The position numbers were made by a program, and so were the translations under genes. A stretch of 44,115 nucleotides of DNA from a virus (lineage: Duplodnaviria > Caudoviricetes), in IMG/VR virus record IMGVR_UViG_3300027813_001276, positions 1-44,115 of that record. The stretch is one strand, 5' to 3'. Shown piece by piece: positions 1-44,115 of the stretch. The stretch's first letter is position 1, and each line of letters starts with the position of its first letter. The notes under the pieces are model-generated. The model ran no database searches. It was given only the letters and a program-made list of their open reading frames with translations, and had not been told where the DNA came from.

Positions 1-670
1 GACCGCGTAAGGTCTTGTGTGTTGTACTTGTTACTACATCAGCATACTGAATAGGACTATCGTAACACTTACCTGCTACGAGACCAGAATAGTGTGCCAT
101 ATCTACCAACAACAATGCACCAACTGCGTCAGCAATTTCTCTAAACGCTTTCCAGTCAATTTGTCTTGGATATGCACTTGCACCTGCAATGATCATTTTA
201 GGTTTATGACGTTCTGCTAACATCAAAACTTCATCATAGTTAATTAAGCCATCCTCTTCAACACCATAAGAGTGTGCATCATAAATCTTGCCTGATATAT
301 TTGGAGGGCTTCCGTGACTTAAATGTCCGCCACTTGCTAAATCCATTCCTAGTATAGTATCACCTGGGTTTAAAAATGCCTGGAATACTGCTGTATTGGC
401 ATTAGCACCACAATGCGGTTGTACATTAGCAAAGTTGCAACCAAACAGTTTAGTAACTTCTTCGATTGCCATGGTTTCAATTTCATCCATGTGACTGCAA
501 CCGTTGTAATAACGTTTGCCTGGATAACCTTCAGCATACTTATTTGTAAATATACTTCCGCTTAATTCCATTACTGCTTTGCTGGCATAGTTTTCACTTG
601 CTATAAGCTCAATGGTATTATCTTGTCTTTTTGATTCTCGAGCAAGAATGTCTTTTATTAGTACATCCAT
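1..670 (-). CDS. glyA: Serine hydroxymethyltransferase (3' part runs off the window; missing from ORF track)
   Basis: Manual translation from ATG at 670: MDVLIK...IELIASENY...[14 protein letters not shown]...NVQPH...GGHLSHG...DMAH...[12 protein letters not shown] (PLP-lysine motif). Confidence 0.97.
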
Positions 671-895
671 TTATCTGTAACTGCCTATCATCTTGGGACC
701 TTTTGTTATAAACTCTAGCCCAGCCATGTTACCCACATAAATTTTATGTTTAGGGTCGTATTGTAAATTTACTTTAACAGTATTCATAAACACGGACATA
801 TAACCTTCTGGTTTAAAATCTCCAATATCCACTTCTAATGTTTTTCCGTTATCTGTGCATTCTACAATGCATTCTTTTGCGTATGATTCATTCAT
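671..895 (-). CDS. Hypothetical protein (74 aa)
   Basis: ORF 671..976; start moved to ATG 895 (MNESY...), which has an upstream AGGA and avoids overlap with the 903..1070 ORF. Confidence 0.7.
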   Translation of the reverse strand: MNESYAKECIVECTDNGKTLEVDIGDFKPEGYMSVFMNTVKVNLQYDPKHKIYVGNMAGLEFITKGPKMIGSYR

Positions 896-902
896 GATGT
901 TC

Positions 903-1070
903 CTATTGTTGTTTTTTCTTTTTACCAAAGAACGCACCAGTTGTAGGTACATTCTCAGTTTTTGCAAATGGCTCACACACAGTTACTTTGCCACCTTTAG
1001 CAAAATACTCATCCATTAACCTTTTTGATTCTTCTTGTTCACGTTTAATTGTTTCAGGTGATTTGTTCAT
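903..1070 (-). CDS. Small protein resembling the SutA RNA-polymerase-binding domain (55 aa)
   Basis: Manual translation MNKSPETIKREQEESKRLMDEYFAKGGKVTVCEPFAKTENVPTTGAFFGKKKKQQ; fills the gap exactly; helix plus (F/L)AKGGKV motif. Confidence 0.6.
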   Translation of the reverse strand: MNKSPETIKREQEESKRLMDEYFAKGGKVTVCEPFAKTENVPTTGAFFGKKKKQQ

Positions 1071-1415
1071 TTATTTTCCTATTTTCATTTTGTCTAACAT
1101 TTTTCTAGCATTAAATAATGATTTAAGTGGATTATCGTCATCCAATTCTTTTAACACGTCTATAAGTGTTACTAAATCCTTTAATGTACTTTGACTAAGT
1201 GTAACATCACCAACTGTTAGTGTTTGGTGGCTAAGAAAGTCTGTATTAATAGTTATATTATCAGATTCGTCTGATAGAACGTATGGTGTTCCAGTGGTAG
1301 TGGAAGCACCGTTTACAGTAATTGTATTTATTGAAGGTACCGTAATAGTATCTACCGTACCCATACCTCCTGTTAATACTGTTGTATAAAAGTCTTCTGA
1401 ATCGTAATTAGTCAT
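1071..1415 (-). CDS. Hypothetical protein with Thr-rich N-terminus
   Basis: ORF 1071..1430; likely start MTNYD at 1415 (GAGG upstream), overlapping the thyX stop. Confidence 0.7.
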   Translation of the reverse strand: MTNYDSEDFYTTVLTGGMGTVDTITVPSINTITVNGASTTTGTPYVLSDESDNITINTDFLSHQTLTVGDVTLSQSTLKDLVTLIDVLKELDDDNPLKSLFNARKMLDKMKIGK

Positions 1416-2067
1416 CTTTAAATACCTCATTTGCTAGTGGAAAAATATTACTAATAACATCGGCACATGCTTTTGCAATTTCGATGTGTTCTAATTGTGT
1501 ACCATTTGCACCTCTTAACTCGATGTAATGTACCCAACTTCTTAATGTACCATTAACATACAGTCTGCTAACTGTGTTGCCTTCTGGTAATACTGCTCTT
1601 GCCTGTTCTTTAGCAATGCCGTTGCTTGTTGCCCAGTTATATGCGTCTAGTGAAGCATTTATAACATTGCGTTGCTTGTCTTCCCATGTTGCTTGTAATT
1701 TAGCATCATCTGTTACAACACTATTCTGCCTATTCTTGGGATCTTGTAATCTTGCTTCTCTAATTTCAAAACTTAAATCTTTTGTAGGGTCTGCATAACG
1801 TTGACTGAACTCTTGGAAACTAAAACTTCTGTGACGTAACAGTTGTCGTGCTATGTCTCTGGTTGTTTCAATTTCTAAACATGCTGACACCATTTCGAGT
1901 GGCGACCAATGTTTGTGTTTCATCAAATACTTCACAAGTTTCTCACTTGTTTTAGTATTCATTTGATTTTCTGGATTGCTTACTCTAGCACAATAGGCAA
2001 CCAAGTCTAATGCTGACCCGTCTTCTGCGAATTCTCCTTGTGAATGACTTATTAGTTTTACTTTCAT
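1408..2067 (-). CDS. thyX: FAD-dependent thymidylate synthase
   Basis: RHRSFSFQEFSQRY ThyX signature; HWSPLE; KEQARAVLP. Confidence 0.96.
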   Translation of the reverse strand: MKVKLISHSQGEFAEDGSALDLVAYCARVSNPENQMNTKTSEKLVKYLMKHKHWSPLEMVSACLEIETTRDIARQLLRHRSFSFQEFSQRYADPTKDLSFEIREARLQDPKNRQNSVVTDDAKLQATWEDKQRNVINASLDAYNWATSNGIAKEQARAVLPEGNTVSRLYVNGTLRSWVHYIELRGANGTQLEHIEIAKACADVISNIFPLANEVFKDD

Positions 2068-2732
2068 ATATTTGCGTCCTTACATGTTTGTTTTATTTGT
2101 TTTACTTCTTCTTTACTTGCTTGGAACAGTTTCATCCAAAATGGAGGATCAATCATATCCTCAATTAATTTTACTTGCTCATCATTAAATCGTTCTAATA
2201 AGTTATTGCCTGTGCTACTTAAATAAATTACCCAAGGACTAACTTTAGCCGATCTAATATCATGTACTGCTCTACTAGGACTTACTGTTGTAAAATAGTC
2301 TTGCCATTTCTCTCCAGTATCCTCACTCCATTTAGCCAAGTACACAATAGTTCTTTCTAATGCTCTAAGACCTGGTTCTTTTCTACAGTACTCTTTGACA
2401 AACTTGTCGTATTGCCTGTCTGATGTCCACTGTTTTAATTTAATACCATTCTTAATTAGCCATTCTGTAAACTTTTCTGGTTCTAACCATTCATTTACTG
2501 TACAACTTCTACCAAACTTTACAAATCCTTCATAGTACTGACTCATAATAAAGTCTTCAATACTTTTAGGTTTTGTTGCACTAGTATTCATATCATAAAA
2601 CATTTGAAATGCTCTGTGTCCTAAACGTATATGGCTCATGTCTTTGTCTGCCCAACGTCTTTTCTTTACACACATATGGGCCGAAAGAGTAGATTCATTG
2701 CGAAACTCTTTTTTGCACCATTTACATTTCAT
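2064..2732 (-). CDS. Hypothetical protein with N-terminal zinc finger
   Basis: CKWC-x12-HMC motif; start and stop overlap both neighbours. Confidence 0.7.
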   Translation of the reverse strand: MKCKWCKKEFRNESTLSAHMCVKKRRWADKDMSHIRLGHRAFQMFYDMNTSATKPKSIEDFIMSQYYEGFVKFGRSCTVNEWLEPEKFTEWLIKNGIKLKQWTSDRQYDKFVKEYCRKEPGLRALERTIVYLAKWSEDTGEKWQDYFTTVSPSRAVHDIRSAKVSPWVIYLSSTGNNLLERFNDEQVKLIEDMIDPPFWMKLFQASKEEVKQIKQTCKDANI

Positions 2733-3196
2733 TTAAGTATCTCTTTTATTTCTTTGTCTGTGTAAGCATGAGCTTGAAAAAATTGTTTAAGTTCATCTTT
2801 GTCATTTATACTTAACAATAAGTCTATTTCATCTTGTCTAATATGTGGATATATATTAGCAATAGCATCTGACACTTTGTTTTTCTTTCTTTTACTGTTA
2901 GGTGGCTTTATGTAAGGGTGATGTTGTACCTTACCACTGCCTGCCGCTGTTAATAACAACCACTGTAACTCAGGGTGTTTACTTATATCACTAAACTTGT
3001 GGTTAACTAATTCATTCACCATCCAGATATAGTTTGGTGCTTCACCGCCTTGTACACTACTAGCATACCGCATCATCATCCAGGCACTAAAAGCCTTCTT
3101 TTGTTCAGCAGTAAGATTGTTATACCAGCCACGGTCTTTTTTATCTATGGCTTTCATAACTTCTTGTAATGGTATTTGCGGTTTTTTAGTCGCCAT
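2729..3196 (-). CDS. Possible clamp-loader small subunit (T4 gp62-like)
   Basis: Size and pattern FSAWMMMRYAS...NELVN...ELQW...YIK resemble gp62-type proteins; recalled similarity only. Confidence 0.45.
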   Translation of the reverse strand: MATKKPQIPLQEVMKAIDKKDRGWYNNLTAEQKKAFSAWMMMRYASSVQGGEAPNYIWMVNELVNHKFSDISKHPELQWLLLTAAGSGKVQHHPYIKPPNSKRKKNKVSDAIANIYPHIRQDEIDLLLSINDKDELKQFFQAHAYTDKEIKEILK

Positions 3197-3323
3197 TTTT
3201 GTTCTCTTGATTTTTAATAAATTCTGCTACCTTTTTACTTTGCTCAGCTATCTTTTTTGCTTGATCCTTAATTTGCTTTTCTTCAAACTTTAACTTATGC
3301 TCTTGTTCAGTTTGCTTGTTCAT
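3186..3323 (-). CDS. Small charged hypothetical protein (45 aa)
   Basis: Manual translation MNKQTEQEHKLKFEEKQIKDQAKKIAEQSKKVAEFIKNQENKNGD; GAGGA SD; fills the gap. Confidence 0.6.
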   Translation of the reverse strand: MNKQTEQEHKLKFEEKQIKDQAKKIAEQSKKVAEFIKNQENKNGD

Positions 3324-3882
3324 TACGATCCTCTTTTAATTTTTTTATGTAGTCTTGATATATCTTAATATAATGCACTTGACCATCTGCTACAGTTGTT
3401 TTCCAATCATCCTTTGCATTTTCGTCTGCACTATCACTGATGTATTTAAAACATTTAAAGTTTACAAATGATTGTTTACATGCTTTTGCTATTGCATAGG
3501 CTTCCATGTCAACAACGTCTGCTATTAATTGTTCGTTTGTGTAGTCACTTACAAAATTATCTCCTGTACTGCAACACATATCTGCTATATCACCATTCAG
3601 TAAAACTACGCCATCTTCAAATGGTGTTTGCCCAGTTTCAAATCCTAATTCAGTACACATTATATCACGTTGTACAAAGTTTTTAATTTCATGTATGCCA
3701 TTTGATACACTTACACCACCTGCTGTACCAAAGTTAAATACAGTTTCTGGATCATAACGTTCTATTAGTTTGCCGGCAGTAATACCTGCATTTACTTTTC
3801 CAACGCCTGTAAAAAATACATTAACCCAACTAGCCATTCTTGGTGCTTCTTCTTCTAATGCAATTAAAATGATATCACGCAT
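3307..3882 (-). CDS. mtnN: MTA/SAH nucleosidase-like protein (PNP_UDP_1 family)
   Basis: TGVGKVNA, NFGTAG, TGDNF, VDMEAYAIA, KYISDSAD motifs. Confidence 0.85.
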   Translation of the reverse strand: MRDIILIALEEEAPRMASWVNVFFTGVGKVNAGITAGKLIERYDPETVFNFGTAGGVSVSNGIHEIKNFVQRDIMCTELGFETGQTPFEDGVVLLNGDIADMCCSTGDNFVSDYTNEQLIADVVDMEAYAIAKACKQSFVNFKCFKYISDSADENAKDDWKTTVADGQVHYIKIYQDYIKKLKEDRNEQAN

Positions 3883-4405
3883 CGTATTCTACCACACTAT
3901 AAGTTTCCATATTACAATAATCTCTAAGTTTAGCAGTTCCTTGAAGGAAAGTCAAGTCAATAACACAGGCATAACACATTTTTGCTACTTGAAAGTTCTG
4001 TAATAGCTCGTATATAGCACTTGCTGTTCCACCGGTAGCACTAACATCGTCTATAATACAAACGTTGCTGTTAGGCCCTAATTTTGAGTCTGTTCGTATG
4101 TTTAAAGAGGTTGTATCATACTCATAAGTAAACTCATGTGTATAAGTGGGCGGTGGTAACTTGCCTGGCTTACGAACAATGTGTAAAGGGATACCTAATG
4201 CTAATGCCACTGGAGCACCCCATATAAACCCACGAGCATCCGGAGCCACAATATCTGTTGCTTTGATACTTCTGCAATATGCAACTATCTTATCTACCGT
4301 GTATTGAAATGCTTTTGGATTCTGTAATATACTAGTAATATCCTTGTACTGTATTCCTTCAACAGGAAAGTCAGGTACTGTAGTTATTATCTTTTTAAGA
4401 TTCAT
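3875..4405 (-). CDS. apt: Adenine phosphoribosyltransferase
   Basis: PDFPVEGIQYKDI, DARGF, VRKPGKLP, and PRPP motif IIDDVSATGGT. Confidence 0.93.
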   Translation of the reverse strand: MNLKKIITTVPDFPVEGIQYKDITSILQNPKAFQYTVDKIVAYCRSIKATDIVAPDARGFIWGAPVALALGIPLHIVRKPGKLPPPTYTHEFTYEYDTTSLNIRTDSKLGPNSNVCIIDDVSATGGTASAIYELLQNFQVAKMCYACVIDLTFLQGTAKLRDYCNMETYSVVEYDA

Positions 4406-5147
4406 TCTCGGCTTCCCACTCTAAGTTATCATCGTAGTCTTCCCATTCTGCAGATAAGTCTGCTCCTTCTGGATCAACATACTCGTCTCTCCATTTATCT
4501 GTAATCCAACCAACCGCGGCATAGTAGGCTTTGCCCATTGTGTCATTGTAATCCATATTACATTCTATTAGTTGTTTGTTGTACCAAACATCTTCAACAA
4601 ATTCACCTAGGTGTGTTTCGCAAACACTAAAAACAAACTTCTTAGAGTCGAAAGGTTCATCAGTTTCTATAAACCAACTTCCAAAGCCACCTTTTTCTCC
4701 ACTGTGGAATAATAATACCGGCGTACAAGGAGTAGGGTCATCTTCTCCTACACTAAGTTCTGTACTAATATACGCACCTTCTCTACCTTTAAGAGTATAA
4801 GGATCTTTAACTTCAAATTCATTTTCATCATACGCAAATTCATCATCATTTCCAGTAACATCAGAAACCATAAATGTTCCGTCTGAGTACATTGAATTAA
4901 GATGCTCTATGTCATCTATTTCATACCATGCTTCTGCATCATTTCCTATGTTTGGTGAATCAGCATCTAATCCTTCATCGATATCATCGCCAAACGAATC
5001 TAACGCACAGACGTGTTCTATCAGACGACTATCACCTTCTTCTTCTACTATTGGTGCCCAGTAGTTAACGAATTCTTCACTTACAGTACCGACTGTACAT
5101 TCGCCTCCGTATCTTCCACCATCTACTCTATACTTATATTTTGCCAT
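4395..5147 (-). CDS. Highly acidic hypothetical protein
   Basis: 250-aa ORF, strongly D/E-rich, GGAG SD. Confidence 0.8.
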   Translation of the reverse strand: MAKYKYRVDGGRYGGECTVGTVSEEFVNYWAPIVEEEGDSRLIEHVCALDSFGDDIDEGLDADSPNIGNDAEAWYEIDDIEHLNSMYSDGTFMVSDVTGNDDEFAYDENEFEVKDPYTLKGREGAYISTELSVGEDDPTPCTPVLLFHSGEKGGFGSWFIETDEPFDSKKFVFSVCETHLGEFVEDVWYNKQLIECNMDYNDTMGKAYYAAVGWITDKWRDEYVDPEGADLSAEWEDYDDNLEWEAENES

Positions 5148-5161
5148 TTTTTTTCTCCAGT

Positions 5162-5665
5162 TTAATCTAACAACATTCCAATATCAATCTCTTGTGGTAT
5201 TTTGTTTGCTTCTTTAACAAACATTGCACACGCAGGATTGCTCTTGTTCTCTAAAGGTGCTAACAGCATGTGTCCATTTTTTAATTTTGGAAAGAACCAT
5301 TTGACGTCTTGAAAGATATTTGTAATCTTTACTTCATGACATTCTAATAACTTTCCACTTAATGGATTTAATGTTGCTGTTAAAAACCCTCTATTATTTA
5401 AACTGGTTAACGGCAATACTTCTATGCCTGTTAAATCTTCATCTGTTATAACAATACTCCAGTCCATAGGCATTTGAATATTGTACTCACCTATTTGTAA
5501 ACATATTGCAGGAGCATAAAAACTCTCTAAAAATATTAAAGGTAAAAAATAGTAATCCATCCACTCCGGATCACTGGTGTCAAATACACCAAATCGGATA
5601 TCATCTATCTCATCTGGCACGTTATCTATTTCATATACTGTATTATCTACTGTTAAAATTTTCAT
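5162..5665 (-). CDS. Hypothetical protein
   Basis: 167-aa ORF whose start overlaps the helicase stop. Confidence 0.8.
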   Translation of the reverse strand: MKILTVDNTVYEIDNVPDEIDDIRFGVFDTSDPEWMDYYFLPLIFLESFYAPAICLQIGEYNIQMPMDWSIVITDEDLTGIEVLPLTSLNNRGFLTATLNPLSGKLLECHEVKITNIFQDVKWFFPKLKNGHMLLAPLENKSNPACAMFVKEANKIPQEIDIGMLLD

Positions 5666-7119
5666 TTATACTCCACTTTGGTTACTTGAAAAGGGAATCC
5701 TTGTTCTTTATAGAATGCTTTTCTTTTAGTTAAATGCCGTTTACTGTATTTTAAATTACTTGTGATATCGACCACATTCAAATAATCCTTGTCTTCTGCT
5801 TTACGGATTCCTCTTCCGATACTTTGTATAACCCTTACAAAACTTTTACCTGGCTCTAACAGAACTAAGTTAAAAATTCTAGGAATATTAATACCGACCG
5901 CCGCAACACCGTATGTTGCAACTATAACTTTATTGTCCATCTCAGATACTTGGGCATACTCAGCCTGCCTATCTTTGACTTTCATATCACCACTAATAAA
6001 AACCCAATCCGGATTCTTTTCTATTAGCAGTTCACCTGTTGCTATCCTATCTATAAGAACAAGTGTATTACCAGATCCACTTAACCCTGCTATTATATCA
6101 CTTATGTGAGTAACTCTGGGGTCATCTGTAACTAGCCATTTTAATTCTTGTGCATAGTTATTAAACCCTAACACTCCGTCTTGTAGTTGGAATATGTTAA
6201 TGTCTAAATTTGCTAACACGCCTCTGTCTTGTAATTCTTTACTGCTTAGGTTTCCTGTAACAGGTCCCAAACTACATACACAACCTACTGCTTCATATTC
6301 ATCTTTAGGTATTGTACCTGTTAGTCCCCAACGAATAGGAACATTAGCAAACACTCCGCCTAACAAGTTTCTTAAAACATCTGCTTTTGCTTTATGGACT
6401 TCATCGACCATAATACAAACAACGCCTTCTAAGAAGTCCTCTATAGGAAAATCTGCTTCATACTTTTTACTTTTCTTTTCCAATACTGCTAGACTTTGCC
6501 AAGTACAAATAGTGTGCGTTTTGTCGTACTGCTTTCTATCTCCAAACAACACACCTACATCAAGTCCTAAGTTCTTATAATCACGCTCTGTTTGTACAAC
6601 CAAGTCTTTGTTAGGAACAATTACTATACTACGCCCATATGGTTCACACATATTGCTTAAGGCGGCTGTTATAAGCGTCTTACCGGCGCCTGTAGCCACT
6701 TCTTGCAAACTTTGTGGATTTGCTAAAAACTCATTTATAACTTCAACTTGATAATCTCTAAGTATAACAGGTTCACCTTCTGCAGGATGACCTTTGGGCC
6801 ATGCTGTATCTTCATACATTGTATCAACAATAGGCTCGAAAGAAAACTTCCATTCTGCTCGTTGGTCTTGAATCTCTATTTCATAACCGTCTGCTTGAAC
6901 TATTGGAAGTAATCTATCTAACATGTTCATATAAGTTCTGCCGCCAATATCACAATACCTCACACAACCATCCCACCTGCCTAACTTGTAAGCCGGCATA
7001 TGATATGCATAAGGTAAAAAATACTTTGCTTCGTCTGAAATCTTACGTCTTGTACTTGGTGATAAACCAACGAACTTAACGTTCACTTCATCTCTTATTT
7101 CTAAAACACATTTTGCCAT
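5662..7119 (-). CDS. uvsW: SF2 DNA helicase, UvsW-like
   Basis: LRDYQ, ATGAGKT, DEVH, GLTGT, QSIGRGIR; N-terminal YKLGRWDG typical of UvsW. Confidence 0.9.
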   Translation of the reverse strand: MAKCVLEIRDEVNVKFVGLSPSTRRKISDEAKYFLPYAYHMPAYKLGRWDGCVRYCDIGGRTYMNMLDRLLPIVQADGYEIEIQDQRAEWKFSFEPIVDTMYEDTAWPKGHPAEGEPVILRDYQVEVINEFLANPQSLQEVATGAGKTLITAALSNMCEPYGRSIVIVPNKDLVVQTERDYKNLGLDVGVLFGDRKQYDKTHTICTWQSLAVLEKKSKKYEADFPIEDFLEGVVCIMVDEVHKAKADVLRNLLGGVFANVPIRWGLTGTIPKDEYEAVGCVCSLGPVTGNLSSKELQDRGVLANLDINIFQLQDGVLGFNNYAQELKWLVTDDPRVTHISDIIAGLSGSGNTLVLIDRIATGELLIEKNPDWVFISGDMKVKDRQAEYAQVSEMDNKVIVATYGVAAVGINIPRIFNLVLLEPGKSFVRVIQSIGRGIRKAEDKDYLNVVDITSNLKYSKRHLTKRKAFYKEQGFPFQVTKVEYK

Positions 7120-7124
7120 AAGTT

Positions 7125-7154
7125 ATTATACTACCATTTCCTATTGATTGTCAA
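7125..7154 (-). promoter_or_regulatory. Sigma70-type promoter for uvsW, embedded in the 3' end of the receptor gene
   Basis: TTGACA-18nt-TATAAT; -10 box ends 5 nt before the ATG. Confidence 0.65.
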
Positions 7155-8795
7155 CTGAAATTCTCTACCTTGACTAGAATAGCCTGGCAGGACCTCTACT
7201 TCTTCGTCTAACACGTTCTTGACATTAAGTGATAGTTGTACCATGTCATTGAATGTCTTAGTGTAGCCGAAGTTTAATTTTTCTAAGTCTTCTAACTCTG
7301 CACCGTCATATGGTCCAGGCTTTCTATCGTATGTACCTGTGTAAGAAGCATTAACATTATGTGTACCAAAGTCTTGGTCATAACTTAATACTGCAACATA
7401 CTTAGGTACTCGTGCTTGTATGGTGTCTGTTGCTTTAAGCATTATACCAAAGTTGCCAAACGTCTGTGCATACCTAATACCTTTTGTGCTGTATGCACCT
7501 GTATTATAATACTTTGCATTAGTCCAAGTAGAAGTCGGTTCTTCGCCTTCAGCAATTATGTCTGGAGTTGAAAAGCCTGACATGTACTCAATGGATTCTT
7601 CAAAGTCGTATACAAATATACTTAATACCCCAAATCCTAGTTCATAGCCTACTGCTTCTTCTGGACCCAAGTCTAGATTAGCATCTACATAACTATCGCC
7701 ATATAGTTCATATAAGTTAGGTCGTCTGTAACTTGTACCAACGTTAAAAAATAATGGTCCTTTTTCTACACCAAATCTCATAGCATCTTGACCTTCGTTA
7801 CCTCGTCTAAAACCAAAGTTATAGTTTAAGGCAAACTCGGCATTAATGTTTAAGTAAGCACCATAGTTATCTCTCTTATGTTGATTATACTTTTCTTGAC
7901 TAGCATCAACACCATAAGAAACTTGAAGTTTCTGCGATAGGTTTGTTTGGTCGCCAAGTCTCATATAGTCTGTACTACTTTCATTTTCGTAAGACATGTA
8001 ATCGGCTGTGAAGTAATCTGACTGCTGATACGTTCTTCCTAATGTTAAGTACTCGTTATTAATTGCAACATTATACTTCTCGCCTTCTTGTACACAATCA
8101 TTGGACTGTGAAAAGTCTGCTGTATAGCAGTTGTCGTATTCATATGAAAAGTCTGTGAGCTTTGCTGTAATAGTAAAGTCCTGAACATCCACATTAAGTT
8201 TAACATTCTTATTTGAGTACTCATCTTTTTCTGTGTTATCGTTTCTTACTTGATTGTTCACACCTAATTCTGTGTACTGTATCCATGTTGTTGGTGCTAA
8301 GTTTAAATACCTATATCCGTTATTACCTGCTCCGGCTGTAATTCCTTTGTTAATAGTATCTTTAATAAGTACTGTTCCAGCAATACTGCCTGAACCATAT
8401 ACAACACTATTTGCACCAGTGATTATTTTAACAGTCTCACCTGTTATAATATCTGCACCAAAGTTATACCATGCTGACCCGGGCTCATTTGCTGGTATAC
8501 CATTTCGGTAAACTGATGTATGTATTGTTTGAGCACCACGCTCGTTGTAACCTTGGAATGCTCCATAGCCGCCGGCGGTCCATGTGTGCATGGGTGCTAT
8601 TGCTTCTATTAGGTTGCTGTCTTGTAGTGGGTCTGTTTGTTTTACTTTTATTTGTTGTGCCACTACCACAACTTCCTCTATCTCTTCTGCTTGAGTTTTA
8701 AACGATATTGCCATCAATACCATAACTACAAAGACAAGATATAAAGGACTTAAATTGATGTGGAAATTCCAGTCAATTTTTTTACTCACTTTCAT
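7131..8795 (-). CDS. TonB-dependent outer-membrane receptor (short, BtuB-like architecture)
   Basis: Signal peptide ending TQA-E, TonB box EEVVVVA, plug motifs (RG...VYRNGIP; IITGANSVVYGSGSIAGTV), barrel motifs SYRRPNLYELY and LNVKNVLDEE, aromatic C-terminus. Confidence 0.88.
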   Translation of the reverse strand: MKVSKKIDWNFHINLSPLYLVFVVMVLMAISFKTQAEEIEEVVVVAQQIKVKQTDPLQDSNLIEAIAPMHTWTAGGYGAFQGYNERGAQTIHTSVYRNGIPANEPGSAWYNFGADIITGETVKIITGANSVVYGSGSIAGTVLIKDTINKGITAGAGNNGYRYLNLAPTTWIQYTELGVNNQVRNDNTEKDEYSNKNVKLNVDVQDFTITAKLTDFSYEYDNCYTADFSQSNDCVQEGEKYNVAINNEYLTLGRTYQQSDYFTADYMSYENESSTDYMRLGDQTNLSQKLQVSYGVDASQEKYNQHKRDNYGAYLNINAEFALNYNFGFRRGNEGQDAMRFGVEKGPLFFNVGTSYRRPNLYELYGDSYVDANLDLGPEEAVGYELGFGVLSIFVYDFEESIEYMSGFSTPDIIAEGEEPTSTWTNAKYYNTGAYSTKGIRYAQTFGNFGIMLKATDTIQARVPKYVAVLSYDQDFGTHNVNASYTGTYDRKPGPYDGAELEDLEKLNFGYTKTFNDMVQLSLNVKNVLDEEVEVLPGYSSQGREFQLTINRKW

Positions 8796-8824
8796 AAATT
8801 CTCCAGTTAGGTTTACTGTAACTA

Positions 8825-8852
8825 ATTATACGTCTTTACAGGCAAAAGTCAA
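8825..8852 (-). promoter_or_regulatory. Sigma70-type promoter for the TonB-dependent receptor
   Basis: TTGACT-16nt-TATAAT, followed by GGAG SD. Confidence 0.65.
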
Positions 8853-8871
8853 GTTAATTAATATCTTATTT

Positions 8872-8908
8872 TATAAAAGGTGAAGCCCCGGAGTAACTCC
8901 GAGGCTTC
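8872..8908 (-). terminator. Intrinsic terminator after the AAA gene
   Basis: GAAGCCTCGGAG-tta-CTCCGGGGCTTC 12-bp stem (one G-U pair valid only on the minus strand), then ACCTTTTAT. Confidence 0.75.
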
Positions 8909-8909
8909 G

Positions 8910-8960
8910 TGGTGCTCTACTTGGGGGATGACTAACGTTGAGCACCAGGGAAACGTTAGC
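8910..8960 (-). ncRNA. Putative H-type pseudoknot RNA in the AAA gene 3' UTR
   Basis: S1 GCTAACGTT/AACGTTAGT (9 bp) and S2 TGGTGCTC/GAGCACCA (8 bp) are interleaved; loop CATCCCCCAAGTA. Confidence 0.6.
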
Positions 8961-8973
8961 AATATTAATTATC

Positions 8974-10014
8974 CTATATAGTACCTTTCATACAAGTAGT
9001 CCTGGCGAGCTTCTCCCAATTAGCAGGATCCATTTTTCTAAGATCCGCAATCTTCAAAACCATTCTCAAACTTATCTCTCTAAGTACTTCCTGGTTGCCA
9101 GTCATAAAGTCGATAACTTCTCTGTCACCTTCTTTACCAAACTTGTATTCATCAAGCATACCGTCTTCAACGATTTGGTTGATTCTAAGGAACTTGTCTC
9201 TCATGGAGCTCATTGTAAGATCCAAGTAGTGACATCTTGACATCAATGCCGCCAAGTGATCCTTAATCTTCTTAGAACGAACGTTCTCAAAATCAACGTT
9301 AGTAATAAAGATACAACCACCTTTAAACTCAAACCTATCTGGAATTCCTTCTCTTCGAAGTGCTTGGGACTCTGACTTCCAAGTAATAGTTCTCTTCTTA
9401 CCTGAGTCCAAAGTAGCCTTCAACATGTTCAGACATACTTCATCAAATAATACACTATCACAATCATCAAATACTAATATGTTACCCGCCGCACTATTAT
9501 TATATAGTGTCTGGAATAAACCAATTGGAGTAACTGAACCTTTAACAACTTCAGTTCTTGCAGGCTTGCCAGCAACTTCTGTTAGCATGTCATAATCTTC
9601 TAAAACAGTTTCAACACCAAATGACTTACCAACTCCTGGAGGGCCACTTACTATCATACCACGTACCGTACCTTCTGCTACAGCATGAGTCATACGATCC
9701 AAAATATCAAAACGTTCTCTGATACGCTCAATTGCTTGAACATCAGTTTCTGCTTTTTCCTTCTTTGGAGTATTATCTATTTTAGGCTGTTCAGCATAAA
9801 CACTTGGAGTAACATACTCTAAGTCTTGTGTAGGATCTTCTATTAAAATCCTAATGCTTGAAAACTTCTCACCCATTGCTTCACTACCATCAACGGTAAT
9901 AAATGCACCTTTCTTGCCAATGTTAAGTGGCTTTAAGATTGGAAATACTGTATCAACGATTTCGTTTTTACGGTAAGTACCAGTCTTGATCTTTACATAA
10001 TTCTGCTTTGTCAT
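8974..10014 (-). CDS. AAA+/P-loop ATPase
   Basis: Walker A GPPGVGKS, Walker B ILVFDDCD, sensor FITN, arginine finger ALMSR. Confidence 0.88.
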   Translation of the reverse strand: MTKQNYVKIKTGTYRKNEIVDTVFPILKPLNIGKKGAFITVDGSEAMGEKFSSIRILIEDPTQDLEYVTPSVYAEQPKIDNTPKKEKAETDVQAIERIRERFDILDRMTHAVAEGTVRGMIVSGPPGVGKSFGVETVLEDYDMLTEVAGKPARTEVVKGSVTPIGLFQTLYNNSAAGNILVFDDCDSVLFDEVCLNMLKATLDSGKKRTITWKSESQALRREGIPDRFEFKGGCIFITNVDFENVRSKKIKDHLAALMSRCHYLDLTMSSMRDKFLRINQIVEDGMLDEYKFGKEGDREVIDFMTGNQEVLREISLRMVLKIADLRKMDPANWEKLARTTCMKGTI

Positions 10015-10072
10015 ATTGTCATCCCCGACTAAATGATTATTGTTAATAAGCCCTTCTTACTAACTTGTATAT

Positions 10073-10101
10073 ATTATACTAAATTTCTGGACCAATGTCA
10101 A
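10073..10101 (-). promoter_or_regulatory. Perfect-consensus sigma70 (early) promoter
   Basis: TTGACA-17nt-TATAAT with A-rich upstream element. Confidence 0.85.
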
Positions 10102-10158
10102 CCTTTTACCGTTTTTATTGGAATCTTTTTCCAGTCCTTTATTGTTTAATATGTATAT

Positions 10159-10187
10159 ATTATACCGGATTTCCTGGCAGAAGTCAA
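10159..10187 (-). promoter_or_regulatory. Second tandem sigma70 promoter
   Basis: TTGACT-17nt-TATAAT with A-tracts upstream. Confidence 0.8.
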
Positions 10188-10215
10188 GTTTTATTTTCCG
10201 GTTTTTGTGGTTTAT

Positions 10216-10755
10216 TTACGGTTTTTGTATGTTTAGCATGAAAAAGCATGTCTGTAAGCATTTGGCTTGCCATTTAGCATCGTCTACAGCACTATGTAAT
10301 GCCTCTTGGACGCCTTTTCTAGGGTCTACAGCCATCATGCTGAATACTGTTCTGCTATCACGTATCTGCCAATATGCCCAGTTTGTGTGAACTTCCATCT
10401 GCTTAAATAGGTTCTCTAATATGACCATATCAAATTGTGGGCCTTGGCACCAAATTTGGTCGCAACCTACTAACCACTTATTAAGTGATGTAGCGAATTC
10501 ATTCAACTCAACTCTACCTTCTTCAGCAAATGCAATATCCTGGATATCCTGTGATTGCTTACCCCACCATTCTATTGTGCCTTGGTCTACATCTCTGCCT
10601 AACTCTGTTTGGGCATCAATATCAAGTTTGGCATCAAAGAAAGTATGTGGCTCTTCTTTAACATAAGGATCAAACTTTACACCACCCACACTTAATATAA
10701 CTGCTTCTGGCGAAGTAGCCAATGTTTCTATATCAATCATTGCATGGGTTGTCAT
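10216..10755 (-). CDS. DnaQ-like 3'-5' exonuclease (DexA/ExoVIII-like)
   Basis: MIDIETL, GPQFDMVIL, RDSRT, HSAVDDA (DEDDh). Confidence 0.88.
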   Translation of the reverse strand: MTTHAMIDIETLATSPEAVILSVGGVKFDPYVKEEPHTFFDAKLDIDAQTELGRDVDQGTIEWWGKQSQDIQDIAFAEEGRVELNEFATSLNKWLVGCDQIWCQGPQFDMVILENLFKQMEVHTNWAYWQIRDSRTVFSMMAVDPRKGVQEALHSAVDDAKWQAKCLQTCFFMLNIQKP

Positions 10756-10935
10756 TTATGTGTCCTTGTGCTGTGAATGTAAACTTTCAAATACTGCGAA
10801 TCCTTCATCCCTACTGTAGGTTTCTTCGTTATACAAACGTCTTTCTGAACAGTTCAATGAATACCATTCTGCAAAGTTAGACTCATAAGTAAAATCTGTA
10901 TTGTATGTAAATACCGTTGATGTATTAACGTTCAT
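10756..10935 (-). CDS. Small hypothetical protein (59 aa)
   Basis: Manual translation MNVNTSTVFTYNTDFTYESNFAEWYSLNCSERRLYNEE...; AGGGG SD; abuts the next ATG. Confidence 0.7.
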   Translation of the reverse strand: MNVNTSTVFTYNTDFTYESNFAEWYSLNCSERRLYNEETYSRDEGFAVFESLHSQHKDT

Positions 10936-10936
10936 A

Positions 10937-11095
10937 TTAGTACCCCTTTGTCATGTGTTCATAACAGTCTGGTGTGCTGTTATCAAGTCTAGCACCGCAA
11001 ATACAATGCTCCTCTTCTTCCCTTGTAGGTGCTCCTACAACATCTCTAACATAGACCTCTAAGGGTACGTTTATTATATCTTTTGCTTGTTTCAT
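10937..11095 (-). CDS. Small Cys/His-containing hypothetical protein (52 aa)
   Basis: Manual translation MKQAKDIINVPLEVYVRDVVGAPTREEEEHCICGARLDNSTPDCYEHMTKGY; AGGAG SD directly after a promoter. Confidence 0.75.
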   Translation of the reverse strand: MKQAKDIINVPLEVYVRDVVGAPTREEEEHCICGARLDNSTPDCYEHMTKGY

Positions 11096-11121
11096 TATTA
11101 CTCCTAAATATTAATACTGTT

Positions 11122-11150
11122 AGTATAGTTGATTTAGTGAGTAATGTCAA
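11122..11150 (-). promoter_or_regulatory. Sigma70-type early promoter
   Basis: TTGACA-17nt-TATACT. Confidence 0.8.
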
Positions 11151-11155
11151 CCTGA

Positions 11156-11581
11156 TTAGGCGTCTAATTTTTCGAAGTACTGTTTGAACAGTCGTTCTTC
11201 CCAATAGTATGCTTCACGTTCCCAAGGTTGTTTACTGTAAGGTACATCAGACATATCTGCTTTTTTCCATCTCATAGCACTACCAGATAGTTCGCCTGCT
11301 AAGAACTGTTTTGCATGAACTAATTCATGTGTTAAGTTAATGAGTATTTCTTCTCTTTCAAATACATACCCATTACTTGTTCTTGCAAGTTCAATATCAA
11401 TGTGGTGCTTATCGCCCCAGCAATATCCGCCTGCTTGTTCTTCTAGTGCATTGTGTATTTGTACGTCAACTGTGACATTGCGTCTTAGTTTGATTGGGAT
11501 AATGTTTTCTAACATTAACTCTGATACTGACTCTACAAATGACTTGTTTTTGAACTGCCCTACTATACACACTTCAATCAT
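11156..11581 (-). CDS. Putative zincin-like metallopeptidase
   Basis: HELVHAKQ (HExxH) and downstream PWEREAY; start moved to MIEVC at 11581 because a promoter lies at 11616-11643. Confidence 0.7.
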   Translation of the reverse strand: MIEVCIVGQFKNKSFVESVSELMLENIIPIKLRRNVTVDVQIHNALEEQAGGYCWGDKHHIDIELARTSNGYVFEREEILINLTHELVHAKQFLAGELSGSAMRWKKADMSDVPYSKQPWEREAYYWEERLFKQYFEKLDA

Positions 11582-11615
11582 ATCTTGGTTTTCCACCCAG
11601 TTAGCAATAGTGCTT

Positions 11616-11643
11616 ATAATAGCATCTTCTGTGGGTTTGTCAA
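11616..11643 (-). promoter_or_regulatory. Sigma70-type promoter
   Basis: TTGACA-16nt-TATTAT with TG extension. Confidence 0.55.
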
Positions 11644-11673
11644 CCTTTTTGTAAGTTAGTGATTTTGAAGGAA

Positions 11674-12135
11674 TTATCCTATCGAGATATCTTCCATTCC
11701 TGCTGTTCGGAGCCTTGTTATGTGTCCTATTTGCCATTGTTTCGTATCTAGCCCTTTCATTATACCTAGGTATTGGTTCCTAAGTAGACTGTATTGATTG
11801 CAAAGGTGTGTTAGGTTAATAACACTATCTTCACTATCAACAAACTTTTCTGCGTCTCTACTACTTAGTGTCCTATTATAAGATTCTAAATACTTTCTGA
11901 AAGTTTTACTTCTTTCCTTACGAAGTTCAATATTCAAGTGTTCCAGTACTGCCTCAATCTCTTGTAATTGATTAAACCTGTGTTCGGTAATGCCAGGTAG
12001 AGAAGCACTGGATCTCTCCAGGCTTCCCTTAATTGTACATTCGAATTTGGCTTCTTGTAGTTCTTTCTCGAAGTAAGTAATTGAGTCAACAATTTTACCT
12101 AAGTCCTCTACTACTGAATTATACCAACCTGCCAT
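11674..12135 (-). CDS. uvsY: Recombination mediator UvsY
   Basis: Helical 153-aa protein near uvsX; KFVDSE and KQWQIGHITRLRTAG C-terminus typical of UvsY. Confidence 0.75.
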   Translation of the reverse strand: MAGWYNSVVEDLGKIVDSITYFEKELQEAKFECTIKGSLERSSASLPGITEHRFNQLQEIEAVLEHLNIELRKERSKTFRKYLESYNRTLSSRDAEKFVDSEDSVINLTHLCNQYSLLRNQYLGIMKGLDTKQWQIGHITRLRTAGMEDISIG

Positions 12136-12138
12136 AAT

Positions 12139-12375
12139 CTAGTTCCATTCCTCGTCTTCGTCTTCTTCCACATCATTGCCCACATCATAGTGACCAATAA
12201 CAGCGGCTTTAAGAGCTCCGTCGAATGTGTGTGCTTCTTCCTCGATGCCAGACATATCACATTCTTCGTCCATTACACGGACTAAATGTTCTGCGGCTTC
12301 TACTCTATCCTTCTTCTGGATATAGTTTTTCATGGATTCCCACACACTAACTAATAATTGTATTTCAGGATTCAT
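12139..12375 (-). CDS. Hypothetical protein with acidic tail
   Basis: 78-aa ORF with GAGGAG SD. Confidence 0.75.
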   Translation of the reverse strand: MNPEIQLLVSVWESMKNYIQKKDRVEAAEHLVRVMDEECDMSGIEEEAHTFDGALKAAVIGHYDVGNDVEEDEDEEWN

Positions 12376-13483
12376 TGTTTAACTCCTCTGTAATAGGCTC
12401 ATCAACTAAAGTCTCATCATCTACAATGTCACTTAAATCTTCATCTACAGTAACTACTGGTATTTGATGCCACTCGTCCATAACTACTTGTAATCGTTCT
12501 TCAGTCCACTGCTTTCTAAACTCTTTAATAATCTCGCCTGTAATAGGTGATGTATATTCAAGTTTATTACCAGTTTTTACAACGATACCTTTTGATTCAA
12601 GTAGTTCTAAAATACCTGAGTAAGGATTCATTCCTGTCTCATAAGGTATTTTAACCTGTACACTTTCAAACGGTTTGCTGTAACGAGTTTTCATTACTTT
12701 ACATGCCGCTCTAATTCCTTGTACAGTGGTAGTTTTGTTGCCGTCCTCATCTTCTTTGAGCTTTAACTTTTTCATTGCTACTACAATACTACTTGCATAT
12801 ACAAAACCTTGTCCACCTGATATCTTATCATCAGGGTCAAACATATCTTGTGATGCGTATGTATGGTTAGTTGCAACAAGCCCAATTGGATGTGGTGCTA
12901 GTTGATTAACTGTATTTCTAACTAAGGATGTTAATGCCTTTGGTTTTCTTCCCATATCACCTTTCATGTCGCCTTTTTCAAATTGTGCAACATCTGTTGG
13001 TGTTAGTAACATTCCTAAACTGTCTACTACAAATAGCATTTTAGGTTGTTCCTCATATGGTAAGTCACCATAGTTAGTCTTATAGTCTTTTACAAATTCA
13101 CTGATTGTTTTAGCAACATCATCAATCATGCTAACACTAATTTTGAGAAGTTTCTCAGGACTAGTGTCTACATCTAATGCTTGTAGCCAATCTTCATCAA
13201 GTGCATTTTCACTGTCAAACAATACTACTTGACAGCCTTGTTGTTGTGCATTACGCACTAAGTTACCTGAACAGATAAAACTCTTACCCGAACCGGATTC
13301 GCCAGCAAATACACTAACTTTACCTAAAGGGACTCCTTTATGGAAGTCCCCACTTATTAGGTAGTTTAAAGTGTAGTTACCAGTTGATATCCAATCCTGT
13401 GGGTCATGAAAGCCAGCACTAATACCGCTGATGCCTTTAGTTATGCCCGTTCTGAACTTGGTTAGGTCAAATGGTTTCTGCAT
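12365..13483 (-). CDS. uvsX: RecA/UvsX recombinase
   Basis: ISTGNYTLN, Walker A GESGSGKS, FDSENA, VVDSLG, TNHTY, SGGQG. Confidence 0.95.
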   Translation of the reverse strand: MQKPFDLTKFRTGITKGISGISAGFHDPQDWISTGNYTLNYLISGDFHKGVPLGKVSVFAGESGSGKSFICSGNLVRNAQQQGCQVVLFDSENALDEDWLQALDVDTSPEKLLKISVSMIDDVAKTISEFVKDYKTNYGDLPYEEQPKMLFVVDSLGMLLTPTDVAQFEKGDMKGDMGRKPKALTSLVRNTVNQLAPHPIGLVATNHTYASQDMFDPDDKISGGQGFVYASSIVVAMKKLKLKEDEDGNKTTTVQGIRAACKVMKTRYSKPFESVQVKIPYETGMNPYSGILELLESKGIVVKTGNKLEYTSPITGEIIKEFRKQWTEERLQVVMDEWHQIPVVTVDEDLSDIVDDETLVDEPITEELNNES

Positions 13484-13492
13484 TATCTTCTC

Positions 13493-14512
13493 CTAGGATC
13501 TGTTACGAATCATATTTAAAATATCATCCGCACTAGGCTTATCACCAGTTGCCTCTGCCGGAGCAGGTGCTGTTGCAGTTGCTTCAGCTACAGGTACAGC
13601 TGGTGCAGGAGTAGGCGTTGCTACTACTGGTTCAGTTGTTACTGTTGGTGCTGGAGTTTCTACTACCGGAGCAGTTGGTTGCACAGGTGCTGATGTAGTT
13701 GGTTTTGCTGAAGCACTTGCAGGAACGTCTACGCCATAAGGCTTGTAGAAGTTACCCCAACGTTCAACATCATACAACTCACCGTCAACTGATGCTTGGA
13801 ACATTTCGCTAATTGCGTTAAGTTCGTCTTGCCCAGGTCTTTTTGGTAAAAAGTCTGATAACGTATACAAACCATTTGTATCAATTGCCGCTAATTCATC
13901 TTCATTTAAGCCACGTTCTTTACGAGCCCATTTTGAAGTACTATAGTCAGCGTATTGACCTTTAGTGGTTTTCATTACTCTAAAATCTGTACCATTTACA
14001 TAATCAGTAGGAATGTTTTCCATATCAGGATCCATTAATGCTGATTTAATAATGTTAAAGATTTGAGGGGATATAACAAAACGTCTGATTGGATTTTCAG
14101 GTATTGTTTCGTTAAGTGGGTTTTCAGTAACATATCCTTGGAATATGTAACTTCTTTTTTTCCAGTACTTACGACCCATGTCTTCTAGACTTGTGTCTTT
14201 AAACCAAGGACGAACCTCAGTTAATACTGGACAAGTATCTCCGTACATTTCTGCACATGGTACTTGTACTGTAACAGGTTTACTGTCACCGCCTTTTACA
14301 CCCGGAAAAGAAAGTCTAATCATTTGTCTTTCTTGCCAAAAGAACGTGTTATCAGTGTCTGCGTCAGGTAAGAACCTGAGAACAGCTGATGTTCCTTCGT
14401 CGATATTCCAGTGTGGATAAATGGCGTTGTCGCCGCCTGTTGATGATTGGCTAGAACTTTTTGTGTTCTCCATGCTTGCCAATTTAGCCCTTATTTCTGC
14501 CAAAGATGCCAT
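13493..14512 (-). CDS. Single-stranded DNA-binding protein gp32-like
   Basis: VLRFLP, CPV, YWKKRSY, GTDF...YADYSTSKW core; long Ala/Pro/Thr linker. Confidence 0.88.
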   Translation of the reverse strand: MASLAEIRAKLASMENTKSSSQSSTGGDNAIYPHWNIDEGTSAVLRFLPDADTDNTFFWQERQMIRLSFPGVKGGDSKPVTVQVPCAEMYGDTCPVLTEVRPWFKDTSLEDMGRKYWKKRSYIFQGYVTENPLNETIPENPIRRFVISPQIFNIIKSALMDPDMENIPTDYVNGTDFRVMKTTKGQYADYSTSKWARKERGLNEDELAAIDTNGLYTLSDFLPKRPGQDELNAISEMFQASVDGELYDVERWGNFYKPYGVDVPASASAKPTTSAPVQPTAPVVETPAPTVTTEPVVATPTPAPAVPVAEATATAPAPAEATGDKPSADDILNMIRNRS

Positions 14513-14581
14513 AATAGTGTCTCCTATGTTTGTGCCATAATGTTGTAATACTACTTTGTGTTAATGTATTACTTGTGCCTA

Positions 14582-14610
14582 AGTTTAATGTCTTTGTGCC
14601 ATGATGTCAA
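14582..14610 (-). promoter_or_regulatory. Sigma70-type promoter for gp32 (late ATAAATA box also at 14659-14665)
   Basis: TTGACA-17nt-TAAACT. Confidence 0.6.
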
Positions 14611-14665
14611 CCTTTTTTTATCTTTTTATTGATAACAACCGTTGTCTTGTTGTGTATGTATTTAT

Positions 14666-16348
14666 TTAATCTTCAATAAAACTACTTATAAAATCGGTAT
14701 ATTTTTCTTCTTCTGTTACAGTATGGGCCATTTCAGCATGGTCTACTCGTTGTGCTGATAACAATGAAGCCTTAACTGCTCTATATTCAAATTGATTCAT
14801 AGAACCACCATTGCTTAGTTTATTACTAATACTACCTAAGTAGTTTGCAAGTTGTGGATTCTTAGCAGTAGAACCTAACTGTGATACTTGGTGCCCTAGT
14901 TTTGCTTCTGGTGTTGCAAAGTCCATTGGATCTTCACTAATAAGTTCTTTAATACCTGCAAAATTCTCTTCTTCAACAGTTTGCATAATCATGCTTTCAA
15001 ATGCAGATTGCTTATTAACTAGTTTACTAATTGTTTCGTGTACGTTACCTACTTTGCTATCAAAGTGTGTTTCAGTGAAATGGTCTTCTAATGATACTTC
15101 ATTAACAATATCAACATTGTTCATATCGTTGAGACTTTCTACTGCTTTACTATAAGTTTTTACACCGCTTAATTTTTTGAATGTTTCTTTAATTGTTTTA
15201 ACATGTTGTTTAGCAAGTTCTACATAGTCATTATTTTCTTCATTAATAAGACCTTGCTTCTTAACATAGTTTGCAAATTCTTTTAACGTTTTTAATTCGT
15301 TACACATGCCAACAATACTTTCGCCTACTGTATCGTGCATTGTTCCGCCATTGTATAAATGCCTTGCCATTGCTCTAGCACCGTTTAAGTTTTTGCTTGG
15401 GAACAAGAATCGTTCTTCATTGTTCTCTATAAATATTTTTTGTATGTTTCTACTTCTAGAACCACGTACTTCTTCGTTTACTGCTTTAGTGTGCTTAACA
15501 ATAATCTTTGTTCCACCTAGTGGTTGATTACTTGTTTTAATACTGCCTCTCATAGAACCTAAACTTGCTTCAGTGATAGTTTCTTCTTCCATCATATCTT
15601 CTGCTATTGCTTCTGATACAGTTCCTTTGCCATCACAAGTGCCACAAACTTCGTTGCCTTTTTGACAAGTACTTTGTCCGCCATCACAACAAGGACAGTC
15701 TACCATTGCTTCAAACACATCATCTGAGTTCATTGCATTTATGCCTGCATCCATTAATTCTTTTGCAGACTCGTCTGTTTCAAATCCACACTCTGTTGCA
15801 AAGTCCATAGATGAACTGTAATACATATCGCTAAAATCAGGTTGTAGTTCTTTAAGTTTTTCACCAATCTCTTCTGGTGTTTTACCTAAGTTAATTTCTT
15901 GGTTGCCTAAGAACATATACAAAGATTGGTCATCTTGGCATCCTACAACTGTTCTATCTTCATTAACAGGTTCTAGTCCTGCTAGTTTTCTCATTTCATT
16001 ATGTTCTTTCATGTCTGATTCTCTTGATATGTTAATTGCTTCACTGCTTGGTTTTAATGTTTTACCAAATACTCTAAAATCTAACATCATTAAATAGTCT
16101 TTTGCTATTTCCGATAGTTGGTTTCTTATTGTATCTGTTTGGTCAGTATTAGCACTGATACTAAGTCTTATTTCTTCTTTTGGAACATTAAGTGTAACTA
16201 GTAAGTTAGGATCTTCAACAAAAAATCTAATTGCTTCTGCTGGATCGCCTACAACTTCACCTTCTTTATTATAAGTATCGATTTGAAATCCATAACCTTT
16301 TAATAGGTTAAAAACTCTATCTGCTACTGTTCTTACACTCGTTGCCAT
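14666..16348 (-). CDS. Hypothetical late protein (possibly virion-associated) with an internal Cys-rich segment
   Basis: 560-aa ORF; ATAAATA box at 16373-16379 and GGAG SD; CPCCDGG...CGTCDGKG. Confidence 0.75.
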   Translation of the reverse strand: MATSVRTVADRVFNLLKGYGFQIDTYNKEGEVVGDPAEAIRFFVEDPNLLVTLNVPKEEIRLSISANTDQTDTIRNQLSEIAKDYLMMLDFRVFGKTLKPSSEAINISRESDMKEHNEMRKLAGLEPVNEDRTVVGCQDDQSLYMFLGNQEINLGKTPEEIGEKLKELQPDFSDMYYSSSMDFATECGFETDESAKELMDAGINAMNSDDVFEAMVDCPCCDGGQSTCQKGNEVCGTCDGKGTVSEAIAEDMMEEETITEASLGSMRGSIKTSNQPLGGTKIIVKHTKAVNEEVRGSRSRNIQKIFIENNEERFLFPSKNLNGARAMARHLYNGGTMHDTVGESIVGMCNELKTLKEFANYVKKQGLINEENNDYVELAKQHVKTIKETFKKLSGVKTYSKAVESLNDMNNVDIVNEVSLEDHFTETHFDSKVGNVHETISKLVNKQSAFESMIMQTVEEENFAGIKELISEDPMDFATPEAKLGHQVSQLGSTAKNPQLANYLGSISNKLSNGGSMNQFEYRAVKASLLSAQRVDHAEMAHTVTEEEKYTDFISSFIED

Positions 16349-16394
16349 TGACTTGTATCTCCGTTATGTATGTATTTATCATTTAGTAAGGATT

Positions 16395-17987
16395 TTACAG
16401 CATACCGACAGGCATAGGTTCGTCGTATTCGTCATACGGTCCGTCATCAGGTCTTGAACCGTCACCTATGTTTTGATTTACTACTGTAAATATATCATCT
16501 TCAAATGTACTAATGTAACTAATCATTCTACATGCTGTCATCATACTCATAACTAAGTCATCTGATTCACCAGGCTGTCCTGCAAAACTATTACCACGTG
16601 CTACAAAGTTTTTAAGCTCACTTAAAAACGCTTTACTGTAGACTTTTAGTTTGCCTTGCTCTATGAAACGTTTAAGTTGTAAACAGCCGTCAATTTTAGT
16701 CTTACTGCTTGTATGAAATCCTTTACGTCCACGTTTGCCTTGTACTTTAACAGGATCATGTAAAAATGTTCCTGGGAATTGTTCTTCGCCTGTATCTCTA
16801 ATTACAACTAGGGCGGCTTCTCCAATTGTATTGTTCTCTACTGTCCAATACAATTCTTTTGAACCATACTGTTTTAATTCTTTTAAAATTTCCATCATAA
16901 CTCTTATTTGTCCTTCAACAGGAGTTTTGTTATGACACCATTCTGCTACTTGTACCATGCTAGGTAATTCTACTACTTGTATTGCAGAGTTATCTCCGCC
17001 TGTTCCTGCACTAGGATCTAACGACAGCACATACATTTTATCTGCTGTGGGCCTTTTGTACCAACGAACTTCTCCTGTCTTGTACAGGGTTGGTGTGTGC
17101 GTCATAGTTGCCAAATGCAACGAGTCAATAAGTGTTTCGTTGTATATAATAAATTCACATTCGTGTTCACGCCTAAAACGTTCTTCACCAATCCTACTCA
17201 TTTCTTCTGTAGCCCATTCCTCATCTCTATCTGGATGTTGATCCCATGTTGCCATGTAACCTCTGAATCCATTAATACCTACTTCTTGTTCATTGCCATA
17301 TTCATCTGTAGTTTTAATTGCTTGATTCCAAATACCAGCAAAGGTATCATCATCACTGTTTGGTGTACTTGTAACAATACACTTACCGCCTGTTGCTAGT
17401 GTAGGTGATAGCGAAGTCCAAAACTCTTTGGCTATTCTAGGTGGCACAAACGCAAACTCATCTAAGTATACTAATGTTAAGGACATACCACGACCAGTAT
17501 TTTCAGTTGTTGTACTTGCAACAATTCTACTGCCGTTATCAAACGTTAAACTTGTTTTGTTATATTCAACAACACCTGCTCTAATATGATTTGGTATGCT
17601 TTCATACGCATATCGTATACGTTGCATAATTTCTTGAGCGCCAGCCGCCTTATGTGCCGCTACTAGTATTGTACTGTCTGGCTTGAACATTGCAAACCAT
17701 AGTAAGTAACCTGCCGCCACAGTGGTTTTACCCATCTGTCTGCCTAGCATGTTAATACTATAACGATGTGCATTGTAATTAGCAATTAAATCTTCTTGAT
17801 AGTCGAATGGGTTGAACTTAATACCACCTTTTGTAGGGTGTTGTATCTTCACAAAGTTCTTCATGAAGTGCATTGGTCCTGTGTTAGAATCGCAACATGC
17901 TTGGAACTCCCTTAACATCTCAGGATCATAAGGAATCTTCGAATATGCTTGTTTAACTAACTCTGTATTTACTGTACCTTTTGGCAT
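16395..17987 (-). CDS. Terminase large subunit (T4 gp17-like)
   Basis: GRQMGKTT Walker A, YLDEFAF Walker B, TSTPN, nuclease LDPSAG and DDLVM. Confidence 0.96.
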   Translation of the reverse strand: MPKGTVNTELVKQAYSKIPYDPEMLREFQACCDSNTGPMHFMKNFVKIQHPTKGGIKFNPFDYQEDLIANYNAHRYSINMLGRQMGKTTVAAGYLLWFAMFKPDSTILVAAHKAAGAQEIMQRIRYAYESIPNHIRAGVVEYNKTSLTFDNGSRIVASTTTENTGRGMSLTLVYLDEFAFVPPRIAKEFWTSLSPTLATGGKCIVTSTPNSDDDTFAGIWNQAIKTTDEYGNEQEVGINGFRGYMATWDQHPDRDEEWATEEMSRIGEERFRREHECEFIIYNETLIDSLHLATMTHTPTLYKTGEVRWYKRPTADKMYVLSLDPSAGTGGDNSAIQVVELPSMVQVAEWCHNKTPVEGQIRVMMEILKELKQYGSKELYWTVENNTIGEAALVVIRDTGEEQFPGTFLHDPVKVQGKRGRKGFHTSSKTKIDGCLQLKRFIEQGKLKVYSKAFLSELKNFVARGNSFAGQPGESDDLVMSMMTACRMISYISTFEDDIFTVVNQNIGDGSRPDDGPYDEYDEPMPVGML

Positions 17988-18022
17988 ACAGTTATTTATG
18001 TGGAATTATAGGTTGAATTTTG

Positions 18023-18394
18023 TTATTTAGAACTATTCATTAAGAAGTCTTTAAGTCTGTCTCTAATAACACTACTTAAAACTTCTTTATCTGTGGACAT
18101 TGATGCATCTTGCTTTGCATCTGGGTCTATGTCTGTTCTTGGAAATTGCATTCCAGTTGGGTTTTCTTCTGGTTGTGAAACAACTATTGCATCTAATGGC
18201 ATTTCTGCAGGATGTTCTGCGCCACATGGTTGTTCTTGTGCTTCTGGTTCACCTGCAGGCAAAGTAATGCCTACTTTTTGTAGCATTAATTTTAAACCTT
18301 CAATTGAATCTGCAGTTGCATCAATAGTTACTGCTGAACTATCACCATGCATAGATTTTTTGTATGAATGATTTTCTCCAGTACTGTTTGACAT
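18023..18394 (-). CDS. Hypothetical protein
   Basis: 123-aa ORF coupled to the upstream gene by TAATG. Confidence 0.75.
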   Translation of the reverse strand: MSNSTGENHSYKKSMHGDSSAVTIDATADSIEGLKLMLQKVGITLPAGEPEAQEQPCGAEHPAEMPLDAIVVSQPEENPTGMQFPRTDIDPDAKQDASMSTDKEVLSSVIRDRLKDFLMNSSK

Positions 18395-19095
18395 TAGTTT
18401 CTTCTCGAACTCTGTGATATAACATCAACGTGTTTGGCTTCTGGAGCCAATCCGCCGTGTGCTTGACCAGTAATTGTATCATGCATTGCATGTAGGTCAT
18501 CTCCCATAATACCATCTTTACTAGGATAGTTACGGAAATAGTCTGCACCTTTCTCATCTTTAATTCTTTGGAGTTCTGCTAAGAATTTAGCATTGTATTC
18601 TTCTCCAAATAGAGGACCGTCTGTTTCACCTTGTTGTGCTTCATAATGGTCTTGTTCTGAAGAGCTATCTACTTCGTCTAATATTGCTCCTGGAACTTCT
18701 ACTTGTCTGTCTTTGTCATTAGCAAGTCTTTCTTCAGCCATTTCGCTTTCAACCCTTTTAGGATTGTCTACGCCCATAACAATTACACGTTCATGGTCAC
18801 AACCACAAGCAACTGCTACATATACTTCTAAAATTCTTTCATTGACTGGATATTTTAACACGACATCAGTACTACATACTTCTGAGGTAACACTTAAACC
18901 TTTAAGTCTTTTGAATTCAATTGGATTCTCTTGTATAGGCAACCTTTTCCAAGGTGTAGCACTTACAAGATTATATTTTTGTAAAGCACCTTCTAACTTA
19001 GATAAGTCATCAGGACTACAATCTCTTGCTAATTTAATTCTGTAACCGTATTCTTTATTGAACGATTCGGTTATAATGTCTTTAAGTTCTCTCAT
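18394..19095 (-). CDS. Hypothetical late protein
   Basis: 233-aa ORF; ATAAATA at 19117-19123 and GGAG SD. Confidence 0.8.
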   Translation of the reverse strand: MRELKDIITESFNKEYGYRIKLARDCSPDDLSKLEGALQKYNLVSATPWKRLPIQENPIEFKRLKGLSVTSEVCSTDVVLKYPVNERILEVYVAVACGCDHERVIVMGVDNPKRVESEMAEERLANDKDRQVEVPGAILDEVDSSSEQDHYEAQQGETDGPLFGEEYNAKFLAELQRIKDEKGADYFRNYPSKDGIMGDDLHAMHDTITGQAHGGLAPEAKHVDVISQSSRRN

Positions 19096-19141
19096 GTTAA
19101 TAACTCCGTATGCACTTATTTATCATATTTAGGAAAATTTA

Positions 19142-19654
19142 CTAGTTTTCCTTTGCGTTGATAATTTTAAGTAGTTCATTTCTGTCTACAACACTACCTT
19201 GTGTACCTGAAGTACTACCGGATTGTACATTGTTGTCTAGTCTTCCCTTCTTAATCATTAAATCAATCTGTTTTAACTTGGAATCTATTTTGCTGTCTTT
19301 GGCTTCTAAGGCTGTCTTTAACATTTTAGCCGCACTATCAAAAATACTGCCTGCTTCTCTGTCTCCAACGTTCATACCTAAGTTCATCAACTGCTGATAA
19401 CTGTCAACTGCCTGTTGAGCAATGTCGTCCATCTCTGTGTCATGCTCTTCAAGCCCTTTAACATTTTGTAATGCATGGTCTATCTTTTCTGCGTTAGTTA
19501 ATGCTGTTTGTACATCTTCAATATCCACTGCTGTAACTTCAAATTCTGAAATGTCATTCAAGTCAGGGAGTTTATCTTCAGTATCGCCTATAATTTTATT
19601 AGGTTCGTCTGACATTGGGGGTAAATTAAATTCTTCTTCTAGTTTTTTGGTCAT
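19142..19654 (-). CDS. Helical late protein, possible terminase small subunit
   Basis: TATAAATA at 19660-19667; helical core and VVDRNELLK tail reminiscent of gp16-type proteins; close to gp17. Confidence 0.4.
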   Translation of the reverse strand: MTKKLEEEFNLPPMSDEPNKIIGDTEDKLPDLNDISEFEVTAVDIEDVQTALTNAEKIDHALQNVKGLEEHDTEMDDIAQQAVDSYQQLMNLGMNVGDREAGSIFDSAAKMLKTALEAKDSKIDSKLKQIDLMIKKGRLDNNVQSGSTSGTQGSVVDRNELLKIINAKEN

Positions 19655-19672
19655 ACTGCTATTTATACTATG

Positions 19673-20722
19673 TTACAAGTACTTTGTAATGTTATATGGT
19701 ATAGATACATAGGGTAAGTCTACTACTTGACGTATCTGATTGAGAAACTCTGGTCTTAAAGGATGATCCAATTGGTCAACTACGTCTTCTTCTGCAAAAT
19801 TATCAAATGTTCCCCAATCGTCCATTCTACTTATAGTACATTGTGCATCATAACGTGCTGTTAGTTTAACAAAATTAACAACATCATGTGCATTTGCTTT
19901 TTGACACACAAATCTAAAGTGTACATCAGCGCCTTCTGGCTTGTTCTCATGCATCCAGTCTAAATTTTCTATAAGTTTTTCAAAGTTACCCGGTCTTCTT
20001 ACTACTTCGTATACTTCTTTACTGCCTGCATCTATACTAATTTTAAATTCGCTTATATTAGGAAGTATTTTACTATCTGGTAATTGCTTACTCATTAATA
20101 ATCCGTTTGTGAACAATGTAAGAGTGTGATTATGATTAGGAATCCAGTCTGTAACAAACGGTCTCATTATGTTACTTGCTAAAGGATCGCCATTTCCAGT
20201 TAATGTAATGTGTGTACGTTCTTTAAATCTGCGTAATAGACTAATTGTATGCTTGGCATACTCTACTTGCTGTTGATAAGTGTCGCCTTCTGTGTGTAAT
20301 ATCATTTCTGGTCTACAACTTGGACATGCAAGGTTACAACTTTCATCTACATTAACATATATACTATAAAATTCTTGTCCTTTGTTGTTTATGTGATGTA
20401 AATCATGTTCCATTATTCTGCAATGCTCTACAGCACACCATGTAAACTTTTTATCTTCTACATCTTTTTGTAATTCTTTTGCTAGTGGATTTGACCATAC
20501 ATCTTCTAATTCATAACAGTCCAATATATTACATATAACAAATGGCAAATATAATTCACAGTTATCAATGAAGCATTCGCCCTTTGTTGTGATATTTAAA
20601 CTACGATGTGGTATTGTACAACTGTTAGTAATAGTGTGTTTAAGTTCATTGTTACGTTTTGCCATTGGCATTAGTCCTCTTGTTGGACTTTGTAACAATT
20701 TATAGTCTATCAGTGTCGACAT
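19673..20722 (-). CDS. Radical SAM protein with Cys-rich N-terminal (SPASM/twitch-like) segment
   Basis: CNLACPSC (CxxxCxxC), TGNGDP, FTNG, ISIDA...YEVVR. Confidence 0.9.
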   Translation of the reverse strand: MSTLIDYKLLQSPTRGLMPMAKRNNELKHTITNSCTIPHRSLNITTKGECFIDNCELYLPFVICNILDCYELEDVWSNPLAKELQKDVEDKKFTWCAVEHCRIMEHDLHHINNKGQEFYSIYVNVDESCNLACPSCRPEMILHTEGDTYQQQVEYAKHTISLLRRFKERTHITLTGNGDPLASNIMRPFVTDWIPNHNHTLTLFTNGLLMSKQLPDSKILPNISEFKISIDAGSKEVYEVVRRPGNFEKLIENLDWMHENKPEGADVHFRFVCQKANAHDVVNFVKLTARYDAQCTISRMDDWGTFDNFAEEDVVDQLDHPLRPEFLNQIRQVVDLPYVSIPYNITKYL

Positions 20723-20825
20723 TCGGTCTTACCCATTTTCCATTTCTGTATACTGCAACTTCGCCTTTGTTGCAAAGTGTGTGTTCGCCTTCTACCGGAC
20801 GTTGCGGTTCTCTTACCTTAATCAT
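20700..20825 (-). CDS. Small hypothetical protein (41 aa)
   Basis: Manual translation MIKVREPQRPVEGEHTLCNKGEVAVYRNGKWVRPNVDTDRL; TAATG coupling to gp4. Confidence 0.55.
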   Translation of the reverse strand: MIKVREPQRPVEGEHTLCNKGEVAVYRNGKWVRPNVDTDRL

Positions 20826-21298
20826 TATTTCCTGCGAGGTTTACGTTGTGCGGGTTTTCTCTTTTTGTTGTTTCTGAATATTTGGTCTTCAGTAATTACT
20901 TTAAAATGCATACCCTTGGCTTTAGCCCACTCTCTGGCGGCTGTCCATTTGGCGGCATTTAGCATTGTTTGAATTTTATCGCCTTTTCCTCTGGCGGCTT
21001 CTATTATAGTTTGGCTCTTAGGTTTAATTTCTATAAGCTCTACTAACTGCTTACCAGATTTGTCTGTGTATTGTACCATAAAGTCGGGTACATAGTTAGT
21101 AATCTTTCCTGTGAACGGATTTTGGTAGGGAATTTTTACATTCTCACTAGCCCACTTGGTTATGTTTGGATGTCCATCACAGAACCTCATAAACGCCGTC
21201 TCCCAACTGCTACGAGCATAAGGTATCTTAGTACCTACATACTTTTCCGGGTTTTGTACGGTGTATTGTCCTTGTGAATAGTGCTTACTACCAGCCAT
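20825..21298 (-). CDS. Head completion nuclease (T4 gp4-like, TnsA-type fold)
   Basis: NPEKYVG, RSSWE, WASE...IPY, YVPDF, IEIKP, AKWTAA, FKVITE. Confidence 0.9.
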   Translation of the reverse strand: MAGSKHYSQGQYTVQNPEKYVGTKIPYARSSWETAFMRFCDGHPNITKWASENVKIPYQNPFTGKITNYVPDFMVQYTDKSGKQLVELIEIKPKSQTIIEAARGKGDKIQTMLNAAKWTAAREWAKAKGMHFKVITEDQIFRNNKKRKPAQRKPRRK

Positions 21299-21307
21299 GT
21301 TACCTCT

Positions 21308-21745
21308 TTACGGTCTTATAACTGATGCAATTTTTGAATTTCTATTGAATTTGTCAACAGTTAAACCTATGTTATTACCTTTTGGTCTAATACTATTTAT
21401 AGCTTTATATGTTTGTTCTGCTAACTTTATGCTATCTTCGTTTAGTTCGAAGTATGAAATGGGGTGTACACCTTGTTGGTCTGCAACTGTAATTAATGCA
21501 ACTGCCAATGTTTTAGCAGTAGGGCCATTGAATCCTATACTTTCAAGTCTGTTTTCTATTATGTTAATTTTGTTTGGGTCCATGCCCTTAAAATTTTGTG
21601 GTACCATGTTTACAAGTATTTCAACACTTGCTTCTGGTAATGGAAAATTAATAGTATTGTTTTCTATAAACTGTACAAGTTTATCTCTACGAACTTCGTA
21701 ACTAATCTCATTGCCGAATGTTTCGTATAAACTCTTACTACTCAT
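21308..21745 (-). CDS. Hypothetical protein
   Basis: ORF 21308..21823; likely start MSSKS at 21745 overlapping the upstream stop. Confidence 0.7.
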   Translation of the reverse strand: MSSKSLYETFGNEISYEVRRDKLVQFIENNTINFPLPEASVEILVNMVPQNFKGMDPNKINIIENRLESIGFNGPTAKTLAVALITVADQQGVHPISYFELNEDSIKLAEQTYKAINSIRPKGNNIGLTVDKFNRNSKIASVIRP

Positions 21746-22787
21746 TTGATGATCCTGTAAACTGTTCAAAGAACTTGTCTGATTGTTTGGATCTAACATC
21801 GCCGTTTTCATCGCCAAACCCACCTACTAAAAAGTCTAGATTTTTTGCTCCCATATGGGGATTTTTAGTAACACTACGTTCAGGCATAGAACCACCCGGT
21901 GTATCAACATTTGTTTCACCTGCTCTTAGTTTTTTCCAAGCACCTTGATTGAATCCTGTGAATCGTTGTAACTCATCTTCTGAGATCCAATCGTTTACAG
22001 CTGGATTAATACTAAAGTTTTCGTAACTAATGTTCATTGTTATCATTGCTGGTGCTGAGTCTGAATGGTCAATTCCATCTATTTGAAAATCTGTTATTAA
22101 AGGATTAAATATTGTATAACGTATTGCTTTCTGTCCATGGAACTTAACTATGTCCATACTAGTAATAAAGTTTCTTTCTTTTCCTGGTCTAAGGTTGTAC
22201 CCCATTGCGTCACTATCAAACTTTCCTAAAGTAACTGAGTCTGATCCGCCTGATGCTATTGCTTCTGGAACTACATCGTATGGTGTAATTTTTGGTGTAT
22301 TTGTTGCACCAGTCATGTCAAATTTTCCCATTGGGTTAACAAATAAATGAGCATAAGCCTTCATTAAAACTATTACCCACGCACTATCAACTGTATCATA
22401 TGCTGTTACCTGTATAGGTTTCATTTCTGTGTGAGTCACAGTGATACGTTTTCTATTATATTGATTTTTTACGTCTGTTTGAATTTCTGCACTTGGTACC
22501 TCAGCAGTTTTACACATAGAACTTAGTTGGTTCATTGTGTCAGTGCTGTTCAGGGCGTCAATTTTCACTCCTGAATTGAAGTGAAAATTAACGTATCCTT
22601 GAAACTTTTGACGTACTGGGTTTATGCCAGGATTGAATCGCTTTGCATTGTTCCAATCTCTCAGATAATGGTTAACTGGTGTTTGACCATTACTCTGATG
22701 TGCATTACCCGTCCGCTGACCGTTATAATAGCCGGTACCTAATAGTTCTGCGGCTATTCTATATAGTGGACCTCTAACTCCTGCCAT
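21738..22787 (-). CDS. Tail tube-family protein (gp19/gp54-like baseplate-tube initiator)
   Basis: KTAEVPS...NQYNRKR...YENF pattern; lies directly after the tube gene; AGGAGG SD. Confidence 0.65.
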   Translation of the reverse strand: MAGVRGPLYRIAAELLGTGYYNGQRTGNAHQSNGQTPVNHYLRDWNNAKRFNPGINPVRQKFQGYVNFHFNSGVKIDALNSTDTMNQLSSMCKTAEVPSAEIQTDVKNQYNRKRITVTHTEMKPIQVTAYDTVDSAWVIVLMKAYAHLFVNPMGKFDMTGATNTPKITPYDVVPEAIASGGSDSVTLGKFDSDAMGYNLRPGKERNFITSMDIVKFHGQKAIRYTIFNPLITDFQIDGIDHSDSAPAMITMNISYENFSINPAVNDWISEDELQRFTGFNQGAWKKLRAGETNVDTPGGSMPERSVTKNPHMGAKNLDFLVGGFGDENGDVRSKQSDKFFEQFTGSSNE

Positions 22788-22807
22788 CAAGACCTCCTAG
22801 CGAATTA

Positions 22808-23431
22808 TTATGCGCCAGTACTTCCTGCTGGTCCAGGGTTAACGTTAGTAAACGGATTTCCTTGTGCTAAGATTCCTGCTACAACACTACTTGTTCCTTG
22901 CTCATGTATTGCATTATCAAATCTAATTGTTAATGATACAGTTACAGGTTCGTTAGTGGCATAGTCGGCATCTGAGTAGTCAGTGTTAGTTATAAAACAT
23001 CCTTCTAAGAACCAAACTTCAGTTGCATCTGCGGAAGAACCATCTAATGATTCAACAAGCATGTTGAATTTGTAGTCTTCGCCAGCAATTGGAGCCGTCT
23101 GTTCTAAGTGATTAAGTTGTCTACTATTCTGTGCGCCAACAATTCTTGCTACACTATTACTAATGTCGTCTCTTAGGACAACTGTAATAGGATCCCATGT
23201 GTGTTTGCCTTGGACATACACTTTTGAGTTGTAAGAATCAATTGGAACTTCTTCATAGTTTACTTTAGGACGAGTTACGTTCATAACATTCTGTGTGAAT
23301 TCTCTCGTAGATTGGTCTCCGCCAAATCCACTTAGCATACTAACCCTAAATCTGAATTTCAGTTTAGGCATTAAGATGCCTTGGTTATCACCTATCGGAA
23401 CACCAAATTTATTTTTTGTTGGTTCTGCCAT
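22808..23431 (-). CDS. Tail tube protein (gp19-like)
   Basis: PKLKFRFRV, GKHTWDPITV, WFLEGCF, LTIRFDNA; AGGAGA SD before ATG 23431; ATAAATA at 23488-23494. Confidence 0.88.
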   Translation of the reverse strand: MAEPTKNKFGVPIGDNQGILMPKLKFRFRVSMLSGFGGDQSTREFTQNVMNVTRPKVNYEEVPIDSYNSKVYVQGKHTWDPITVVLRDDISNSVARIVGAQNSRQLNHLEQTAPIAGEDYKFNMLVESLDGSSADATEVWFLEGCFITNTDYSDADYATNEPVTVSLTIRFDNAIHEQGTSSVVAGILAQGNPFTNVNPGPAGSTGA

Positions 23432-23532
23432 GTTTATATCTCCTAATCCATAAGACACATTTTAATAGTAGGTCTTATCGTTACATTTATTTATCTAAAA
23501 TGGGAGAAAATCTTTATACTAGTACTTAATGG

Positions 23533-24321
23533 CTATTGCTTTCTAATGTATGGAACTTCAGCACCAAAATTCATTTCTTTGAACTTAGAATTAAAGAAAT
23601 GTACCCCAGTAGGCAAATCTAATAAATTTCTGTGTAGGTCTACACTAAAAACTGCTCTATGTTCTGAAGACTCGTTGTATGCACTATGTATCCATTGATT
23701 ATTAAACCCAAAAGTTTTTGTCCAGTCAGTTTCTTCATTGCAAACTTCAAAATATAACTCACCTTCTGGTACATACAAAGGAACATGTATTCTCATGTAG
23801 CCACCTTTTCTATTTTCTATACCAGTATGTCTTTTTATAACAGAGTCTGCTCTAAGTATAGAATAACTTGCAATAGGGCATTCTTCTAAAGTCCATCTAT
23901 CTAATAATTTTCTTGCTGTTGGTATTTTTGGATTGTCTACTGTGAAATCAAAATGTGTTTCTCTATCTTCAGTAAACCAATCTGGTCTGCCATCTAAGCC
24001 ATACCGTAAATTGTTAGCCATCCATGAATCTAACCCATGTTCGTTTTCTGCTACAAGACGTTGTGCGTCTGTTATAGTATAGTTACGTTGGTCTAATACT
24101 GCTTTGTATGATTCATCTCTGTCTAATACTTGTTGTATCTTTTCATGTGGTGTACCTTCTACATCGGCAACCATATCTTCCCAAAGTCCTTCTCTGAAAG
24201 AGTCTAAGTAATCATAGATATCATTCAGTGCTTGAGTAGAACCTGGCCCGTCTTTATGCCATACCTTTTGAAAGGCAGAGGAAAGTTTTTCTTCTTTTGT
24301 AAATTCTGAGTTTAGCTTCAT
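23533..24321 (-). CDS. Aspartyl/asparaginyl beta-hydroxylase family 2OG-Fe(II) oxygenase
   Basis: YSIL...IKRHTG...RIHVPL...FNNQWIHSAYN...RAVFSVD. Confidence 0.85.
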   Translation of the reverse strand: MKLNSEFTKEEKLSSAFQKVWHKDGPGSTQALNDIYDYLDSFREGLWEDMVADVEGTPHEKIQQVLDRDESYKAVLDQRNYTITDAQRLVAENEHGLDSWMANNLRYGLDGRPDWFTEDRETHFDFTVDNPKIPTARKLLDRWTLEECPIASYSILRADSVIKRHTGIENRKGGYMRIHVPLYVPEGELYFEVCNEETDWTKTFGFNNQWIHSAYNESSEHRAVFSVDLHRNLLDLPTGVHFFNSKFKEMNFGAEVPYIRKQ

Positions 24322-24340
24322 AACAAGTATTTATGCAGTC

Positions 24341-24372
24341 AAAAAAAAGACGCCTTAAAAAAGACGCCTTTT
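24341..24372 (-). terminator. Intrinsic terminator after tail sheath
   Basis: AAGGCGTC-ttttttaa-GGCGTCTT stem with G-U pairs, running into a T8 tract. Confidence 0.7.
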
Positions 24373-24390
24373 AATTTATTAATGTATTGC

Positions 24391-27177
24391 TTAACTACCG
24401 GATGATCCCAAAGTGTTTTGGATTCTAATCGGAATGTATATAAACTCAACTGCTTTGACAGGCTGTATAGCAATGTCAATGTAAAGTTCATTTCTATCAA
24501 TTCTAGCAGATGTGTTATTTGTTCCATCACAAACTGTAACGAAGTCAAATAAACCTCTTTGAATAACTAAGTTACTCAATAAACCATCAACTACATCTTT
24601 AGCATTTTGTCTAGTTACTGCATCATTTGGTTCAAACAAGAACGGCTTAACGATATCGTCAAGTCTTTCTCTTATGTACACAATAAGTCTAGCAACGTTC
24701 ACTCTATCCAATGCACTTGCAGTTGGGTTAAGTGTTTTTTGTCCAAATACTGCAAGTCCACGTCCTGGGAATTGAGCAATTGGATTAATTTTGTTACCAT
24801 ATAATGTATCTCTTTGACCTTCGTTGAGTGTTACCGGAGTATACTCGCCTGTTGTCGGATCTACATAACCTACTGATGTTGCATTTTGAACAAGACCTCT
24901 TTGGAAGCCTGCTGGTGCAAACCAAGGGAAAGCAACCTGGTCATTGTATGCAAGAGTTCTTAAAGCAACATGACTTGAAGGAACAACAACGTTGGTTCCG
25001 TCTAAGTTAGTTGTTAAAGCACTTGGGTAATAAACAGCCGCGTATGGTGAAGCAGAAACAAGTCCGTCCTCTCCATTCTCACTAGCATTGTTGGCGTTAG
25101 TGGCCCAGTCTTTTGTGCTTGTAGCATCTGCTTTAAGTCTAAATGGTGAGTCAGCAATAACAAAGGCAGTATTTCTTCTGTCTGTGCTTAATGCTACCAT
25201 TTCGTCTAGCAATTCAGGGAAGCCAGGAGCGGCAATAATGTTATATGCATTAACTTCACTTCTAATGTCATCATTAGAAACGATTGCAGATTGCATTTTA
25301 GTTTTAACTAAATTGTGTACTGCTTTTCTTAATCCAAACATGTTACCGTCTGTTTTGTTTCCTGAAGCATCAACCCATACGTTACCAATATTAGTAGAAG
25401 CTGGAGTATAATTAATCTTATACTCTTTAACATTACCTACTGAAGCACGTTTGTTATAGCCCCAGATACCACTTGGGTATGCTGTTGCCAATGGTGCGTC
25501 TGCATCTAATGAACTTGCTGAAGACTGTCTAAAGTCTCCAAACACTATTCCTTCTGCTGTATGCTGATCACTTCCGTCTACTGAAACCCAGGCTGTACCT
25601 GACCACTTGTAGAATTTAGGGAAGTTTTCTGTATCGTCTGAATCCAACCATGCGTCGCCGGCTACTAGAGCAGTTCCGTCTGATTGTACTGTTGGTGCTG
25701 TTGCAGTTACACTTACGTCTTTTGTGAAAGTAACCCAAGCACTACCGTTGTGTTCTAATAAGTCAACGTTAGCCTTAGCCACTGTCGCATTGTACCAGTA
25801 AGTACCTTCTGCTAAAGTTCCTGTCATAGTAGTTTTTGATGCTACATACGATAGGGCTCCGTAGTTAGAGTATGTTTTGTTTAATGCAACCGCCTGTGTT
25901 CCTAGTCCAATTGAACTTGGTCCAAAGTCTGCGTGGTTACTTTGTACAACTATATCTCTACCTGTACTAGAAGTTAATATAATATTATTATTACTTCCTA
26001 TTGAAGCAAGAACTTCAGTTACACTAGCCGCACTAAGAGCCGCGTTGATGTCATAAACTGCATCTTCGGCTGTTGATGTTGCTGGAGTAGTACTGATTGT
26101 ACCTGCCAATGTTACAACTGTAGTTGTGCCATTGTAAACAATGTCTAAACTGCTGTTGCCGGAAACGTCTACGCCACTAGCGAACGCTGATGAACCAGTC
26201 GCTACTAATGATGTGTTTCCATTATGTCTTTTCAGGTCATACTCTGCTTCTGTTCCGCCATGTACTGCAATAAGGTCGCCAACTTTAACGTTTGCCGTTC
26301 CTATTGTAGTAAGTGCTGTATCAGTGTTTGCATATATTGATGTTGCTACTGCACTAAAAGTCTTACTTGAAGAACTGTAAAGTTTAGTAGATAAACTTGC
26401 ACCTGTGTTAGGTGTTGAAGTTTGAACAAATATGTCTCCAGCTGAAAGAGCCGTAGTATTGTCTGATCTTAGACTTGGTACTGATAAATGAGTACTAAAT
26501 TGGAAGTCACCTGATGTTGCTGAACCCCAACTAGTAGTACCTACTTGGTACCAGTCGTTTGAATATTTTTCGTAGTATTTAACTTGGGTAGAAGTTCCAC
26601 CAGCCGCTGTATTTGCCACAACTGCGTAATCGCCGTTCTGTCCAAATGCTTGGCTTGGTCCACCTGTTCCTGAGTTTATACTTGTTGAATCTACAACGGA
26701 TACTGTTTTCTTAACCCATGCTGTGCCTGACCATTCTCTTAACCCGAAAGTTGAAGATGCTGTGTCAAACCAGTATGATCCATCTGCAATAGCGCCTGTT
26801 GGAGCCTTGCTGGATGCCGCTAATTCACCTAAGTCTATATCTGCTCTCAGAACGTATGCTCTGTTTGCCAAACCTAAGAAACTGTGGGCCGCTAGTAAAC
26901 CGTATTCATTGAGATCATAACCATTCAACTGATTACTACCACTTGCATAGAAACTTGGGTTTCCAAACTGTTGTAGTAGCTCACGTTGACTAGTCATTAG
27001 TTTTAATTTACCTGCGTTTGCTTTAGTTGTAAATGCCGCTGTACTTGTTCCATCTGGTCCAGTTTTATCCTGGGCCGTAGCGATGATTAACAAAGGTACA
27101 GTTCCAGCACCCGCCGCCGCATAAAACGATTCGTCGGATACACTAATGCTAACTCCTGGTGATACTAATTCTGCCAT
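24391..27177 (-). CDS. Tail sheath protein (gp18-like) with large insertion
   Basis: LVSPGV N-terminus; PWFAPAG, INPI, FGQKTL, DRVNVARL, FEPND, EFIYI C-terminal motifs; ATAAATA at 27215-27221. Confidence 0.96.
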   Translation of the reverse strand: MAELVSPGVSISVSDESFYAAAGAGTVPLLIIATAQDKTGPDGTSTAAFTTKANAGKLKLMTSQRELLQQFGNPSFYASGSNQLNGYDLNEYGLLAAHSFLGLANRAYVLRADIDLGELAASSKAPTGAIADGSYWFDTASSTFGLREWSGTAWVKKTVSVVDSTSINSGTGGPSQAFGQNGDYAVVANTAAGGTSTQVKYYEKYSNDWYQVGTTSWGSATSGDFQFSTHLSVPSLRSDNTTALSAGDIFVQTSTPNTGASLSTKLYSSSSKTFSAVATSIYANTDTALTTIGTANVKVGDLIAVHGGTEAEYDLKRHNGNTSLVATGSSAFASGVDVSGNSSLDIVYNGTTTVVTLAGTISTTPATSTAEDAVYDINAALSAASVTEVLASIGSNNNIILTSSTGRDIVVQSNHADFGPSSIGLGTQAVALNKTYSNYGALSYVASKTTMTGTLAEGTYWYNATVAKANVDLLEHNGSAWVTFTKDVSVTATAPTVQSDGTALVAGDAWLDSDDTENFPKFYKWSGTAWVSVDGSDQHTAEGIVFGDFRQSSASSLDADAPLATAYPSGIWGYNKRASVGNVKEYKINYTPASTNIGNVWVDASGNKTDGNMFGLRKAVHNLVKTKMQSAIVSNDDIRSEVNAYNIIAAPGFPELLDEMVALSTDRRNTAFVIADSPFRLKADATSTKDWATNANNASENGEDGLVSASPYAAVYYPSALTTNLDGTNVVVPSSHVALRTLAYNDQVAFPWFAPAGFQRGLVQNATSVGYVDPTTGEYTPVTLNEGQRDTLYGNKINPIAQFPGRGLAVFGQKTLNPTASALDRVNVARLIVYIRERLDDIVKPFLFEPNDAVTRQNAKDVVDGLLSNLVIQRGLFDFVTVCDGTNNTSARIDRNELYIDIAIQPVKAVEFIYIPIRIQNTLGSSGS

Positions 27178-27303
27178 TATAATCTCCTAATATTATTAAT
27201 TATGTTAGTGCAATTATTTATCATAAAAAGTGTAAAGCACGGTATTATAAAACTACCGGAGTACAATAAAATATGAGGTTTTGATAAATAAGACCGGTTT
27301 GGT

Positions 27304-27960
27304 CTATAATGCTTGTATTTTGGGGGTAAAGATATTATTATGTATTAAAGTTACTTGTTCTTGCAAATCTTCTAGTGTTCCTGTGTTAGATATCTCATAA
27401 TCAAAATCATATCCTGCCCACTTCCATTCACTTGCATGTACACTTGCATAACGTGTTTCCATTGTGTGCTTTGCTGGAACACTACCTTTATTGGCGTGTG
27501 ATGCCACTTCATACCATTCAGGCATGACGTTTCTTATAACATGAATAACTATACCGTCAAGTTGTTTAACTAAGTCTAGTTCATTTTTAAATCTAGCGTC
27601 ACTTACAACAACTAGTTGGTCTTCTTGTGATCTCTTTCTAATACGATATTCTAAACTGTCTAACCAAATGTCTTGATTAAAATGTGTACGCATTATTTCT
27701 GTACCTAACAACTGAAGTGCTAGTCTTGGAGTAAAATTATCTATGTTTAATTTTTTAGTCCAGTAAAGGTCTGCTGTTTCTCTAAAGTCTCTACTTGCTA
27801 ATGTATCGCCTTCTAACATGTGTCTATCCCAACCAAACACACTAGAGCATAAATCTTTTAAAGGTGCCGCAAAACTATCCTTTACTGCTCCTCGTTCTAC
27901 GAACATCTCGGCAACTGTATCTTTGCCACTTCCCATAAATCCTGTTATTCCTATTATCAT
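27304..27960 (-). CDS. Deoxynucleoside monophosphate kinase (T4 gp1-like)
   Basis: GFMGSGKDT, SFAAPLK, TPRLALQLLGTE, VSDARFKNE, HASE. Confidence 0.92.
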   Translation of the reverse strand: MIIGITGFMGSGKDTVAEMFVERGAVKDSFAAPLKDLCSSVFGWDRHMLEGDTLASRDFRETADLYWTKKLNIDNFTPRLALQLLGTEIMRTHFNQDIWLDSLEYRIRKRSQEDQLVVVSDARFKNELDLVKQLDGIVIHVIRNVMPEWYEVASHANKGSVPAKHTMETRYASVHASEWKWAGYDFDYEISNTGTLEDLQEQVTLIHNNIFTPKIQAL

Positions 27961-27983
27961 ACTATTATATATCCTAATAATTA

Positions 27984-28871
27984 TTACTTAAAGAAATTTC
28001 CGGAAGAAACCAATTCTTCAATTCTTCTAAAATTCATTCCTTCACCTGAATGTACTCTAAACGATACCCTAGGAGTATTATTAGTTAATACTCTATGCCA
28101 TTTGGCTAAGTTAATAAAAAACGGATTATGCATTCCTTTACGTTCAGCACTTATAGGTATATGGTCTCTCCACATCTCAGAGTCTGCAATATAGCTCGTA
28201 GAGGCTGAAACTTTCAATCCATCTTGAGCGAGAACTTCCGGGAGACCTTGTGGAGTTATTTTGTAATCTGGATTATTGTTAAGCCATGTGTTTACAAATT
28301 TAGATTCTACTTCGTTGTACTTGTTATTCAACTCATCAGTAGCATGTGTAAATTGTAGGATACTCTCGTCTACATCTCCTAATAGTCTAAAATTACAACA
28401 TACCGATGCTCTTACTTGGTGCAGTATTTGTGTATTAAAATCTACAGGAATATCATTTGGAATTTTTACAGGACCTTCTGTATGCCACTTTGATGTTTTA
28501 TTAAAACACAAAATAGTTATAGGTGGTAACTTACCACCTGGTAGTTCCCAAAGGTCATCTAAATAGTCTTCATGAAATGTGTCTCTAGCCCAATCATACA
28601 CTTCACGTTTTAGTTTGCTATTCTTAATAAGTGCTGTACCATTAAAATGTATATTGTCATCTTCCCGTCCGTTTAGGCTGTGTATATATTTGTCATATTC
28701 ATTCGCCGGTTGGGATTGCCAATTATTCCATGCTAGTTTATTTGTTTTAATTATAAAAGGTTTAAGGTGGCTTTTGTTATCATTAATTAATTCGTAATCT
28801 TCATCAGAAAAGATGTCGTCTACTGTCCAGGGTAGTTCCATTGTTGGTAAATCTATATAACAGTTTTTCAT
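27984..28871 (-). CDS. Putative 2OG-Fe(II) oxygenase, paralog 4 of 4
   Basis: WHTEG...CNFRLLGD...WHRV...PRVSFR. Confidence 0.65.
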   Translation of the reverse strand: MKNCYIDLPTMELPWTVDDIFSDEDYELINDNKSHLKPFIIKTNKLAWNNWQSQPANEYDKYIHSLNGREDDNIHFNGTALIKNSKLKREVYDWARDTFHEDYLDDLWELPGGKLPPITILCFNKTSKWHTEGPVKIPNDIPVDFNTQILHQVRASVCCNFRLLGDVDESILQFTHATDELNNKYNEVESKFVNTWLNNNPDYKITPQGLPEVLAQDGLKVSASTSYIADSEMWRDHIPISAERKGMHNPFFINLAKWHRVLTNNTPRVSFRVHSGEGMNFRRIEELVSSGNFFK

Positions 28872-29785
28872 TTAAAAAACCTCTGTGTTTCTACAAGTTC
28901 TTCTATTTTTTTAAAAGTCATTCTTTCGTGTGAATGTACTCTAAATGTTACTCTAGGAGTATTGTTGGTTAATACTCTATGCCACTTTGCTACATTAACA
29001 AAATACGGATTATGCATTCCTACATGTTCTGTAATTTTATTAAGATGGTCAGCCCATTGATCCATATCTGATATGTAACTACTAACAGGGCCTACTCGTA
29101 TGTTATTTACAATAGCTAGGTTTGGTGGACGTTTTATTAACCTGGATAAAAATCTTGCATAGTCTGTAAAAAATTTATCTCTAGCCAGTTCATGTGTACG
29201 TTCCAATTCGTCTGAACCATTTGCAAATTCTATTTTACTGTTGTCCGTATCTCCCAATAGTTTAAAGTTACACACAGCAGGTGGTCGTAATTTATTAATC
29301 CTATTAAAGCCATCAACATCTCCACCAGATGGAGCCTCAAAATCTGGAGTTTTCATTGGTCCTTCACAATGCCATCCTGAAGTTTTATTAAAACATAAAA
29401 CTGTTACAGGAACTACTTTGCTGGCGCCGTTGGGACCGGTCCATAGATTATCTATATAGTCTGCATGAAATGTATCGTTAAGCCATTCCCACATTTGGCG
29501 TTTTAATATTTGGTCATGTACTACTGCTGTGCCATTGAAATGCATTTCTCCAGCAAGTATCGTATCTATGTCTTGCTGTACAAGGTCTCCAGTATGCTTT
29601 CCAGCCTGAAGTAAATCATATCGTTGCTTGCCGGCATTAGTCCACGTAATGTTTTTTGATTGTATTGAATAGTTCTTTGACGCACCATCTTTTGCATGTA
29701 TCAACTCTATATCTTCAGCTGAAAGAATATCTTCTGCCGTCCATGGTAGTGTTAAATTAGGTACATCTATGAAACATCCATTCAT
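28868..29785 (-). CDS. Putative 2OG-Fe(II) oxygenase, paralog 3 of 4
   Basis: WHCEG...CNFKLLGD...WHRV...PRVTFR. Confidence 0.65.
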   Translation of the reverse strand: MNGCFIDVPNLTLPWTAEDILSAEDIELIHAKDGASKNYSIQSKNITWTNAGKQRYDLLQAGKHTGDLVQQDIDTILAGEMHFNGTAVVHDQILKRQMWEWLNDTFHADYIDNLWTGPNGASKVVPVTVLCFNKTSGWHCEGPMKTPDFEAPSGGDVDGFNRINKLRPPAVCNFKLLGDTDNSKIEFANGSDELERTHELARDKFFTDYARFLSRLIKRPPNLAIVNNIRVGPVSSYISDMDQWADHLNKITEHVGMHNPYFVNVAKWHRVLTNNTPRVTFRVHSHERMTFKKIEELVETQRFFK

Positions 29786-30711
29786 TTTAAAAATTTACCT
29801 TCATCTATCAAACTTTGAAAATGTTCAAACGTTTGATTTTTGTGTCCCATAAATCTTAAACTAACTCTCGGTGCTACTGTTTTAATATTAACCCTGTGCC
29901 AAGAAGATAAATTTAATAAAAATGGACTGTGGTATCCTTCTATTTTTCCTGCAGGTTTTAAACGCTGTAACATGTCATTACTAGATGTTTGGTCAATAGT
30001 TTCTGAAACACTAATGCCATTATCACTCCACATAGTCACAGGCTCTTTGCCGTCAACCTTCCATTGGTCTGTGAAACGTTTATTTAATGCATCATACTCT
30101 GCTGTAAATATTTCATCTGGTTCTGCAACTTCAATAGAGCAATCATCTGCATCGCCTAATAGCCTAAAGTTACATACAGCACTTGTACGTGATGTTTCAA
30201 TTCTATTGTGTAATAAACTTTCGTCTGCAACTTTTCTCCAACCTGATAACCCCTCTGTGTGGAATGTACTTGGTCCACTAAACCCAATAAGTGTAATAGG
30301 AACAATTTTCTTTCCGCCCAAACTCCAAATGTCTGCTAGATAGTCCTCATGGAATGTATCTTGTGCAAACTCTCTGAGTGTGTACATTAGTTTTTTATTT
30401 GTTATGACTCCTATACTTGTTGGAGGTCTATAGCCTTTCATTTTTTCGCCTACAACAAAATCTTCATCTTTGTCTAACACAATATCTGTGCCGGCAATCT
30501 TATGTTCGTTTGGGCTATACATCCAACTCATGTTTTCTGTTTGGGCCATTGTCCAACCAAACATGTCTGGGTGCTCTACGATTTCTACCTTGTCATTAAA
30601 TTTTTCTCTGTCGTAAATTAAATCGTAATCATCTTCCGTAAAAATATCATCTACTGTAATAGGTAATTCCAAATCTGGAAAAGAACAAAGGTGATTTCTT
30701 ACGTTATGCAT
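29782..30711 (-). CDS. Putative 2OG-Fe(II) oxygenase, paralog 2 of 4
   Basis: FHTEG...CNFRLLGD...WHRV...PRVSLR. Confidence 0.65.
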   Translation of the reverse strand: MHNVRNHLCSFPDLELPITVDDIFTEDDYDLIYDREKFNDKVEIVEHPDMFGWTMAQTENMSWMYSPNEHKIAGTDIVLDKDEDFVVGEKMKGYRPPTSIGVITNKKLMYTLREFAQDTFHEDYLADIWSLGGKKIVPITLIGFSGPSTFHTEGLSGWRKVADESLLHNRIETSRTSAVCNFRLLGDADDCSIEVAEPDEIFTAEYDALNKRFTDQWKVDGKEPVTMWSDNGISVSETIDQTSSNDMLQRLKPAGKIEGYHSPFLLNLSSWHRVNIKTVAPRVSLRFMGHKNQTFEHFQSLIDEGKFLK

Positions 30712-31501
30712 TTATTAATTTACCCTCTTTATGTAAGTTAGCCCAATGACTCATTGGTAGTTCTTCATTACACATTAATCTAAAACTGATCCTCGGTTCT
30801 TTAGTCCTACTATTTTCAACACGGTGCCAAGGATTAGGGTGGGTATCTTGATGTCCTAAGTTTAAGAGGAACGGACAATCGTAGTTTATTTTTCTATCTA
30901 TTTCTGTAACATTATCATCAATAGTCATTATTGCATCACTATAAAAATTACTTCTAATGTTTTTATCTTTACACCATTGGACATCTTGCCCAGGTGTTCT
31001 CAAATTGTATAACTGCTCGACAGTATTTAACACATACTCACTTGGTTGCCCAAATACAATATCACTGTCCTCATCTGCTTTTAATTTAATATTAAGTACA
31101 GCACTAGTTCTTGCAAATCCTTCTTCCAATTTTGTCCAAGGATAAAATCCTTCGTAATGCCATCTGCTAGATTCACTTGCTTTAGTCATTACTAATGTTG
31201 CTGGAAATGATTTATTAGGGCGTTTGTAAAATGCTTTTGTAAAAAAGTTATCTGGGAAAACATCTTTCGCCCATTCTTGCATTAAACGTGATATGCTTTT
31301 ATCTACTAAGAAACCTATCTGTAAGTTAGGTGCTTCTTCATTTGTGGTCCATGCTATCTTTTGTGCATTTTTAAAAACATATTCTGAGGGGTTGTGTCCA
31401 TCTTGTAAGGCAAAATCTGAATCAAGTAAAATATCTTCTGCTTTAAACGGTAAAGGAAACTTTAAAAGTTCTGGTATGTCAAAATATGTGTTCCCAGACA
31501 T
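30704..31501 (-). CDS. Putative 2OG-Fe(II) oxygenase, paralog 1 of 4
   Basis: WHYEG...LNIKL...WHRV...PRISFR. Confidence 0.6.
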   Translation of the reverse strand: MSGNTYFDIPELLKFPLPFKAEDILLDSDFALQDGHNPSEYVFKNAQKIAWTTNEEAPNLQIGFLVDKSISRLMQEWAKDVFPDNFFTKAFYKRPNKSFPATLVMTKASESSRWHYEGFYPWTKLEEGFARTSAVLNIKLKADEDSDIVFGQPSEYVLNTVEQLYNLRTPGQDVQWCKDKNIRSNFYSDAIMTIDDNVTEIDRKINYDCPFLLNLGHQDTHPNPWHRVENSRTKEPRISFRLMCNEELPMSHWANLHKEGKLINA

Positions 31502-32268
31502 TATCCTATAACAAAGCCTAGTGGTGAGTTGCCTTCTTCCATGTTGTGTATTGATGCTATCAATTGATCCATCTCTGTTAATGCTTCTGCCTTTAAGGCA
31601 TCGCCATTAAGAGTTACTGCTCCACCTGGTCCTGGTAATCCACCTGGGAATTTGCTTCTTGCTTCACCTAACATCATTTTACTCTGTGCTAATGCAAAAT
31701 TAGAAAGCCAATCTGCGGCATACACATCTTTAATTAAAACACTCTCTGGTATAAAGTTATTAACTCCAACTGCAATGTCTTCTGCGTGTGCCACGTTTCT
31801 TAGAATAGTTAATTCTTTTGTGTTGCGATTAAATGTAAAATTATACTCACTACCAAATATACGACCAATAGTTTCCTTGTATTGTGCAAATGCATCAAAT
31901 ACTGCAAGTCCACCTATTTGTCCTGCTTGTAGCATGTACATGTTATTAAATGCAACATCAAATGGATCAAAGTTAGTACCGCCACCACTGTTAGTTCCGA
32001 TGCCTCTTCTATATAAACGCTTAACGTCTATAACTTCATCAGGGAGTGTATACTTTGTTACACCGTCCTGTGTTTGTACAAAAATAACTGCTTCTTCTAC
32101 ACTACCGCTACTCAACTGTCTATACTTTTGTAAAGATTTGTTGATTGCTATATCGTAATGCTCTCTATCCAACTCAACATCTACCATTCCGTCAGCCAGT
32201 CTTAACTGAATTTCCTTAATGATTTCGTCTCTGTTGTTGTAGCCTATTTGGTCTATTCTCTGTGCCAT
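31501..32268 (-). CDS. Neck protein (T4 gp13-like)
   Basis: LRL...VDVEL, LGEARSKF...PGGAVTLNG, terminal FVIG; ATG 32268 follows an ATAAATA box. Confidence 0.85.
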   Translation of the reverse strand: MAQRIDQIGYNNRDEIIKEIQLRLADGMVDVELDREHYDIAINKSLQKYRQLSSGSVEEAVIFVQTQDGVTKYTLPDEVIDVKRLYRRGIGTNSGGGTNFDPFDVAFNNMYMLQAGQIGGLAVFDAFAQYKETIGRIFGSEYNFTFNRNTKELTILRNVAHAEDIAVGVNNFIPESVLIKDVYAADWLSNFALAQSKMMLGEARSKFPGGLPGPGGAVTLNGDALKAEALTEMDQLIASIHNMEEGNSPLGFVIG

Positions 32269-32292
32269 ACTACTATTTATCACTTTCCAGTG

Positions 32293-33450
32293 TTAGAAGG
32301 CTCTAAGTATGATTGTAGTATCGTTTATTCTTCCGTTTAGTTTGGTTGGTGTTGTTTTTACTTCGTCAAATGCTTTAGCAAAACGTGTTTTAGCATTTCC
32401 GGTCCAGTTGCTAATCTGTTCTTTTGGCTTTCTAAGTGTCTTTTGCATAGAAGAGCCTGCATCAAAGCCTATTATAGTTGTGCCTTTAACCATTAATCCG
32501 GCACCTTCTCTTGCCATATTACGTGGGTCTTTGTTCTCTGCGTGGTACACACCTATCTTCCGGGACTTTGTATTGTATAACCAAAGTTCGTTAGCATACA
32601 CGACGTCTGTGGGCGATATAGATGCTATTCCTAAGTCTCCATCGGCTACTTGGAACTTTAACTTCTTAATTATGCTTTCTTTACTTCTGCTTCTAGGCTT
32701 ACGTTGTTTTCTGTTTGCTTTACCAGTAAGTATGATTGCATCGCAGGCATTACTAATTTTTTGAAAAAAGCCTAAATAATCCTTCTTCATTTTCTTATCC
32801 ATAAAACTGTATGCTTCATTTAATTGTTCACATGTTCCATCGATACTTTCTTGTGCTTCTGCAAGTAAAGGTATGTATTGGTCTTGAATCATTTTAGCAT
32901 GAGCAGGTTTAATTACTCCAGACTGATATACTTTCATATCTTTATCTGGATCAAACTTTTTAAGGTCAATCTTATCTGCTTCTATGAAGTTATCCATAAC
33001 ATCGTCCCAGTCTCCACATAAGTCAGTAATTTGTTCTAACATTCTTTCTTGTATAGACACTTTTGGTTTCACAACTTCTTTAACTTTGACTTCTTCCATT
33101 ATCTCATTACCTTTCTCAATCCATTCTGGTATTCGTTTTTCATAAAATGCTACATACCGTTCAGGCATGTAACCAACTCTGGACCACATGTATCCATATT
33201 TTGCACTACTGCTAAATCTCCAATCCGGGTTTTTAAGTATTATCTTAATATCAGCCTTATCCCAACCACTGCCGTCTTTAACCCATTTCCTAAATTGTAG
33301 TACTTGGTCTTTAGTGGCTATCTCAGAATGTACAAAGTAATCCATTTCACGGAATGCGTTTTCTTGTTCGTCAGGATCTGTTACCAGTATGAATTTCTTC
33401 CAATCTGGTTGTGTAGTGACGTAAACTGTTCTCTGTTTTTTTCTAGCCAT
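32293..33450 (-). CDS. Basic hypothetical protein (early)
   Basis: Long Lys-rich ORF; ATG 33450 with GGAG upstream. Confidence 0.8.
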   Translation of the reverse strand: MARKKQRTVYVTTQPDWKKFILVTDPDEQENAFREMDYFVHSEIATKDQVLQFRKWVKDGSGWDKADIKIILKNPDWRFSSSAKYGYMWSRVGYMPERYVAFYEKRIPEWIEKGNEIMEEVKVKEVVKPKVSIQERMLEQITDLCGDWDDVMDNFIEADKIDLKKFDPDKDMKVYQSGVIKPAHAKMIQDQYIPLLAEAQESIDGTCEQLNEAYSFMDKKMKKDYLGFFQKISNACDAIILTGKANRKQRKPRSRSKESIIKKLKFQVADGDLGIASISPTDVVYANELWLYNTKSRKIGVYHAENKDPRNMAREGAGLMVKGTTIIGFDAGSSMQKTLRKPKEQISNWTGNAKTRFAKAFDEVKTTPTKLNGRINDTTIILRAF

Positions 33451-33485
33451 AACTTTTATTTTTACTCCAAGCAATATTCGTAGTT

Positions 33486-33514
33486 AGTATAACTTCAAAT
33501 AAATTGTTTGTCAA
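33486..33514 (-). promoter_or_regulatory. Sigma70-type early promoter
   Basis: TTGACA-17nt-TATACT. Confidence 0.8.
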
Positions 33515-33545
33515 TTGGTAAATTTTGAATCAAAAGGTTTAAAAC

Positions 33546-33968
33546 CTATAGTTTTTTAGCAGTAAGCCCAATACTTGCTGAAGCAACACGTTTTTCATTA
33601 CAAAAAACTTCACAATCATAAAATATGTTATTCATTTTACGTTTTTTAAGTGTCGCATTAAGTGTTAATACATCTCCAGGGAATACTGGATTACGGAATT
33701 TACAACCATCTACCCTAGTAACAAAAGTTACATAGTCACTATGCTGTACTGCACCAACGTCTTGCTCTGCAAGATATAATGCATGTATTCCGGCGCATTG
33801 ATTCATTCCTTCTATAAGATAAACTCCGGGCCATATCTTAACATGTGGGAAATGTCCTTCTAGGACTGGATGGTCTGCTTGGACTTCGTAAGTTGCTACA
33901 ATAGAATGGTCATCTATAATCTTGTGACTGTCTATTAATGCTATTGGGTATCTGTGTGGTAGTTCCAT
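33546..33968 (-). CDS. fabZ: 3-hydroxyacyl-ACP dehydratase (hotdog fold)
   Basis: LPHRYPIALID, GHFP...PGVYLIEGMNQ, KFRNPVFPGD. Confidence 0.88.
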   Translation of the reverse strand: MELPHRYPIALIDSHKIIDDHSIVATYEVQADHPVLEGHFPHVKIWPGVYLIEGMNQCAGIHALYLAEQDVGAVQHSDYVTFVTRVDGCKFRNPVFPGDVLTLNATLKKRKMNNIFYDCEVFCNEKRVASASIGLTAKKL

Positions 33969-33988
33969 ACAAGTAGTTATGTAAGGAA

Positions 33989-35779
33989 TTATAGTGAGTT
34001 GCGGTATTCTTGAACAGTTAGTATAGTAGGCACATCATCTTTCCATAATGTTACAGACTCTACTCTATTGTGTTCCTTGATATTCATTACTTTATCATAA
34101 TATGCCATATGGTCATTGTACATATCTTGCCTTAACAAGTTACTGCCCAATATTGGATTCCTAGTAGGATGTATTTTCTTCCTAAGGAATGCCTTATGGG
34201 TAACCTGTGCAAGATGAAATGCTTTCATCAATGTTACTCCATGTTTGTTTGTATATATAACCATGTCTTCTTGACCAGGGCCAAATATTCCGGATCTTTG
34301 TAGGGTTCTGTATTCTTCTTTAGACTTTTCTGTGTACCCATAAGCGGCTGGATCTGCCTGTATGGCACTTTCAGTTTTTGTACCATCCATTTTTTCACCT
34401 TTACCTATGGACCTACGAAGTTTATATATAACAGGATAGATAGCATCCAGTTTATTATAATCTAAATCTGTTAATTTATTGTATGAATCTCTTAAACCTT
34501 CATAAGTATCTTCTGGTAACCCAAACATAAAGTTTGAGCTCATGCCAACATCTTTAAATGCGCCTGCTTTTAGTTCTCTAATAAATGCAAACTGCTCCTC
34601 AGGATCCCATCCTTTGCCTAATGCAATACCACTTTCGTGTATTGTTGATTCTATTCCGTAATGTAACCAACCAGCGCCGGCGTCTACTAATAATTGAGTT
34701 TGTTTTAATCTATGTTGTAAGTCTAATCTTGCAAAAGCGGACCATTTTAAAGGAATTCCTGTACGACTTTTTATTTCTGCTAGTCTTTCTAACTTTGAAC
34801 TATCGTCATTTATAGTATCATCTGATACCCAGTACTCTGATACCCCAAACTCTTCCCAATTACGTTTCAGTTCGTCTTCTACCCTTGATGTACTACGCAT
34901 ATAGGAGCCTTTCTCCTTACCTATCAAGTTAAATTCACAAAATGTGCATTTGAATATACAGCCTCTGCCAATTTCTAAAGATATCTGTTGGTTTGGTAAA
35001 AGTATGTCTTCTGGAAAATAATGTTGTGTAGAATTTTCTATATCTAGCATACTTTTAGCGTCAGTGTATACTTTTTTGAGAGTGTTTGCTTCTAAATCCA
35101 TCATCATGTGTCTAATTGTAACGTCTGCATAACCAAACATGAACACATCTATGTCATGTAGGGGAGAATCTACTTGTCCGTTACCTTTTAATTCTTCTGT
35201 AGCATTAAATTGTATTCCACCTATAACAAGTTTTATGTCTGGATTAATTTCTGTAGCCCATTCTTTTAATTTATGATGTCTTGATGGAGGGAAATACACA
35301 CTATTCATTAATCCTCGTTGTGTGGCGCCAAAGGCGAACACTTGTCCAAACATTACTGCTTTAGTATTAGGTCCTACAAACTTTTTAATAACGTTGTGTA
35401 TTAAATCTTCGCTGGAGTGCAATGGAAAATGTATTACTTGTACTGTATACCCCATTTGTCTAAGTTCATGTGCAACCCTATCTGCTCCCATTGACCTAGA
35501 ATTATGATCGCTACTCATAGGCCACTCTATCCAGCCATGAAACGGGTCTGTTTTTGCTCTTACTGGATCATAGTTTTGGTTTCTAGTATAACAACGCTTT
35601 TCGAAGTCGTCTGCAGTTTGTAAATAGTCTGCATACTCTTCATCTGTCCATTGTTTTTGATAGTTCATCGATTCTAACTGTACTTCATACTGTCTAGCTA
35701 CCGTTGGGTCACTCGCAAACATCAGTATATCTACTTCTGTGTGAATAAAATCTTTATCGTATGTAAGTATGTGCTTCAT
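33989..35779 (-). CDS. Radical SAM protein, B12-binding (class B-like) architecture
   Basis: N-terminal Rossmann-like region (VAHELRQMGYTVQV, LVIGG, GYAD); EIGRGCIFKCTFC; DDT; GIES; FGLPEDT. Confidence 0.88.
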   Translation of the reverse strand: MKHILTYDKDFIHTEVDILMFASDPTVARQYEVQLESMNYQKQWTDEEYADYLQTADDFEKRCYTRNQNYDPVRAKTDPFHGWIEWPMSSDHNSRSMGADRVAHELRQMGYTVQVIHFPLHSSEDLIHNVIKKFVGPNTKAVMFGQVFAFGATQRGLMNSVYFPPSRHHKLKEWATEINPDIKLVIGGIQFNATEELKGNGQVDSPLHDIDVFMFGYADVTIRHMMMDLEANTLKKVYTDAKSMLDIENSTQHYFPEDILLPNQQISLEIGRGCIFKCTFCEFNLIGKEKGSYMRSTSRVEDELKRNWEEFGVSEYWVSDDTINDDSSKLERLAEIKSRTGIPLKWSAFARLDLQHRLKQTQLLVDAGAGWLHYGIESTIHESGIALGKGWDPEEQFAFIRELKAGAFKDVGMSSNFMFGLPEDTYEGLRDSYNKLTDLDYNKLDAIYPVIYKLRRSIGKGEKMDGTKTESAIQADPAAYGYTEKSKEEYRTLQRSGIFGPGQEDMVIYTNKHGVTLMKAFHLAQVTHKAFLRKKIHPTRNPILGSNLLRQDMYNDHMAYYDKVMNIKEHNRVESVTLWKDDVPTILTVQEYRNSL

Positions 35780-37545
35780 ATAGGTTTGAACTCTGTGACT
35801 TCACCGTTATTTACCCATTGTACAGAATTATACCGTGTATGTTGTTGAACTGACATAATTTTTGACCAATACTCTTGCCAATAATTTTTCATAAAGTCTG
35901 TTTTTTCTGCATCTAGTGGTATCTTGTGATACGTTGCTGTAAGTTTTGGCATCCAGCCTCTACTTTTATGGAAGTCTTCATTTAACTTTTTAACAAACCG
36001 TTCTGCACCAGTGTAAGTTATGCCATGTTTGTTACGCCAGTACCTAACAACTGCTCCACTAGTAGCCTGTTGTATTCTGTTTGCTTCTTCAATGGGAAAG
36101 TCATACCCATAGTCTTCTGGATTTCTGTCTATCTTACTGCCTGTTTGTTGAAAGTTTTCATCGCCCGATGTCGTAACTTGATGAGATGATAAATCTCTTA
36201 TAAACATATAGTTTACCATTAAGTAATCTAACGGATTAAATTTAGGATCTAGTATTTGTTCTCTGAATAAATTTAAAGACTCTCTGGTGTCTTCTGGTAA
36301 TCCAACTACAAATGAACTAAACAGTTGTACTTTGTCTTTGAATATACCGTTCTTTAATTCCCATAAGTATTCAAATTGCTCTAATGGGTTCCAACCTTTA
36401 CCTATTAATGGACCATTGAGAGGATTAAGACTTTCTATGCCATAGTGTGGATTAAATAATCCGCAATCCAGTAGTAATTGTTCTTGTTTTAATCTATGTT
36501 GTAAGTCTAATCTAATAAACGCACTAAGCTCTAATGGTATGTTAGCATTATGTTTTGCTTCTGCTACAAGTTTAAGTTTATCACTATCCTCATTAAAGGT
36601 ATCGTCCATTACCCAATACTTGTAAATGCCATTCTCTTCCCAATTACGTTTCAGTTCGTCTTGTATAAGACTTTGTTTTCTAATATATGTACCTTTCTCT
36701 TTTCCTAGTAATCCAAAGTTACAAAAACTGCAACTAAAAATACAACCACGTGAAGTTTCTAAAGGCATTTCATCTCCTTTAACAATTCCATCTTCTTCAC
36801 AGTAACTCATTGTACTGTTTAATATATCTAGTCGACTGCCTCTATCTGTATAAACGGGCCACTCGGTGCCTGCTTTAATATCATCTAGCATTTCAAAAAT
36901 TGTTGCTTCTGCATAACCAACGTTGATAATATCCATATCAAGCATAGCACTATCGAATCTTTTATCTAATAATGTTTCTAATGTGTGAGGACTACCTCCA
37001 GATACTAATTTAGTATTAGGATTAATATCTTTAATCCAGTTTTTAATTTGACGTTGACGTTGTGGTGGCATGTAAAGAGAATGAAACAATGCCCATGGGT
37101 TATATGCACTATGGAATGTTTGACTAAAGCCTACTAAAAATGTATTATCACCTATAAACTTTTTAAATATTTTTTTAAAGTCTTCTTCTGTGTGATACCA
37201 AAAGTGTGTTACAACTTGTACTGTATAGCCTTTCTTTCTTATTTCATGTGCAAGTTTATACATAGCATAACTTCTTGCAGTATGATGTGCAGAACAATAG
37301 TCATTATTTTCTACATAATTGCAAACTCTTTCTGATTCTGGTGATGTTTTATCTACATGTTCTAAATACTTTGCATATTCTTCATCAGTAAATTGTTTCA
37401 TACCTTGGTCGTCTGCTAACTTTAAACCAAAGTCATACACACTTGCACCTGGTATCATGTGTTCATAATACCAAATAGCAGTTAAGTCATCTGCAAATAG
37501 CAGTACATCTACCGGAGTTTTTTCAGGATTAAAGTTTTCTAGCAT
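35776..37545 (-). CDS. Radical SAM protein, B12-binding (class B-like) architecture
   Basis: LAHEIRKKGYTVQV, VSGG, GYAE; ETSRGCIFSCSFC; DDTFN; GIES; VGLPEDT. Confidence 0.88.
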   Translation of the reverse strand: MLENFNPEKTPVDVLLFADDLTAIWYYEHMIPGASVYDFGLKLADDQGMKQFTDEEYAKYLEHVDKTSPESERVCNYVENNDYCSAHHTARSYAMYKLAHEIRKKGYTVQVVTHFWYHTEEDFKKIFKKFIGDNTFLVGFSQTFHSAYNPWALFHSLYMPPQRQRQIKNWIKDINPNTKLVSGGSPHTLETLLDKRFDSAMLDMDIINVGYAEATIFEMLDDIKAGTEWPVYTDRGSRLDILNSTMSYCEEDGIVKGDEMPLETSRGCIFSCSFCNFGLLGKEKGTYIRKQSLIQDELKRNWEENGIYKYWVMDDTFNEDSDKLKLVAEAKHNANIPLELSAFIRLDLQHRLKQEQLLLDCGLFNPHYGIESLNPLNGPLIGKGWNPLEQFEYLWELKNGIFKDKVQLFSSFVVGLPEDTRESLNLFREQILDPKFNPLDYLMVNYMFIRDLSSHQVTTSGDENFQQTGSKIDRNPEDYGYDFPIEEANRIQQATSGAVVRYWRNKHGITYTGAERFVKKLNEDFHKSRGWMPKLTATYHKIPLDAEKTDFMKNYWQEYWSKIMSVQQHTRYNSVQWVNNGEVTEFKPI

Positions 37546-37565
37546 GTATGTACTTATCGTATTTT

Positions 37566-38291
37566 CTAATCTACGAAAGCACGTTCTAGTACAAAGTCGT
37601 TTGGTTCACCTAAGTTGCCTTCTATGAATCCATGTTCTTCAAAATAGTCTCGACATTCATAATTCATTTCTGGGCCTCCACATACCATAACTCTGTCAGT
37701 TTCTTTATTAAATCCACCGTTAGTAATCAAATCAATGTGTTCCCACAGTCGTCCTTTGCGGATATATTCTTCTTGAGTACAGGTATCATAATATTTTAAA
37801 GCAAACACCGATGCTACTTCCTCAATTTGTTTTATGTAAGTGTGTTCTGCATGTGTGCGTGTTGTATGAACTAGTATAACGTTTTTAAATTTTTCATACG
37901 TTTCTGGATCTCTAATAATACTCATAAACGGAGCAAGTCCTGTTCCTGTTGAAAGCAAATACAAATTGTCCCCTACAGTTAAGTTATCTATCGTTAGAGT
38001 GCCCGTTGTCTTGGGCATACATATTACTTCGTCTCCAACTTTTAAATGCTGTAAACGACTTGTAAGAGGTCCGTCGGGTACCTTAATACTTAAGAACTCC
38101 AACTCATCCTCATAGTTTGCACTAGCAATACTGTATGCTCTTAGTAAAGGTCTTCCGTTTTCTTCTTCTGACGGTAGTCCAATCATAGCAAACTCACCGT
38201 TTATAAAACGGAATGATTTATTGCGTGTTGTTTTAAAACTAAATGTTTTGTCGGTCCAATGATGGACCCATGTAACTGTTTCTATATTCAA
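37566..38291 (-). CDS. fpr: Ferredoxin/flavodoxin-NADP+ reductase
   Basis: RAYSIAS, VPDGPLTSRL, TGTGLAPF, MVCG, ERAFVD. Confidence 0.95.
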   Translation of the reverse strand: MNIETVTWVHHWTDKTFSFKTTRNKSFRFINGEFAMIGLPSEEENGRPLLRAYSIASANYEDELEFLSIKVPDGPLTSRLQHLKVGDEVICMPKTTGTLTIDNLTVGDNLYLLSTGTGLAPFMSIIRDPETYEKFKNVILVHTTRTHAEHTYIKQIEEVASVFALKYYDTCTQEEYIRKGRLWEHIDLITNGGFNKETDRVMVCGGPEMNYECRDYFEEHGFIEGNLGEPNDFVLERAFVD

Positions 38292-38548
38292 TGTTTAGTT
38301 GCCTTGAAAGATTCGAGCATTGCTCGTCTTATCTCTGGATCTTTTAGTTTATCTAGAAATTCATCGTTGAGTTCAAAGTTCATGCCACTTTCAAATCCAG
38401 ACATTAAACTTATATCATCAACTCCTAATAATTCACAAATTTGTTCAAACGACAGTAAATCCATTCCTCGTTCTTTAGCATCAATTAACAATTCTAACAT
38501 TGCTCCTGTTATGACGTCTTCTAAATCGCGGTCCATTTCATCTGCCAT
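38288..38548 (-). CDS. Acidic hypothetical protein
   Basis: 86-aa ORF with AGGAGA SD right after the tRNA; stop overlaps the fpr start. Confidence 0.75.
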   Translation of the reverse strand: MADEMDRDLEDVITGAMLELLIDAKERGMDLLSFEQICELLGVDDISLMSGFESGMNFELNDEFLDKLKDPEIRRAMLESFKATKH

Positions 38549-38566
38549 TATAATCTCCTACGGATC

Positions 38567-38642
38567 TGGTGGAGCTGATAGGGTTCGAACCTACGACATC
38601 CACGTTGCAAACGTGGCGCTCTCCCAACTGAGCTACAGCCCC
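38567..38642 (-). tRNA. tRNA-Ala(TGC)
   Basis: GGGGCTGTAGCTCAGTTGGGAGAGCGCCACGTTTGCAACGTGGATGTCGTAGGTTCGAACCCTATCAGCTCCACCA: 76-nt cloverleaf, G3-U70 pair, encoded CCA. Confidence 0.97.
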
Positions 38643-38657
38643 CAAATCTTAAATACT

Positions 38658-38903
38658 TTACTTAATATTTCTATTTAAGTATGCTTTCATGTTGTTGCCA
38701 ACTCTCTCTGAGTTTGCTCTTACATTATTGCCTATCTCTTCTGCATTCTTTCGAATGTTTGCACTAATTTGCTGTGCATTCTTTTGAATGTTTGCACTAA
38801 TTTCTTGTGCGTTTCTCATTACGTTGTCGCCAACATCTTGAAAAGCCCAATCATTTTTGGTTGCTTTAGATACTTTTGTTGCTTTTGCTTTTGCTTTTAC
38901 CAT
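38658..38903 (-). CDS. Small basic protein with 11-residue repeats
   Basis: Likely start MVKAK at 38903; repeats NVMRNAQEISA/NIQKNAQQISA/NIRKNAEEIGN/NVRANSERVGN. Confidence 0.75.
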   Translation of the reverse strand: MVKAKAKATKVSKATKNDWAFQDVGDNVMRNAQEISANIQKNAQQISANIRKNAEEIGNNVRANSERVGNNMKAYLNRNIK

Positions 38904-39065
38904 GTCTATCTCTCTGTGTGTGTACACACTATTGCCTAGTATTGTTATACTCGGTAGCACATATTTACCAGGAATAATTAACAATAGTTTTAATTACTGG
39001 CGTAAAGGAGAGATAGGCATTCACGTCTTTTGTCAAGAACTTTAGAAAGTGATAAATACTACATT

Positions 39066-40094
39066 ATGCCAAGAATACAACTGTGGAACAAGAACAAAAC
39101 TAACGACTACGGCTTCATAGACAGAGCTGTGGCAGAAGTTATCAATGCAGGCGGAACAGGAGTTTATGTACACAAATACATAGGCACATACACTGATGAC
39201 GCAACTGCAAGTACGGGCTCGGGCGATTTATACATCCAAGATGTTTTATTTTTAGAAAACCGAGATAGAAAATACGATACAGACATTTATGAATTACGTG
39301 GTGCTTACAATGTAAGTGAACCAGACTTTGATTTAACACAGTTTGGTATGTTTATGTCTAACGACAATTTGTCAATGACATTTCATATGAATACATGTGC
39401 AAGTTTGCTTGGTAGAAGATTAATGCCAGGCGATGTTGTTGAACTACCACATTTAAGAGATGATTTACTTTTAGGTGGCGGTGAAGCAATTAATAGATAC
39501 TTTGTTGTAAGTGATTCAGGCAGACCGGCAGAAGGATATGATCCTAGATGGTGGCCTCACTTGTGGAAAGTTAAATTAACTAATATCACAGACAGTCCAG
39601 AATACAGAGATATTCTTGGTACTGGTGAAACTGCTACAGACTTAAGAAACATTTTAAGTACTTACAGTAGTGAAATTACAATTAGTGATAAGGTAATGGA
39701 ACTTGCTACAACAGATGTTAAACATGATACAGGCTATTACGAAGGTGGACATTTATATGTTGACGAAGAAAGTGATAAGCCAGGTATATACTTCCCAGGC
39801 GATGGAACTGCTCCTAATGGTATAAGTATAGTAGGCAGTGGAAGTTCATTCCCAATAAGTTGTGTTAACGGAGATTATTTCTTGAGAACAGATTTTGAAC
39901 CTCACAGATTATTTAAAAAACAAGGTAGTAGATGGAGTAAAATTAGTGACGACAACAAGAAGGCTTGGAGTGCCGCTAATAAACTACTTACATCATTCGT
40001 TAATAACGACACCATAACTACCAATACAGATGGTACAACGCAAAATGAGAAAACTAATCTCAGTAAAGCAGTTAAACCAAAGGCAGATAATTAA
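39066..40094 (+). CDS. Neck/head-closure protein (gp14-like)
   Basis: ATG 39066 after GATAAATA; LTQFG...PGDVVELP pattern; coupled to the gp15-like gene. Confidence 0.65.
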   Translation: MPRIQLWNKNKTNDYGFIDRAVAEVINAGGTGVYVHKYIGTYTDDATASTGSGDLYIQDVLFLENRDRKYDTDIYELRGAYNVSEPDFDLTQFGMFMSNDNLSMTFHMNTCASLLGRRLMPGDVVELPHLRDDLLLGGGEAINRYFVVSDSGRPAEGYDPRWWPHLWKVKLTNITDSPEYRDILGTGETATDLRNILSTYSSEITISDKVMELATTDVKHDTGYYEGGHLYVDEESDKPGIYFPGDGTAPNGISIVGSGSSFPISCVNGDYFLRTDFEPHRLFKKQGSRWSKISDDNKKAWSAANKLLTSFVNNDTITTNTDGTTQNEKTNLSKAVKPKADN

Positions 40095-41539
40095 TGGCTA
40101 ATTTGGATTACTGGTATGACGCACAACTAAGACGATACTTGACACAGTTCATGAGAATCTTTGGCGACTTTAAAGTAGCAGAAGGTAAGAGAGATAGCTC
40201 AACATTCTATAACAAGGTGCCTGTAAGATATGCAGACATGAGTAGAATGGTTGCACACATATTAAGAAAGGGTAGTGAGAACATGGTTAATGCTACTCCT
40301 TTTATTGCATGTAGTATTAATAGTTTATTAATTGCTAGAGATAGGGCACAAGATCCTATGCTAGTCAGTAAAGTACAAGTTGCAGAAAGACAATACGATA
40401 GTGGTTCTAGTGAATATGAAACAGGAAGTGGCGGTCAAAGTTTTCCAGGAAACTTATACAGCACAGATAGATACATGCCTGTGCCATATAACTTAACAAT
40501 GCAAGTAGATATTTGGAGTGGTAACACAGACCAAAAACTACAAATAATGGAACAAATATTAGTATTGTTTAATCCTAGCATACAGTTACAAAGTAGCACT
40601 AATCCATTAGACTGGACTAGTATTTTTGAAGTAGAACTAACAGACATAAATTGGTCAAACAGAAGTGTACCAGCCGGCGTAGATGAAACCATAGACGTTG
40701 CCACCCTAACATTTACTTTACCAATATGGATCAGTCCTCCGGCGAAAGTTAAGAGACAAAAAATTATTAACACAATTATCACCAACATATATGATACTTC
40801 AAGTGTGTCTGATATGGGGTATGATGAAGATATATACGATTTCTTTAGGACATTAGAAAGTGATTTTGAATTACATACTGTTAGTCCTAACAATTACTTC
40901 TTACAAATTGCCGGTACAGAAGCAACATTATTTAAAACAGGACCTACAGAAGGTACTAGTTACGATGACGGAACAACTACTAAAGCAAATTGGAACGATT
41001 TATTAGAGTCGATATCACAGCAAGGTGCATCCGGAACATTAAGTAATGCATCAGTTACAATGAGCGACATACCATTAACAACTGGTAGTACACTACAACT
41101 TAATTTATCAAACGACATAGATTCAGTTACAAGTTTAGTAAGTGGATTTGTTGCTAGGAATAGCATAGATCCTGCTAAGTTAGTATTTACTGTAGACAAT
41201 GATACACTACCAACTGCAACACTTTCTAACATTACTAAAATTATTGACCCTACAGCAAGTTACCCAGGAGACGGTACGTTAGATGCCGCTACCAATGGGC
41301 AAAGATATTTACTTACAGCAGAAATATCAGGCAGTCAGTGGGGTATATCTGCAGACGTAAACGACATAGTAGAGTACAACGGAAGTGCATGGACTGTAGT
41401 ATTTAATGCTTCTGCTGTTACAGACTTACATTACGTTACAAACACATACACAGGAAAACAATACAAATGGCAAAGCGAAACGTGGACAAGCACTTACGAA
41501 GGGACGTACAATCCGGGGTTCTGGAAAATAAACATCTAG
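40094..41539 (+). CDS. Tail terminator/sheath stabiliser (gp15-like) with C-terminal extension
   Basis: KVPVRYA, MPVPYNL...QIMEQILVLFNP, LTF...PP. Confidence 0.82.
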   Translation: MANLDYWYDAQLRRYLTQFMRIFGDFKVAEGKRDSSTFYNKVPVRYADMSRMVAHILRKGSENMVNATPFIACSINSLLIARDRAQDPMLVSKVQVAERQYDSGSSEYETGSGGQSFPGNLYSTDRYMPVPYNLTMQVDIWSGNTDQKLQIMEQILVLFNPSIQLQSSTNPLDWTSIFEVELTDINWSNRSVPAGVDETIDVATLTFTLPIWISPPAKVKRQKIINTIITNIYDTSSVSDMGYDEDIYDFFRTLESDFELHTVSPNNYFLQIAGTEATLFKTGPTEGTSYDDGTTTKANWNDLLESISQQGASGTLSNASVTMSDIPLTTGSTLQLNLSNDIDSVTSLVSGFVARNSIDPAKLVFTVDNDTLPTATLSNITKIIDPTASYPGDGTLDAATNGQRYLLTAEISGSQWGISADVNDIVEYNGSAWTVVFNASAVTDLHYVTNTYTGKQYKWQSETWTSTYEGTYNPGFWKINI

Positions 41540-42018
41540 AGCCAGTAAGTATTATAGAACGGTTAAATCCTTTAACCAATTTTAATAAGCACAAAGGTAT
41601 TAGTGCCGCGGGTGTATTATTCTTAGCAAAAGACACAGGCAGATGTTTATTCCAATTAAGAAATTCAGACAAACGAATGAAACACACTTGGGGATTTTGG
41701 GGAGGCATCATAGAGCATGGTGAGTCGCCATATGAATGCATTCAACGTGAGCTTGAAGAAGAAATAGGCTTTGTTCCTGAACTTAAAAAATTAAATCCAA
41801 TTGATACATATCAAAGTAAAAATAAACATTTTATGTATTACAGTTTTTGTGCTGTAGTAGATAGTGAATTTTTGCCAACACTTAATAAAGAGAGTTGTGG
41901 GTATGCTTGGGTAGATATAGGGCAATGGCCCAAGCCACTTCATGATGGTGCAAGAAGCACACTAGGACGTAATAAAGGTGCTGGTAAACTACACACTATA
42001 CTTAAAATCAATATGTGA
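41467..42018 (+). CDS. NUDIX hydrolase
   Basis: Nudix box GGIIEHGESPYECIQRELEEEIG; true start uncertain. Confidence 0.9.
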   Translation: MAKRNVDKHLRRDVQSGVLENKHLEPVSIIERLNPLTNFNKHKGISAAGVLFLAKDTGRCLFQLRNSDKRMKHTWGFWGGIIEHGESPYECIQRELEEEIGFVPELKKLNPIDTYQSKNKHFMYYSFCAVVDSEFLPTLNKESCGYAWVDIGQWPKPLHDGARSTLGRNKGAGKLHTILKINM

Positions 42019-42029
42019 TAAGTAATAGC

Positions 42030-42656
42030 ATGTCAAAAGATATTATAAATTTTGATGCTATAAAACTTACTACAGAACTTACAAAATATAATCGACACAA
42101 GGCAATCCCAAACACATTCTTCGATGGGACATTCACTATACTAGACGTAAGAGAATTGTATGATGACTTGTCGCCTAAGGTGCAAGAGTATGCCGACGCT
42201 TTAATAGAACATTACAATGTAGATGTAAAAGACAGCGAAGAAGGATTATATAAAAGTTTTTTAAACGAGTATAAAGCATTTATACGAAATCAACACACTC
42301 GTCATGACAAGTGGAACTACCGACCTATAATGAAAAAGTATAGGAGTAACATCAATCCAGTACGAGCAATAACGTATGACGTTAGGGAAATGGCTTACAG
42401 TTATAATAACAATGATGACCATCATGTTTGGTTAAGTCAACTTATCATAGAGCCTAACTTTTATCATAGAGTTATACAAGACATAATTAAAGATAGACAA
42501 AAAGTAGATAAAATTTTGAACTATTACATACCTATATACCATGTTGCAAAGTTTACTGCTCCGATAGAGTTAAAACACTTGCAGACATTGAGATTAGATT
42601 TGCTGGAATATGCTAAGTTGTTTACTGAATTTAGACACTACGATCCCGACGAATAA
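42030..42656 (+). CDS. Hypothetical protein
   Basis: ATG 42030 lies 5 nt after ATAAGTA. Confidence 0.75.
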   Translation: MSKDIINFDAIKLTTELTKYNRHKAIPNTFFDGTFTILDVRELYDDLSPKVQEYADALIEHYNVDVKDSEEGLYKSFLNEYKAFIRNQHTRHDKWNYRPIMKKYRSNINPVRAITYDVREMAYSYNNNDDHHVWLSQLIIEPNFYHRVIQDIIKDRQKVDKILNYYIPIYHVAKFTAPIELKHLQTLRLDLLEYAKLFTEFRHYDPDE

Positions 42657-44115
42657 TTATTTGTAAAGTTTTCTTACTTCACCATTAATTATCGGAGCAT
42701 AAATTTTAACAGGCTCCTCTTTACCTTTAACAGTAACTTCGCCCAATTTAGAACATGGAATGTTTGTAGTCTGCTGATATGTGTACTCACTTATTAAAAT
42801 AGGAGTATCTTGCTTCCTAGTTTCTGCTTCTAGTCTTGCACCTAAGTTTACAGCATCGCCTACAACACTATAATCTAATCTAGTTTCAGCACCCATGTTA
42901 CCCACAATACATGTGCCTGTGTTTACACCAGTACCAAATTTAACTCTAGGCAAGCCACGTTCTTCCATTTCTGCTTCTAGTTCATCGCCAAGTAGTTCAA
43001 TTTCTATTGCTGTTTTAACTGCCATCTCGGCATGATTATCACAAGGTAGTGGAGCATTCCAGAATGCCATTACACAGTCTCCCATGAACTTATCTATCGT
43101 TCCACCGTTGGCTAATACTATATTTGTCATCTTATCCAGGAAGGTATTGATAAGTTCCACTAATCCCTCAGGGTCATCGTTCTTCATATACTGTTCTGAT
43201 ATAGGAGTAAAGCCGACTATGTCAGCAAATAAGAAACTCATTTCTTTTCTTTCACCGCCCAACTTCATTAAACTAGGATCTTTAACTAGCATATCTACAT
43301 ACTCTGGACTTATGTATGTACCGAATTGTGCTTTTATTTGTTGTCTCAACTTGTATTGTTTGTAAAAATTGTTAAATGTTGCTTGGGTAAACACTAAAAA
43401 TGTTGCAAGTAGTGGGAATGTTGCATCAAATAATAGCAGTTTTGACTGGTACATTAGTACACTAAACCATCCCAATCCACCCATGATACTAAGGGAAATT
43501 GGTATAGTTAACCATATAGGTGTTCTATACACACAGAAAGCAATAAGAATCATACCCAGTAACGCACATAGAAGCTCATACACGGTACTAAGTTGGCTAC
43601 GCTGTATATTTGTACCATTAATTATATTCTGTAGCATATGAGCATGTATTTGCTGTGAATACAAGTTGCCACGTGGGGTTGGAACAGGATTAGCAATGCC
43701 TTCTGCTGTTACACCTATTATAACATATTTGCTACCTAGGTCAGGCAAACTATCTGCATTTGTGTATTCAACTTCTTGAAAGGTGTTGTTGAACCTAATA
43801 TATGCTGTTCCATCCGGTTGTGTTACAACTGGGTCATAAGGTGGAACAGCAATTTCGCTAACACCTATTTCAGATGTTTTAATTATATAACTTGGTTTAC
43901 CTGAATTAACTCTTAATAGCTCAATAGCAAAACTAGGATATAATTTTCCTTCAACGCCTATTGTTAGTGGGTAAGTTCTTGTTTGATTGTCTGGTTGTGG
44001 TGCTGAAGCATTAACTCCAATACCAAACGCCATAGTCTCTAGTTGGCTTATGTTCGTTACTAGGTTGGGCCATGTTAGTACAAAGTCCTGTGCGGGTAAA
44101 GGGCCTATCGTTCCT
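42657..44115 (-). CDS. Class III adenylate cyclase with CHASE2-like sensor and transmembrane helices (5' end outside window)
   Basis: Frame stays open to the window edge; hydrophobic helices; FADIVGFT, DKFMGDCVMAFW, GNMG, DYSVVGDAVNLGARLE. Confidence 0.92.
   Translation of the reverse strand, partial: GTIGPLPAQDFVLTWPNLVTNISQLETMAFGIGVNASAPQPDNQTRTYPLTIGVEGKLYPSFAIELLRVNSGKPSYIIKTSEIGVSEIAVPPYDPVVTQPDGTAYIRFNNTFQEVEYTNADSLPDLGSKYVIIGVTAEGIANPVPTPRGNLYSQQIHAHMLQNIINGTNIQRSQLSTVYELLCALLGMILIAFCVYRTPIWLTIPISLSIMGGLGWFSVLMYQSKLLLFDATFPLLATFLVFTQATFNNFYKQYKLRQQIKAQFGTYISPEYVDMLVKDPSLMKLGGERKEMSFLFADIVGFTPISEQYMKNDDPEGLVELINTFLDKMTNIVLANGGTIDKFMGDCVMAFWNAPLPCDNHAEMAVKTAIEIELLGDELEAEMEERGLPRVKFGTGVNTGTCIVGNMGAETRLDYSVVGDAVNLGARLEAETRKQDTPILISEYTYQQTTNIPCSKLGEVTVKGKEEPVKIYAPIINGEVRKLYK

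Follow-up and report, generated by a model that had tools for sequence, protein, structure and literature searches.

Functional long-range pairing has been documented in very few natural bacterial mRNAs, and native genes avoid anti-Shine-Dalgarno (anti-SD) sequences, as stated in the available text of a study of Bacillus subtilis reporters by Gill et al. (PMC12697547). In those reporters, RBS (ribosome-binding site) complements of 8 to 12 nt that lie hundreds of nucleotides downstream cut translation and half-life by direct pairing, and the distal effect fades with distance (44% at >500 nt); the word 'phage' is absent from the main text of that article. In icaR of Staphylococcus aureus, a C-rich 3′-UTR motif base-pairs to the SD region of its own mRNA, with blocked initiation and decay by RNase III (PMC3868564, available text). 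In hok of plasmid R1, the partner of fbi is tac, and the SD is masked indirectly via ucb (PMC9841398), and in hbs of B. subtilis the 5′ and 3′ UTRs pair over 14 bp (PMC5737220), as described in the accessible parts of these two articles. An earlier note on the DNA of a phage AAA+ ATPase gene had proposed that a 3′ element of this gene targets its own RBS, and among homologs the stems are kept and the loop and the RBS change together.

The ATPase gene and its transcription unit

The window, that is, the whole stretch of DNA analyzed here (44,115 nt), is a 44-kb virus record from an uncultured marine giant phage. It holds T4-like genes for UvsX, UvsY, a helicase, a terminase and the sheath, and a 340-kb relative (G001, 91% complete) carries the same tail element. 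Several radical SAM genes (19673-20722, 33989-37545), a gene combining CHASE2 with a guanylate/adenylate cyclase (42657-44033) and a tRNA (38570-38642) are also present. The layout on the minus strand is promoter, ATPase gene, tail element and terminator, with the following features.

10159..10187, minus strand: promoter-like site of the sigma-70 type, farther upstream, 11/12 (consensus match only)
10073..10101, minus strand: promoter-like site of the sigma-70 type, TTGACA-17-TATAAT, a perfect 12/12 (consensus match); here the ATPase transcript is predicted to begin
10042..10064, minus strand: predicted hairpin in the 5′ leader, 9 bp, loop AAGGG (z -4.0 for the 64-nt leader)
10011..10036, minus strand: predicted weak RBS hairpin, in which a 4-nt loop presents the G-run of the SD and the start codon is paired
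10018..10026, minus strand: target GGGGAUGAC over the SD, 3 nt ahead of the ATG
8974..10014, minus strand: gene for a 346-aa AAA+ ATPase, T4 NrdC.10 family, phrog_1250 (profile match; Walker A GPPGVGKS, Walker B VFDD)
8976-8974, minus strand: stop codon TAG of the ATPase gene
8910..8960, minus strand: predicted H-type pseudoknot (stem pairing and alignment of relatives)
8924..8932, minus strand: anti-RBS GUCAUCCCC, the last 2 nt of S1b and the first 7 nt of L3
8872..8908, minus strand: intrinsic-terminator-like hairpin of 12 bp (stem 8908-8882) with a U-rich tail (predicted fold)
8825..8852, minus strand: promoter-like site of the next gene, for a TonB-dependent receptor (consensus match)

From the 12/12 and 11/12 promoter-like sites upstream, and the terminator and new promoter-like site downstream, we infer that the ATPase transcript is a single-gene, early message of ~1.2 kb; the position of the next gene's promoter-like site behind the terminator suggests that the unit ends there. 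A promoter-like motif lies at most 100 nt upstream of the ATPase gene in 62 of 75 family representatives. One contig from an RNA library spans the end of the coding sequence and runs into the tail element (8899-9146), and Logan contigs from 8 of 24 listed RNA runs cover parts of the gene, although such contigs carry no strand, end or short-RNA information and do not reveal transcript ends. The phage-encoded TonB-dependent receptor itself occupies 7131-8795 (Plug domain, E 1e-8), its own promoter-like site standing directly behind the ATPase terminator.

The contrast drawn earlier between the SD of the ATPase gene and an (A)GGAG consensus at most other genes was overstated, since GGAG stands at about a quarter of 44 listed starts (counted by eye); a GGGG-type SD also precedes the ORF at 10756-10935. 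An AUG within the target site opens an out-of-frame mini-ORF of three codons (10011-10022) whose stop overlaps the ATPase start; the clade as a whole does not keep this frame.

The ATPase matches the phrog_1250 profile over its full length (residues 6-343, E 8e-83), is 30-41% identical to NrdC.10 members from cultured phages, and keeps the Walker residues GPPGVGKS and VFDD invariant across 22 sequences. Its structural match is NrdC.10 of Aeromonas phage 25 (E 1e-22); an Atlas search returned AAA clusters only and a PDB sequence search gave nothing under E 0.08. Modeling of the whole protein gave a poor structure (pTM 0.42) that resembles generic AAA+ folds, while the N-terminal 74 residues are modeled confidently (pLDDT 90) as a domain that resembles SH3/KOW barrels only weakly (best Z 4.8). 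The available text of PMC1524935 gives an AAA match alone for nrdC.10, and we found no published function for NrdC.10 in the literature. NrdC.10 is a widespread T4-family protein, and its dose probably matters.

The predicted 3′ pseudoknot and its conservation

A pseudoknot and terminator had been described on the minus strand 13 nt past the stop, and all of their stems, loops and coordinates were reproduced. S1 pairs 8960-8952 with 8939-8931 (9 bp, including one G-U), L1 is UCCC (8951-8948), S2 pairs 8947-8940 with 8917-8910 (8 bp), and L3 is a loop of 13 nt (8930-8918); the spacer from stop to pseudoknot measures 13 nt and the terminator stem begins 1 nt past the pseudoknot. Calculated separately in ViennaRNA, which excludes pseudoknots, the stem energies are -7.5 kcal/mol for S1 and -11.4 kcal/mol for S2, and a favorable fold is calculated for the structured 3′ end (z -4.5). 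A pseudoknot for readthrough or frameshifting was considered and rejected, as there is an in-frame TAA two codons past the TAG and the spacer shows no slippery heptamer.

The element was aligned over 29 distinct sequences (28 of 32 relatives after removal of duplicates, plus the window) from loci with 75-100% protein identity. Pairing is found in 96.6% of stem cells (S1 99%, S2 94%), against 23-49% in slid controls, and two-sided changes occur at three stem pairs. The 9-bp and 8-bp stems claimed for the element hold in the window; the relatives conserve an in-register S1 core of 7 bp, most of them having the two inner U-A pairs displaced or broken up, and form the outer S2 pair in just 16/29 sequences. 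Variation in the S1 core comprises one swap from G-C to A-U (six sequences) and three wobble changes, and the two swapped pairs of S2 both come from a single sequence. The 13-mer GUUAGUCAUCCCC, which spans S1b and L3 and contains the anti-RBS, is invariant in 29/29. Stem conservation lends the pseudoknot moderate support, because the shuffle control is uncorrected for relatedness.

In line with the earlier note, which did not recognize the element as a known RNA family, Rfam offers no counterpart: an Rfam 15 scan of the window placed only the tRNA above the gathering threshold and gave no match for the element, and six relative loci searched at E up to 1 gave no significant hit. A covariance model run over 43 sources found one copy in the window and one in G001, with weak matches in loci L065 (E 1e-5), L075 (E 9e-5) and L264 (E 0.37), and a DNA pattern scan returned 58 viral loci, mostly contigs already known via the ATPase protein. 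The element is not mentioned in the available text of PMC7824862, PMC7318152, PMC10690425 or 10.64898/2026.10.24.761521, and it may be an unannotated candidate in the viral structured-RNA catalogue of PMC10690425.

Covariation between the 3′ tail and the gene's own RBS

The exact 9-mer complementarity to the gene's own SD was confirmed: GUCAUCCCC (8932-8924) is the complement of GGGGAUGAC (10026-10018), ~1.1 kb away in the same gene, and both are single-copy in the window. A helix of at least 9 bp with the ATPase RBS is found in 2 of 474 non-overlapping minus-strand windows of 93 nt, the real site probably among them, and the ATPase gene is the only one of 49 window genes with a helix of at least 8 bp between its own 5′ and 3′ ends. 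Within the 1195-nt transcript the helix has an ensemble pair probability of 0.51-0.65 and is absent from the single best fold; modeling of the cofold, with the pseudoknot left out of account, puts the net gain at just about -4 kcal/mol.

In the gene family, 378 loci with an ATPase hit gave 360 usable flanks, 176 of them distinct, and an independent metagenome set of 80 loci gave 67 usable flanks, 55 of them new. The measure was the longest Watson-Crick helix between positions -22 to +10 of the start and the stop to +90, and own 5′/3′ pairs were compared with foreign ones by permutation, a test not fully corrected for relatedness. A helix of at least 8 bp is present in 121/231 distinct loci. 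After clustering of the proteins at 90%, 70% and 60%, it is present in 46/112, 13/30 and 7/13 clusters, with permuted means of 8.4, 1.9 and 1.0, respectively; the metagenome set gave 12/23 at 80% clustering (3.6 expected) and 5/14 at 70% (1.1 expected, 36 of 20,000 permutations being as high). For all data together, 29/75 representatives have the helix between their own RBS and own tail, against 5.2 expected and a permuted maximum of 15 in 20,000. With the counts of windows and genes given above, these figures bear out the earlier judgment that chance is unlikely. The helix is absent in the other 46/75 representatives, T-even-type phages included.

The paired letters are specific to lineages, and GGGGAUGAC, UGUGGGAGG, AGUGAGGUA, UAGGAGGUU, GGAGAUGAGU, CGAGGGCA, GAGUGAGA and GGAGAGAG are each mirrored in their own tails; 26 positive representatives show 20 different helix sequences. 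Helices are centered at -12 to -5 relative to the start. Controls gave 16/650 positives for windows of the own coding sequence and 3/66 for same-sense matches, and none of 30 other terminator genes of G001 has a helix of its own. On a quick tree, the supported clade that holds the window counts 16 members, 15 of them positive; at least three other clades also include positives. A DNA-level inverted repeat, such as a recombination or protein-binding site, or a chance match, appears scarcely credible at all as the source of this pattern. Chance is excluded by the permutation results; the absence of G-U enrichment at helix ends, where G-U does not exceed A-C (14 vs 19), favors a repeat, but the letters vary by lineage yet always cover the RBS, the 3′ copy lies in predicted RNA loops ahead of a terminator, and the S1 variants include G-U/A-U swaps on the coding strand.

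With the 4-nt SD core as the only anchor, the bases on either side of it form Watson-Crick pairs in 30/43 (-1) and 31/43 (+4) cases, against foreign-tail rates of 0.29 and 0.21 for the same flanks, and all four pair types are seen. Covariation with the own RBS that extends beyond the SD core in this way is a sequence-level argument that excludes a generic anti-SD sequence. A tail acting as a generic anti-SD decoy, or as a regulon sRNA on many phage or host mRNAs with an incidental match to its own gene, is thus highly improbable. The invariance of the 13-mer within the clade would suit such a role, as would the csgF-like gene that ranks first among 429 RBS regions of G001, where the own gene reaches only 7 bp. 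However, the flanks covary with the own RBS and not with foreign ones, the remaining genes of the window pair with the element over at most 6 bp, and only 1/37 distinct csgF starts shows the csgF match, which homologs 75-81% identical no longer have. Given that single start, csgF was rejected as a conserved trans target of the G001 tail; a csgF search in two further clade contigs found none, and no second conserved target of the tail was found. In G001 the csgF-like gene lies with a csgG-like curli secretion gene, followed by a possible curlin-like protein (L393:117-2303). G-U matches to terminator U-tails made up the bulk of a count of second anti-SD sites (26/29), which hence is uninformative.

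The anti-RBS goes with a terminator, being found in 27/47 representatives that have one and in 2/28 that lack one (Fisher p 8e-6, not tree-corrected), and in 26/27 cases it lies upstream of the terminator stem. Its mean unpaired probability is 0.72, against 0.43 in the surrounding 90 nt (26 loci). An exposed anti-RBS ahead of a terminator is the family-wide feature, and the pseudoknot is the display scaffold of one clade, with hairpins or bare tails elsewhere. The earlier identification of the pseudoknot as the element thus stands for the window's clade and does not extend to the family. The sister clade keeps a C-run and an S2-like stem; the best predicted fold of its one folded example (L466) consists of a hairpin, the C-run, a hairpin with the anti-RBS in its loop, and a terminator, and in other lineages the anti-RBS directly follows the stop. 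The C-run just 5′ of S2 (8948-8951 in the window) is kept in pseudoknot and hairpin clades (L462, L466, L264, L255) and may offer a further anti-SD site or take part in base triples.

Within the window's clade (33 distinct loci) the tail is fixed and the register of its target shifts: 19/33 pair at the SD (9-12 bp), 12/33 pair at the start codon (9-10 bp) with use of the S1b strand, and 2/33 reach 5-7 bp only. The start-codon register is incompatible with S1, which suggests that the loop may serve as a toehold and that S1 would be displaced on binding. The RBS-hairpin fold is predicted in 17/18 long-leader loci (-4.3 to -6.7 kcal/mol), with a variant in L027, and an SD presented in a weak hairpin loop is predicted to suit a loop-loop contact with the tail in this subgroup. 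The 5′-leader hairpin is found in 18 long-leader loci with varying stems; its loop AAGGG, similar to the SD region in relatives with short leaders, may be the relic of an older SD. Pairing of this loop with L1 of the pseudoknot would also be possible, though no covariation was seen by eye. One locus (L476) joins an RBS of the L249 type to a tail of the L255 type with 5 bp only, an apparent recombinant and a natural case of mismatch.

Fourteen cultured phages were compared at the RBS window or leader. The helix covering the RBS is absent from the T-even-type members (T2, Moon, Acj9, KVP40, avDM3 and Klebsiella 15882-6-4), the last of which has a 10-nt A-rich match in the leader. The Pseudomonas phage Paride (L081:2480-2495, 3658-3700) has an RBS match of 8 Watson-Crick bp (12 with G-U), buried in the 3′ arm of a hairpin behind the gene, Kaldavass has 8 bp that lie inside the next gene, and the remaining phages examined have at most 7 bp. 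The Xanthomonas phages BUDD (L531:300-1450, ON758385) and X1 (L536, OQ427096) carry a perfect 14-bp 5′-3′ complement at -40, in a leader loop and off the SD, together with a second 3′ hairpin bearing shorter leader complements; this type of complement is absent in DLP_6.

Another possible role of end-to-end pairing is to shield or store the mRNA in the manner of hbs, or to silence it until 3′ trimming activates it, in the manner of hok, in place of a permanent shut-off. The complement of BUDD and X1, placed off the SD, is in keeping with this, and in hbs the 5′-3′ pairing blocks cleavage by RNase Y according to the accessible text of PMC5737220. We nevertheless regard protection or storage as decidedly unlikely, given that the helix of the main family covers the SD or start codon, that the distal leader (-60 to -23) has no excess of pairing (4/75 vs 3.7), that SD occlusion shortened the half-life of the reporters (PMC12697547, available text), and that BUDD and X1, 92% identical, share an unchanged 14-bp motif and so yield no covariation information.

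Proposed action and comparison with described systems

The pairing of tail and RBS is itself strongly supported by the covariation. We consider it probable, at roughly two in three, that the 3′ tail pairs back on its own RBS, which would block ribosome loading and cap ATPase output per mRNA; repression, timing and action in cis are what icaR and the reporters with distal anti-SD sequences lead us to infer, and the pairing would probably also speed decay of the mRNA. A strong host-type promoter would drive early transcription, and ribosomes would load before the 3′ end exists. After termination, the C-rich loop could nucleate on the G-run of the SD, itself in a small predicted hairpin loop, and the helix would then grow into S1b and open S1, with the S2 hairpin and terminator remaining as a stable 3′ clamp. 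As pairing would set in only once the message is complete, ATPase would come from each mRNA in a burst of limited size. What speaks against this account is the missing helix in the single best fold, the small cofold gain, the loss of the reporter effect with distance, the family members that lack the helix, the clade members and L476 with short matches, and the G-U count at helix ends.

Two copies of the mRNA could pair in this way as well, and we speculated that a stable 3′ fragment of ~90 nt, or free mRNA tails, could pair in trans with the RBS of new ATPase mRNAs and exert a dose-dependent negative feedback. Such a fragment would have a target specificity identical to that of cis pairing; the compact structured 3′ end (z -4.5) fits it, the separation of 1.1 kb weakens pairing in cis, and the authors of the icaR study could not exclude intermolecular pairing (PMC3868564, available text). 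We judge action in trans rather unlikely, as no dedicated minus-strand promoter-like site lies ahead of the element, many relatives show the anti-RBS straight after the stop without a protective 5′ structure, and an ectopic icaR 3′ UTR gave no repression in trans in the available text of the same article. A scheme that we would call unlikely is a family-wide phage timer with lineage-specific keys, in which the tail, as soon as it is made, would lock the early ATPase mRNA and end its translation; in the window's clade the RBS would open a metastable pseudoknot by strand invasion, and the SH3/KOW-like barrel of the ATPase would bind or remodel the pseudoknot and so set its own dose.

The proposed pairing in cis between the tail and its own RBS has parallels in each of the systems named at the outset. 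The proposed analogy with hok fbi/tac holds for a 3′-to-5′ fold-back over a long range, by which the full-length hok mRNA is kept silent (PMC9841398, accessible text); but icaR is the closer analogue, since in hok it is tac that fbi binds, and the SD is concealed just through ucb. As that text also describes, hok is a short toxin mRNA that is activated by 3′ trimming and needs the Sok antisense. Unlike hok, the phage helix lies right on the SD or start codon, and pairing in the distal leader is not in excess; unlike hok/sok-like type I toxin-antitoxin systems, the product is a 346-aa AAA+ ATPase and not a small membrane toxin. As possible promoters of a cis-encoded antisense RNA, the opposite strand near the 5′ end has only weak 9/12 promoter-like sites, at chance level. 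The pairing in hbs shields an RNase Y site and leaves the SD uncovered (PMC5737220, accessible text), whereas here the helix lies on the SD or start codon. With T4 NrdC.10 the ATPase shares protein homology, unlike the T-even-type members examined in having the RBS-covering helix. The sequences of Gill et al. are synthetic insertions of a kind that native genes avoid (PMC12697547, available text), whereas those of the phage family have apparently been kept by selection.

Our searches of the literature, with most subscription papers outside their coverage, found no phage example of such pairing between a 3′ tail and its own RBS. As in icaR, the SD finds its complement in a 3′-UTR motif of the same message, and cis versus trans was left open for icaR; icaR is a chromosomal repressor gene with a long 3′ UTR and a complementary region of ~40 nt, experimentally shown (PMC3868564, available text). 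Here, by contrast, a phage gene has a 3′ UTR of ~100 nt and a helix of 9-12 bp, shorter than the ~40-nt RNase III-substrate region of icaR, with covariation as the sole evidence, and the motif is displayed in a pseudoknot or hairpin loop. One phage gene family has kept a pairing over ~1 kb while both partners were rewritten together many times, which offers evolutionary evidence that RBS occlusion over a kilobase range would be under selection in nature, and its matched and mismatched pairs of RBS and tail are natural material for the question of cis versus trans left by icaR. The principle is already known from icaR, with hbs and hok as related cases, and its occurrence in a phage gene family appears to be new.
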